Assembly: GCF_004010195.1 (NCBI RefSeq)
Contig: NC_057759.1
Span: 3,758,860-3,822,859, forward strand
Length of the DNA stretch: 64,000 nt
Direction of reading: 5' to 3'
DNA from: Chiloscyllium plagiosum
Taxonomy: Eukaryota
Shown: positions 1 through 64,000 of the stretch, one piece after another
How positions within the stretch are numbered: position 1 is the stretch's first letter
How the letters are laid out: each line of letters starts with the position of its first letter
Program-made: the position numbers and the translations under genes
The notes under the pieces: model-generated
The model's database searches: none
Told to the model about the DNA's origin: nothing
What the model saw: the letters and a program-made list of their open reading frames with translations, nothing else

Positions 1-1270
1 GTTTGAGGTTTGGCGGTTGTTTAAAGGCAAGTAGTGGAGGTGTGGGGAAGGTCTTGGTGAGGTGCTCATTCTCATTGATAATGTGTTGCAGGTCACGAAG
101 AACATGGCGTAATGTTTCAACCCCTGGGAAGTACTGAACAACGAAGGGTACCCAGTCAGTTGCAGCCCGTGTCTGTCTCCTGAGGAGGTCATTACGGTTC
201 CTTGCTGTGGCACGTCGGAACTGGCGGTCAATGAGTTGAGCATCGTACCCCGTTCTTGTGAGGGCATCCTTGAGTACTTCCAGGTATCCATCACGTTCCT
301 CCTCATCTGAGCAGATCCGAGGTATGCGTAGGGCTTGTCCATAAGGAATAGCTGTTTTAATATGTTTTGGGTGGAAGCTGGAGAAGTGTAGCATTGTGAG
401 GTTGTCTGTAGGTTTGCGGTAGAGTATGGTGCTGAGGTGTCTGTCCTTAATGGAGACGCACGTGTCCAAGAATGAGACAGACAATCGAGAGTAATCCATG
501 GTGAGTTTGATGGTGGCATGAAACTCGTTGATGACACTGTGTAGTTTTATCAGTGACTCCTCGCCATGGGTCCAGGGGAAGAAAATGTCATCAATGTATC
601 CAGTGTACAATGTTGGTTGGGGATCCTGCATAGAGAAGAAATCTTGTTCGAACCTGTGCATAAAAATGTTGGCATATTGGGGTGCAAACTTGGTCCCCAT
701 GGCTGTTCCGTGTGTCTGGATGAAGAATTGGTTGTCAAAGGTGAAGATGTTATGATCGAGGATAAAGCAGATGAGTTGTTGGATGGTGTTTGGAGGCTGG
801 CAGTTGTTGGTGTTGAGTACTGAGGCTGTTGCCGCGATGCCATCCTTGTGGGGAATGATGGTGTCGAGTGCGGAAACGTGCATTGTGACGAGGAATGTTC
901 CCGGTTTGACTGGTCCGTGGGTGCTGAGTTTCTGTAAGAAATCCGTAGTGTCGCGACCGAAGCTGGAGATCCCCTGTACAATAGGTTTCAAGATGCCTTC
1001 CACATAGTCAGAGAGATTCACCCATTGCCCGACACGATGGGACGTCCCGGTGTGTTGGCTTTGTGTACTTTTGGAAGGCAGTAGAAGTCGCCTACACGAG
1101 AAGTACGTGGAATGAGGGCGCGAAGGGAACTCTGAAGGACTGGATCCAAAGTTCTGATCACTGTGTTTAATTCTCGGGTGTGTTCTTTGGTCGGATCAGC
1201 TGGTAGTTGCCTGTCGTGTTCCTGGTTGTTCAGTTGCCGGTACACTTCCTTGCAGTAATCTGTTCTATTC
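1..1270 (-). mobile_element. Penelope-like element (PLE) reverse transcriptase fragment, inactive
   Basis: Minus-strand translation gives FYCLPKVHKANTPGRPIVSG, QTHGTAMGTKFAPQYANIFM, GYIDDIF, SFLD and LYRKPTD, all PLE RT motifs. There is a frameshift near 1018 and the first catalytic Asp reads His (TMHV). Confidence 0.92.
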
Positions 1271-1274
1271 TGAA

Positions 1275-2380
1275 TGAAAGAAATAATAAGCATTTTGCCT
1301 ATGGACGGGGAAAAGTTGATTGTGGGGTCAATGAGTAAGTGAAATAGGTCAGTTCTTTTGAAAACACCCCATGTCATTATAGGGTCTGGAATGTGTTAAA
1401 TGATTAAAGGACATGGAAGGAGGTGCATCAGGCTCTGAAATGATTGAGGTCGATATTGAGTACTGAAGATGTCAGAGTCTCCAAGCTAGAGATGAGATGC
1501 TGTTCTTCGAGCTTGCTCAGAGCACCGCTGAGTCGCTGCAGCAAGACCCAAGATCGCAATGCTGGTCATGGTTTCATACACTACAGAAACAGACCTGATA
1601 TCCTAACCTAATCTAATCCCATTTGCTAGCACTTGGCCCATATCCCTCTAATTCCTTTCTACTCACGTACCCATCTAAATGTTGTGATTGTACCAGCCTC
1701 CTCCGCTTCTTCTGGAAGTTTTCCCATTGACACAGTACCCCCATTTTAAATCTTTCCACTCTCACCCTCAATCTATGCATTCTAGTTCCGGATTCGCCCA
1801 CCCCAGGAAAGTGCTTAGTCTATTTATCCGATCCATGCCCTTCATGATTTTATAAACCTCTATGAGGTCACCCCTCAGCCTCCGAGATCCAGGGAAATGT
1901 GCTCCAGTCTATTCATTCTCTCCCCATTACTCAAACTCTCCAAACCTGCCAACATTTTTGTAATTCTTTTCTGAACCCTTTCAAGTTTCACAATATCCTT
2001 CCAATAGGAGGAAGATCAGAATTGTACTGGAATATTCCACAAGTGGCCGACTAATGCCCTGTACAGCCGCAATATGACCTCCCAATCCTATAAAGGAAAG
2101 CATGTTCAGCGTGGAAAATGGTGGGGTGTTGACGTAGCGGGCTTTGTGAAGCTCGGGGTCACTTTTACAGATCTAACACAGGCGCTCCACAAAATGATGG
2201 CCAGTCTATATTTTGTCTGCCTTGTGCGGAAGAGACCATATTGCGTGTAATGAATACAGTTGGGTGAATTGCTGGTAGATTGCTGCTTCACCCAGAAGGT
2301 GTGTTTGAACATTTGGATAGTGTGGAGGTAGGTAGTAAGTGGGAAGAAGTTCCATTTTCTGCAGCTCGCATGATCTGACA
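1275..2380 (-). mobile_element. Old PLE GIY-YIG/3' fragment split by a CR1 insertion
   Basis: Minus strand has a KLEEQHLI-type C-terminus near 1490-1515 and a degenerate CIHYTQYGLF (YCIxCxxCGLLY-like) segment near 2230-2260. Confidence 0.65.
1575..2100 (-). mobile_element. CR1 LINE 3' fragment
   Basis: Reverse complement encodes RLRGDLIEVYKIM followed by a CR1 3' UTR. Confidence 0.85.
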
Positions 2381-3234
2381 ATAGTTTAGTTTTACTTCTT
2401 GCCTTCTGGAGAGTTCAAACAGAGGATCTGCACTCAATCACTGGACGGAGACAGTTCGTGGTTTTAGTGAGTCAGATGTTTTGTGACTTTCAAAAACAAG
2501 TCCGGTATATGCAGCCTTGCAAATACTAAAACATCTGCTTTTTTTTTCTTTCCAGCTCTATTTATCTTTCTCTCTATCTTCACAGGCATCATTTATTAAG
2601 TTGAACTCCAATGAACTTACACTTTCAGAGAAATAAAGAATTTGCAAATGCTCTTATTCCAGGCCAGGTGTTAAATAAAAACGTATTGAAACTGTTATTT
2701 ATAGAAACACATATTTGTCAGATATCTTCACTGGACATATTTGCTTCGGTGAGACAGAACTCAGTCATTGCTCATTTTGAGTCCCATCCTGAGACAAAGG
2801 ACTGCTGGGGTCTCATCTCACGCAGTTCATTTTTATACCCATTTCATTCAATCAGTGTCGAAATCTTAAAGACAACAAGTCTGTGTAGTTCCATTATTCT
2901 CTTCACACAATATCATTGCAAATATGTTCCCAATGCATATTTTGGAAGTGAATCCTTCCTTCCTTGAAAGGAACCATGGAATAGCAATCAGCTTGTCAAA
3001 ATGGCCAAATCGATACACAAAACTTTGCGTTTAATGGAACTACAGTCTGTTTAATAACTGATCTGCAGAGAACATGAACATGCCTAATTTATCAGTTATT
3101 GTAATGGAACAATACTGATTTTATTTTTAAAATCTGATTGACCCCTCCCCTCTCTCGATATAGCTAAATACAAGAAGAAAAAATTGCAATTCGCCATCCA
3201 AAATTGTGTGTGATCTATGAGATGTGCCACCGAG

Positions 3235-3790
3235 GCAAACAGTACAGCATCTGGCCCTTCAGCCCACCATGTGTGTATCTGACAATGACATCATTCTATA
3301 CTAATTCCGTCTGTCTGCACAATGTCTGTTTCCCTTTTCTCTGTCTGTTCGTGTGTCTGTCGAAATGTCCTGTAAACCTTGCAATCGTATCTGCTTCTAC
3401 CATTTCCCTTGTCAGTATGTTCCAGGCATTTACCACACTCTGTGTGAAAAAAATGTTGCCTCGCATATATCATATAATTTTTATCCTATGTCTCCTTAAA
3501 TCTGTGCCCCACCCCGCCCCACCATTGTCTTTGACATTTCTATCCTGGGAAATAAACTCCGATTATCCACCTTCTCCTTGCGTCTGATAATTTTACATTG
3601 TTTTATGAGATATCACCTCAGCCTCCAACATTTGCTCATAAAAACAACCCACATTGTACAACTTCTTTTCATAGTTAATGCACTCTCATCCAAGCACACC
3701 CTGGTAAATCTCTTTTGAAGCCTCCACAAACTTCCTACAGTGTGGCAACCAGAACTGCACACCATACTTCAATTGTGGGCAAAACAAGGT
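3235..3790 (-). mobile_element. Degraded CR1 3' fragment
   Basis: Reverse-complement CR1 tail and ORF2 C-terminus (gcaaccagaactgcacacca). Paralogous to 14060-14995. Confidence 0.7.
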
Positions 3791-4329
3791 TTGATAAAAT
3801 GTCATATTTTCACATTTTAGCGATTTCCATTGAATTGGGAATGATTCCAAATGAAAACAGAACCTTGCCAAAAGCAATACTTCACAAGAAGTATTGAAAG
3901 TACTGGCGGTGTTTAGGTATAAAGTAAGAAAGTGTGTTTTTAAAACTTTTAAAACACCTGGTTCAGTTTTCATTGAGTCGGTTTTACCTCTTGTGGAAAA
4001 CATACATTGCCAAGAAACGACGAAGTTAACAGTCAGCATAACATTACCCAATCATCAGGGATGCTCGGTCATTACAGAAACATGAGAGGTACTGGCTTAG
4101 CCTAAGGATCACACACCTCAGGTGAGGAGAGAGATTTTAAGTAAAATCCTGAACTGGTCATACAGTCATATCGTCATAGAGTTATCCATCATGGAAATAG
4201 GCCAGTCGGCCCAACTCATCCATGCTGACCAGATTTCCCTAAGTGAACTAGTTCGATTCACCTACGTTTCGTCCATATCCCTCTAAACCTTCTCTATTCA
4301 TTTATCGGTCCAAATGATATAATTATACC

Positions 4330-4445
4330 TGTTGTGATTGCAACGAGGTCAGCCAAATGAATATCAAATGAAACGAGTTCCCTGATTCGCATTGTTGACT
4401 TGATCCAATCAGAGAGCCCAGGCTGACAGGTGTAAACAGGAGATT
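4330..4445 (+). mobile_element. Truncated LTR (5' part of the LTR at 12993-13490)
   Basis: Starts TGTTGTGATTGCAACGAGGTCAG and contains ccaatcag...ggctgacag. Cut off by the GC-rich repeat at about 4447. Confidence 0.6.
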
Positions 4446-4446
4446 T

Positions 4447-4620
4447 AAGCTGGAAGGTGGGTAGACCGTCCTGACGGCTGTCACCCCGGGCGGGTACCGG
4501 GGCGGGCTGTCCTAGACGTGGTCGAAAAGTGTGTCAGGGCGGACCGAGAACTGGAAGGGCATGAAATGGACCAAGAGCTGGAAGGTGTGTAGGGGCGGGC
4601 TGCCTTAGAGTGGCCAGAAG
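4447..4620. repeat. GC-rich repeat block, copy 1
   Basis: Close direct match to 6231-6394. Confidence 0.85.
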
Positions 4621-5824
4621 GTGGAAGGAACAGGGGTTTGCTTGGTCTGTATTATCTGTACTTATTGTATGTAACAGTATTGTCTCATGTACAAATATCA
4701 TTATCGCTGTCTTTTCAGATGTGAAATTGGAATTTTAGGTTTGTCCTCATCTCCCTATAACCTGATTGAACAGTAGGGTATGAGGCATAGCTTTGCTGCT
4801 CCTTTCCCTTGTACAATTGCTGTTGTATACAGATGTAAATGTTAACAGTTTTTTGCAAACTGTTTTGTATGTTTTAATAAAATAAACATGAGATTTAGAT
4901 TCCCCTCCATTTAGGGGACTGACACTATGCTGGCTGGTGCTACAGTCAGTGTGTTACTGTTACTTTCTGCTTCTCTTTTTGGGGGTTGGAATCCTGATTC
5001 CTGAACTGGCTGAATTATTTAGTCAGTTTGGTAACTGGTATTTCTTTAATGAGGAGTGATTACTAAACTCCTGATGCACACAATATGTTTCAGGTGTGAC
5101 TCAGTTCTCATTAGGGGATTGTTGTTTCACTGGCTGGTTACAGCCTGTGTGTTACTCTTTTTTCTTTTGGAGAAAAGGACAATGTGAATTTTATGGTAGG
5201 GCTTGGAATCTAGTTTCCTTTGATTTTTGTTCGTGTCTTCACTTTTTTTGATGCTTGGACTGAGCCATTATAGAAAACATACAGTTTATCAGAGGAGCTG
5301 TTCCTATGGGGAGGCCTAGCCCTGGGACTGGGCCTCTGAAGATTGAACACCTGTGTGTGTGCTGGGAGGTGAGTACTTGCTGTATCCTGTAGTTTGGGAG
5401 AAAACCTTTCCTTCAGGAGTGGAAAAAAACCCCTGTGAGTTAACTGCACCTTTAAAATGTACTGTGTTCCTGTGAGTGGCCCGGGCTCTCCAAGGATGTG
5501 CCAGGGCTCCATGGAGACCGAACACCTATGTGCTGTGGTGTGTGCATTTGCTGCCTTTGGGAGTGGGCTCACCCCTTGGTTGCGGACTCTGTTTTTAGCA
5601 ACGGACTCTGCAGTTTGGAGTGGACTCTATTTCCGACAACGCACATTTTAAACTGGAGTGGACTCTGTTCCTGGAAATGGACTCTACATTTTGAAGAAAA
5701 ATGTCTGTGCTAATGGACTCTGTACTGGAAAGGACTCTGTTTGTTGGTAATTAACTGTCATATGTTTTGTTGGAGTTATCACCTGCACTGTCTTGCGTGT
5801 CTCTGGTTCTGGCAGGTATTACTG

Positions 5825-6394
5825 TGAGCTGGAAGGCTCATGGGTCGTCCTGAAAGCTGTGAACCCGAGAGCAGGAGGGTGGCTAGGCCGTTCCGAGCGC
5901 TGTCGTCCCGAGAAGGGGTAATCCGGACGAGCTGTCGAAAAGTGTGTCAGTGTAGCCGAGAGCCAGAAGGTGCGTAAGGGCAGACTGAGATCCGTAAGGC
6001 TTGTGGGCTACCCTGCAGGCTGTCGTCCCTAGGGAAGGGTATGGGCTGTCCTAGGGGTGGCCGGGAGGTGTGTCAGAGTAGCCCACTGGCCGGACGGTGC
6101 ATCGGGGTGGGTGAGAGCCCACTGGTACATAGGGGCAGACCGAGAGCCAGAAGGTGGTTAGCTGTCCTCAGCGCTGTCACGTGGGCGGGCTGTCCTCGAG
6201 GTGGTCGAAAGGTGCTGAGGGTGGTTAATGAAGCCGGAAGGTTGGTAGGCCGTCCTGACCGCTGTCACCCCGTCGGGTACCGGGGCGGGCTGTCCTAGAC
6301 GTGGTCGAAAGGTGTGTCAGGGCGGACCGAGAACTGGAAGGGCATGGGTTGGACCGAGAGCCGGAGGTGCGTGGGCTGCCTTAGAGTGGCCAGA
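5825..6394. repeat. GC-rich degenerate minisatellite-like block, includes copy 2 of 4447-4620
   Basis: Recurrent submotifs gagagccagaagg, gggctgtcctag, gtggtcgaaagg and gctgtcaccc. Runs into the gap. Confidence 0.8.
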
Positions 6395-6894
6395 NNNNNN
6401 NNNNNNNNNNNNNNNNNNNNNNNNNNNNNNNNNNNNNNNNNNNNNNNNNNNNNNNNNNNNNNNNNNNNNNNNNNNNNNNNNNNNNNNNNNNNNNNNNNNN
6501 NNNNNNNNNNNNNNNNNNNNNNNNNNNNNNNNNNNNNNNNNNNNNNNNNNNNNNNNNNNNNNNNNNNNNNNNNNNNNNNNNNNNNNNNNNNNNNNNNNNN
6601 NNNNNNNNNNNNNNNNNNNNNNNNNNNNNNNNNNNNNNNNNNNNNNNNNNNNNNNNNNNNNNNNNNNNNNNNNNNNNNNNNNNNNNNNNNNNNNNNNNNN
6701 NNNNNNNNNNNNNNNNNNNNNNNNNNNNNNNNNNNNNNNNNNNNNNNNNNNNNNNNNNNNNNNNNNNNNNNNNNNNNNNNNNNNNNNNNNNNNNNNNNNN
6801 NNNNNNNNNNNNNNNNNNNNNNNNNNNNNNNNNNNNNNNNNNNNNNNNNNNNNNNNNNNNNNNNNNNNNNNNNNNNNNNNNNNNNNNNNNNNNN
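6395..6894. other. Assembly gap (500 N)
   Basis: Run of N. Confidence 1.
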
Positions 6895-7269
6895 CCCCCC
6901 CCCCCCCGCTCCCCAGATAATATCTCAAACATTGTCTTGTATAGGGCAAAGGTGGAACTTGTTAAATAAAGCAGGAATAAGTTCTGTGTTTGTTTGTGAT
7001 ATTTGAGACTCACCGCCCCAAAGGCATCAGCAGTCTTACTGTTGGTGTCCCAGAGTGGGGGAGGGGGGGGGGTGAGGGGAATTGCACGGGCTGGTTTGTG
7101 GGAGGACGATGGACAGTGCAGCCGGGTCAGAGGGAGGTAGGGGCACGGGCGGAGGGCGCGGGTCGAAGGGGTGCAATTCTTGGGGGCCGGAGGCTCTTGC
7201 CTGGGTGCTGCTGCCTCGTCCCCTGAACGGGGAGCTGACTTAGTAAGTGCTCACCGTGTCAATCTCATT

Positions 7270-7345
7270 GAACTGATTGGGGGCTGGGGGGCGAGGGCGC
7301 TGGAGTCTTCATCAATCCTGCAGGTCCCTTATATAAAAGTGTGTG
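7270..7345 (+). promoter_or_regulatory. Putative Pol II core promoter (inverted CCAAT plus TATA), probably element-borne
   Basis: CTGATTGG at about 7273 and TATATAAAAG at 7330-7339, downstream of a GC/CpG-rich tract. Confidence 0.35.
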
Positions 7346-7559
7346 TCTGCTTCGATATAAACCCTGAGACAGAGAGAGGGAGCAAGGGCAAGGCAGGCAA
7401 AGCGAGGAAAAAAGAAACTTCAGAAAGCTCCGAGCCCCAGAGGAGAGGCATTGAAACAATTAACAGAATAATCATTTATCGAAACGAAATACTGCCTACC
7501 CATCTCGTTTGGATAATCAAGGTCTCTTTATATACCAGTCCCTGCCCCCTTCTAAACAA

Positions 7560-8035
7560 TCGAGTCACAGAGATATACAGCAGGATATGAATTGGCACAA
7601 TTCATAACTTGCTGACTAGGTTTCCAAAACTAAAGTAGTCCCATTTGCCTCTGTTTAGTCGATGCCCCTGTAAGCATACAAGCCGATGTAACTGTCCAAA
7701 TGTCTTTTAAATGTTGCAGTAGTACTCACCTCCACTATTTCCTCCAGTTTCTCGTTCCATTATATGCAACACTTCCTCACCTTAAACCTATGCCCTCAAC
7801 TTCTGGATTCTGAAATTCTGAAATTCACCAGATCTATACCTCTCACAATTTTGTAAATCTCTCAAAAGCCACCCCTCAGCCTCCTGCACTCCTGCCAAAA
7901 AACATTCTGGCATATCCAACCTCTCGTTAGGAATCAAACCTCCAGTCTTAGCAATTTTTTTTGAAAACCTTTCCTCACTCTTTCTAGTTTAATCGTACAC
8001 TTCCTTGCAAAGAAACCTGAATTGTGGCCCTAACA
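7560..8035 (-). mobile_element. Degraded CR1 3' fragment
   Basis: Reverse-complement CR1 tail and cacccctcagcctcct (RRLRG). Confidence 0.75.
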
Positions 8036-9057
8036 TTGGTAAAATTAATTCTGTCCCTGCGGATTTTCATCTTGCCACTTCCATAGAGAGCAGCAAGCAT
8101 CCCTCATTTGTCAATTTTGAGTGCCATACTCTCCATCATACTGTTGATCTCGTCTTTCACTCTATATCTAACAACTACTTGTATAATTTCAAAAGTTGAT
8201 GTGAAACTGGTAATATTCTTCTTTGTTTTTTTGTGAGATTTTACAGGAATTTGCAGTTTTCATCTCAAAAATACAAGATTGATTGACAGGATTGTTGCGT
8301 TTTTCCAGAGCAAGTAACCTGGGTGTGTTATTAGAGCAATAATAATACTGTTAGGCCATTTGATGCTCGTAAGAGATCCACTTTGCAGTGCACGAAGAGA
8401 ATGTCTCTTACTGGTTCAGATTTTGCAAGTTCAAGTCCTTATGCAGTAACTGTGGATTATCATAACAACAGACTTATCAGAAAATGAAGCAAATTTGGAA
8501 CTCATTTCATGCTAGCGTCCCCAAATTTACCAGGGTGTGTCCTTTTAGATTTCGCTGCAGGTCGTTATTCCATTGAACATATGTTTTTCCTGTGCAGTGC
8601 AGCCGTTAATCTCCCTGAGGTAACAGTGGCTGAAGGACCTGAACTTAAGGGAATTTATATTTGCCAGGATTTGGTGTTGGAGAAGCTGTTAGGTCTGAAG
8701 GTTGATAAGTCTCCGGGGCCTGATGGTCTGCATCCCAGGGTACTGAAGGAGGTGGCTCGGGAAATCGTGAATGCGTTGGTGATTATTTTCCAGAGTTCAA
8801 TAGATGCGGGGTCGGTTCCTGAGGATTGGAGGGTGGCAAATGTTATACCACTTTTTAAGAAAGGTGGGAGAGAGAAAGCAGGAAATTATAGACCAGTTAG
8901 TCTGACCTCAGTGGTGGGAAAGATGCTGGAGTCTATTATAAAGGATGAAATTACAACACATCTGGATAGTAGTAACAGGATAGGACAGAGTCAGCATGGA
9001 TCTATGAAGGGGAAATCATGCTTGACTAATCTTCTGGAATATTTTGAGGATGTAACT

Positions 9058-9260
9058 NNNNNNNNNNNNNNNNNNNNNNNNNNNNNNNNNNNNNNNNNNN
9101 NNNNNNNNNNNNNNNNNNNNNNNNNNNNNNNNNNNNNNNNNNNNNNNNNNNNNNNNNNNNNNNNNNNNNNNNNNNNNNNNNNNNNNNNNNNNNNNNNNNN
9201 NNNNNNNNNNNNNNNNNNNNNNNNNNNNNNNNNNNNNNNNNNNNNNNNNNNNNNNNNNNN
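9058..9260. other. Assembly gap
   Basis: Run of N. Confidence 1.
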
Positions 9261-9438
9261 ACTGAAAGACTGAAGCGACTGGGCTTTTCACTGAAAGACT
9301 GAAGCGACTGGGCTTTTCACTGAAAGACTGAAGCGACTGGGCTTTTCACTGAAAGACTGAAGCGACTGGGCTTTTCACTGAAAGACTGAAGCGACTGGGC
9401 TTTTCACTGAAAGACTGAAGCGACTGGGCTTTTCACTG
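9261..9438 (+). repeat. Six identical 29-bp tandem units derived from CR1 sequence
   Basis: (ACTGAAAGACTGAAGCGACTGGGCTTTTC)x6. The ordinary single copy follows at about 9464. Confidence 0.95.
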
Positions 9439-10214
9439 TCCTGGAATGGCATGATTACCTTACACTGAAAGACTGAAGCGACTGGGCTTGTATACCCTTG
9501 AGTTTCGACGATTGAGAGGGGATCTGATTGAGACGTATAAGATTATGAAAGGATTGGACACTTTAGCTGAAGGAAACATATTTCAACTGATGGGTGAGTG
9601 CGTAACCAGAGGACACAGCTTAAAAATACGGGGTAGACCATTTAGGACAGAGCTCAGGAGAAACTTCTTCACCCAGAGAGTGGTGGGTGTGTGGAATGCT
9701 CTGCCCCAGAGGGCAGTGGAGGCCCAGTCTCTGGATTCATTTAAGAAAGAGTTGGATAGAGCTCTCAAAGATAGTGGAATCAAGGGTTATGGAGATAAGG
9801 CAGGAACAGGATACTGATTAGGAATGATCAGCCATGATTATATTGAATGGCAGTGCAGGCTCGAAGGGCTCAATGGCCTACTCCTGCACCTATTGTCTAT
9901 TGTCTATTTATTGTTTTGGTTCTGCTTACAATCTTCCTTGCGTTGTAACTGATAAATAAATTGTAGCTCTTGTACAGTTTAAATCGTAATAAAGGTGAAA
10001 ATCCTATTAATTATGAAAGTTTCTCATCACCTTTTAAAAATTTCTTAATAGCAATAGTTCACGAATTTGGAATCATGGATCGTAATGCTACACATTATGG
10101 GAGTAAATTCGTCAAACTCTGAAGTTACCTTCAGGTCAATATCTTGAAATAATAAACTTGATAGTTTGAGAGAAATTTTGTTGGATATCAACACCGGTTA
10201 AACTTATAAGTTTT

Positions 10215-10635
10215 CTCGTGGGACGTGGGCATCGCTACCTGGCCGACATTAACTTCTCTGTTCCTAGTTGCCCCTTGAGGTGTGTGCACTGTAAGTTAAC
10301 CCACAACGTCCCTAGTGGGTAAGTGAAGCTAAGTCCAAGAAAAGATCAACCATAATCGTACTCAATCGTGGAGCAAGCTCGACAGGCCTGATTGGACTAC
10401 ACTTGATCCTGTGTTTTTTTAAATCTTCTTTAGGAGGAAATTTCAGTATTTTGACCTAATAACATTGAAGGAACAGGCGATACATTTCCAAGTCGGGATG
10501 GTGAATGGATCGAAGGGGAACTTGCAGGGGATGGTGTTCCCATGTACCAGCTGCTCTTGTTCTAGATGCAAGTAGTTGTTGGATTGTAAGGTGCTGTCTA
10601 AGGATCTTTGGTGAATTTACCAGTATTCCTTATAC
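10215..10635 (-). mobile_element. L2-clade LINE 3' fragment with a small CR1 tail inserted
   Basis: Reverse complement of the family seen at 31620-32120 and 42125-42920. Confidence 0.65.
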
Positions 10636-11958
10636 AGAGTTAACGTTTTCAGTCCAGTGACCCCTCTTCAAAATAATTTCAGGAACTCTGGTTGAGTGAA
10701 TGGTTGCTCCTTTCTCTTTTCTTGTCAAAGGATTCACTCTTTTCTCTGAAAGTTCCATTTGACAATTCTGACAATATCGAAATGATCAGTTGTTGTTTTA
10801 GAGTTTTGAACAATTTGGGACTAAATCTGAAACAGATTGTAGACACTGCCTGCTTGGAAAGGATTTCTTTTCTTCCTGCAGTTCCAGCTAAGTCAAGAAG
10901 CCAGACAACTGACTGAGCAGTAAATCCCTTCAGTGAATCAATAATTCACCCAGGACTTTCACTCTCTTGCATCACAATGGCACATTGAAATATTTCTTCA
11001 TCAACTGCAAGGTGCAGGATTCCAAGAAGCTGGCAGAATATTGACTCTTCAAGAACAAATAAATTCCATCTCAAGATATTGGGTACAGATACCCTAATCC
11101 ATGAAAAAAGACAAATGGTAATGAGAATTGTCGCAAACGTGAAATAAGGAATTACAATTATTCAACAAGGATATAGCTGATACTTGTGGGGTCAGTGAAT
11201 CTAATGACGAATATATTTGCACAATGTAAGAACGTACACGTATGTCAAATTGGTCCGATTTGATTCTCTTCACTTTTGCAGCTGTGAGCTGGAGTTGAAT
11301 ATTGAAATTGGAACTTTGATCAGCAGCTTGCTTCTGTATTATTTTTAAAATAAAAAAAGAAACGGATGCTTGCATTTGGGAAATGGCCTGGAAAGGTAAC
11401 TGCAGGTTAGTTATAGTTCGAAGAATGTTGAAGGCATTTCAGACTCATAACTAAGTTTAGATCGCAGACATTTTGCTGTATAACATGGCTGCACTAATAG
11501 TATAGCATTAATACAAAATTGTTAATTTTTGGTCAAGTTATAAATTTGCTATCAGGTGTTTGTTATTCTTAGAGTTTGGTTAGGAACTGTTGGGCAATTT
11601 TGAGAAACATTGAATATTTTTATTTCACGAGGTTGTAAATGGAATGATAGCGAAGTTGATTAAGCTTGTTGTCTTTGCGTTCTTACTAAGAGCGATCACA
11701 CTGCCAAGTTATTGGCTGATCTAGGTGCTGAACAGGAATTAAACTCTGAAGTCTGGCACGAGTCCAAAATTGCAATGAAAGACTACAAAATCACGGTGCA
11801 TTTGATACCAGGGTGATGCTGTGGCATTGCATATCTCAAAGGAACTGTGTTGTGTTTTTCAGTGCAGTGTAGATCTTCGGACGTGTACCAAGAAATCACA
11901 AAAGTTGAAGCTGTTCCTATGGAACGTGTCTGTGTTTCTTGTTATTTTTCAAGATCGT

Positions 11959-12300
11959 GGGCGGCACAGTGGCACAGTGGTTAGCACTGCTGCCTCAAAG
12001 CGCCAGAAACCCGGGTTCAATTCCCGCCTCAGGCGACTGACTGTGCGGAGTTTGCACGTTCTCCACGTGTCTGCGTGGGTTTCCTCCGGGTGCTCCGGTT
12101 TCCTCCCACAGTCCAAAGATGTGCAGGTCAGGTGAATTGGTCATACTAAATTGCCTATAGTGTTAGGGAAGGGGTAAATTTAAATGTAGGGGTTGGGGTA
12201 TGGGTGGGTTGCGCTTCGGCGGGTCGGTGTGGACTTTTTGGGCCGAAAGGCCTGTTTCTGTAATGTAATGTAATCTAATCTAATCTAATCTAATCTAATC
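11959..12300 (+). mobile_element. Full-length HE1 V-SINE
   Basis: tRNA head with A box (TGGCACAGTGG) and B box (GGTTCAATTCC), V domain, (TAATC)n tail and an ATCGT target-site duplication. Confidence 0.95.
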
Positions 12301-12992
12301 GTTGTCATAGATTATGTGACAATGTGACCTTCTCTTAAACTCGCCAGCATACAGTCAAAAGCAACATGGGGGAAAGTTGACTTTGTTCAGACTTACCCCA
12401 ATCCAATTCTAATTGAATCGCACAACTCTACCCTCTATTCATTGCCTCGAAATGGGAAGGTAGAAACAGCAACTGGAGCAAACTTGTTCATATCATTATT
12501 TTAGTTTTGAAATTCAAATGTTAACCTGAAAGAGCCTAGTGGATTCTGTCAGATCTGATCCAAATGTTTGCAAGTAGTACACCTTGATATATTGCAAATT
12601 TATTAGCTTAACCTGTGTTATGATATATGAGAATAACCTACGTCAGATGTGTTCGACCAGCGGGTCTCACTTCCCTGTCTTCAAATCTGAGTGACTTCAA
12701 GCACTTCGAGCTCAATCCCACTTTCAAAGTTCCATGAAATCTGATCAATGCAGAAACGTCCCCTAAGTGAATGTTCCCAAGAGGTTGGAAATACCACTTA
12801 CGTATACTACTCTGAATCTGACAGTGTGTGCTGCATTGCCATTCTGAACAGTTTCCCAGGCCTTCCTCTTTGTTGAGTGATAATGACCAAGTCCAGGTCT
12901 TGCCACAAAACAGTTCAGTCTCAACCCCAAGGCAGGGTCTTTGTCAGTCAAAACAGGCACCTTTATACACTAAGCGTAATTCTTGTGTTGAA

Positions 12993-13490
12993 AAACAAAA
13001 TCCACAAAGACTGGTATCTTGCGAACAAGTCACCCTTTATTTAACGCAATTGCATAGTACTTGACACTGGCCTGACTTCTTCAGAGCCAGCTTACAGAGT
13101 GTAAAGAATTCCTGTCACTCACATTTATGTGGGCGGCATGGTGGCACAGTGGTTAGCACTGCTGCCTCACAGTGCCAGAGACCCGGGTTCAATTCCTGAC
13201 TCAAGCGACTGATTGTACATTCTCCCCGTGTCTGCGTGGGTTTGCTCCGGTTTCCTCCCACAGTCCAAAGATGTTCAGGTTAGGTGAATTTGCCATGCTA
13301 AATTGCCCGTGTTGTTAGGTAAAGAGGTAAATGTAGGGGAATGGGTGGGTGGTGAAGGGCCTGTTTCCACACTGTAAGTAATCTAATCTAATCAAATATC
13401 TGTCAGCCAGGGTTCCTTGATTGGACAAAGTTAAGAGCCCTATTAAGTGCTTTTGATATTCACTTGCCTGACCTCGTTACAATCATAACA
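12993..13490 (-). mobile_element. Solo LTR interrupted by an HE1 SINE
   Basis: Minus strand begins TGTTATGATTGTAACGAGGTCAG, has CCAAT, TATA-like and AATAAA motifs, and ends TTTCA. Confidence 0.65.
13131..13393 (+). mobile_element. HE1 SINE with internal deletions
   Basis: gggcggcatggtggcacagtggttagc head and taatc tail. Confidence 0.9.
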
Positions 13491-14059
13491 GGTATAATTA
13501 CAACAGTTAAAATACGTTTGGACAGACACGTGAGAAGGAAATATTTGGAGGGATATTAACGAAATGCAGGCAAATCAAAATAGTTCACTTTGGGAAACCT
13601 GGTCAGCATGAATGAGTTAATTCCGAGGACCTATTTCAACACTGTATAAACGTATGACTCTTTGACCATTTCAGGATTTTCCTTTCCAATCTCTCTCCTC
13701 ACCTGAGGCGTAGTGACCCGCAGGTTAAACCAGTACCGGTCATGTTCCTGTAATGTGAGAGCATCCCTTATGATTGGGTAATTTTATACTGACTGTTATC
13801 TTCATCGTTTCTTAACAGATTGTGTTTTCCCACAAGAGGTCAAACTGACAGAAAGATAACTGAATCAGGTTTGCTCACAATATTGATGAGTTTTAAAAGA
13901 AGATTTAAAAACACATTTTCGTACTTTATACCTAACCACAACCAGTTTAATCTTTAAAAGTATTGTTTTTCACAAGATTCTACTTTCATTTGGAAATATT
14001 CCCAATTCAGAGCTAGATGTTTAGAATATGAACGCACGATTTTTTTTTTATCACAACTA

Positions 14060-14995
14060 ACTTTAGCCACATTTGGAGTATTGTATGCAGTTCTGCTTGT
14101 CACACTGTAACTAGATTACATAGAACATAGAACATTACATGCAGTACAGGCTCCTTGGCCCTCGATGTTGCACCGATCTGTGCAACGAATTTGAAACATA
14201 TCTATCCTACACTATTTCATTTTAATCCATATGATTATCCAATGACTACACATATGTTCTTAAACTTGGCGAGTCTATTCAGGCAAGGCTGATGCAGGCA
14301 GTGTGTTCCATGGCCCTACTACTCTCTGAGTTAGTAAACTACCACAGATATCTCTCCTATATCTATCACACTTCAATTTATAGCTATGTCCCCGCGTGCT
14401 AGCCATCACCGACCGAGGAAAAAGGTTCTCACTGTCCACCCTATCTAACCCTCTGATTATCTTATATATCTGTAGAGGCTTTGGGGAAATGTTGTGGAGA
14501 CATTGGGGAGGATGCAAAATAGATTTAGCAGGACGTTGCCTGGATTACAGTGCATTAACTATGTGAACAATCACGGTTGTTTTCATTAGCAAATGTTGCA
14601 GGCTGAGGGAAAGCATCATAAAAGTATATAAAATTATGAGAGACAAGTAAAAGGTGGATATTCGGAGTCTTCTTCCAAAGGTCGAAATGTCAAATACAGT
14701 AGCGGGGGGAATAGAGGGGGCAAGTGGAGATAGGTTTAAGGTGAAATCGAAAACAAAAGTAAAGGATTTGTGCCAGGTAACTTTATTTTAGACAGAATGT
14801 TGTAGTTGCCTGGAACGCATTGCCGGGGAGGTGGTAGAAGCAGATATGGTTGCAACGTTTTCGAGGCATACAGACAGACACATGAGCAGGCAGAGAATAG
14901 AGAGACAGACCGTGTGCAGGCAGACGGAATTTGTATGAACAGCGTCATGGTCAGAAGCACACATAATTGGTCGAATGACTTCTTGCTGTACTGCT
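14060..14995 (+). mobile_element. Degraded CR1 3' fragment hosting a younger CR1
   Basis: LEYCMQF-type start resumes after 14470. Paralog of 3235-3790. Confidence 0.7.
14111..14470 (-). mobile_element. CR1 3' end, nested insertion
   Basis: YKIIRGLDRVDSENLFP...TRGHSYKL with a (TAGAACA)n tail on the plus strand. Confidence 0.88.
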
Positions 14996-16147
14996 TACCA
15001 CCGTGGGACAGCACACAGATTATTCATTTTTCCATGGCCAATTGCAATTCTGCAACAAAGTGAACATTTTTCTTTCTAGATTAAGCTAAAATCGAGAGAT
15101 AGGAGTGGTTAATCAGAATTTAAAAAAACAATATTGTGCCATTACAATGACCGATAAATTAGCCATGTTCACGTTCTCTGCAGATCAGTCATTAACCAAA
15201 GTCTCGTTCTTTAAACACAAAGCATTGTGAATTCATTTGACCACATTTTGTCAAGCTGCTCGCTGTTGTGTTGATACTTCAAAGAAGGCATTATTCCCTT
15301 ACAATGTATATATTGGGAACATATTTGCAGTAATGTTGTGTGAACAGAATTATGGAACTGCATAGACATAGTGTCTTGAAGACTTCTTCATTTAATGAAC
15401 GCAGTAGCTATTAAAATGTAATGTGTCAGATTAGACCCTAGCTGTCCTTTGTCTGAGGGACGGACTGAAAATTAGCAATGACTGAGTTCTATTTCATTTA
15501 AGTAAGAATGTCCAGTAATTTACGTGGCAAATCTGTGTTTCTTTAAATGACAGCTTCAACACGATTTTATATAAATCCTGGCCTGGAAAAGAAGCATTTG
15601 CAACTTCTTCATTTATTGTAACGTGCATGTGCTTTGGAGTCTAACTTAAGAAATGAACATTGTGAACATATAAAGATAGATGGAGAGAGCTGGAAAGAAA
15701 GGAAACAAAATAGTGTTTGTAATTCCAAGGCAGCATAATATAGGTCTTGTTTTTGAAAATAAGAAAACTGCTGACTCACCCCAACCACAAACTGTCCCCG
15801 TCCAGTGATTGAGTACAGTTCCTCTGTTTGACCACAGCAGAATGCAGGAAGTAAAACTAAACTCTTGCCAGATCTTGCGAGCTGCGGAAAATGGAACTTT
15901 TGCTCACTTATCACTTCCCTCCACAATATCCAAAGGTTCAGACACAGCTTCTGGATGAACCAGTAATCTACCCGCACTTCACTCAACTGTATTCATGGTA
16001 AACAATGTGATCTCCTCCACACATGGGAGAAAAATACAGACTGCGCGTTCACACTGTGGAATGCCTATGGTCTGACAATAATAAAAAAATACCCCGAGCT
16101 TCCCAAAGCCCGTTCCTTCAACAACTCACCATTTTCCACACTCACCA

Positions 16148-16725
16148 TACTTTCCTTTATTGGTCAGAGAATCGAGTTTAGGATTGTGAGGTCATGCTGT
16201 GGCTGCACAGGACATTTGTTTGGCCTTTTTTGGAGTATTCCGGTACAATTTTGATCTTCCTCCTATTGGAAGGAACTTCTGAAACGGTTGGGAAAAGATT
16301 TACAATTATCTTGCCTGGATTGGAGAGTTTGAGGTATGGGGAGAGAAGGAATAGACTGGCGCACTTTTCTCTGGAGCTTCAGAGGCTGAGAAGTGACCTT
16401 ATAGAGGTTTATAAAATCACGATGGTCATGGATAGCGTAAATAGATGGTATCTTTTCCCCGGTGTGAAGGAGACCAGAACTAGAGAGCATAGATTTGGGG
16501 TGACAGGGGAAAGATTTAAAAGGGACCTAAGGGGCAACATTTTCTTACAGAGGGTGGTGCATGTATGGAATAAGCAGCCAGGAAAAGTGATGGGGGCTGG
16601 TACAATCACAATACCTGGATGGCTATATGAGTAGAAAGGGTTTAGAGGGGTATGGGCCAACTGTTGACAAGTGTTACTAGATTAGATTAGGGAGTCTGGT
16701 CTGTTTTTCTACTGTGTGATTCTAT
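16148..16725 (+). mobile_element. CR1 3' fragment inside an old PLE fragment (PLE about 15870-17150)
   Basis: RLRSDLIEVYKI...LQRVVHVWNK. Same insertion point as 1575-2100. Confidence 0.88.
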
Positions 16726-17304
16726 AACAAGCATTTCCATTTGGGAGTCTTGCGACAGCACTCCAGTGATGCTCCAAGCAAATTGGAAGCACAGCATCTC
16801 TTCTCCAGCTTGGGGAGCCTGCAGCCTTTAGTACTCAATATCAAGTTTAATTATTTCAGAGCCTGATATACCTCCTTCCACGTCATTTACCCAAGCCCCA
16901 CACCCCAGGCCTTGTTATAACATGGGCTGCTTTCAACAGGACTGACCTATTCTCGCTTACACATTGTCCCCACTATCAATCCATCCCCTACCCTAGGCTG
17001 GTTACTTATTATTTCTTTCTTTGTCAAACTTTCATTCTCTCTCTTTGGCCTATGTCTCTACTTATCTGCTCAATCCTTTCCATCACCCCATTCACGCCAG
17101 CACATATACCATCTTTTCCTAGCCGCTATCAGATTATCTATTCCGGGAGAGATCAGTTAGTCAGGATATATGTCAGTATGTATGTTTCTCATAGTTAGAA
17201 CTCATGTTTCAAACTTCTGTTCTTTTAAAGCTTCACTGTTATATTCAGAGCAAAATTGAATATATCTACAAATATAATTCTGCAAATGCAAATTCACTCC
17301 ATAG

Positions 17305-17510
17305 ACTTATACGTGTGCGTGCATGCATGAGAGAGTGTGAGTATGTGCATGTGAGGTTGTGCGTGAGAGTGCCCGTAAAACAGTGTGGTTTGCGTGTGCT
17401 CATGCCTGGTAATGTGTGAGTGTGATGGAGTATATGTCTCTGAGAGGGCGTGCATGTGAGGTATTGCATGCATGTCTGTATGAGAGAGTGTATGTATGAG
17501 AGAGGTATGG
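17305..17510. repeat. Degenerate (GT/GA)n low-complexity tract
   Basis: Recurrent gtgtgagtgt, gcatgtgag and gagagagtgt. Confidence 0.7.
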
Positions 17511-17514
17511 ACAA

Positions 17515-17900
17515 AAGCAAGGGCTTGCATTTTGCTAAAACAAAAAAGGGCAGGACTTGTACAGTTAACATTAGGACCCTGGGCTGTGTTGTAGAACCGG
17601 GAGACATGGCAGGGGTGTGGAGTGTTCAGATACATAGTTCTTTGAAAGTTGCATCAGTGGTAGACCGGGTGGTTTTGACACAGATGATGGTTTGTGTGTG
17701 GAAGGAACTTCTTGAGGAAGTGGTGGACACAGTTAAAAGTTGCAAATTATAAATGACATTTGATGGGTACATGAGCAGAAAGGTTTAGAGGGATATGAGT
17801 CAAAGACAGGCAAGAGGGACGATTTTAGTTTGGAAATCCGGGTCAGCATCGATGAGTTGGACCGAACGGTCTGTTTTCGTGCTGTTTGGCTCTATGACTA
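17515..17900 (+). mobile_element. CR1 fragment with internal deletion
   Basis: LHFAK...GRTCTVN...QIHSSLKVASVVDRVV then a CR1 3' tail. Confidence 0.8.
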
Positions 17901-18424
17901 CAGTACTATAACATTATCCCCATGATGACCCAACGGAGGTTGGACGGAACGCTTATGTCAAGACTGAACCAAGGCACTCATTCACTACAGGGGTACATTT
18001 TTTTATTAACAAATGCCTATCACACTGAAATTTTTCCAATATATAATGCACATCAAGAACATTTACATTAAGACCTCAGGATTACTTTTATTACCCCAAA
18101 CCGTTTCATTCCAAAGAACTGGGCTTTGAAGGTAAAGAGAGAAACAACAAGTGAAACCTATGCACAATTCGGAAATGCACAATAAACAAAAGAAAGGCGG
18201 AATTCTGAATGAAGGAACACATTTCAATGATAATCATTTTCCCATATGTATGAGGAACAATGGTGGCATTGCTGGCTTTAATAACTCATTAAGATTAACT
18301 GGAAATGGGCTATTGTTTGTTGTTAAACACCACAATGTAGTCACTACTCACGTTATACATAGACTAGTGGCAGTCCAAAGTACACAGTTCCAAAGACTCA
18401 TCTCGAGTCTGATTTATAAAGGGG

Positions 18425-18512
18425 CCGAACCGTGTGCTGCTGGAAAAGCACAACCGGTCAGGCAGCGTCCAAGAAACAGGAAAATTGATGTTTCGTGCAT
18501 GAGCCCTTCTCA
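18425..18512 (-). mobile_element. PLE terminal (pLTR) fragment
   Basis: Similar to the left arm of the 24437-24661 palindrome. Confidence 0.65.
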
Positions 18513-18649
18513 GGTGATGAGTTCCAAATTGGCAACCCATTACATGTTACCAAGTGAACTAGCAGTCAGTGATCTCCATGAGGAGATTAATTAATTATTC
18601 ACATTGAGCCTCAGAAGGGGCATCACTTTTGCTGGATTGTTGTTCCAGC

Positions 18650-18860
18650 GATGTACCTTTTTGTTCGAGGGACTTGAGTTCAAATCCTGGGCATAGCTGG
18701 TGGAATTTGAATATATATTTTTTAAAAATCTATCATTATAAGTTTAATGATGATGCTGTTGATTTTTGGGGAGGAGTAAAAACAACTCATCTGGTTCAGT
18801 GTCACCCTATCAGACAAGGGAAGGTAATTTGCCATCCTTCCCTTGTCTGGCCTGCATATC
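18650..18860 (+). mobile_element. Degraded tRNA-SINE, Meta-domain-like family
   Basis: gagttcaaatcc B box and catctggttca...agggaagg...ctggcct core. Confidence 0.6.
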
Positions 18861-18879
18861 CCTCAGGAAGGACAATACT

Positions 18880-18988
18880 TATGGATTTTCTATTCGACCT
18901 GTTGACAGATTATATACTTCTGGAGCAGATTGGTCTTGAAACTAGGCCTCAGAGGTAGGGACACTACCACTGTGCCACAAGGAGCCCC
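18880..18988 (-). mobile_element. Short tRNA-derived SINE
   Basis: Minus strand gggctccttgtggcacagtggtagtgtccctacctctgag head. Confidence 0.6.
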
Positions 18989-19584
18989 ATAATATTTCGC
19001 TCTTAACGGATCAGCAAGAAATTCTGGCCGAGGCAGTGACGCTAACAGCTGAGAGTTTCTTTTTAAAACTTGAATGTTGGATGCATGGGCAATGCATAAA
19101 CTGGACGTTTTATTTTAAAATGGCCGCTGGAGAGCAGCTTCAAGTTAGTCTCCAAAGTACTCTAACACTCGCAAATGCGTAAATATAATTATTCTTTTTG
19201 TTCATCCAGCACTTCAGGGACGGCTTGACACAATGTGTGTGTGTACAACAATCAAAATCTTATTACTATCCATGGTCTGCTTCCCTTGGCACACAAAAAA
19301 ATAAGAGATTTCTTATCGTATGAAATGCCTTTCCTAGAAACAAAATGGGTCGGGCTTATTTTGCAGGTGATAAGCCCAAACGGAACAGGATGAGGAGTAG
19401 GCCAGTCAGCCCATTGAACCTACTCTACATTCAACACGATCATTGCTGATCCCATATTCCTCACGGTAACTTTTCTGCCCTTTCCCTTGATTCCCTGACT
19501 GATTAAAATTTTATCTCAGCCTTAAACGTACACAAGAATTCTACCTTGTCACACAGCTGTCTGTTGCACGGAGTTACAAAGACT

Positions 19585-20260
19585 GTGACGATGAGGCTCC
19601 ATTAACAAGGTTATGGTGTCCGTGGGTTTTATTTTGAAAGAGGTCATAAAAGACACAGATTCCGAAGTCTAAGTTTTAGGGATTTAGGGACAATTTGATT
19701 AAACCTAACAGATGCTCCCACAGGCAAAAGGCTTTTAGGTAAAAAAAAAAACACTTGTATAATGAGAGAGTCGTTGCCAGTTCTCCCAGGTCAGTTTTTC
19801 TCTGTTTTGATTTGTTTTTCTTTTGCAGTCTGGTTATTCACTGAAAGCAGTCCAGCAGTCTTGAAGTTGCTTGACCAAAGAGAAGCAGATACATGCTGAC
19901 CCTTTTAATACAAATAGCAAAGTTAAGGCTTGGCTACTTTCTTTTGAACGGGCCTGGTCTGGTCTATAATAAGATCCGCAATCACCTAAGAGAAGAAATT
20001 CCTCCTAATCTCTGTCTTCAACTGGTGTCTGTTTATCCTGAATACGATTATTATTCTGTAAACAATATTTGCTATTTGGAATCAATCAGCATTAGTTGCT
20101 GCTTTCTCAATTGCAGCACCTCTGAAAGCCATAGTCCACTCGCAAAGCAATCAACACGCTGTTCTCCTGCAGCATACATATTGTTCTTCGTTGGAATTGT
20201 CTTAAGAGTACAAGAAGATTATGTTTGAGGATGACCGTTTTTTTTGGAAACACTTTGAGA
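19585..20260 (+). mobile_element. Possible degraded LTR
   Basis: Starts TGTGACGATG where it truncates a CR1 tail (19380-19585). The 3' end is unclear. Confidence 0.35.
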
Positions 20261-20319
20261 CGTTTTCGCTGAAGAGGTGGGAGTTGTTAATCCCAGGATT
20301 ACATTTACAAGAAGAAAGC

Positions 20320-21120
20320 ATAGAAACATAGAAGGAAGGAGAAAGAATATGCCATTCGGCCCCTTGAGCCTACTCTATCATTAAATGGCATTGAGGCTGA
20401 ACATCGAGCTCAATACCCTAATGCTGCCCTCCTTTCCTATGCTTTGGACCCTTTAGCTACAACAGCTGTACCTACCTCACTTTTGAAAAGACACAAAAGT
20501 TTGGCCGTGGCCATTTTCCGTCAATGCGAATCCCACAGAACTCCCCCACTCCCGGCCTCCTCCCCCCACCCCCTCCCCACACACTCTCTGGGTAAAGACA
20601 TATTTCCTCACTTCAGTTCTCAAAGGTTTATCCCTATACTTAAGCTATGACCCTATTTCTGGACTCACCCAGCGATCATGAACATGTTTCCTGCATCTAA
20701 CCTGTCTAGTGCTATCAGACTTTGGTAGTTTTTATTGAGGTGTGCCCACCTCTCATTCGTCTACACACCAGTGTATAAAATCTGAACGGTTCGATCTCCA
20801 TTCAACCATTTGTCCTGCCATTCCAGCAATTAGTTTGGGAAAACTTTGGTGCACTCTATCCATATCAAGAACATGCTTCCTCAGATAAAGAGACCAAAAC
20901 TATACATTATATTCATGATTTCCTCATAGATGCACTGTACAATTGCAGTTAGACATGCTTGATCCTGTACTCTGATCCTCATGCTATGAAGGCCAGCTTA
21001 TAGTTTACTTTTTTTACTGTCTGTTCCATGTGCAACGCACAATTTCAGTGACTGGTGTACAACTGATACCAAATCTCGTTTAAAATTCACCTCACTCATT
21101 CAGATAATAATCCAGCATTC
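20320..21120 (-). mobile_element. Degraded CR1 3' fragment
   Basis: catagaaacataga tail and reverse-complement ORF2 C-terminus. Confidence 0.75.
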
Positions 21121-21494
21121 TGTTATTTTTTTTCACTCTGTCAGAACTTACCCAGAATGCAAATAACATCTTCTTGCTGATTCTACACACGGATTATTTA
21201 ATGAGTATGGAACTGGCTGTGGTTAATTCGAGAGGGAAAGAAATGAAAGCAGATCCAACGTGCACTATTGAAGGAATCACACTCCCTTTGAATCTTTGTG
21301 TGTGCAAAGTGTGTTTATGTGTGCACACACGCATTGTTTATCATTGTCAGACAAAGCAAACTTTTGTTTTAACCTCTCAGCAATCAATGCAAACTCAAAG
21401 CCTGGTCTTTGAGTCAGTAGAATTCAACGTGTTTTTTCTTCCTCGGCTGAAGGCAAGAGACGATTGCAACACTTAATCGTGGGCACTCCATAAC

Positions 21495-22027
21495 ATTAAT
21501 GGCAGTGTGGAGAACAGAGCGATCTTGGTGTGCTGGTACATAGATCCCTTAAAATGGCCACCCAAGTGGACAGGGTTGTTAAGAAAACATATGGTGTTTT
21601 AGCTTTCATTAACAGGGGGATTGAGTTTAAGAGCCGTGAGATCTTGTTGCAGCTCTATAAAACTTTGGTTAGACCGCACTTGGAATAGTGTGTCCAGTTC
21701 TGGTCGCCCTATTATAGGAAAGATGTGGATGCTTTGGAGGTTTACCAGAATGCTGCCTGGACTGGAGGGCTTATTTTATGAGGAGAGGTTGGCTGAGCTC
21801 GGACATTTTTCATTGGAGAAAAGGGCGAGGAGAGGGGACCTAATTGAGGTATACAAGATAATGAGAGGCATAGATAGAGTCGTTAGCCAGAGACTATTTC
21901 CCAGGGCAGAAATGACTAACACGAGGGGTCATAGTTTTAAGCTGGTTGGAGGGAAGTATAGAGGGTATGTCAGAGGCGGGTTCTTTACACAGAGAGTTGT
22001 GAGAGCATGGAATGCATTGCCAGCAGC
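21495..22027 (+). mobile_element. CR1 ORF2 C-terminal fragment
   Basis: RFTRMLPGLEG...RGDLIEVYKIMRG...FFTQRVVRAWNALP. Confidence 0.92.
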
Positions 22028-22789
22028 ACAGTTCAGTTTCTTTTTGCAATCTACTCTGTCAATTTTATGATGTCAAGGCTGCCATTTTAAGTTGGAATAG
22101 TTTGCAGAACCTGAGCTCTGCAGTTTCTCTCTGTCATTGTCTGACTCTTCACAATGTATTTAATGCGGAAGATGAGAGACTCTTGACCATGAAATAAATC
22201 CGGGATGTGTGAGTTCATACAAGAAATAATAATAGACCAAATGAAACTGCAGATGCGAAAACATACTGCTGTACTGTGTTGAAGAATTTGATTTTATTGA
22301 GGTTAAGAAATACTCCAGAAAAACTTGGTCATGTTTTTGTAGGATTAACGATTGCATGTGGTGGCGGAGGAAGCAAGCTTAGGAGACTTATTCAAAATGA
22401 ATAAAGTTTTCTTATAACACGGAATTCAACATCTGAAATTAAGCTGTACCTGAGCTATTGTTATTCAGTTTCAAACTCAGTGTTACTAAAAGTCATTTGA
22501 TTCCCTTGGCCTTTGTTCAGCTTTCTGAAAACTCAGAAACTTATTGCGTGGAGAAATAACGACTGCATATCTGTCATAAGACTGTGTTCTCCAACTTGGA
22601 TTTACCTTTAATCTCTAATTTATCATTTGGATGAGCCACGACAAACTAATGTTTGACTATGGTAAATGAAAAATGTTAAGTCAGTTAACATTGGTCTGCA
22701 AACGTCCTGCTGCAGGGTAAGAAACAAGCATAGAGTGCTGCGTTGTACTTACCCAATCATTGTTATTACATTCCGTACTCTGACTAATC

Positions 22790-23440
22790 AGTATGACATA
22801 GACATAATATCTCTACAGCCTAACAAGTTCCATGCTGACCCTCTGAAGTGTAACCTACCCAGATCCATTCCGCTACCCTAATAACCTAAATATCCTCTGA
22901 ATAATGCACCTAACCGACACATCCCTGAACACCGGGCGATTTAGAATGGTGAATTCACCGAACCTGCACAACTTTCAACATTGGGAGGAAACTGGAGGAC
23001 CCAGAAGAATCCCACTCAGACGGTGCGATAATGTAAAAAGGCCAAACAGACAGTCGCCCGAATTTGATTAGATTAGATTACATTACAGTGTGGAAACAGG
23101 CCCTTCGGCCCAACAAGTCCACACCGACCCGAAGAAGCACAACCCACCCAGACCCATTCCTCTACATTTATCCCTTCACCTAACACTACGGGCAATTTAG
23201 AATGGCCAATTCGCCTAACCTGCGCAGTTTTGGACTGCGGGAGGAAACCGGAGCAACCGGAGGAAACCCATGCAGACACGGGGAGAACGTGCAAACTCCA
23301 CACAGAGAGTCGCCTGAGGCAGGAATTGAACCCGGGTCTCTGGCGCTGTGAGGCAGCAGAGCTAAGTACTGTACCACCGTGCCGCCCACCAAAGCTGGAA
23401 TTGGACCCGAATCCCTAGTGCTGTGAGCCAAAGTGCCGCC
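22790..23440 (-). mobile_element. Old HE1 SINE split by a younger HE1
   Basis: Degenerate body at 22790-23060; the head resumes at 23389-23440. Confidence 0.75.
23066..23387 (-). mobile_element. Full-length HE1 SINE
   Basis: (GATTA)n tail through to ccaccgtgccgccc head. Confidence 0.95.
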
Positions 23441-24436
23441 TTACAATTTAAACTCAATGTAACTTGATTCATAGAATCCCAAAAGTGTGGAAACAGGCCA
23501 TTTGGCCCAACAAGCCCACACTGACCCGTCAAAGTGTAACCCACCCAGAACCATGTGTGATTTTTTTTAAAACAAGTTTTTGGACACAGTTCTGCCCGTT
23601 GTATGAGATACAATTCCAAGAAGCACTGATCACCATCCATCTGATATACCAATATTTTATGTACATTATTTCCGTGCAAATGTTATCTTATTTTGTTGCA
23701 ATTGCAACACTGCTTTCAAGTATCTCATGAAAAAACAAAGTGCAAGATCCAAAGATTTACAAAAAATAAAGAGCGTGTAGATTGTTTGTCAGTGTGGTTC
23801 GTACACTCTGTCTGGAGGGAGGCGCTTTAACAGACTGCTAGCTGCTGACTCTTTCTTGTCTTGGAAGAATCCGTACCTGGAGGAACAGCAGTGGGACAAT
23901 CAGCCCCTTCAACCTGCAATCCAACTGAATATGATTATGACTAATCAAGCACTTCACTGCATTTTAAACACTCCATTCCCATAAGGCATCTAATGATTGG
24001 TAATCACAAATCTATCAGCCTCTCCCTTAAACATACACAGTAATGGAATGACCCTAGCCTCCTGCAGGTACTAAATTCTAAATGATTATAAACCGATGAA
24101 CAAAACAAAATAAACGCTAATCTTGGACTGAAGTCCTACATATTTTAAAATTCTGCCTGGTTCTCATCTCCCCCAACCAGTAAACCGATATACCATGCCA
24201 TCTCGGTTTCAGGTTTGTGTTATTGTATTTTCAATGGTATCGTCAAACATCTATCAAATCCCTCGATAAATCAGGCCCGATTTGCCCAGCGTCTTTCATT
24301 GGATAGTGCCCCAAGTCTGGAGATTCACGAAGTCTGGTGAATCTTCATGGCCCTCTCTACACGAGCATAGCATCGTTCCTGAGATATGGAGGCACAAACA
24401 TGCACACAGTCCTGCAGGTACAGCCTGATTAGAGAG

Positions 24437-24661
24437 GTAAAAAAAATGACTGCAGATGCTGGAAACCAGATTCTGGATTAGTGGTGCTGGAAGAGCACAG
24501 CAGTTCAGGCAGCATCTAAGGAGCAGAGAAACCGACGTTTTGGGCAAAAGCCCTTCATCAGGATCCTGATCCTGATGAAGGGGTTTTGCCCGAAACGTCG
24601 ATTTCGCTGCTCCTTGGAGGCTGCCTGAACTGCTGTGCTCTTCCAGCACCACTAATCCAGA
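24437..24661. mobile_element. Palindromic non-autonomous PLE derivative (inverted pLTRs)
   Basis: Arms 24472-24562 and 24571-24661 are near-perfect reverse complements, flanked by a 15-bp imperfect direct repeat. Confidence 0.88.
24571..24600 (+). ncRNA. Minimal hammerhead-ribozyme-like core (PLE type)
   Basis: CTGATGA-A-GGG(GTTTTG)CCC-GAAAC-GTC. Confidence 0.6.
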
Positions 24662-24868
24662 CTGCCTGATGAGAGCCAATGTGAAACAAGACTTCACTGC
24701 CCTGTACTCAAATCTTCTTGCAGCTAGTGCTAACATTCCAATTTTCTTCCCAAAAGCGTATTCAGGCATTAAGGAAGGCAACAGAGATTTCTGCAATAAC
24801 AGTGCGACAGTAAACCTGGATGACTAAATTTACATATAGATTTGAAAAATAACAAGCTGGTGGTGTAT

Positions 24869-24872
<4 letters not shown>

Positions 24873-24904
<32 letters not shown>

Positions 24905-24917
24905 ACGCGCGTGTGCG
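24873..24917. repeat. (GT)n microsatellite
   Basis: About 15 perfect GT units then gcacgcgcgtgtgcg. Confidence 0.95.
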
Positions 24918-25059
24918 TTTGTTGTATTCATTTGTTGGAGGTGGGAATCGCTGTCTAGGCATCACATTTATTGCCCATCCCTGTTATCCTTGAGAAGATG
25001 GTGAATGTGAAACAAGGGATCAAATGCACGGGTTGCAAAATGTCAGTCTTGATCTAAGG

Positions 25060-25370
25060 TTAGCAGCACCATGGCTCAGTGGTTAGCGCTGCTGCCTCAC
25101 AGCGCCAAGGACCCACGATCAACTCCCACCTTGGGCGACTGTCTGTGTGGAGTTTGCACATTCTCCCTGTATCTGTGTGGGTTTGCTCCGGTTTCCTTCC
25201 ACAGTCCAAAGATGCGCTGATCAGGTGAATTGGTCATGCTGAAGTATTACATGCATTTGTCAGGGGTATAAATAGGGAAATGGGTCTGGGTGGGTTACTC
25301 TTCAGAGGGTCGGTGTGGACTTGTTGGGCCGAAGGGCCTGTTTCCATACTGTAGGAAATCTCATCTCATC
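25060..25370 (+). mobile_element. HE1 SINE, older subfamily
   Basis: catggctcagtggttagcgctgctgcctcacag head, V domain and tail. Confidence 0.9.
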
Positions 25371-25849
25371 TACTTGACGACGTTTTAAAAGGAATATTTG
25401 TACAATGAAAGGGGAATGGCCAGTTCTCCCTGCTCACCTTAATCCTGGTTTGTTTGGGATCAAAACAGCTAGTCAGTCAGGTTTGAGACGACTGGTCCAA
25501 GTAACAACTACATGGAAGAAGTTTTCCCATGCTGAATCTCCCTGCCATTTTGCTCTCTCCTCTAAGAACCTGAGGTGTTTTTTTTTTGCCAAGGAAAAGT
25601 TCATAGGTATTGTGGCAAGTCTTTGGACCAGTATCAGTATATTGCAATCATCTTTTAGGTTTCCAGAAAGGTTAAGATATTTAACATTCTGTTGTCTTTT
25701 GTTTGTGTTTCATTCAGAAATATTTCAAATAAATTCTATTTCATTGAAAACTAAGTGGGTTGGGCCAGCTACATCACTCTTGGAATATCCACTCCACATT
25801 TGCTTAAAACAACTAGCAAAGTTAGAGAGAAGGCTACTTTTTTCAAATG

Positions 25850-27400
25850 CGTTCAGGGGGTCTAGTCTGATCGATAACAACATTGAAAGCCATTGCACAT
25901 TATCTTTCGAGATGAGATAATGTGCAATGAGAAACAATGCATTAACGATTATGTTATGGTTGGGTCACTTGGGATAGTTACAACAATATGACAGCATTAT
26001 TCATTAAGATGACGAGCCAAGTAGTCAACTAGAAACTAGGGTCCTAAATGAAGGGAGCATTAAAATTTAGAGCCATGAATTGGCAAGAATGGATTGTGGA
26101 ATCATACTCAAGTGAACGATGGTGGATAGGGAATGGTTCATGCTTGAAGAAAGCACCCTATGAAATGCAACAATTACACGTTCTGATCTGGAAAATGTTT
26201 TAAACAAATGAAAGAAAGGTGGCTCAATTTGGTTTTCAAAAGAGATTACCGAGAACACAGTTTCAAATAGGAGAGATGTAAAATTGTCAGAACAAAGATA
26301 ACAACAAGGATTGGGAGCATATTAGAAATTAGCAGAAAATAAACACTCAAAGGAAAAAATAGTGTCGGAGAGTAAAATTGTATTGAACATAGAAATTGAC
26401 TGTATAAACATCTATAAATATATGAGAAGAAGTAGTTTGTAAATAGCGGTCCAAAGCTGTCAGAATTGAAGTGAAATTATACTGAGGAATAAAGAAATGT
26501 TATCAAACGTTTTTCTTCTGTCTTTATCAAACAAGAAGTAAGTGCCTTAGAAATGTTAGAGAACCAAGGGTGGAATGAGCAGGCAAAGGGAAAAAATCAT
26601 TATTAGGAAGGAGTTGATGCTGGAGTAAGTAATGCCATTAATGTTGGACAAACACCGGGACCTGATCATCAACATTCCAGAGTGGGAAATGAAGTGATAT
26701 TGAAACACTAGATGCATTGATGATCATCTTCCAACAATCTGCGGACTCTGCAGTATTCCCTGCAGCTTGCTACTCTCTTTTCTTTCACAAACACACAGAA
26801 CCTTTGCATTTTTTAATGTTTCTTAAAATTTTACTTTCATAGTCCTGTTTCTCTGTTTTTATTCACAATGTCAGTGTTCCTGAAATATGTCCAATTCTCT
26901 GATCTCTACCTCTACAATTTGCTGCTTTGTCCACTTAAATTAATGAATTGAAGAGTGCTCCTTAATCCCTCTTTTCAAGATCAGGTGATTCCACTTTCTT
27001 GTTGAGGTCTGCATTTTGAACTGAGTCTTTATTCTCAGCGATGGCTTTGAAATACTGATTCCAAGTTGGTCACTGCTTATCCATGCAGAATCCCCTCAGA
27101 CTCTTTTCATTGACCTCTCTCTCCTTGCCTTGAATTAACTTGAGAACATCATTTTGAGGAATTCTCTTGTTCTAAGAGAAACGTAGTTTGAAACTTCAGC
27201 ATACTTTAATCAATCCGCCCAAGAGAACTGTTAACCATGTGATCTATTACTAATCTAGCTTTACTACATGTGCATATCGCTAAAATAACCTCTTTCAGGC
27301 TAGCAAACAGTCCCTAATGCAGTCCACAAACTCATTTTTTTTTCCAGGAATGCTTGCCAGTTAGTTCACTCTGTTGGGAGGATGATGAGTTTGTAACACA
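25850..27400. mobile_element. Highly degraded CR1 ORF2 remnants (plus to about 26765, then minus)
   Basis: DKTPGPD-like motif at about 26647 and IIFQQSADS remnant. Confidence 0.45.
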
Positions 27401-28419
27401 TCTTCCTAAAACTTTTTGATTCTTAACTATCGTCTGTGCCCAGTCATCAATCCCCCCAGCGAGGCTCTCAAGGGACTGGATATATTACTGTTGTTCATAT
27501 GTTCCACTTATTCTGGTTTCAAATATCCAAAATGTGAAACCACGTGCAAACGTCTTGCTGATTTTATTGCATATGCTAGAATGTGTCTCCTTTCCAGACG
27601 GAGACAAATTTAAGTACACGTTCTGAATACAAGTTAACACCTCCTCCAATTAAATATAATGAAACATGAAAAATCTGGGAGTAAGAGAGAAAAACAAGGG
27701 TAAATAGGAAGTGTCACAAGTGGAACAAAAAAAACAGACAGCAGACTGATTATAGACAAAAAGTGAGAGGTTGCAGTGTGAAAAGAGATCATCAGTCGAG
27801 CTTAAAGGAAGGCCGGATGCATAGAGTGAAATCAAAATGGCCAATTTCCTGAGAAAGTGAATATTAAAGCAATATTTGGAGGGACATTTGCAATGCCAAG
27901 ACATACGAGGTTATGTGCCAAGTGACGGAAAAATGTGATCTTGTCAGTTTGATCATTGTTTATTTCTGTGTTGCCAATCTGTGTGACTTTATGACAAGAC
28001 AGTACACAAATGCAGGACGTAGATACAAAAATGTTAGTGTTTTCCAACTAGAATTTGTACCACGAGCATCAGTCATTAACCTGCGATACAACCAATGGGA
28101 TAGTGTCACTAATCAAACGATTTAACAGATAGTTCAATCACACACAATTAAACAAATCAAAACAATCTACTTGCACAAGCCTAATTGCACTGACATCGAC
28201 AGTCCTACAGGGAAAAAAGGCTATTCAGCCCATAACCTCTCCAGCAGACAAAAGCCACTCACTTTTAATTGTTTGAAGTGATGTCAAAATCATAAGAGTT
28301 AGTTGAACATAGAGTACAGGTCAAAAAGTGAAAACCAAAATCATTAACAATGTGAACGCTGTGTTAAAAATAGAGGAAGGTGAATCATAATATAACAGTC
28401 ATCCCTCACTACATAAAAT

Positions 28420-29020
28420 AGAGAACAGTCCAGCAAAGGAACAGACCGTTCGGCCCTCCAAGTCTGTGCTTAATCATGATGCCATTCTGTACTAATCCCA
28501 CCGGCCTGCACACAGTCCCTCTGTTCCATGCGTGTTTATGTGTCTGCCCAAATGCCTCTGAAATATTGCTTCTGCCATCTCCACTGCCAGCATATTCCAG
28601 ACACCCACCATTCTTTGTGTAACATGTGTGCCTCGTAAATCTCAGTTAAGTATTGATTAGACCACACAACGAGAGTATTGTGTGCACTTCTGGCATCCAC
28701 ATTCCAGAATGGATGTGTCACCACTGGGAGAGGGTGCAGGCAGAGATTTACCAAGAAGTTACCGCGGGTCTGGAGAGAAAGTGATGGAGAAAGATGGGGC
28801 AGACTGAGTTTGTTTCAATTTGAGCAGAGGAGATTGAGGGTGGCGGTGGTGACATGATTGACATGTATAAAGTGATGAGGTGCACAGAGAGGGCAGACAG
28901 GAAGGAACATTCACCCTTAATGCGGGGATTGATGACTGGGGCGTAGATTGAAGGTAAGTACTAGAACGTTGAGGGAGAAAATACATTCCCCATTGATGAA
29001 GGGATTAATGACTGGGGGAA
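28420..29020. mobile_element. Two CR1 fragments in opposite orientation
   Basis: Minus-strand tail at 28420-28640; plus-strand EYCVHFWHP...ERVQ fragment at 28660-29020. Confidence 0.65.
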
Positions 29021-29149
29021 TATATTTCAACCCTCCCCTAACTCTTCTCTCACGCATAAATAGCATCTTATCCAAATTACTATGAGTTCTTGGCGCATTA
29101 AATCTGATTTGCTAAGAGAAACAAAGTTAACATTATCGATTATAAGCAT

Positions 29150-29350
29150 AGAAAGTGCTATAGAAACTCAGCCTGTCTGACAGTATCTGTGGAGCGCCAA
29201 ACTGAGTTAACGTTACAGATGTTAAGTGCAGAACGTGCTGGAGATACTCCACACATCTGTCAGCATCTGTAAAGGGACCCAGAGAAAGAAAAATAGGCAT
29301 TTTGAGTCCAGTGATAGTTCATCAGAGCTGAAGATATTTGTAAAAGAGTG
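29150..29350 (-). mobile_element. Two PLE terminal fragments
   Basis: gtgct..agaaactcagc...cagcatctgt motifs. Confidence 0.55.
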
Positions 29351-29819
29351 GTATCGATACAGTAGACAGTTCCTAGTGATGGAGAGCAGACAGTGACGGA
29401 GCCGCTGCTATGATACAAAATAAGGTTTAAAAAAAGGAAAGGCAACCTAAAGGATTGCTGGTGATGAGCGGAGAGAGTGGTAAATGCGAGGTCAGGTGTC
29501 AAAGAGAAGGATGACTCGATGATAATTTTGCTAGGTGCCATCGATGCAAACTGGTAACAGTGTCAGATCAGCCACGATCCCATTGCATATTACAGCTTGC
29601 TTAACGGCCAAGCGGCCTATTTCTGCTCCTATTTATGATGAGCTCCTATTTATGATGGAAGGTGGTCACTCGGGGTCTTGGTTGAGAGTAACGAACACGG
29701 GGTAATATATCACTCCTGAGTGCTAGACGTGCCTCAGAAAAAGATGGAGTTGCCGTAACTCCAGATTGCTCAGAGCGCAATTGCTTAAAATATGCAAGCA
29801 ATTGATAGTGGGCAATGTA

Positions 29820-29905
29820 GAAGGTTGTGGAAGTGGGATTGCTCGCTGAGCTGGAAGGTCCATTTTCAGACGTTTCGTCATTATACTAGGTAACATCTTC
29901 AGTCC
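29820..29905 (-). mobile_element. PLE terminal fragment of a different family, with a hammerhead-like core
   Basis: Minus strand CTGAAGA-T-GTTACCTAGTATAATGAC-GAAAC-GTC. Confidence 0.6.
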
Positions 29906-29929
29906 TGTCCAAAGCTTCACCTGCAGGCT

Positions 29930-30490
29930 CGCTTTTATCCTTTTAGAATATTGCGTACAGTTCTGATCTCTCTGCTGCAGGAAGATGTTGTTAAACTTGA
30001 AAAGGTAGAAAAAAATGCAAGAATATTACCAGAACTGGAGGATTTGAGTAGTAAATTGAGGCTGGATAGTCGGGGGCTTCCCCTTCCCTCCCCCCGCCGG
30101 AGCGTCAAAAGCTGTGGAGATGAATGTACAAACTCCCCACACAAAATCACAAGGGGCATAGGTAAGGTGCATAGCCAAGTTCTTTTCCCCAGGGTAAACA
30201 AAACTAGAGGGCATAGCTTTCACACAAATTGTGGTGTGCAAATGGAACTAGCTGCTAGAGGGAGTGGTGGAGCTGGGTACAATTACAGTGAAAAGACTTT
30301 TGCATAGATCCGTTGATAGCAAAGACTGAGAGGGATGGATATTCTCAAATCTTCTCAAAACTTATTGAGAGGGATATAGGTCAAATCAGTTAAATGAGAA
30401 TAGTTCGGTTTAGGAAACCTGGTTGGCATGGGTGAGATGGGCCGAAGGGCCTCCTTCAATGCTGTACAAATCTGTGACTTTACATGTGAT
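29930..30490 (+). mobile_element. Degraded CR1 3' fragment
   Basis: LEYCVQF, DVVKLEKV, KTRGHSF and CR1 tail. Confidence 0.8.
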
Positions 30491-30724
30491 TCTCCTGAGC
30501 TTTGTACGATTTCACTTTTTTTCACAGATGCGAATCATTGTCGACTCAGGGGAGAACCAAGTAAGGAATGATCAGAGATGGGATACAAAAATTGAATCAC
30601 CTCGAGACTGGAAGCAATTAATCCCAGTTCAACTTACACAATGCTCCCATCCTCCTCCTATTCTCTTACAATTTGTCATTATAGGAACTCCGCAGCTTCT
30701 TGCTAGGACTAAAAAGGAAATTCT

Positions 30725-31069
30725 CACTGCCTCTTGGAGATTGCCCTTTCCTTGAATAATACAGCAAAATCGAAATACTTTTATCAGTTCCATATCAATT
30801 GATCTCGATTCAGTCTTCAATTAATGAATTCTCTGCAATGAAACGAAATTGTCTACACCATAAAAACATAAATTTATCAGTGCAAGAATAGCCCATGCAC
30901 ACTGCCTCTTGGAGATTGCCCTTTCCTTGAACAGCAAAATCGAAATACTTTTATCAGCTCCATATCAATTGAGCTCGATTCAGTCTTCAATTAATGAATT
31001 CTCTGCAATGAAACGAAATTGTCTACACCATAAAAACATAAATTTATCAGTGCAAGAATAGCCCATGCA
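30725..31069. repeat. Tandem duplication, 175 + 170 bp
   Basis: 30725-30899 vs 30900-31069: two substitutions and one 5-bp indel. Confidence 0.95.
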
Positions 31070-31619
31070 TCAAGACTTTCCAAGTTAATAACATATAAAG
31101 TGGGAAAGGGTCAGGCAACACAAGGTGTACGAGCCCATCGGGAGGGGTGGGGGGATGGAATGTGACACCAATATGATCGCATTTCCACACAGTTTGAGAG
31201 GGACAGGCTGAAATAAAGATGTAAGGGGATAACAATCGACTAAAAGTGACTCAAAGACATGAGAGAGGAGCTAGACAGAGTTGATTGGAAGGAGAGCCTA
31301 GAATCAGGTTGTCAAGTGAGGATAGTTTGAGAGCTCTGGGTCAGTGTTAGATGGAGTTTAGAAAATGAGAAAGTCATCTGATTAAAAGTTACAATATACT
31401 GAGGTCCAGATAGAGTCGACATGGAGAAGACATTCCCACGATACGGGGAGAAAGTGGGAGAATGGGATTCAGAAACCTATCAGCCATTATTGATTGGTGC
31501 AGCAGTTTTGATGGTCCGAATGGTCTGATTCTGCTTCTACATCTGATGGTCTCATAACTTACCCTACACTCATTAGTATGAAAGCCATTTCGCAATTTCA
31601 AACAAGTTATAATTGGAGC

Positions 31620-32120
31620 AGAAGGAACAAGTCAGGAGTATGATTTCCCACTTGATTGGATGAGTTCAGATCCAAAAACACTCGAGAATATCCACACCAC
31701 CAAGAGTCAAAGCAGGCCTCTCCTGATTGGCACCACATTCCCAAACAACCACAGTAGCAGCAGTGCGTAAAATCTACAATTTGCAATGCAGATATTCACC
31801 AAAGATGCTCAGCGCCTTCCGATCTCAGAACTACGGCCATCTGGAAGGCCACATGCAGAAGATATATGCAAAAATGACTCCCTGAAGGTTCACCTATGAG
31901 CCACTTACCATACTGACTTGCAATTATATCTGCCATTCCTTCACTGTCACTGTGTCAAAATCTTAGAATTCTCTCCCTAAGCGCATTGTAGGTCAACAAA
32001 TGAACTGCAGTCGTTGAAAAAAGCAGCTCGGCATCACATTCTCAAGGGAACAACAAGAGACTGAGGCAATAAACGCTAGGCCCGGCCAGCGACGCACTCG
32101 TCCCACAAGTGCATGATCTT
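31620..32120 (+). mobile_element. L2-clade LINE 3' fragment
   Basis: IYNLQCRYSPKML remnant and gcaataaacgctagg...ccagcgacgc...tccca tail. Confidence 0.7.
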
Positions 32121-32149
32121 GTAAAAAACGCTTTTTGTCTTGACTAAGT

Positions 32150-34250
32150 ATTTTGTTTCAGTGTTTTCTGAGGAAAAGGATATGGAAAATATAGACTACA
32201 GGAAAATAGGTGGTGACATCTTGCAAAATGTCCATATTACAGAGAAGTAAGGGCAGAATGTATTGAAGCGCATAAAGGTGGATAAATACCCAGGACCTGA
32301 TCAGTTGTACCCTAGAACTCTGTGGGAAGCTGGAGAAATCATTGTTGGGCCTCTTGCTGAGATATTTGTATCGTTGATAGTTACAGTGAGGTGCGGGAAG
32401 ACTGGAGGTTGGCAAACGTGGTGCCACTGTTTAAGAAGGGTGATAAGGACAAGCCAGAGAACTATAGACAAGTGAGCATGAGTCAGTGGTGGGAAAGTTG
32501 TTGGAGGGAATCCTGAGGGACAGGATATGCATGCATTTGGAAAGGCAAGGAGTTATTAGGGATAGTCAACATGGCTTTGTGTGTGGAAAATCATGTCTCA
32601 CAAACTTGACTGAGTTTTTTGAGGAAGTAACAAAGAAGATTGATGAGGGCAGAGCGGTAGATGAGATCAATGTGGACTTCAGTGTTGTATTTGACAAGAT
32701 TCCCCATGGGAGCTTGGTTAGCAAGGTTTGATCTCACGGAATACAGGGAGAACTAGCCATTTGGATACAGAACTGGCTCAAAGCTGGAAGACAGAGGGTG
32801 GTAGTGGAGGGTTGTTATTCAGACTGGAGGCCTGTGACCAGTGTAGTGCCACAAGGATCGTTGCTGGGTCCTCTAATTTTTGTCATTTACATAAATGATT
32901 TGTATTCGAGCTTAAGAGGTACAGTTAGTAAGTTTGTAATGACACCAAAATTGGAGGTGTAATGGACAGCGAAGAGGGTTACCTCAGATTCCAACAGGAT
33001 CTTGACCAGATGGGCCAATGGGCTGAGAAGTGGCAGATGGCCTTTAATTCAGATAATTGCGAGGTGCTGCATTTTGGGAAAGCGAATCTTATCAGGACTT
33101 ACACACTTAATGGTAGTGTTCTAGGGAGTGCTGCTGAATAAAGAGACCTTGGAGTGTAGACAGAACTGGATCAAAGCTGGAAGACAGAGGGTGGTGGTGG
33201 AGGGTTGTTTTTCAGATTGGAGGCCTGTGACCAGTGTAGTGCCACAAGGATCGTTGCTGGGTCCTCTACTTTTTGTCATTTACATAAATGATTTGTATTC
33301 GAGCTTAAGAGGTACAGTTAGTAAGTTTGTAATGACACCAAAATTGGAGGTGTAATGGACAGCGAAGAGGGTTACCTCAGATTCCAACAGGATCTTGACC
33401 AGATGGGCCAATGGGCTGAGAAGTGGCAGATGGCCTTTAATTCAGATAATTGCGAGGTGCTGCATTTTGGGAAAGCGAATCTTATCAGGACTTACACACT
33501 TAATGGTAGTGTTCTAGGGAGTGCTGCTGAATAAAGAGACCTTGGAGTGTAGTTTAATAGCTCTTTAAAAGTGGAGTGGCAGGTAGAAAGGATAGTGAAG
33601 AAGGCGTTGGCTATGCTTTCTTTTTTTGGTCAGAGTATTGAGTACAGGAGTTGGGAGGTCATGTTGTGGCTGTACATGACTTTGGTTAGGCCACTGTTGG
33701 AATATTTCGTAAAATTATGATCTCCTTCCTATCGGACAGATGTTGTGAAACTTGAAAGGCTACCGAAAAGATTTACAAGGATGTTGCCAGGGTTGGAGAA
33801 TTTGAGCTATAGAGAGAGGCTGAACAGGCTGGGGCTGTTTTCCCTGGAGCGCTGGAGGCTGAGGGGTGACCTTATAGAGGTTTACAAAATCATGAGGGGC
33901 ATGGATAGGATGAATAGACAAAGGTTTTTTCCTGGGGTTAGGGAGTTCAGAACTGGAGGGCATAGGTTTAGGGTGAGAGGGGAAATTTTAAAAGAGACCT
34001 AAGGGACAACATTTTCACGCAGAGGGTGATACGTGTATGGAATGAGCTGCCAGAGGATGTGGTGGAGGCTGGTACATTGCATCATTTAAAAGGCATTTGG
34101 ATGGGTATATGAATAGGAAGGGTTTGGAGGGATAGGGGCCGGGTGTTGGTAGGTCGGACTGGATTGGGTTGGGATATCTGGTCGGCATGGATGGATTGGA
34201 CTGAAGGATCTGTTCCATGCTGTACATCTCTCTGACTCAATGACTCTATA
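32150..34250 (+). mobile_element. CR1 (HER1-like) LINE, about 2.1 kb, with an internal 393-bp tandem duplication
   Basis: [45 protein letters not shown] and RGDLIEVYKIMRG. Multiple stops and frameshifts. Confidence 0.95.
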
Positions 34251-34284
34251 ATCTATGCACCCAAGTATAAACCTGTCACTATAT

Positions 34285-35200
34285 CAAGGACAAAATCAAA
34301 TTACTGCCGATGCTGGAATCTGAAACCAAAAGAGAAAATGCTGAAAAATCTCAGCAGGTCTGGCAGCATCTGTAAGGAGAGAAGAGAGTTGACGTTTCGA
34401 GTCTAACTGACCCTTTGTCAAAGCTTAAAAAAATTGGGAGAAATGGGGAGGTATTTACACTAGGCTGAGAGAAGGTGAGTCATGGCTCCAGAAGCAAAGG
34501 TAGCAATAAAGAGGTGATAATGACAGTGCATAGAGAGATTATAGGGAGATTATGAGCTGTGAATGACCAAGGCTGAAGCCAGTGCTATGTGAAAAAATAT
34601 GTGCGGGATGGGGGTGGAGTGAAGCAGAGGCAAAATGGAAAACATGAGAGAAGGTTAGCAAAGGGGGAAGAGGAGCGGGAAAAAGTGATGAGAGGGTGGG
34701 GAGCAAGAGAAAGAGAGAGACAATCAAGAAATAAGGGATACAGAACAGTGAAAAATATAATAAAAAGATAAAGAAAATAAATGAAGTAAAATTACTGAGC
34801 AGAATGAAAACGGAGGGGTCGAGATGGTATAATCATCTGAAGTTGTTGAATTCAATGTTGAGACTGGCAGGCTGTAACGTGCCTAGTCAGAAAATGAGAT
34901 GCTGTTCCTCCACTTTGCGTTGAGCTTCACTGGAACATTGCAGCAGGCAATGTGGGCAATGAGAGCCATGTGGGCATGGGAGCTGGATTGTGTGTTGAAG
35001 TGGCAAGCCACAGGAAGGTCCTGGACCTGGTTGTGTACAGACCGAAGGTGCTCAGCAAAGCGAGCACCCAGTCAGCGTTTTGTCACCCCGATATAGAGGA
35101 GACCACATTGGGAGCAACGAATGCAATAGACCGAATTGAAAGAGGTACAAGTGCGCTGCTTAATCTGAAATGAGTGGCTGGGGCTTTGGATGGTGAGCAT
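34285..35200 (-). mobile_element. PLE 3' fragment (GIY-YIG endonuclease end, 3' UTR, pLTR)
   Basis: VYCIRCSQCGLLYIGVTKR*LGARFAEHLRSV...EEQHLI...LNIEFNNFR. Confidence 0.9.
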
Positions 35201-35939
35201 GGACATTATTAAGGACATTGGCCTTATGCATTTTGCAAGATTCCACCAAATCACCAATGCTTGGATTGTCGGTGAAAAGTAAGAGCTTTCACTTCACAAA
35301 TAGAAAAAAAGCAAAGACCTAAATTTTGAGCACGTCTTGTAAAACACTCTTAGGCACTAAAATATCACAATGAGATTAGAAGATGACCAAAGCACAGAAG
35401 AGGACAATCTGGATGCAGGAGATTATTGAAATCTGCCAGCCAAAGTGGAAGCCAAAGCTGTGAAACTAAACAAGCAGGCAGATAAAAAAAATAACTATAT
35501 TGCACACTGCTGTAACCTGTCAGCTATTGCCTTGACTCACTGGTGGGGAAGGCACAAACTTTACTGCTAGAGATATGCTTCTCAATTTGTCGACTGATAT
35601 TGGAGGGGGATTTTGGAGGACAAATTGGTCTTTATTCTGTGCTCCTTACCAAGACCGGGTGGGAAAGGCCTCTATACAATGTCTCTAAGCCACTCGATCT
35701 CACTTCCAATAAATTACAGGATATTAATGCATTCCACATTACGATGATGATGTGCAACAGTGACAAAAGTGTTAGTCACATTCCCTGAAGCCTACACATC
35801 TGAACGTACAATCAATCAAGGATGGAAAACTTCAAGGAGCGTCCTCCATCTTCCTGTATTCTCATGATTGTGAGAGATTCTTATCTCATAATGGCACGCT
35901 CCCATTATTCATCCTTCCTGCTATAAATCCTCCCTGTTA

Positions 35940-36260
35940 TCAGCACAATGGATCAATGGTTAGCACTGCTGCCTCATAGGGCTAGGGACCCAGGTTTGAA
36001 TCTACCCTTTGGAGACTGTCTGCGTGGAGTTTACATATTCTGCCAGTGTCTGTGTGGGTTTCCATCTGCTGCTCTAGTTTTCTTCTACAGATATGTAGGT
36101 TAGCTGGATTGGCTGTGCTCAATTACCTTTCAGTATGCAAGTAATATGGGTTAGCAATGGTAAGTCTGTAGCTGCGAGGCCAGGGTGGCATGCTCTTTGG
36201 AGGGTCGGTGCAGTTTTTATAGGCTGAATAGACTCTTTCTGCACTGCAGTGATTCTACAA
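35940..36260 (+). mobile_element. Old HE1-like V-SINE
   Basis: tggttagcactgctgcctca head and degenerate V domain. Confidence 0.8.
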
Positions 36261-36444
36261 ATTGCTGTCTGGGATATTTCAGTTATAAGATAATTCAAGA
36301 CTTACGTCTGCCAGCAGGATAGAGCTTTCACTCTACTGTCTGAAGCCATTTGTATAAAGGAATTCAGCTAAATTCATTAATACTAATTGCATTTATAATT
36401 TCAGTATACTTGCATGTATAATATCTCATGGCAATAAATAAGAG

Positions 36445-36885
36445 ACAAAAATATGAAGATGCTGGAATCCAAGGTAGGCGAGTAGGAGAAGATCACAGCA
36501 AGCCAGGAAGCATCAGGAGATGGGTATAAGGGGAGCTGCAGATAAAAGGGAGGTGGTGGGGGGATAGGGAAGTAGGGATAGGTGAACACACTTCGAGGGC
36601 ATAATTTGGTTGGCATTTGGGAACAATGAATCCACTTGGTAGCTTAAATGAAGGATCTGTAAAAGAAATGGAGGGGATGGGAAGGGCTGGGAAGGGATTT
36701 GGGTGTTGGGAAGGGAGGTTACATTAAATTGAGACCGAAATGTTGAGTACTCCGGGCTGTAAGCTGCCCAGGCGAAGAGGAGGCATTGTTTCTTGTATTT
36801 GCCGTATGATTTGCTGTGGCAATGGAAAAGGCCAACGATGGAAAGGGAGTGGGAATGGCAATTAAAATGGGCTGTCACTGGGAGG
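36445..36885 (-). mobile_element. PLE 3' fragment (inverted partner of 36900-39105)
   Basis: PVTAHFNCHSHS...KYKKQCL remnant and pLTR end. Confidence 0.75.
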
Positions 36886-37404
36886 ACACATCATCCCGTG
36901 CGGGCCTGGCTGATATCCTTGTCAAAAGTGCCTTTTCCCTCTCTGTTATCTTGACACCCATCCAGCACACATCCTCCATTTCCCCTCCGTCCTCCTCTCT
37001 GAATACAATGAATGTCGGAACCTCTTGTCCTCCCCTAACATCCCACCAGTCTCTACATCCAAATTATCATTCCTGAACACTTCTGACTCTTCAACTGGAC
37101 ACTACCACCAAGAAAATCTTGCCCTCCCCACCCCTATCTGCTTTGCACAAGGACCGTTCCCTCTGATAATCCGTTGTTCACGCCAGTGTCCCCACCAACC
37201 AACTGAGCCCCGAAATATCTTTACCTGTAACTATAAAATATGCAAAACCTGCCGGCACACCACCCACCTCATCTCCAACCTGGGCTCCAAACAGTCCTTT
37301 CAGGTGACACGGAGGTTCGCCTGCCTCTCCTCCGACCTAGTTAACTGTTTTCAGTGCTCTTGATGTGGTTATTTCTACATCAGGGAGACCAACTGTAAAC
37401 TCTG

Positions 37405-38600
37405 GGCTGTTGTATGTTGCAACGGGATATTGACAGGTTGTGGAACCGGGGTCAGAAGTGGCAGATGGGATTCAGCTGGCAAAAAATGTGAAGTGAATCA
37501 TTTCGGATGGTCGAATTTGAATACAGTTAATGTCAGGATTCGTGGCAGTGTGGAGGAATAAAGGGAACTTGTGGTCCGTGTCTATAGATTACTCAAAGTT
37601 GCCACTGGGTTTGTTAAGAGTTGTTAAGAAAGCGTGAGGCGTGTTGTCTTTCGTTAACAGTGGTATTGAGTTTAAGAGCCATGAGGTTATGTTGCCACTC
37701 TATAGACACTTAGTCAGATCACACTTGGAATATTGTGTTCAGTTCTGGTTGTTTCATTATAGGAAGGATGTGGAAGCGTTAGAGAGGGTGCAGAGCAGAT
37801 TTACTAGGATGCTGCCTGGACTGGATGGAATATCTTATGAAGAAAGTTTTAGCGTGATAAGACTTTTCTCACTGGAGTGAAGAAGGGTGAGAAGTGTCTT
37901 GATAGAGGAGTATAAGATAATGAGAGGCAAAGATAGATTAGATAGTCAGAGACTTTTTTCCCAGATCGGAAATGGCTACTACAAGGGGAAATAATTTTAC
38001 GGTGATTGGAGGAAGATTTATAAGACCCTACACCGGTAGTGAGGACGGCTGAGAAGATCATCGGTGTCTCTATCCCCTCCAGTAGAGATATTTCCACCAC
38101 ACGCTGCACCTGAACGGCTATGAGCATTGTGGAAGTCCCCAGACACTGCTCATTCAAACTCTTTTCCCTCCTCCATCTGGCAGAATGTACGAGAGCATTC
38201 GATCTCTCAAAGCAATAGTTTCTACCCCCAAAACATCAGGCTCCTTAACACTGTATAATCACTCTTCATTTCACCTGCAATTCTTTGCACGACTTTTCGA
38301 ATTACTGCCCAAACAATGTCTATCAATTATCCTTCTTTTATTACACCGTAAATTTCGTGTTTTACCATTCTTATGCACTTCAGATGACCCTTTGTATGAT
38401 CGTGTAGATTGTGTTGTCCATATATCACTTTGTTCCCGAAAGAACCCTATCTCGATTATTATTGTATCAGTTGTAAATGGTAGGAATGACAAATATAATC
38501 TACTCTACTCTACTACTTTACAGTTAGAGTAAGACAAAAAGGTCGGCACAACATCAAGGACTGAAGGGCCTGTACTATGCTGCACTGTTCGATGTCCTAT
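37405..38600 (+). mobile_element. CR1 3' fragment nested in the PLE and split by Rex1
   Basis: LVRSHLEYCVQFW...ALERVQSRFTRMLPGL; the tail resumes at about 38520-38600. Confidence 0.88.
38025..38517 (+). mobile_element. Rex1/Babar LINE 3' end
   Basis: Reading through small frameshifts gives VRTAEKIIGVSIPS...TTRC...LFSLL.SGRMYESIRS...NSFYPQNIRLLN; (CTACT)n tail. Confidence 0.82.
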
Positions 38601-39234
38601 GTTTCACTAAACATCTTAGCTTGTCCCACAGGGGCCAACTTGACTTCCCAGTCACTGTCTATTTTAAATGCCCTTCCCATTCGCTTTCCAAAGTGGTCAT
38701 CCTCGGCATCCTCCTTTGCCAGGCCGAAAATTGGAGGAACAACAGATACTTTTCCATCTGGACTGTCTGAAGTCCGAAGAACACTACATTAAGATCACCA
38801 ATTTCAAATAACCTCACTTCCTATCACACAACTTCGTTCTCAGCTCCTCCTCCTGCACCTTTCATTCCTCTCATTCCCCCTTCTTTTCCTGCTACCAACT
38901 GGATTAATTCCTCTCATCGACCTACCAGATTGTAACCTCTGCCTGTCTTCATGTATCCCGACTTCAACACCCTAACCCCTTTATCTGCAGCTACCCATAC
39001 AGTCACTCCAATCCAAAAGAAGGGTTGCACCCTGAACATTGACGTCTCAGCCTCCTGATGCTGCCTGACTTGTTGTGTCCTTTCAGCTGCCGACTTGTCT
39101 GCCATGGCAATTACCTCAATAGTCTTTGATTATGGTGCAATCCCACCTTATGCTTTCTATCCACAACAAACAATAAACTTTATTTTGGATTGCTAAAATT
39201 TTGACATCCGATTTCCCCGAATGGAAATGTGAGA

Positions 39235-41365
39235 CATAGAGTTCTATAGCATGGAAACAGGCCCTTTGGCCCAAACTACTCCATGCGACCAAAATGTCCT
39301 TCCACGCTTACCCCATTTCCTGGCACTTGGCTCATATCCTTCTAAAATGTTCCTATCCATGTATTTGTCCAAATTTCTTTGAAATATTGTTAATGTACTC
39401 GCCTCAGCCACTTCCACTGGCAGCTCAATCCATATGCATACCACCCTCTGTGTAAAGCAATGCCAATAAGGTTACCTTTTATTCTTTCCCCACTAACAGT
39501 AAACTGATGCACCCGAATCCTTTATTCACCAACCCTAGGAAAGTGACTGAATGGTTTCTTCCTATCCATGCCTCGCATGACCTTATCTACCTCGACAAGG
39601 TCCACCCTCGGTTTCTTATGCTCCAAGGAAGAAGTTATGCTGGTCTAACCTCTCCCTATAACGTTGACCATTGTGTCCAGACTTCATTCTTGCAAACTTC
39701 TTCTGCACTCTTTCCAATTGAATAACATCATTCCTGTAACAAGGTGACCAAAACTGAACAAAATACATCAAGTGTGGCCCAACCAATGTACTGTATATAC
39801 GCAAGTTAAATTCCCAACTTATATATTCAATGCCCTGACTGATGATGTGTGCCAAAGGCCTTCTTCACGGCCCTCTCTACCTGTACCTCCACTTTCAGAA
39901 AACTCTGAACTTGAACTCCAAGATCACTCTGTTCCATTAAACTCCTAAAGGCCGAATCATTCACCATTAAACTGCTACATTAAGTTGACTTTCCAAAGTG
40001 CAAGGCCTCACACTTATCTATATTAAACTCCATTTGCCATTTCTCGGCTCCCTTCCCCAGCTGATCAATATGCGATTTCTGATAACCTTCTTCACTGTCC
40101 ACAATAACGTGTCATTTTCGTGTGATTTTCGTGTCATCAGCAAACTGACTAAACATCCCTTGTACATTCACATCCATATCTATGGTATAGATAACAAACA
40201 GCAATGGGCCCAGCACCGACCCCTAAGGCACTCCACTTGCCAGAGACCTCCAGTCCGACAAGCACATTTCCCTTAGTACAATTCCCTTCCTACCTTCAAG
40301 TCAATTTTGTGCCCAATTTGCCAAGTCGCCCTGGATTCGGTCGAATCTAACTTTCCAGAGCAGCCTACCATATGGAACCCTATTAAAGGGTTTATTGAAA
40401 TCCATATAATCTACATCTACTGCCATGCTCCAGGCAACCTTCTTGGACACTTTATCAAAAACTCTAAGAAATTTGTGAGACATGATCTCCCACTCACAAA
40501 GCCATGCTGACTACTCATAGTCAAACTCTGTCTTTCTAAATGCATGTATATCTTATCTCAGAATCTCCTCAAGTAACAGACACACCACAGATGTTAAGCT
40601 TACTAGTCTATAGTTTCCAGGCTTTTCTTTGCAGCCTTTCTTGAACAACGGCACGACATTCGGCGCCCTTCATTGTTCTGAGACCTCATCTGCGGCTAAC
40701 GATGATGCAGAAGTGTCAGCAAGGGAGCCCACAATTTCATCCTTAACCTCTTACAGTGTTCTTGCATATATCAGATCAGAGCAGAATATTTTTCCGCCTT
40801 TATACATTGTAGTACTGTACATCCAACACGTCAACTGTGACATGGACTGTCCCCAAGATGTCACCAGTACCTTCACCTAGTTCCCAAGACTTCATGTCTT
40901 TCTACATTGCAAAGAAAATGGAGACATTTTAATTGAAAACTTTGCTCATCACCTCCGGTTTTACACATATATACCCACTTAGGTCCTTGAGGGGCCCTAT
41001 TCTCTCTAGTTTTTCTTTTTATCCTTTAATATATTTGAAGTACCTCTTTGGATTCACCCTAACATTCTCAACCAAAGCTATCACATGTCCGCTTTTGGCC
41101 CTCCTGATTTCCTTCTTCAGTAAACTCTTGGATTCCCTGTATGCATTCACATATTCGCTCGATCCCCGCTGCATTTACCTGAGACATGCCTCCTCGTTAT
41201 TTCTTGTCACAGCCTCAATGTCTCTTGTAATCCAGGGTAACCGATTCCTGCCAACCTTGTCGTTCACCCTCACAGGAACACATAGACTTTTAACTCTATT
41301 TATCTCACTTTTAAACACGTCCCACTTGCCAGAGGTCCATTTGCCTGCAAACAAAATTCTCCAAC
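39235..41365 (-). mobile_element. CR1 LINE, about 2.1 kb, degraded
   Basis: PWITRDIEA, VDVDYMDFNKPFNRVPYGRL and LVGPHLMYFVQFWSP on the minus strand. Confidence 0.9.
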
Positions 41366-41884
41366 CTTCTGTCACTGTTTCTTACCAAGATTCCCAAGAG
41401 ACATTTTCTGGCTGTGTTCAGCAATCAATTTTCTTTGGAAATCTTATGCCCGTCTTATGTGAAAAAAAAACACAGCCATTTCATTTTTAATTTTATCCAT
41501 GGGCAGCATCAACAGAGTCAAAATTCCAGTGCGGCAGGTTGGGATTAGTGTCGGTAGTTTATATACTTTGGCGGGACAGACGGGATGAGCTGAAGAGCTG
41601 TTGCTGCAATGTAAGAGTGGATGATTATGTGATTCTATGATGTCCCAGCATACAGTCCCGACGACCGGGAGCTGCTGCCTTGTCTTGTTGTATACTCAAT
41701 AATGCACCTATTTGTGAACCACTGTCATTGGAAGTTTGAAATTTCAGGGACAAGAAAGAAATCTACACAAAAATAACCTTCAAGGAAGTTGTGATTGCTT
41801 GAATTCGTTACTGAGGATAATGAAACGCTGTCTGCACTGCTGGCTATGATTTCTTTTTTGGACATCTACAGTAAGGGAAGGTGA

Positions 41885-42110
41885 TTGCTTAGTGATATTC
41901 TGGGTGGACTATTAAACTAAAGACCACAGGAATATATGTGGGAATCAGTTTCGAATCCCATAACTGCAAATGTTGAAATTTCAATTCAATACAAATCTCT
42001 AATTTGAGTCTAATGACGACGATGAATCAATTGTTGGAAAAATCCATCTGGGTTACTCATACCATTTAGGAAAGGGAGCTGCCACCCTTATCTGGTCTGT
42101 CCTAAGTGTC
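41885..42110 (+). mobile_element. Degraded Meta-domain-like tRNA-SINE
   Basis: gtttcgaatccc B box and aaatccatctgggttact core. Confidence 0.65.
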
Positions 42111-42124
42111 TATCAAGTCACTGA

Positions 42125-42920
42125 ATTGCTTATATAGTGTCCACAGGCCTCATTTGGATGCAGCTCCAACAATTTGGGCGGCACGGTGGCACAGTGGTTA
42201 GCACTGCTGCCTCACAGCGCCTGAGACCCGGGTTCAATTCCGCCTCAGACGACTGACTGTGCGGAGTTTGCACATTCTCCCCGTGTCTGCGTGGGTTTCC
42301 TCCGGGTGCTCCGGTTTCCTCCCACAGTCCAAAGAAGTGCAGGTCAGGTGAATTGGCCATGCTAAATTGCCCATAGTGTTAGGTAAGGGGTAAATGTAGG
42401 GGTATGGGTGGGTTGCGCTTCGGCGGGGCAGTGTGGACATGTTGGGCTGAAGGGCATGTTTTCACACTGTAATGTAATCTAATCTCATACTTGAGAAGCT
42501 TGATACCATTCAGAGGCAATTGATTGGCATCACACCCTCAAACATCCTTTCCATCCATTACTGGTGGTTAGTAGCATCAGGGTGTACTATCTACAAGATG
42601 CACTGCAGAAATTCACCAAGCCTTTTTGGGCAGTACCTTCAAAGCACATGTCCATTTTCGTCTAGATGGACAAGCGAACAGCATCCATTGCGATTTTCAT
42701 TCTGAGCCAATCACCATCTGACTTGGAAATATATCACTGTTCCTTCAGTGACACTGGGTCAAATCCTTGGAATTTCCTCCGTAATGACATTGTGTGTCTA
42801 CCTACCGCACATGGACTGCAACAGTTCAAGAAGGCAACTCGCTGCCACCTTCGCAAGAGGGGAAACTCGGAAAGGAGGCAATCAATGCTGGGCCCAGCCA
42901 GCAGCACCTACATCCCCTGA
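42125..42920 (+). mobile_element. L2-clade LINE 3' fragment split by HE1
   Basis: CTIYKMHCRNSPSL remnant and ggcaatcaatgctgggcccagccagc tail. Confidence 0.75.
42176..42485 (+). mobile_element. Full-length HE1 SINE
   Basis: Complete head, V domain and taatc tail. Confidence 0.95.
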
Positions 42921-43479
42921 GAAAAGTAAAAACAAGGTGAAACGAGTTAACGTCTGCATCTATATTGACTTTGTTCTCCGTATTGATTTGCAATAAGACG
43001 AAACACGTACACAATTTGTTGTGCACTAAATTGAATCCTCCTGAAATGTCTCTGGTTTCACGAAGACGTGTGTAGATGCAGAGAAAGGTTGTGGAAAATA
43101 TCCAGAATAACAAAATAAAAAACTTGTGCAGCGGTTATCACATAGTTGAAACGACAACAGCACAGCAAAAGGATAAATATCGATGTGCATTTTAGATACG
43201 GTCACAAGGAGGAAACTTTCCTGCTTAATTAAGGGATCAATGACCAAGGGTGGGGCACAGATTGTAAGGGATAAGAGGTTTACCGGGAGATGTCAGGGCA
43301 AACGCTTTCACCCAGAGTGTGATCGGCCATTTGGAACTCACAGCCTATTCTTATAGTCTGGCGGTCTAACCCCGTACAGATTGTCAACCTTAACTGTACA
43401 ATCACCTCAGGGGTTAGTGTGGGGAAGTCGATAAGGAGATGCATCTTGATAGAAACAGTTTAGATTAAATATAAACAAG

Positions 43480-43700
43480 TCAGACAACCAATTACAATTT
43501 TACAGATGACCAATTCAACTAAAGGCATTGTAGTGAGTGACACACAATCTGAATTGATGATTTGATGGAGTGATGCAAATAGTTTGGCGCTGTCCAGCAG
43601 TATGAACAGGACAATGTTGGTCTGCTGTCCACTCTGCATGTAAACGATTTGAAAGCTTCTACAATACAGCTCGGTAGCTCGTACCAAAGAAACCAAAGGG
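43480..43700 (-). pseudogene. Possible relic Ig C2-type exon
   Basis: After a ccacaag acceptor, phase-1 reading gives IVEAFKSFTCRVDSRPTLSCSYCW...VCHSLQC with stops downstream. No canonical DxGxYxC. Confidence 0.25.
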
Positions 43701-44049
43701 CTTGTGGAAGTCAATGGTTATTTGCACAATTTTAGAATCATTCATTTTACAGGAGAGAAAGAAGCAAGCTCACTTTGCATTATGTGCAATCTCACATCCA
43801 GGACTCTGAATGATACTGAGGACAAATGTTGCTCCACATTTAATACTGTGCTACACATTTCAGGCAAAGTTCCAAGACATTTTCTAAGGGCATGTGCTTG
43901 GCAGAAACTGGTTGGCATCCATAAGAAATCACCATCCAATCGTTGGACTCCTCGATGTTCACAGCATGGACAGAGGCCATTTGGTCCATCCTGTTCTGTG
44001 CTGGCCAACCAATAAATATTTACAGATATCCTGTTTAACAGCTCTTGAT

Positions 44050-45360
44050 TCACAACTCAAGTCAGAATCTAAAAACAGTCCTAGAATGCACCCTGTGCCT
44101 CCTGCCTCTCACCCTATTATGGATGCCATGGTTCACTTTCCCATGGGTTCCGTGGACTTTATTTTTCCCTTCAGTATATCATGAGATGCCTTATCAAAAG
44201 TCTCACTGATGTCCATATATCAACTCCATAATTCCCATCAATATTCCTGGTTACCACATCAAGAAATCCAAACGAATTTGACAGACACGATCATTCAGTC
44301 GGTGGCAGGAGATGAGTTGGAGAATATTGTTGACCAAGAACAAGCATGTCGAGTTATTACAAATCATCTGAGATGCATCCAGATGTGAAAAGCTGGATTT
44401 TGTAAATAAACTCAGTTTGGATTTAAAGTGAGAGATTCTATATAATGTCTGAGCGGGAAAAAACAATCCATCAGATTGTAGAATTGTACAGTACAGAAGA
44501 GGCCCTTTAGCCAATTGAGACTGTACTGCTAAAGCTTCTCTGTGTCCACAAGAGTCCAAGCACTTTATAAAACCATAAGAAATAGGAAAGGAAGTAGGCT
44601 ATTTGGCCCAACCAATTTGATCTGTCTTGTCCAAGTTGTTTTTTGAAGTTGGGATGTTTCCCGCCTCAACTACCCTTCTAGACAATGCATTCCACACACT
44701 CTTCACCCTCTGGGTGAAGCAATCCAACAATCCCCCTCTAACCCTCATGCGTGTCACTTACAAATTGTGAAATTTGATCTTAAATTCAATCAAACAGTAT
44801 GCTTTCTTAAATTCCTTATTAATCTGATGTACCATCTTCTGAGATCTGTGGATAATCACCAATATCCCTCTATTACGCTGAACTTCCTAATGTCCTTGAT
44901 ACATTGATTGAAAGGGATCCATTTTGTATCCCATTATCCTATTCCTTCTTCCAAAGTGCACCATCTCCCATTTATCGGAGTTGAAATCCATCTGTCCATC
45001 TGACAATGTTCAGTCTGTTAAAAGCTCAGGGACTTCTTTTGACATAAATGCAGGATCTGCCTATCTTACCAATTTATCTATATCTAAATATAACGCAACA
45101 CCTCCGTCTTCATTGCAAACTACCCTACCAATTGTTGTGGCATCCACAAAACCGATTTATTTTTCCCCACACCTTCTCAATGAAATTGTTTATGAATATT
45201 GCAAAAGTAAGGGAGCCCACACTGAAAACTGTGGTACCCCACTGTACAATAATCTCTAGCTACATAGCCTTCTACCACACCACCATCACATCCCCCAACC
45301 TCTGACACGAGGCCAATTTTGGATCCAACTTGCAAATGCACCCTGAATCTCATTTGTTTT
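44050..45360 (-). mobile_element. Degraded CR1 fragments
   Basis: ccaaagtgcaccatctc and ccaattttggatccaa reverse-complement CR1 RT motifs. Unique sequence lies between about 44290 and 44480. Confidence 0.65.
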
Positions 45361-45469
45361 TACTTTCTTTCTCAGTCATGAATGTAGGCGGAAGAGTTTT
45401 GTGTTTATTGTGGCAATTGTTCTTCCTGTTGGATAAATGTGTGGTATACTGGGTCAGAGGATGGTTATC

Positions 45470-45895
45470 TATGATTATAAATGAAACTTGATCAATTGGG
45501 CCAATGGGCCGAGAAGTGGCAAATGGAGTTTAATTTTGTGAAACATGAGGTTTTGCGTTTCAGGAAAGCAAACACAGTTAATGGTAGGGACCTGGTGCGT
45601 GATGTCGAAAAGAGAAACCTTAGGGTAACAAGTACAAAGTTCCTTAACAGTTGCGTGATAGATAGACAGGGTGGCGAAGAAGGTATCTAGCCCGCTTGAC
45701 TTCACTGCTCAAATCATTGAGTACAGTAATTGGGACGTCAAATTGTGGTTGTAGAGGTTGATGGTGAGGCCACTTTTAGAATACTGCATTCAATTCGGGT
45801 CACTCCGCCATAGGAAGAATATCATTACATTGGAAAGGGTAAAGAAAAGGGCAAAAGGGACGGTTTCCGTGCTCTGTTAATCTATGACTCTATGA
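45470..45895 (+). mobile_element. CR1 fragment
   Basis: LDQLGQWAEKWQMEFN and tail. Confidence 0.82.
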
Positions 45896-46294
45896 TATGA
45901 GGAGAGAAGTACATTCGACTGAAAAACAATTCCATCACTTTCAATGTGACCGTTGTGATCCTATTTCCAGGCATTTTGGTTGTGGTTCATCCACTGCAAC
46001 CATAAGTTGGCTTGCAGTACTCATGTGCCTTCATTGTAAAAGTACACTCATGTTGAGTTGGAAAAAAAGAGCAGTTTTCACAGCACAGGTTGAAAACCCA
46101 GTAAGGCCTTTTCTCTTATCAGCAAAATGAAAAATATATCTCAATACGTGTTATTGGCACCTGGAAATATAACTGCTGCCTTTTCCTTCAATCTCTGCCA
46201 CACTGAGGAACTGCGGCAGACCTGCTTGTTTGTGTTATTGCTACAATGTTGTGCCATGCGTTCCTCATTTGACACTGTGAATGACAAACAGAAA

Positions 46295-46780
46295 AAATAG
46301 GAGCAGCAGTAGGAAAATGTCCTACTGGCCTGCGATTCCCCCGTCACCCGCTTCGGCTTCGAAGAACTCTATCCAATTCCTTCTTGAACAACATTCAACA
46401 TTCTGGCCCCGACAATTTTCTATGACAAAGAAATTCACAGGCTCCCTATTCACTTAGAAGATATTTGAACTTATCTCACTTCCACCCATCTGCTTTAGAT
46501 TGCAATCCTTTGATCCTGGATTTTCTACTCAACCCCCAACCTTGCCCTCAAACCCCAGTCCCACCCTGGTCATCAGGAACATCCTTCCTTTGTTTATCCC
46601 TGTCTTCTCCGGTTAACATTTCATAGGTTTCTCTGAGATATTCCCTTTTTTTTAGTATTGTCGTGAATATAATTATTATCCATCCAGTGTCCCTTCATTC
46701 ATCAGACCTGCCAAGCCAGGAAACAAGCAGGGAAACCTTCCCTGCACTCCCTCCGCAGCTAGAAAATCTTTTCTCCACTA
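46295..46780 (-). mobile_element. Old CR1 3' fragment
   Basis: aataggagcagcagtagg tail start. Confidence 0.6.
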
Positions 46781-46834
46781 AGAAGAAACATAACAGCATA
46801 AAGCATTGCACACAGTAAACAAAAATATATCCCC

Positions 46835-47375
46835 AAATATAAAGCAAAGAACTGTGGACGTTGAAATTCTGAAACAAAAGCATAAATTACACGAGACTCT
46901 CAGCAGGTGGGTGGGAGGGGGGGGGGGTGGTGGAGAAAGAGAGCGAGAGAACGAGAGAAAAAGCTTATCGTTACAGAATATAAACAAAACGTCATGTGGA
47001 AGCTCAATAGCTCTGGCATTAGTTTGGAGACAGACATTAAAAATAAGTTAACATTGCATGTAATAACTAACATTTCTTCCTGTCTACTCTATCTGTGCCT
47101 TTCATACTTTTATTCATCTCATTTATGTCCCTCAATTTCTTCTGCTGAAATAAAAACAATCTGAGTCTGTCTAACCTGTCTTGGTAGATGAGCTTTCCAG
47201 CTCCAAGACAACATCCTGTTAAATGTCTCTCTGCAGTAGAGTCACTGGAAACAAAACATTAACTCTGTTACTCTCTCTCTCTCTACCCCATTGCAGATGT
47301 CGTCATACCTGCTGGGTTTCTCCAACACTTTCTGTGTTTGTATCAGATGCATGCTATCCGCACAATTTCATTTTT
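46835..47375. mobile_element. Inverted pair of degraded PLE termini
   Basis: Minus-type end at 46835-47050 and plus-type end at 47230-47375. Confidence 0.5.
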
Positions 47376-47504
47376 TAGAAGAGCACTCTAATCCTCTTGC
47401 AGGCGTATGTGCAAACTATGACATTATTTAATTTAATCAATGAAACAGAATACATGAGGGAACAGGAAATTTCATCCCAAGTTCTACAACACCACGAAAG
47501 TAAA

Positions 47505-48385
47505 GTAGATGTGATCTAAATGGACTTCAGTAAGGCGTTCGACAAGGTTCCCCATGGGAGACTGATTAGCAAGGCTAGATCTAACGGAATACAGGGAGAA
47601 CTAGCCATTTGGATACAGAACTGGCTCAAAGGTAGAAGACAGAGGGTGGTGGTGGAGGGTTGTTTTTCAGCCTGGAGGCCTGTGACCAGTGGAGTGCCAC
47701 AAGGATCGGTGCTGTGCCCTCTACTTTTTGTCATTTAATAATGATTTGGATGCGAGCATAAGAGGTACAGTTAGTAAGTTTGCAGATGACACCAAAATTG
47801 GAGATGTAGTGGATAGCGAAAAGGGTTACCTCAGATTACAACAGGATCTTGACCAGATGGGCCAATGGGCTGAGAAGTAGCAGATGGAGTTTAATTCAGA
47901 TAAATGCGAGGTGCCGCATTTTGGGAAAGCAAATCTTAGCAGACATATACACTTAATGGTAAGGTCCGGGGGAGTGTTGCTGAACAAAGAGACCTTAGAG
48001 TGCAGGTTCATAGGTCCTTGAAAGTGGAGTCGCAGGTAGAAAAGATAGTGAAGAAGGAGTTTGGTATGCTTTCCTTTATTGATCAGAGCATTGAGTACAG
48101 GAGTTCGGAGGTCATGTTGCAGCTGTACAGGACATTGGTTAGGCCACTGTTGGAATATTGCATGCTATTCTAGTGTCCTTCCAATGTGAAAGATGTTGTG
48201 AAACTTGAAAGGGTTCAGAAAATATTTACAAGGATGTTGCCAGGGTTGGAGCATCTGAGCTACAGGGAGAGGCTGAAGAGGCTGGGGCTGTTTTCCCTGG
48301 AGTGTCGGAGGCTGAGGGGTGACCTTATAGAGGTTTACAAAATTATGAGGGACATGGATAGGATAAATAGACGAAGTCTTTTCCC
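47505..48385 (+). mobile_element. CR1 (HER1-like) RT fragment running into a gap
   Basis: MDFSKAFDKVPHGRL, GVPQGSVL, KFADDTKIG and RGDLIEVYKIM. Confidence 0.95.
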
Positions 48386-48534
48386 NNNNNNNNNNNNNNN
48401 NNNNNNNNNNNNNNNNNNNNNNNNNNNNNNNNNNNNNNNNNNNNNNNNNNNNNNNNNNNNNNNNNNNNNNNNNNNNNNNNNNNNNNNNNNNNNNNNNNNN
48501 NNNNNNNNNNNNNNNNNNNNNNNNNNNNNNNNNN
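48386..48534. other. Assembly gap
   Basis: Run of N. Confidence 1.
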
Positions 48535-48767
48535 GCTTCCAAATAAACCAGTTGGCCTACAACCTCTTCTTGTGTGATTTTTATCTTGGTCCATGACAAT
48601 TCAACGCTGGAACCTTCAAATCATGAATACCACAAAGAGTATTTTAATATGTGGCAAAACTGCATTCTCACGCATGCAAAGTTTAGCATATTTTTAATCA
48701 CATTATAAAACTTCATTTTTGAGTAAGGGAAATTATGCATAACTTTTTTGAGGCCTTGATAGGAATG

Positions 48768-49570
48768 GAGTCATAAATATATACAGCACGGAATCAAGTC
48801 CTTCAATCCAACTTGCCCATGCCAGTCAAATTTAAGCTTAACTAGTCCTATTTCCCTGCACTTGGCCCTTAAAAACTTTCATATCCATGTCCCTGTCCAA
48901 ATTCCTTTTAAATTGCACCCACCTCTCACACTTCCTTATATGCACCAGCCTCTGAGTGAATGTCGCCTCTTAGGTCACTTTTAAACTTTTTACCTCTCAC
49001 CAAAATATGTCCTCTGTAGTTTTGGACTTTCCTATTCTGGGGCCATGACCTTCGGTATTCGTGATCTGGTAAACTTCAATTAGGTACCCTCCCCCCGCCC
49101 CGCCCCATCCTCCGAAGTCCAAAGGAAACTAAGTCCCAGTCGATCCAGCCTCTCATTTTAACTCAAACCCTCCAATTTCAGTAACATCCAAGTGAAGCTT
49201 TAGAGCATAATAACATCCTTCCTACATCAGGGAAACTAGAACTATACACTGTACTCCAAAACTTACTGCTTCCTGACAACTTCTGAGGCACGGCCCTCAT
49301 TTATCTTCTTGGTCACCTCTTAAAAAAACACACAAAAAAATTCATGACTCTCAGGTTCCGACGCACAAAAGCACACTGTCTATTCCTCATCATTCCGTGC
49401 CTCTCTAAATACATGTAAGTCCTATCTCTCAGAAGTCCCTCCGACAACTTAGATGCCACTTGAGTTCACACTCACTGGAATATAGTTCCCAGGCTTTTCC
49501 CTTCCTCAGTAATGGCATAGTCGTCCTTTGTAAGGCCTTTGATAAGGTTCCGCATGATCGACTGCTTATT
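48768..49570 (-). mobile_element. Degraded CR1 fragments
   Basis: Reverse-complement tail and ORF2 pieces; a short plus-strand KAFDKVPH piece lies at about 49530. Confidence 0.7.
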
Positions 49571-49584
49571 AAGTTAAAAGTTAA

Positions 49585-49885
49585 GATTAGATTCCCTACA
49601 GTGTGTAAACAGGCCCTCCGGCCCAACAGGTCAACACTGACCCTCCGAAGAGGAGCCCACCCAATCCCATTTCCCTCTGACTAACGCACCTAGCACTATT
49701 GGCAATGTAGCATGGCCAATTCAGCTGACTTGAATACCTTTGGACTGTGGGAGGAAACTGGAGTACCCGGAGGAAACCAACGCAGGTAAGAATGTGCAAA
49801 CTCCACACAGACAGTCAGCCAAGGATCTGGAATCGAACCTGGTACTACGAAGCAGCAGTGCCAACCACTGAGCCACCGTGCCGCT
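49585..49885 (-). mobile_element. HE1 SINE
   Basis: agattagattccctacag tail through to ccactgagccaccgtgccgc head. Confidence 0.9.
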
Positions 49886-50069
49886 CCACCTTGCAAGAAG
49901 GAATAAAACAAATGAATGGCAGGACACGAGGAACTCAGAGAAACATGGGGATCATGGGATGTTTGTAGACAGATCACTGGAGATGGCGGTACAAGTTAAT
50001 CGAGTGTAAAGTAGGCACACTTGGCTTTATCAGTCAAGGCATCAGTTCAGTTCGATATGAACAACTTAC

Positions 50070-50130
50070 AGCAATTTCCACAGAAAAAAACGAAACCAAA
50101 TAGAATTGCTGAGGAGACTGTCTCTTCCAT
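50070..50130 (-). CDS. Putative signal-peptide (leader) exon of a secreted or membrane protein
   Basis: ATG...MEETVSSAILFGFVFFCGNC plus 1 nt, then a GTAAGT donor (61 nt, phase 1). Confidence 0.45.
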
Positions 50131-50504
50131 GTCCCAAACAATTTCACAATGTGCACAGTCAGTTGCCCACTTCATTTCGACGTTATTGCTTGTGGAAGTG
50201 TAATGTTGTCGCGCTGCAGCTAATGGGACTGGTTTAGGAGAGATAGGTGCAACTCGCATTACTCAGAACACAGTGTATGTTTGTAAGCTGCTTTTGGCAA
50301 ACAATTCTCTTCCGTTTCGTGCATCAGGCAGAACCCTAAAATAACCTCAGAGAGTCTTCAGGGACCGTTATGATTTGATATTCTTTTAATGGCATTCGAC
50401 TCACTGGGACTTTTGCTTAATCTGGACGTCATTATCAGTCTTTTGCTTTGCATGCAGATCTGAGTTTCAAAAGAAGAAGTTGATATTATTCGATTGGAAG
50501 CCAC

Positions 50505-50663
50505 TTCACCTAACCTGCATATTTGGGGACTGTGGGAGGAAACCCACACAGCCACGGGGAGGATGTGCAGACTCCACACAGTCAGTTGCCTGAGGCAGGA
50601 ATTGAATCCGGGTCTCTCGCACTGTGAGGCAGAAGTGCTAAGTACTGTACCACCGTGCCGCCC
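50505..50663 (-). mobile_element. HE1 SINE 5' half
   Basis: Head and partial V domain. Confidence 0.88.
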
Positions 50664-50827
50664 ACAATATTTAAAGTCGATGACAAGCGTTGACTTTGAA
50701 ACATACTCATTAAAGATGCGTGTTGCATGGTTTTGTTTAGAGAACAAACAGAGGAAAACGGACTTCCAAAACACCAATAAGCAAATAATATTTTCTGAAT
50801 TAACATGCAGCGCATGTTCCAAGTTTG

Positions 50828-50998
50828 TAGTGCTGAAAAAGCACAGCTTGCCAAGCAGCATCCGAAGAGCAGGAGCCTGATGAAGAGCTTACGTTCGAAA
50901 CGCCAATTTTCCTTTTACTCCGATGCTGACTGACAGGCTGTGCTTTTCCAGCACCACACTCTTCGACTCTGGTCTCCAGCATCTGCTGTCCTCAGTTT
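50828..50998. mobile_element. Degraded PLE palindrome with a hammerhead-like core
   Basis: Inverted arms around CTGATGA-A-GAGC(TTAC)GTTC-GAAAC. Confidence 0.75.
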
Positions 50999-51169
50999 TT
51001 GCTGTGCTGTGCATGTTGCCCTATACACGACAAGCGGAAAAAAGCAGACGCAGTGAACTTCGGACATTGAACCTTCTTCATCTAATCAGTAGGATGTTTT
51101 TTTTTTCTGATCGTGCATTGAAAACACATTTGCTGTCATGTGATTACAATTTTCGCTCTTGTAATGAGG

Positions 51170-52080
51170 TCATCAGGACGGAGAATTGAATGTTGGCCCT
51201 TACTTCAAGGGGATTGGAGTATTAGAGGAGGAAGTCATACTGAAACGATACAAGATGCTGGGCAGACCACGTGTGGAGCACAGAGAGCAGTATTGCTCCT
51301 CTTAGTTAAGGAAAAATTGCATTTCAGTGGAGTATGCTCAGACAGTTTGCATTATGATGATCCCCGCTATAGAGGGATTGCCTTATGAGCAAAGACTAAA
51401 CAACTTGGGACTCTACTCACTGGAGTTTAGAAGAATGAAAGGTGATCTCACTGATACATTTATGGGCTTGACAATGTCAATATTGACAGGATGTTTCCCC
51501 CTGATGCGATTGTCTTGGACTAGAGGGCATAGTCTCAGAATAAAGAGGCACAGATTGAAAACTGAGCTGTGGATGAATTTCTTCTTTCAGAGTCTTTGGG
51601 AGTCTTTGAAACATCTTCCAAAGCCCTTTGGTATAATTCAAGATGAGAAAGGTAGATTAGAGATTAGATTAGATTAGACAATTACAGAGTGGAAACAAGC
51701 CCTTTGGCCCAACAAGTCCACACAGATCCGCCGAAGCGCAACCCACCCATACCCCTACATTTACCCCTTACCTAACACTACGGGCAATTTAGCATGGCCT
51801 GCACATCTTTGGACTGTGGGAGGAAACCGGAGCACCTGGAGGAAACCCACGCAGACACGGGGAGAACGTGCAAACTCCACACAGTCAATCGCCTGAGGTG
51901 GGAAATGAACCCGGGTCTCTGGCGCTGTGAGGCAGCAGTGCTAACCACTGTGCCACGATTCTAGCTCTGTCGGAGAATCAGGGGAATGGGCAGGAAAGTG
52001 GATGTGAGGAAACAGCCACCATCCTGTTGGTTGGGAGAGCAGGATCGTGGGGCAGAATAGTCTACTCCTGTTCCTATGTG
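51170..52080 (+). mobile_element. CR1 3' fragment split by HE1
   Basis: GLYSLEFRRMKGDL...TRGHSLRI; tail follows 51957. Confidence 0.85.
51653..51956 (-). mobile_element. HE1 SINE
   Basis: (GATTA)n tail; head lacks about 10 nt. Confidence 0.95.
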
Positions 52081-52619
52081 TTTTGGTGTGAAAACTAGTT
52101 TCTGATCACCATAATTCTGCATTCCCATCAGTAACACAACTGCCAATGCTTTCAGATGAACTATTGCAAAGATCAGTAACTCTGCCACAGGTAGAAATTC
52201 CTTCTCATCCTCATCATAAATCAACCTTATTTCCCTTTTCTGCTCGAGATTTCTCTATAATCTCAAGCGTCTCAACAACTCAGTGTCAATTTTTAAGCTA
52301 TCATCTCTCATGCTCGTAGCCACTTTGTGAATAGGCCCAACCTGGACAATCTTTGACTCTAAGATACACACTTTCAGCCCTGAAAACAGCAGATGAATTT
52401 TCTATGATGGTTCACAATGCAGGTGGACCTGTTAGCTAAATAAGTGGGACAAAAGCAATATAACTGTTGGGTATTTCTGCACGTGTGTCCAACAGCAGAT
52501 TTCAAAATATCTTATTCCAATCGAGCATGTAACAAATTCCAACATTCAACTTGTCTCTTTAAAAACTTGCTGAGACCTTTTACTTATAAAATGAAGTGTT
52601 TGCTACTAGATTCTTCTGT

Positions 52620-52965
52620 GCCATAGCTGTATCATCACTAGACAGTGTTGATACAGAGACCGAGTCATGTCCTGGGAGACTAGTATTAAAATCCCTCCGT
52701 GGCTGATGTTGGAATTTGAACCCGATAATAATCTGGAAATCAGAGTTTAGTTATGACCATGAAACCATTGTTGAATATTGGCGTAAGACCCATCTGGCGC
52801 AATCATTAATATCCTTCTGGGAAGGAAATCGGTCATCCTTACCTGGTCTGGGCCTCCAGGTCACTGCAATGTAATGGACTCTTAATTGTTCTCTGTGCAA
52901 TTAAGGATGGCCATTAATTGCTGGCACAGACAACAATGCCCACATTCCATGAATTAATGAAATAA
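52620..52965 (+). mobile_element. Meta-domain-like tRNA-SINE with L2-type tail
   Basis: gggaaggaaatc..tcatccttacctggtctgg core and gcaattaaggatgg...cccacattccatgaat tail. Confidence 0.72.
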
Positions 52966-53029
52966 AAATCTTAGTCCACACCTCATCCGAATCATACCCT
53001 GGTAGTTAATTTTCACTTCCCAATTGCAT

Positions 53030-53252
53030 ATAGGCAGTTAATCTATAATGTGATGGTTGCATTCTTATGCAACCCCGCAATGTCGAAAAATTGCTGGTTT
53101 AAAAGTGTGCTTAAAGTGTTGGCGAAGTAATTCCATTACAGACAAAACAAGTTTTCAGAGTTTGCTCTTCAGAAACCGTGTTCGTAATTTATCAATTGCA
53201 TTACAGCGAATCCATGTTAAAGAATTGCACATTATAGTGGCATGAACTGTAC
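53030..53252. mobile_element. Possible MITE (non-autonomous DNA transposon)
   Basis: Imperfect terminal inverted repeats (cagtt..ctataatgtg and cacattatag..aactg) bounded by TA. Confidence 0.45.
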
Positions 53253-53499
53253 TCCTATTATCTCACATTAGGATCTTTTATTGCGCATTAAATTAATCTA
53301 TCATTAACTCATTGAACCAACATTGTGACCTCCCGACACCTTGTTACCCCATTTAAGTTTGAAAAGAATTAAGCATTTTCACTACAGTGCACGAAGTCCA
53401 TTTATCTAGCTCATGACGTTAAGTGTACTCAGTACTGTTACTTGTTACAGCTTTTCAGCCTGATAATGGTTTAATTCGCCAATCTTCATTCACACAGAA

Positions 53500-54085
53500 G
53501 AAAATAATAAAGAAAGCTAATGGAATGCTGGCCTTCACATCGAGATGACTGGAGTATCATAATGCATTATTTGTGCTGCAGTAATACAAAATCCTGGTTA
53601 GGCCCCATATGAAGCATTTTTGGGAACCACACCTTAGATCGGATAAAATGGCACAGTGGACGTTCACAACAATGATGCTTGGACTTCAGGATGCAAAGTA
53701 ATGAGGTGATATTTGACAGATTAGACCACTTCCCTCTATAATTTAGAAAGTTAATCGGTGACCTAATCGAAGATGTTAACTGGAAAAGACAGGGTAGGTA
53801 AAGATAAAATATTATCACTCATGGGTGTATTTTAGAACTAAGGAAGGAATAGTCTGAGAATGAGGTCAAGAGCGTTCAGGAAAGATATTTGGAAGCACTT
53901 CTCCACACAAGGGGTGGCATACGTTTGGAACTCTCTTCCACAAACAGCAGTTGGTGCTGGATCAGTTATTTCAATCTAAGAGAAAAACGTTTTTGTTAGA
54001 CCGAATTCCCAAATGGAGTTAGGCCACAATCTGCACGATCTCATTGAATGGTGGAACAGGTTTAAGGTTACTCTTGCCTTCCTGA
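53500..54085 (+). mobile_element. Degraded CR1 3' fragment
   Basis: KKANGMLAF, YKILVRPHM and FSTQGVAYVWNSLP. Confidence 0.8.
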
Positions 54086-54649
54086 TTCCTAAACAATGCT
54101 TTGAGTGCTGGAATAGAGAGGCAGACAGGTGGAGATACTAAAATAGGTGAAGGGGTTGGGGACACTGGACATCTGAAACAACAACAGAATGTACTAGGGT
54201 AAATGAGCAGTTTTGGGCGCGTCTGTGGAGACATAAAGCAGAGTTAACGTTTGCAGTCCAGTAACTGTTCTTCAGAAATGAAGAGATGGAGACAGTGCCC
54301 GGAGAGAAACAAGGGGAAAGCAGACAAATAACTTGTTGATAGTTGTTTACAGGGAATGTTAACCGCATCCCCAAAATCTGTATAAGTTCCATTCAACACT
54401 GCCAACCCATTGTCCACTCCTCGTGATCACTATTGTCCAGCTTCTCTTCTTCACTGGCTTCTGATTAACCAGCCCTTAGTATGCCTACACCTCTCTCTCT
54501 CTCTCTCTCTCTCTGTTTCTGAATACCATCTCCCTCTATCTTTCACACTTATCGTCCCTGGTGGGGTGGGGGGGGGGGTGGATTCTAAAAATTAAGGTCA
54601 AACAATTTAGGAGAGATGCTGGGAAGCATTTAAGTTGAAAAAATAATTG

Positions 54650-54940
54650 TTCAAGGGATGTCGGTATCGCTGACTGAGGCAACATGTATTGCTCGTCCCT
54701 AATGGCCCAGATGGCAGTCACGTGTAGCCCATTCAAGTAAGGACACCACCTTTCCTTCCCAGAAGGACATTCGTAAATCAGTTCGATTTTTCTTGACAAT
54801 TGTCATTAGTTGCTTGATCATCATTACACTCTAATTTCCATGTAACAGTTAAATTCAGTTCAGTGGGAGGATTTGAACCCAGCTCTCCATTACCTGCGTC
54901 TTGGGAATAATAGTCTACCGAAAATATATACCACACTACT
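54650..54940 (-). mobile_element. Meta-domain-like tRNA-SINE
   Basis: Reverse complement of the 52620 and 60383 family. Confidence 0.6.
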
Positions 54941-55340
54941 TGTGGGAGAGGTATGGAACTGTCTTCCAAAATCCATATTCGATGCTGGATTAGTCATTTG
55001 AAACATGACGTCCCAACTCCAATATTCAATGATCTGAGCAATGAAGGCAAGTGTGCTAAACACCTTCTCAAACATTCTATCTACCTGTGACACAAATGCC
55101 AAAGAACTATGTGACTGAACCCCGAGGTATTTGTGCTCGACAAAATTACCCATCTTACAAACCTCTATCATGTCCCCCTCCCCCATGAACCTTCTCTATT
55201 GTAAAGGAAGCAACTCGAACTTCTCTCCATCACTTACAGAAAGTTCATTGTTTCTGTTGATCTTCTCACTCAGATGAATCCACAATCAGCTGACCAATAT
55301 GTGATGGTGTTGAATTGGCAGCTCACAGTTTGACACTCAC

Positions 55341-55547
55341 AATTCAATCGACTTGGCCTGATGTCTGCATATTCAAAATTTCCTGCAGGTTCGTCCTCTG
55401 TTGTGCCCTCAGCTCGATTTCCCATCGCCTCCCTTGGAATGATATAATCTGGATCATTTCCAAAGCAAGTTCCACTCCCGTTCGCGACAACAATTTGCTG
55501 CTGTCATGTCCGAATATCCGTGGCAACAAGGTAACTGAGCCAAGGTC
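55341..55547 (-). pseudogene. Cytoplasmic-tail exon of the IgSF receptor pseudogene
   Basis: ttccttAG...GTGAGT, 207 nt, phase 1-1. Reads GPWLSYLVATDIRT*QQQIVVANGSGTCFGNDPDYIIPREAMGNRAEGTTEDEPAGNFEYADIRPSRLN, with one TGA at 55504-55506. Confidence 0.5.
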
Positions 55548-55609
55548 CTAAGGAACGACGTCCTGGAATTGTCTGGAATGTGGCTAAGAACGTCTATATT
55601 CGTCGAATG

Positions 55610-56110
55610 ATAAGATTTTGACGGATGGAAGGAGGTCATTCTTGTCTGTACCAGCTCCTGAAAGAGATACCCAGCTAGAGATACCACTATCCAGCCCAAT
55701 CTCCACAGTCCTCTCGCATCATCTCTTTCAAACATATATCCAGCTCTCTTTTGAAACCTGTGCAACCGTCTCCACCAATCTCCCATACAGCACATTACAA
55801 ACTCAACGACCCTCTACATGAAGACGTTTTTCGTCATCCCACTCTCTTATTGACAATAATTGGAATTTTGACCCACTAACGATTGGTAGGCCTGCGAGTG
55901 GGAAACAGAATATCCTCCTTTGCCCTGTCAGAATTGGTCATAACTTTCAACAACTGAAAAAGTTCACCACTTCACCTTCTCTGAATCTCTCTAACTTTTT
56001 CCTCTGTATCTAAAATCCCCCATTACTCGTTTAATTCTAGTAAATCTCCTTCTCACTCCTTCGAGGGTAGGAACATCCTTCCTTCAATAAGGTATCCAGA
56101 ATTGAACATA
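55610..56110 (-). mobile_element. Old CR1 3' fragment
   Basis: Reverse-complement tail and ccagaattgaaca. Confidence 0.6.
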
Positions 56111-56544
56111 ACCAGGCTGGGTAATAGAAGGCCAATTCCCTTCCTAAACCGTATTTCTACATTCAGCTTCAGTTGTCTACAAAGGTAAGGTGTCTCACAC
56201 ACACACACAAAGAAATGTCCGACGGATCAAAGAAATGTTCCCCACGTTTTGACTGATCATCATGACTTAATATTCTCCATTCAATGCATGTTCCCTCACT
56301 AGAATTCATTTCTTTTCAGCCTTTTGCTCTCTATTGCAAGTTGGGTTAGCTCAGTTGGCTGGATAGATAATTCTGTGTGATTTATTAATCAGTCTCCCCC
56401 TGTCCTGCTACTTTAATTGATCTCTGCATATGTACCCACAACTCCTTTTGCTCCTATAACCCCATTCGAATTGCAACCCCCTACATTTCAGTTTCTTCCA
56501 CCCAACGCGAAAATTGTGTTGAATCTTTTTGTCTTTATGATGAC

Positions 56545-56837
56545 TAGATTTCCTACAGCGTGGAAACAAGGCCCTTCATCCCAAAGTGTCCACACCGACC
56601 CTCCGCAAAGTAACTCACCGAGGCCCATTTCCCTCTGGCTAATGCACCTAACAATATGGCCAATTTAGCATGGCCAATTCACCTAACCTGCACATCTTTG
56701 GAGAGTGTGAGGAAACCGGAGCAAACCCATACAGACACGGGGAGAACGTGCAAACAGACAGTCGCCCAAGGCTGGAATCGAACCTGCCACCTTGGTGTTG
56801 TAAGGCAGCAATGCTATCCACTGAGCCACCATGCCGC
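56545..56837 (-). mobile_element. HE1 SINE
   Basis: Tail, V domain and head. Confidence 0.9.
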
Positions 56838-56959
56838 ATTTTCTGATATCCACGAGTTAAAACCTGTTTTTTTTTAAATAACAAATGTTCAGTGGTTTTG
56901 TTAATTGCCTTTCTACTAACTAACAATATCACTCCACAAGAACACATAGGCTTATGGGG

Positions 56960-57800
56960 CTAACATATAGGGTTAGGTTGGGTCTATTTAACCCCTCAGG
57001 TGCCTGATCCCCAATTCGATAGAACCACGGCTCATCTCATCTCAGCCTCACCTCCACTTTTCTGACGACACTCCCTTTGACCAATGACTCATTAAAAATG
57101 TATCTATCCCCTCTTTCAATATATTCTGTGTCCTGGGGGTCAGGGTTGGGCGTTCCCACAGATTCATAACACACTCCACATTTGGGAGAAATCATTCTTC
57201 CTTATCACTGTTTTTGATCTGCCTCACTCCCTTCTCCTGCAACGATGACTCCTCTTTCTAGATTATCCCACATGAGGAAACATCCTCTCTCCATCTCCTT
57301 TCTCAATACCCCCTTTAGGCCTTATGTCCCTCAGTTAGATCGCATCTCGGCCAAATGCCAAGAAACCGTTCAATCTCTGATCTGAGACAACCCCTTCGTC
57401 TCTGGAAATAATCGAGAGAATCTCCTCTGAACTGACTCTAACTGTCCTCAATTAAAGAGATCAAAATTGAAGCAATCACTCCTCATAAGATTAACCTTAT
57501 ATCTTGATAATCAATTCAATGAATCTCCTCTAAACTCCCTTTAATTCAATTACATCCCTCCTCAATTATGGCGACCAAAATTGTACGAAACACTCTGGAT
57601 GTGGAAACCCCAATACCTTGTACAGTTGCAGCAACACTGCAACACTTTCATTCTCCATTCCTTTAGCAATAAATGCCTTTCTTATTACTTGCTGCGATTG
57701 TATACTATTTTCTGAGATTCATGCACAAGGACATCCACATCCCTGTGACCAATATATTTTGAACCTTCTCTCCCATTCACATGATAAGTTGCCTTTTTCA
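56960..57800 (-). mobile_element. Old CR1 3' fragment
   Basis: ggcgaccaaaattgtacg reverse-complement motif; short internal duplication at about 57400-57590. Confidence 0.65.
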
Positions 57801-58037
57801 ATATTTTTTTTCCACACTAGATAGCCTCACTACTGATGGGACTGATCCACGCACAGTTCAGTGTCCTCGATTTGAACTTTTGTGTTTGAGATCCGCAAAA
57901 TAGTCAGCCACAAAAGTCCATATACTCCAATTTGTCCGACAAATATTAAATGTCTGGTTTTGCAACCCAGAGTGATTTTCAGCCTACTCAGACTGCTTGA
58001 ATGCTGTTAGAAGTTGCCAACCACTTCACTAACTTAC

Positions 58038-58068
58038 CTGTGCTACTGGGAACTGCTGGAAAAATCAG
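58038..58068 (-). pseudogene. Candidate mini cytoplasmic exon
   Basis: Strong acceptor ttttctgtcttattttctccAG and donor CAG|GTAAGT. An inner acceptor gives an 18-nt phase 1-1 exon (58038-58055, AVPSST). Confidence 0.4.
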
Positions 58069-58339
58069 CTGGAGAAAATAAGACAGAAAAACGGGGATGT
58101 TTTACCGTTAGTATTCCGTTTCACCTGTTTGCAAATGAATCTGTTTTCCTTGACTACTGTGCAAGCAGCAATTACTCTTATGGTCATCTTTCGTTTGTAT
58201 ATGTGCTGACCAATTGTCTGACCACAACACATAACTTTGTATATCAGCCCTTTCAATTTATCTGCCAGTCATCCAACCTGCCCACATCTGCACAACGCAC
58301 CTCCCAAATGATGTTGTATGATTTGTCTTTTCTTTTTCA

Positions 58340-58570
58340 TAGATTAGGTTAGATTCCATACAGTGTGGAAACAGGCCCTTCGGCCCAACCAGTTTGGACC
58401 GCCCTTCCGAACAGTATCCCAACCAGACCCACCTCCTTCTGACTAATGCACCTATCACTATGGGAAATTTAGCATGACCAATTCACCCAACCAGCACCTC
58501 TTTGGACTGTGGGAGGAAACCGGAGCACCAGGAGGAAACCCATGCAGACACGGGGAAAATGTGCAAACTA
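58340..58570 (-). mobile_element. 5'-truncated HE1 SINE
   Basis: Tail and V domain. Confidence 0.9.
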
Positions 58571-58589
58571 CCCCATCACTAGTTGATTC

Positions 58590-58880
58590 CTTGAGAAATT
58601 AGTCTGGTCCTGCATTATTTAACTGCAGAAGTCCATGTGCTGTTGGTACACCCACGATGCCTTCAGGGAGGGAATTCCATCATTTTGACCCCAGGAACAG
58701 CCAATATATCCCAAATCAAGACGGTAAGTGGCTCAAAAGATATATGGTGTCCCATCTATCTGCTGCCCTTGCCCTTCTACATGGACGTGGTCATAGGTTT
58801 GGAAGGTGCTCTCTGAAGTTCTGCAGTGCATCTTGTGGATGGTATACAGTGGTGTTACTGAGCGTTGGTGATGCAGGGAG
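58590..58880 (-). mobile_element. L2-clade LINE fragment
   Basis: Same family as 10215-10635. Confidence 0.7.
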
Positions 58881-59025
58881 AGAATTTTTATAGATGCCAT
58901 GACACACACACGCACACGCACACACAATTTCAAGTCTACACTACATCAGCAACGTTAGTTTGAAACCCGTTTTGAATCGCGACTGGAGAACGATCGCTAG
59001 CATTACCTGCTGGAGTGTTCCACAC

Positions 59026-59166
59026 CTTGGTTCCTGTAGCAGTGTTTAATGGGAAGCAATGTGAGGAGAGAAAGGATCAGAAACAGTGGGACAATGAGTG
59101 CTGCCATCTCAGCGGCGTTTGTCTGTGCTGTAATCAGAGAGGAATTTCCTGTCAATATCATAATTC
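59026..59166 (-). pseudogene. Transmembrane exon of the IgSF receptor pseudogene
   Basis: 141 nt, phase 1-1. Reads GIMILTGNSSLITAQTNAAEMAALIVPLFLILSLLTLLPIKHCYRNQ: a 19-aa hydrophobic run then basic residues. An alternative donor lies at 59006. Confidence 0.65.
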
Positions 59167-59471
59167 CTTCAGCAAACACAAACCCAGTGTTTCCTGTTCA
59201 CTGTTGCCCTGACCCCCTGCCCACACCAGTCCATTTGGAGGAAACCCTTGTCTCTGTGAAATTCACTCCAAACCCTCACTGTCACAATGACATCATTGTT
59301 TCTGTGCAGTCACTCTCATTAACAATATCCCACCAATTCAACTCAGACTATTAGATGCTAAACTCAAAAGATCGCTCTGCACCCACATTCTCTAAATTGT
59401 CGACTATAAATTATTATCCCTCATTTTCACTGCCTGCATATATCAAAGCAAAACTTTCCTTTCTCATCCAC

Positions 59472-59763
59472 CTGTCAGTGGAAACTGGACCATTCACAGA
59501 GAAACAGCGAAAATATCAGGAGGATATAATTCGGCCCATCCAGTCTGCCTGCCCATGGCTGATGCTCCAACTCACATCGATAAGTTGCTCTGTCTGAAAA
59601 CTCGCCCTTGCTATCGTGTACTCTGGTTCATGTTTTTCTTCAATTAAGGGATTGTTTCGATACCAAAGGAAGATGTAATTTCTTTCAGGTCCACGGGAAT
59701 GTCTGGTTTCACTAAACAGTAGAGTCCTTGAACTGACTTGCAAAATCAATGTCACACCCAAAG
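59472..59763 (-). pseudogene. Disrupted C2-type Ig exon, Fc-receptor-like
   Basis: ttcgtctttcAG acceptor, then ALGVTLILQVSSRTLLFSET-RHSRGPERNYIFLWYRNNPLIEEKHEPEYTIAR, a frameshift, and FSDRATYRCELEH. The first Cys segment is missing and a CR1-tail-like insert sits at about 59495-59552. Confidence 0.7.
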
Positions 59764-59849
59764 CTGAAAGACGAAAGTACAACTTGTAAGATCTATCAAG
59801 CCTTACTAGCACATATTACAGTTTAAGTTTAGCGAAGTCTTATAGCAAC

Positions 59850-60300
59850 TGCATTGTGTGTTTGGAGGCAGTTCACATAAAGTTTACTGGGATGATCCTC
59901 GGGATGTAGGGTCCGTCTTATGAGCAAAGGCAACACAAGTTGGGATTCTACTCACAGGAATTTCGAAGAATGAGAGGTGATCTCATTGAAACGTGTCAGG
60001 ATACGATCAATGCTGAGAGGATGTTTCACCTCATGGGAGAGTCCGGACCAGAGGGCATAGTCTCAGATTAAAGCGACACTGATTGAAGAATGAGACAGGG
60101 AGGTATTTCTTCTCTCACAGGGTTGGGAGTCTTTGTAACTCTTTGTTGCACTGGACTGTGTGGGGGCAGACTCCTTGTGTACGTTGAAGGCGAAGACAAA
60201 TGGATTCTTGATCAACTGGGGAATCAACGGAAAAGGGCAGGAAAGGGAACATGAGGAATTTTGGATCAGCCACGATCCTGCTGGATGGCAGAGCAGGAGA
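59850..60300 (+). mobile_element. CR1 3' fragment
   Basis: EFRRMRGDLIET...TRGHSLRL. Confidence 0.82.
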
Positions 60301-60382
60301 GACAGAAGCTTGGGAAATCTCGGGATAATCAGCACGTAAAGACTCTATCATCTCAATTCTGATCCGAGAATGCCTTCCATCT

Positions 60383-60700
60383 GAGGTGCTAATGGCCTAG
60401 TGGTATTATTGACTATTAATTATTAATCCAGTGACTTGGGATCAAAGTCCGCCATGGCAGATGCTGGAGTTTGAAATCAGTTAGTAAAAATCTGTAATTA
60501 AGAGTCTAATGATGACCTTAAATTAACAGCTGATTGTCAGGGGAAAAAGAAAATCTGATTCACTAATGTTCTTTAGGGAAGGAAATATGCCAGCAGTACC
60601 TAAGCTGACATACATGTGACTCCACACCCACAGCAATGTGGTTGACTCTTAACTGCCCTCTGGGCAATTAGGGATAGGCGATAGGTGCCAGCCTATTGCC
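60383..60700 (+). mobile_element. Meta-domain-like tRNA-SINE with L2-type tail
   Basis: tggcctagtgg A box, ttcactaatgttctttagggaaggaaa core and gggcaattagggatagg tail. Confidence 0.8.
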
Positions 60701-60839
60701 AATCAACTCTCATTGGCAATCAGCTAAAAAGGTATTGGGATGGAATATCGAGGCAACAAGTTAATCATCTATTTTAGTAACATGCAAACGATAATACAAA
60801 TAGTATGAAGACTGCCGGATGGTTAATATTGAGAGGGAA

Positions 60840-61665
60840 TGTGTTAGGTTACAGTTGATTCAGTCAGATGGAAAGTTCAGTGACACATGGAGTTGAATTC
60901 TGGTTAATGGGAGCTGATGCACTTTGGAAAAATGGCGGACTCAAAGAATGATAGGACACAAAGGGATCTTGGGGTATTTGTACACAATTTCCAGAAGGTG
61001 GAAGGACAGCTTAATAGTATTTTTAAGAAGGGAGAAGGGACACTTTCCTCCATCTGTAAAAGTGTATGTTATAAGAGTGGAGAGGTGATGTTGGAGTGGG
61101 ACAAGTCTTTGATGACGCCACAGCTGGAAAACTGTGTGCAGTTCAAGTCTCTGCACAATAGAAGGATGCGACTGCGTTGGACGGGTATGGGGGGAGATTC
61201 CCCAGCATGTACCCTTGGATGGAACATTTCAGCGATGAAGAGTTTTTGGATAAGCTTGAGTTGTTTTGTTTTGTGCAGCGAAGACTGTGGGGCGATCTGA
61301 TTGAGGTGTGTAAGATTAAGAGGAACATGTATAGGGGGATAGGAAGCAGTTGTTTCCTTTAGTCAAAGGTTCTGTAACAAGGAGGGGAGGCATGATTTTA
61401 AAGTGAAAAGCAGGAGATTCAGAAAGGGATTTGAGGATAGTTTCACCCAGAGGGTAAGAGGATCTGGATTTCACTACCTGTGAGGATAGTTGAGGCGGGG
61501 TACCTCCCAGCCATTAAAATGCTCACGGTCACCGCTTTGTAATGTCATAACATTCAGGGCTGTGAGCCTAGTGCAGGAAAGTGGGGCTAGTGTATAGGTC
61601 AGTGCAGTGCTGATGGGCCGAAATGTTTCTTCTGTGTTGTATGTGACCACGACTCTATGATTCAC
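60840..61665 (+). mobile_element. Degraded CR1 3' fragment
   Basis: QRDLGVFVH, PQLENCVQF and RLWGDLIEVCKI. Confidence 0.8.
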
Positions 61666-61819
61666 TCACTAAAGTAATTGAGAAGCTAAAGTAACTTGGA
61701 AATGAAAAGGCCTGGTTGTTCCAGATCAACAGGAACTCCCTCGCTGTATTGTAACTGGGAACAGTGAGCAAACCATGGGAGATGGTGAAGCTGGTTTGAC
61801 ACTGCTTCCATAATCAGCT

Positions 61820-63128
61820 GGGCTCTCAGCAATATTTAGGATGTGACAGAGTGTACGATTCAGCCATGTCAGGATAGAATGTTGACACAGTGTAGGGAGA
61901 AAGGGACATGCCAGAGTGCAGGATGAGGTCCAATGTATGATACGGCGAAGTGAAGGGCGAGGCCAGTGAAGGGTGACGCACGGTTTAGGAATTGGCCGAG
62001 TGCAATGTGAGGCCCAGTTTAAGATGTGACTCAGTGTCGGAAGCAACGTAGTTTATGATGTGGCTACGTTTCCATTGTGGCCGACTGTAGGATCTCATCT
62101 AATTTAGCATGTGGTCCAGTATAGGATGCTTCACAGCTTGGTTTCAGGCCCAGTGAAAATAAGGCCCAACTTAGGACTTGACCCAGTTTATAATACGCCC
62201 AGTTGAGGATGAGGCGTACCAGTTGAGGATGATTGAGATGTGGCGTACGTAGAATATTTCCAGGTTTAGGATGTAATACATATTGGAACAAGATCCAGTT
62301 TAGGATGTTGTATAGTTTATGATAATGCCCAGTTTAGGATGAGGGCCAGATCAGGATGTTATCCAGTTTAGGACGAGGCCCAGTTTCAGATGAGGTCCAG
62401 TTTACGATGTAACACAGTTTATAATGAAGTTCAGTTTAGGATATGACCCAGTTTATGATGTGGCCCAATTTGGGATTTGGCCCAGTTTGGAACGTGGACC
62501 AGCTTGGCATGTAGCCCAGTTTGGAAAGTAGCTCAGTTTGGAATTTGGCCCGGTTTGGGACGTGGTCCAGTTTAAAATGTGGCCCATTTCGAATCTTAGA
62601 TTAGATTAGACTACATTAGATTACTTACAGTGTAAAAACAGGCCGTTCGGCCCAACAAGTCCACACCGACCCTCCGAAGAGCAACCCACCCAGACCCATT
62701 CCCCTACATTTACCCCTTCACTTAACACTACAGGCAATTTAGCATGGCCAATTCACCTAACCTGCACATTTTTGGACTGTGGGAGGGAACCGAAGCATCC
62801 CGAGGAAACCCATGCAGATACAGGGAGAATGTGCAAACTCCACGCAGAGAGTCACCTGAGGCAGGAATTGAACCCCGTCTTTGGCGCTGTGAGTCAGCAG
62901 TGCTAATCACTGTGTCACCGTGCCGCCAGAATCTTGGTCCAGTTCAGAATGTGGCCACGTTGGGAATGAGGCAAAGTTTACACTTAGTCCCAATTTAGGA
63001 TGGGACCCAATTTGGGTGAGGCGCAGTTTGGAATGTGGACCAGTTTAGGGTGAGGCCCAGTTTAGGGTGAGGCCCAGTTTAGGATCATGTCACGTTTACT
63101 TTAGGTCCCAGTTTACAATGAAGCCCAG
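61820..63128. repeat. 17-bp minisatellite (consensus about TGAGGCCCAGTTTAGGA)
   Basis: Near-perfect units at 63051-63084; more degenerate toward 61820; split by HE1. Confidence 0.9.
62598..62928 (-). mobile_element. Full-length HE1 SINE with 7-bp TSD
   Basis: GAATCTT at 62591-62597 and 62929-62935. Confidence 0.95.
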
Positions 63129-63461
63129 CCTCGTCAACAATGTGGGTAAATCTCTCAGGAGCAGGTAGGTCTTGAAACCAGTTCCCAGATCATTTGTGTC
63201 TCCGACTGAAAAGTGGATCACTATCAAGAAACCAAGAGGCCTCCTACTATTCTGATTTTTTTCTGGTCCTGATGGTCAACATTAAAATCTGGAGAGCTCG
63301 AGAATTCCCTCCCTTGGGAAGTAGGATAGAAGCACTCCATTCATCGCTGTGTCTTTGGGACTTGATGAATGGAACAGTATGATATATTGCGTGGTCTCTC
63401 TGCAAAAACAGGATTGTTGTTCGACACAGAGTACATACATCAACACTCAACGTTGACGTAC

Positions 63462-63703
63462 TTATAGTCACCACTTGGAAAGGTTCACTTTGTGAAAACA
63501 TGTTCGCAATTAGACACTGGTAAGAGCCTCTAGTTTTACTGCAAACTCTTCCGCTGAAGTCATAAGATTTGAACTTGTAATAGTTTTTCTTATACCAGGA
63601 AGTCTTTATAAATCTGTTGTTGCACTGATACTTCAGAGTGAACCATTCTCCTTCTTGTTGACACCATCCCTGGGATTAGTTATGACGACCTCTGAATATT
63701 GGC
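63462..63703 (-). pseudogene. C2-type Ig-domain exon, frameshifted
   Basis: tttttgttcttcggcAG...GTACGT, 242 nt (3n-1). Reads GQYSEVVITNPRDGV, frameshift, then QEGEWFTLKYQCNNRFIKTSWYKKNYYKFKSYDFSGRVCSKTRGSYQCLIANMFSQSEPFQVVTI. Confidence 0.8.
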
Positions 63704-63854
63704 CTGCCGAAGAACAAAAACAATCATTTCTAATGAATGAAACATCAAGCGAAACCTTTCACTCTTCATCGCAGTTCATGCCTTTGATTTTTCTGCCCAA
63801 TGCAAAATATGCAATTGGTCGATTAATCAACGTTTCGCCTCATCAACACCTGTT

Positions 63855-64000
63855 CACCACCGACAAGGCACAAGTCCGGATTGTGAGGGAATACTCCCCA
63901 CTTGCCTTGATGGTTGCAGCTCCAGTAACAGTAGAGAAAATTAACACTATCTCGGGACAAATCAGCACCCACTTGATTTAAACTATATCGACAAATATCT
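63855..64000 (+). mobile_element. L2-clade LINE fragment
   Basis: KAQVRIVREYSPLALMVAAP remnant. Confidence 0.7.

Follow-up and report, generated by a model that had tools for sequence, protein, structure and literature searches.

Among the closest described systems are the FCRLs of sauropsids and amphibians (turtle, alligator, and falcon FCRL2-type proteins and Xenopus XFL), which have five Ig domains in the order D1-D2-D3-D4-D6. Here D6 is our label for the proximal domain of the frog, turtle, and bird proteins, and it is not equated with the D6 of PMC2413239. Cartilaginous fish have been placed outside this family. In the available part of a 2014 survey, no FcRL is found in shark genomes and the origin of the family is dated to bony fish (PMC4016189); a 2026 review also describes sharks without FCRL and asks how cartilaginous fish carry out antibody-dependent phagocytosis (PMC13337447).

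The window analyzed here is a stretch of 64,000 nucleotides from Chiloscyllium plagiosum (NC_057759.1, forward-strand positions 3,758,860 to 3,822,859). It contains a real gene that is dead, a non-functional segmental duplicate of a five-Ig-domain receptor gene. The intact paralog of this dead copy is probably an FCRL-type inhibitory leukocyte receptor, and we hold an FCRL origin of the whole shark family to be likely with nearly the same confidence. The five-domain layout of the shark receptor resembles that of the sauropsid and amphibian FCRLs, and the proximal domain type, the division of the leader between two exons, and a tail series of four tyrosines are common to both. It differs from them in its diverged D1 and D2 (subfamilies A and B, described below), in a domain 4 that is nearer to the last domain of PECAM1, and in having no activating member among the transmembrane (TM) segments and proteins compared. 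Like the CHIR genes clustered on chicken microchromosome 31 and the Xenopus XFL genes, as portrayed in the accessible text of PMC4016189 and PMC2413239, it has dozens of copies on a small chromosome with apparent birth-and-death. In contrast with those clusters, the shark copies inspected are mostly broken and fragmentary, and paired activating forms were not found among them. The dead copy is minor alone; it points to a family that conflicts with the printed view. The novelty of this family is limited because automatic FCRL names are already present in RefSeq and because a 2024 single-cell paper, in the part available, lists high levels of fcgr1a-like, fcrl3, and fcrl5 in the B cells of bamboo sharks and does not analyze these genes (PMC11372145).

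Exon map of the window copy

Five exon-like blocks lie on the minus strand in the order of a type-I receptor, and every motif quoted in a sequence-only reading of this DNA was located. Each block has genomic paralogs at 73 to 89% identity, far above chance. The window copy aligns colinearly with the intact annotated gene, introns included, at 70 to 79% DNA identity, and exon boundaries were corrected by alignment to this paralog and by alignments of the copies. The five-block gene of the sequence-only reading stood in its order, its motifs, its D1 exon, and the donors of its TM, mini, and tail exons, while four of its boundaries were wrong.

The Ig domain 1 exon (D1; 63462 to 63703) is 242 nt long with AG/GT boundaries. 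The Ig domain 2 exon (D2) retains its 5′ 192 nt (59572 to 59763); its Ig homology ends at 59572 and not, as had been proposed, at 59472. At the deletion junction (59518 to 59572), the sequence continues within the LINE-derived intron that precedes the TM exon. The stretch from about 59556 to 59472 is the 3′ end of a CR1-type LINE plus intron, found upstream of the TM exon in other copies as well, so D2 does not use the GT at 59471 as its donor. The TM exon (59026 to 59127, 102 nt) has an open frame and a TM core without a charged residue; its acceptor had been put at 59166. The first cytoplasmic mini exon, previously drawn as 58038 to 58055, extends from 58038 to 58068 (31 nt, phase 1 to 2) and carries a premature TAG stop codon after the TM exon. 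The second cytoplasmic exon (55341 to 55432, 92 nt, phase 2 to 1) had been given an acceptor at 55547, but the other copies aligned have GG in place of the AG at 55548. This exon enters in phase 2, contrary to the claim that all exons enter in phase 1. It holds the sole surviving tyrosine motif (one of five), FEYADI, which is ITIM-like and non-consensus. The last intron block matching the intact gene (53510 to 53977, minus strand) stops about 140 nt short of where the next exon would begin, and none of the last four tail exons was found within the window. As had been expected, the 5′ end lies beyond the window, with leader exons at about 3,827,190 and 3,825,740 of the same 8-Mb chromosome (C50).

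Pfam searches with the window fragments alone gave no match (zero of two). The Ig assignment that they were meant to check was recovered with the intact paralog, whose D1 matched Ig_2 at an E value of 6.5e-4 and whose full-length protein did so at 3e-34. A profile made from family domains matched both Ig pieces of the window (E = 0.0013). In the domain tree, window D1 joined its counterparts in the intact paralog and a Stegostoma protein (100/95), and window D2 joined that of the intact paralog (100/97).

Lesions and loss of function

In D1, the loss of 1 nt near 63658 brings a TGA at 63635 to 63633 into frame. D2 has an 18-nt deletion that takes out its first cysteine and a second lesion, a 1-nt deletion near 59597 that again shifts the frame, before the exon is truncated at 59572. 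A deletion of about 4.3 kb removed the 3′ end of D2 together with exons D3, D4, and D5 (intact-locus coordinates 24890 to 20566). The two-Ig layout of the window copy, read earlier as the receptor's architecture, results from this deletion; the parent has five domains. The second leader exon, ahead of every Ig domain, is also frameshifted. With a shifted leader, frameshifts in D1 and D2, the large deletion, the stop codon, and the loss of the last four exons, the receptor therefore cannot be made.

An independent contig spanning 59354 to 59986 differs from the window by 2 substitutions and no gap, and another, spanning 57781 to 58373, has an identical mini exon with the TAG. These contigs cover the D2 lesions, the junction, and the stop; the D1 and leader lesions lie outside their span. 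It is thus extremely improbable that the locus is alive, with lesions that are assembly errors or with a short secreted or decoy protein as its product. The TM and second tail exons are open, most splice sites are intact, and leader exon 1 keeps an in-frame ATG, as a live locus would have. However, there are at least seven separate lesions, several of them seen again in the independent contigs, and any product would have to pass the frameshifted second leader exon before reaching an Ig domain. The idea of a live locus is largely refuted.

The intact paralog and its family

In the intact paralog, a leader divided between two exons precedes five Ig domains and a TM helix that carries no charge. 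Its tail has five tyrosine motifs, of which LLYSVV and IIYATL are consensus ITIMs. The Ig domains are C2-type, one per phase-1 exon, all five Pfam stretches are Ig_2, and a structure prediction shows five Ig folds with a single TM helix. RefSeq models of the family on C50 fall into a five-domain subfamily A (XP_043539740 / XP_043539736, named "PECAM-like") and a six-domain subfamily B (XP_043539697 and XP_043539714). RefSeq names are automatic and inconsistent: relatives of the PECAM-like intact paralog are named FCRL2-6 or FcγRI-like in Stegostoma, Hemiscyllium, Mustelus, Scyliorhinus, Heterodontus, Heptranchias, Carcharodon, and Cetorhinus and in the rays Hemitrygon and Narcine. Across cartilaginous fish, intact genes occur in ten genera, including two of rays. 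The RefSeq relatives have the same exons and introns as the window copy, in colinear order, while the window copy is broken. Similarity searches and the intact annotated gene support the earlier description of a decayed shark leukocyte-type Ig receptor with intact paralogs.

The search for intact paralogs, also proposed from the sequence, returned one intact copy among 11 D1-bearing copies in the genome. The 11th copy is split by a SINE, and the frame is open from the acceptor in one of the 10 full-length D1 copies. The TM exon has at least 41 genomic matches and the second tail exon at least 40. Family copies are mostly on C50, and the other subfamily A copies inspected are broken. In 8 of 10 D1 copies on C50, B-type exons lie 18 to 66 kb upstream on the same strand. 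A third subfamily (C) on this chromosome has a canonical FCRL D1 (53 bits; next class, 33). Its Mustelus relative has domains classed as D1, ambiguous, D3, D4 or PECAM-6, D5, and D5, with scores of 69 and 63 for the two D5 domains. No charged-TM activating member was found among 19 distinct A-type TM translations or among the shark and ray proteins compared for tails.

These arrangements suggest that a two-gene cassette (six-domain B, then five-domain A) was duplicated repeatedly along the chromosome and that nearly all A copies may then have decayed by birth-and-death. By analogy with established ITIM biology, ligand bound by the distal domains would cause the tail to be phosphorylated, and the phosphorylated tail could recruit SHP-1/2 or SHIP and damp antigen-receptor signaling, presumably without an FcRγ adaptor. 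Antibody Fc is the first guess for the putative ligand and MHC the second, and B cells are the likely cell type. The intact genes of the ten genera are candidates for IgM, IgW, and IgNAR binding and would place the origin of Fc-receptor-like molecules at the base of the jawed vertebrates. A 1988 report carries the title "Fc receptor for shark IgM," and the receptor that this title implies is not known to have been cloned.

Affinity of the shark family

Against the PDB, the intact protein matched FCRL5 best (2.3e-49), followed by FCRL4 (2.2e-19) and FcγRI (7e-19), colinear from domain 1. Human FCRL3 is also among the best matches to solved structures, and the human receptors share an ITIM-type tail with the shark protein. 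Among 28 protein matches, tetrapod FCRL-named proteins reached 5e-69, CD22 reached 2e-20, and PECAM1 reached 2e-14. The similarity searches agree with the sequence-only reading that FcR/FCRL proteins are the nearest characterized relatives, at about 22 to 26% identity to tetrapod FCRLs. Unlike the shark proteins, the mammalian-type proteins classed lack a D6-type domain. The signal peptide of the shark family is spread over two exons, which is a family feature in the available portions of PMC2413239 and PMC7940838. In subfamilies A and B, the second exon of the leader measures 30 nt, versus 21 nt in mammalian FCRL/FCGR. This length excludes the strict mammalian FCRL1-6/FCGR group and not the broad family, because the 21-bp rule holds for only part of the Xenopus XFL genes, according to the accessible text of PMC2413239.

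Domain-class profiles were built from non-shark sequences. Domain 3 was classed as FCRL D3 (66 bits; next, 43). The best class for domain 5 was the membrane-proximal one found in frog, turtle, and bird FCRLs (59 bits; next, 30). For domain 4, the profile for the last domain of teleost PECAM1 (64) outscored that for FCRL D5 (55). D1 and D2 of subfamily A classed weakly (28 to 30 bits), D1 at 28 versus 22 bits and D2 in a three-way tie that included a CD22-like profile, and their tree placements were unstable. The order D1-D2-D3-D4-D6 is shared with six turtle, alligator, and bird proteins. The subfamily B tail series LEYAAV, LVYSVV, VTYATL, and NIYANI parallels LEYANV, VVYSVV, VTYAAL, and DIYETI of alligator FCRL. 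A shark-tail profile scored paddlefish, alligator, and mammal-like FCRL tails at 31 to 22 bits and the best of 119 PECAM1 tails at 17, a small margin from a profile with one training row that has no true tail.

The membrane-proximal shark domain fell in a clade with frog, turtle, and bird FCRLs (99/82), which in a second tree (98/93) also held paddlefish and one domain of a gene on C24. Joining it to PECAM1 last domains was rejected (P = 0.037), a rejection that applies to the last domain only. Shark D3 grouped with tetrapod D3 (85/73 to 88/77, unstarred) with PECAM1 domains inside the group, and neither a union of shark D3 with PECAM1 (P = 0.35) nor one with CD22 (P = 0.22) was rejected in AU tests. 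Domain 4 grouped with domains of the C24 gene (98/85). A tree of the last three domains put sharks with teleost PECAM1 (75/74), on domains that are not colinear and with one row mis-cut, and neither grouping was rejected with D3 plus D4 (P = 0.36 and 0.14). CD22 domains formed their own clade in two trees (100/94 and 100/96). The domain trees, composed without LITR or CEACAM sequences, left a PECAM1-related sister lineage standing.

The dead copy might instead belong to a shark-expanded sister of the PECAM1/MILR1 branch, or to a third, equidistant branch, with domain types in common with FCRL; its product would be an ITIM adhesion/inhibitory receptor and not an FCRL ortholog. The RefSeq name, the 30-nt leader mini-exon, the closeness of domain 4 to the PECAM1 last domain and to C24 domains, and the concatenated trees all leave room for such an origin, but we consider it rather unlikely. 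The ectodomain as a whole is far more similar to FCRL, the membrane-proximal domain and four-tyrosine tail are common to sauropsid FCRL, and subfamily C, with its canonical FCRL D1, and its Mustelus relative point the same way. PECAM1 (CD31) has D3-like and D4-like domain types and ITIMs in common with the shark family but another domain order, other N-terminal domains, and another tail, and a separate PECAM1 candidate is present on C24, matching profile positions 25 to 309 in order. PECAM1 itself was set aside as an identity, since none of the shark domains from C50 was classed as PECAM1 domain 1, 2, or 3. The PECAM1-related lineage, the real rival, was absent from the sequence-only reading.

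That reading had offered a "LITR-like" label. A family on the LITR or leukocyte-receptor-complex side (KIR/LILR/CD22/CEACAM), with an FcR likeness that is superficial and limited to the distal domains, is very improbable. Published LITRs do have FcR-like D1/D2, D1 alone weakly matches KIR3DL1 and CD22 (E of about 0.01 to 0.06), the best Foldseek match is PirB (TM-score, 0.2), and shark D3 with CD22 survived the AU test. However, the shark family has a clear D3 and D6-type domains, whereas LITRs are reported, in the part of PMC2413239 available, to have KIR/LILR-like domains after D1/D2 and no D3-, D4-, or D5-type domains (a comparison by description), and CD22 stands apart in the trees. CEACAM and Siglec-CD22 identities were likewise discarded, since no N-terminal V-set stretch passes alone.

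An FCRL origin remains our preferred reading. Its fullest extension is doubtful as a whole: that these are true shark and ray FCRLs, that D1-D2-D3-D4-D6 with a four-tyrosine tail is ancestral to jawed vertebrates, and that one of the intact members is a putative shark antibody receptor. The same joint reading would have three subfamilies chromosome-wide in this shark with dozens of dead copies and an FCRL family older than bony fish. NCSTN and UFC1 are on unplaced scaffolds, and RhoGEF-RGS matches are on C35 and two unplaced scaffolds; we take these genes to be markers of human 1q21-23 synteny.

A decayed copy of an intact five-domain gene

The five exon-like blocks and the motifs quoted for them in the sequence-only reading are present on the minus strand at window positions 55341..63703. 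The intact paralog sought by that reading was found on the same contig (C50): the sole open copy of the first Ig exon (D1), at 2.526 Mb, is part of the annotated 655-amino-acid protein XP_043539740, "PECAM-like," of Chiloscyllium plagiosum. The window copy is colinear with this gene, introns included, at 70-79% identity from about 11 kb outside the window to position 53,510. Alignment to the intact gene indicated that the gene is real but that its blocks had been partly wrongly delimited. The second Ig exon (D2) matches paralogs only over the first ~220 query bases; the remainder consists of the 3′ end of a CR1-type element, a far more numerous repeat, and the intron preceding the transmembrane (TM) exon. 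The Ig matches expected from Pfam were not obtained with the raw, unrepaired window fragments, which matched nothing.

Frameshifts, a ~4.3-kb deletion, and a stop leave the window copy unable to encode a receptor, as the pseudogene claim had held. In the leader, the first ATG is changed to GTG (another in-frame ATG is kept), and leader exon 2 and D1 each carry a 1-nt deletion. D2 has an 18-nt deletion that removes the first cysteine and a separate 1-nt deletion, and the ~4.3-kb deletion runs from D2 to the intron preceding the TM exon. The 31-nt tail exon (58038-58068) contains a TAG stop; the same codon is a stop in 3 of 13 distinct variants of this exon (TGA in the two others) and encodes Trp or Gln in the rest. 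A search within the window did not find the last four exons. A contig from a public run, its kind unrecorded, covers 59354-59986 with two substitutions and zero gaps relative to the window, and a second contig from that run is identical to the window over 57781-58373. Because these contigs agree with the window, the D2 lesions, the deletion junction, and the stop are not assembly errors. The copy probably originated by segmental duplication and then decayed neutrally, since its exons match the parent about as closely as its introns do. It is a real but ordinary pseudogene.

The intact gene has leader exons of 40 and 30 nt, five Ig exons (D1, 252 nt; D2, 267 nt; D3, 279 nt; D4, ~285 nt; D5, 303 nt), a 102-nt TM exon, and tail exons of 31 and 92 nt plus four more. 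Pfam found five Ig_2 stretches in its product, and the AlphaFold model (mean pLDDT, 74.6) has five Ig folds, a single TM helix, and a tail modeled with low confidence. When the full-length model was searched with Foldseek, the matches were generic multi-Ig proteins (PirB, titin, and contactin) at TM-scores of 0.15 to 0.3, which are uninformative. The intact D2 exon had no match in public runs recorded as RNA, which is not evidence of silence; likewise, reads from run X7 and from 2% of a single-cell run fell in repeats rather than exons and run X12 yielded no reads, neither of which indicates silence.

Elsewhere in the window, a degenerate minisatellite of short units, at 61900-63130 in the intron between D1 and D2, is also carried by the intact paralog. 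Positions 1-55000 consist mainly of SINEs and LINE fragments with three N gaps, and reverse-transcriptase-like open reading frames lie at 2-1195 and 8488-9273; additional Ig exons were not detected in this region.

Three subfamilies on one contig

The 12 matches of a DNA search with D1 amount to 11 copies, as a SINE splits one; C50 (8,079,144 bp) carries 10 of the 11. The TM exon had at least 41 matches and the tail exon at least 40, with 28 and 29, respectively, on C50 among the matches listed. Among the 10 D1 copies of full length, a single one reads open from the acceptor. The remaining examined copies of subfamily A, the five-domain genes that include the window copy, have stops or frameshifts, and several are reduced to D4-D5-TM-tail fragments.

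Directly 5′ of the window gene, at C50:3,840,700-3,875,000, lies a gene of subfamily B with six domains (D1-D2-D3-D3-D4-D6, the last being the membrane-proximal type of frog, turtle, and bird FCRL) and open Ig exons (3.841-3.868 Mb). It matches XP_043539697 and has leader exons of 31 and 30 nt. Its genomic tail motifs are ITYATL and NIYANI, and the RefSeq isoforms seen of the XP_043539697 cluster have a different tail end. Similar genes are found at 4.9 and 7.06 Mb. For 8 of the 10 D1 copies on C50, B-type exons lie 18 to 66 kb upstream on the same strand; we therefore read the A copies as having arisen from a B-then-A cassette duplicated again and again.

Exon copies of subfamily C lie at C50:5,415,000-5,439,000 and at 2.26, 3.37-3.38, 5.15, 5.46, and 5.49 Mb, and one of its domains is represented by six open exon copies. 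The member at 5.44 Mb has a canonical FCRL D1 and the tail VTYASL...VYQNI, and a Mustelus relative (XP_078069574) has six domains that class near the mammalian FCRL3 layout. Subfamily C is the best candidate for a test of FCRL orthology. Named relatives of the shark family are known from ten further genera (Hemiscyllium, Stegostoma, Mustelus, Scyliorhinus, Heterodontus, Heptranchias, Carcharodon, Cetorhinus, Hemitrygon, and Narcine).

FCRL or PECAM1 affinity

In a homolog search, proteins named FCRL from frog, turtle, squirrel, and falcon ranked above CD22 and PECAM1, in keeping with the FcR-like label originally proposed, and the best PDB matches of the intact protein were FCRL5, FCRL4, and FcgammaRI. 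Profile classing assigned domain 3 to D3 and domain 5 to the membrane-proximal type of non-mammalian FCRL in every shark protein tested that has it. In domain trees, the shark proximal domain and tetrapod FCRL formed a starred clade, and its joining to the last domains of PECAM1 was weakly rejected (P = 0.037). Like non-mammalian FCRL, the shark family has a split leader and a similar build: six sauropsid proteins have the same five-domain order as the intact protein, and the four-tyrosine tail series, that of shark subfamily B, recurs in alligator FCRL (proteins of >1,300 amino acids were left out of the tail comparison with sauropsid FCRL).

A PECAM1-related sister lineage, as the RefSeq name would imply, draws on shark domain 4, which is nearer the last domain of PECAM1 than FCRL. 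The placement of D1 and D2 is weak in both subfamily A and subfamily B. The sequence-only reading had looked to a domain tree with FCRL, LITR, CEACAM, and CD22; trees were built, but with few columns, without human, LITR, or CEACAM rows, and with PECAM1 from teleosts only, and three further tests rejected neither PECAM1 nor CD22 as sister of the shark family. All of the PECAM1 and CD22 tests, including that with P = 0.037, were chosen after earlier trees had been seen. The last-three-domain tree omits one Xenopus, two frog, one turtle, and one paddlefish protein, in which these domains are not colinear, and one domain tree retains only part of the repeated domains of frogs and mammals. The 120 homologs listed comprised teleost or unnamed PECAM1-type proteins and no PECAM1 from a shark or tetrapod; every PECAM1 test therefore depends on teleost sequences together with a candidate from this genome. 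That candidate, at C24:48,062,000-48,096,500, has six Ig exons, three matching PECAM1 profile domains 1-3 in order and one matching the last domain. Because it matches PECAM1 profile positions 25-309 in order, the C24 gene is the better PECAM1 candidate. An exon on C35, reached by a strict-mode search with teleost PECAM1 protein, was rejected as not PECAM1-like.

Mammalian FCRL genes follow a 21-bp second-leader-exon rule, according to the available portion of PMC7940838, which the 30-nt shark exon fails; the corresponding portion of PMC2413239 indicates that only some Xenopus genes obey it. Synteny marker genes are on unplaced scaffolds of this genome. Because of the combined evidence for and against, including the 30-nt exon, we do not assign the shark genes to mammalian FCRL1-6. 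Membership of the shark family in the broad FCRL family is nonetheless likely, if unproven.

Predicted signaling, published record, and other Ig loci

The tail of XP_043539740 carries the tyrosine motifs FDYAEI, AVYSSV, LLYSVV, IIYATL, and NVYANV, two of which (LLYSVV and IIYATL) fit the ITIM consensus. Its TM core has zero charged residues, and, one frameshifted copy excepted, the cores of 19 distinct A-type TM translations are likewise free of in-frame charged residues. On established ITIM biology, the parent is probably an inhibitory receptor that signals through its own ITIMs without a gamma-chain adaptor. A genome search for the TCR-zeta/FcR-gamma family gave one strong match (C12:49,769,721-49,769,807), which reads like CD3-zeta; it yielded no second convincing match and no clear FCER1G gene, which does not imply absence. 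Immunoglobulin is a ligand of mammalian FCRL3, -4, and -5, and MHC class II is a ligand of FCRL6, as stated in the available text of PMC7940838.

The available text of PMC4016189 (2014) describes shark genomes in which no FcRL, FcR-gamma, or classical receptor was found, and that of PMC13337447 (2026) restates this absence. The shark FCRL-like family is at odds with this claim. The accessible part of PMC11372145 (2024) reports bamboo-shark B cells high in fcgr1a-like, fcrl3, and fcrl5; its supplements hold 11 "Fc receptor-like" rows, both of those examined being tongue sole. The reference list of PMC6795676 includes Haynes et al. 1988, "Fc receptor for shark IgM," as well as a 1997 paper by McKinney and Flajnik on opsonization mediated by IgM. 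The portions available of PMC4810170, PMC5278576, PMC4536121, and PMC10751288 contained nothing further on shark FCRL, and no published description of the C50 cluster was found in the literature covered, which was available in part and largely excludes subscription journals. The family is annotated yet apparently undescribed, and it is the family, not the window copy, that bears the significance.

Several other Ig loci were observed. At the C24 PECAM1 candidate, the remaining two of the six exons, D5-like and 8 and 26 kb further on, possibly belong to a separate MILR1-like gene, PECAM1 and MILR1 being adjacent in mammals. One domain of a multi-Ig gene at C24:37,386,000-37,399,000, possibly a C17orf99-like paralog, falls inside the FCRL membrane-proximal clade. 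Six or more related Ig exons, weakly matched by PF17736, are arrayed in tandem at C26:10,995,000-11,268,200.
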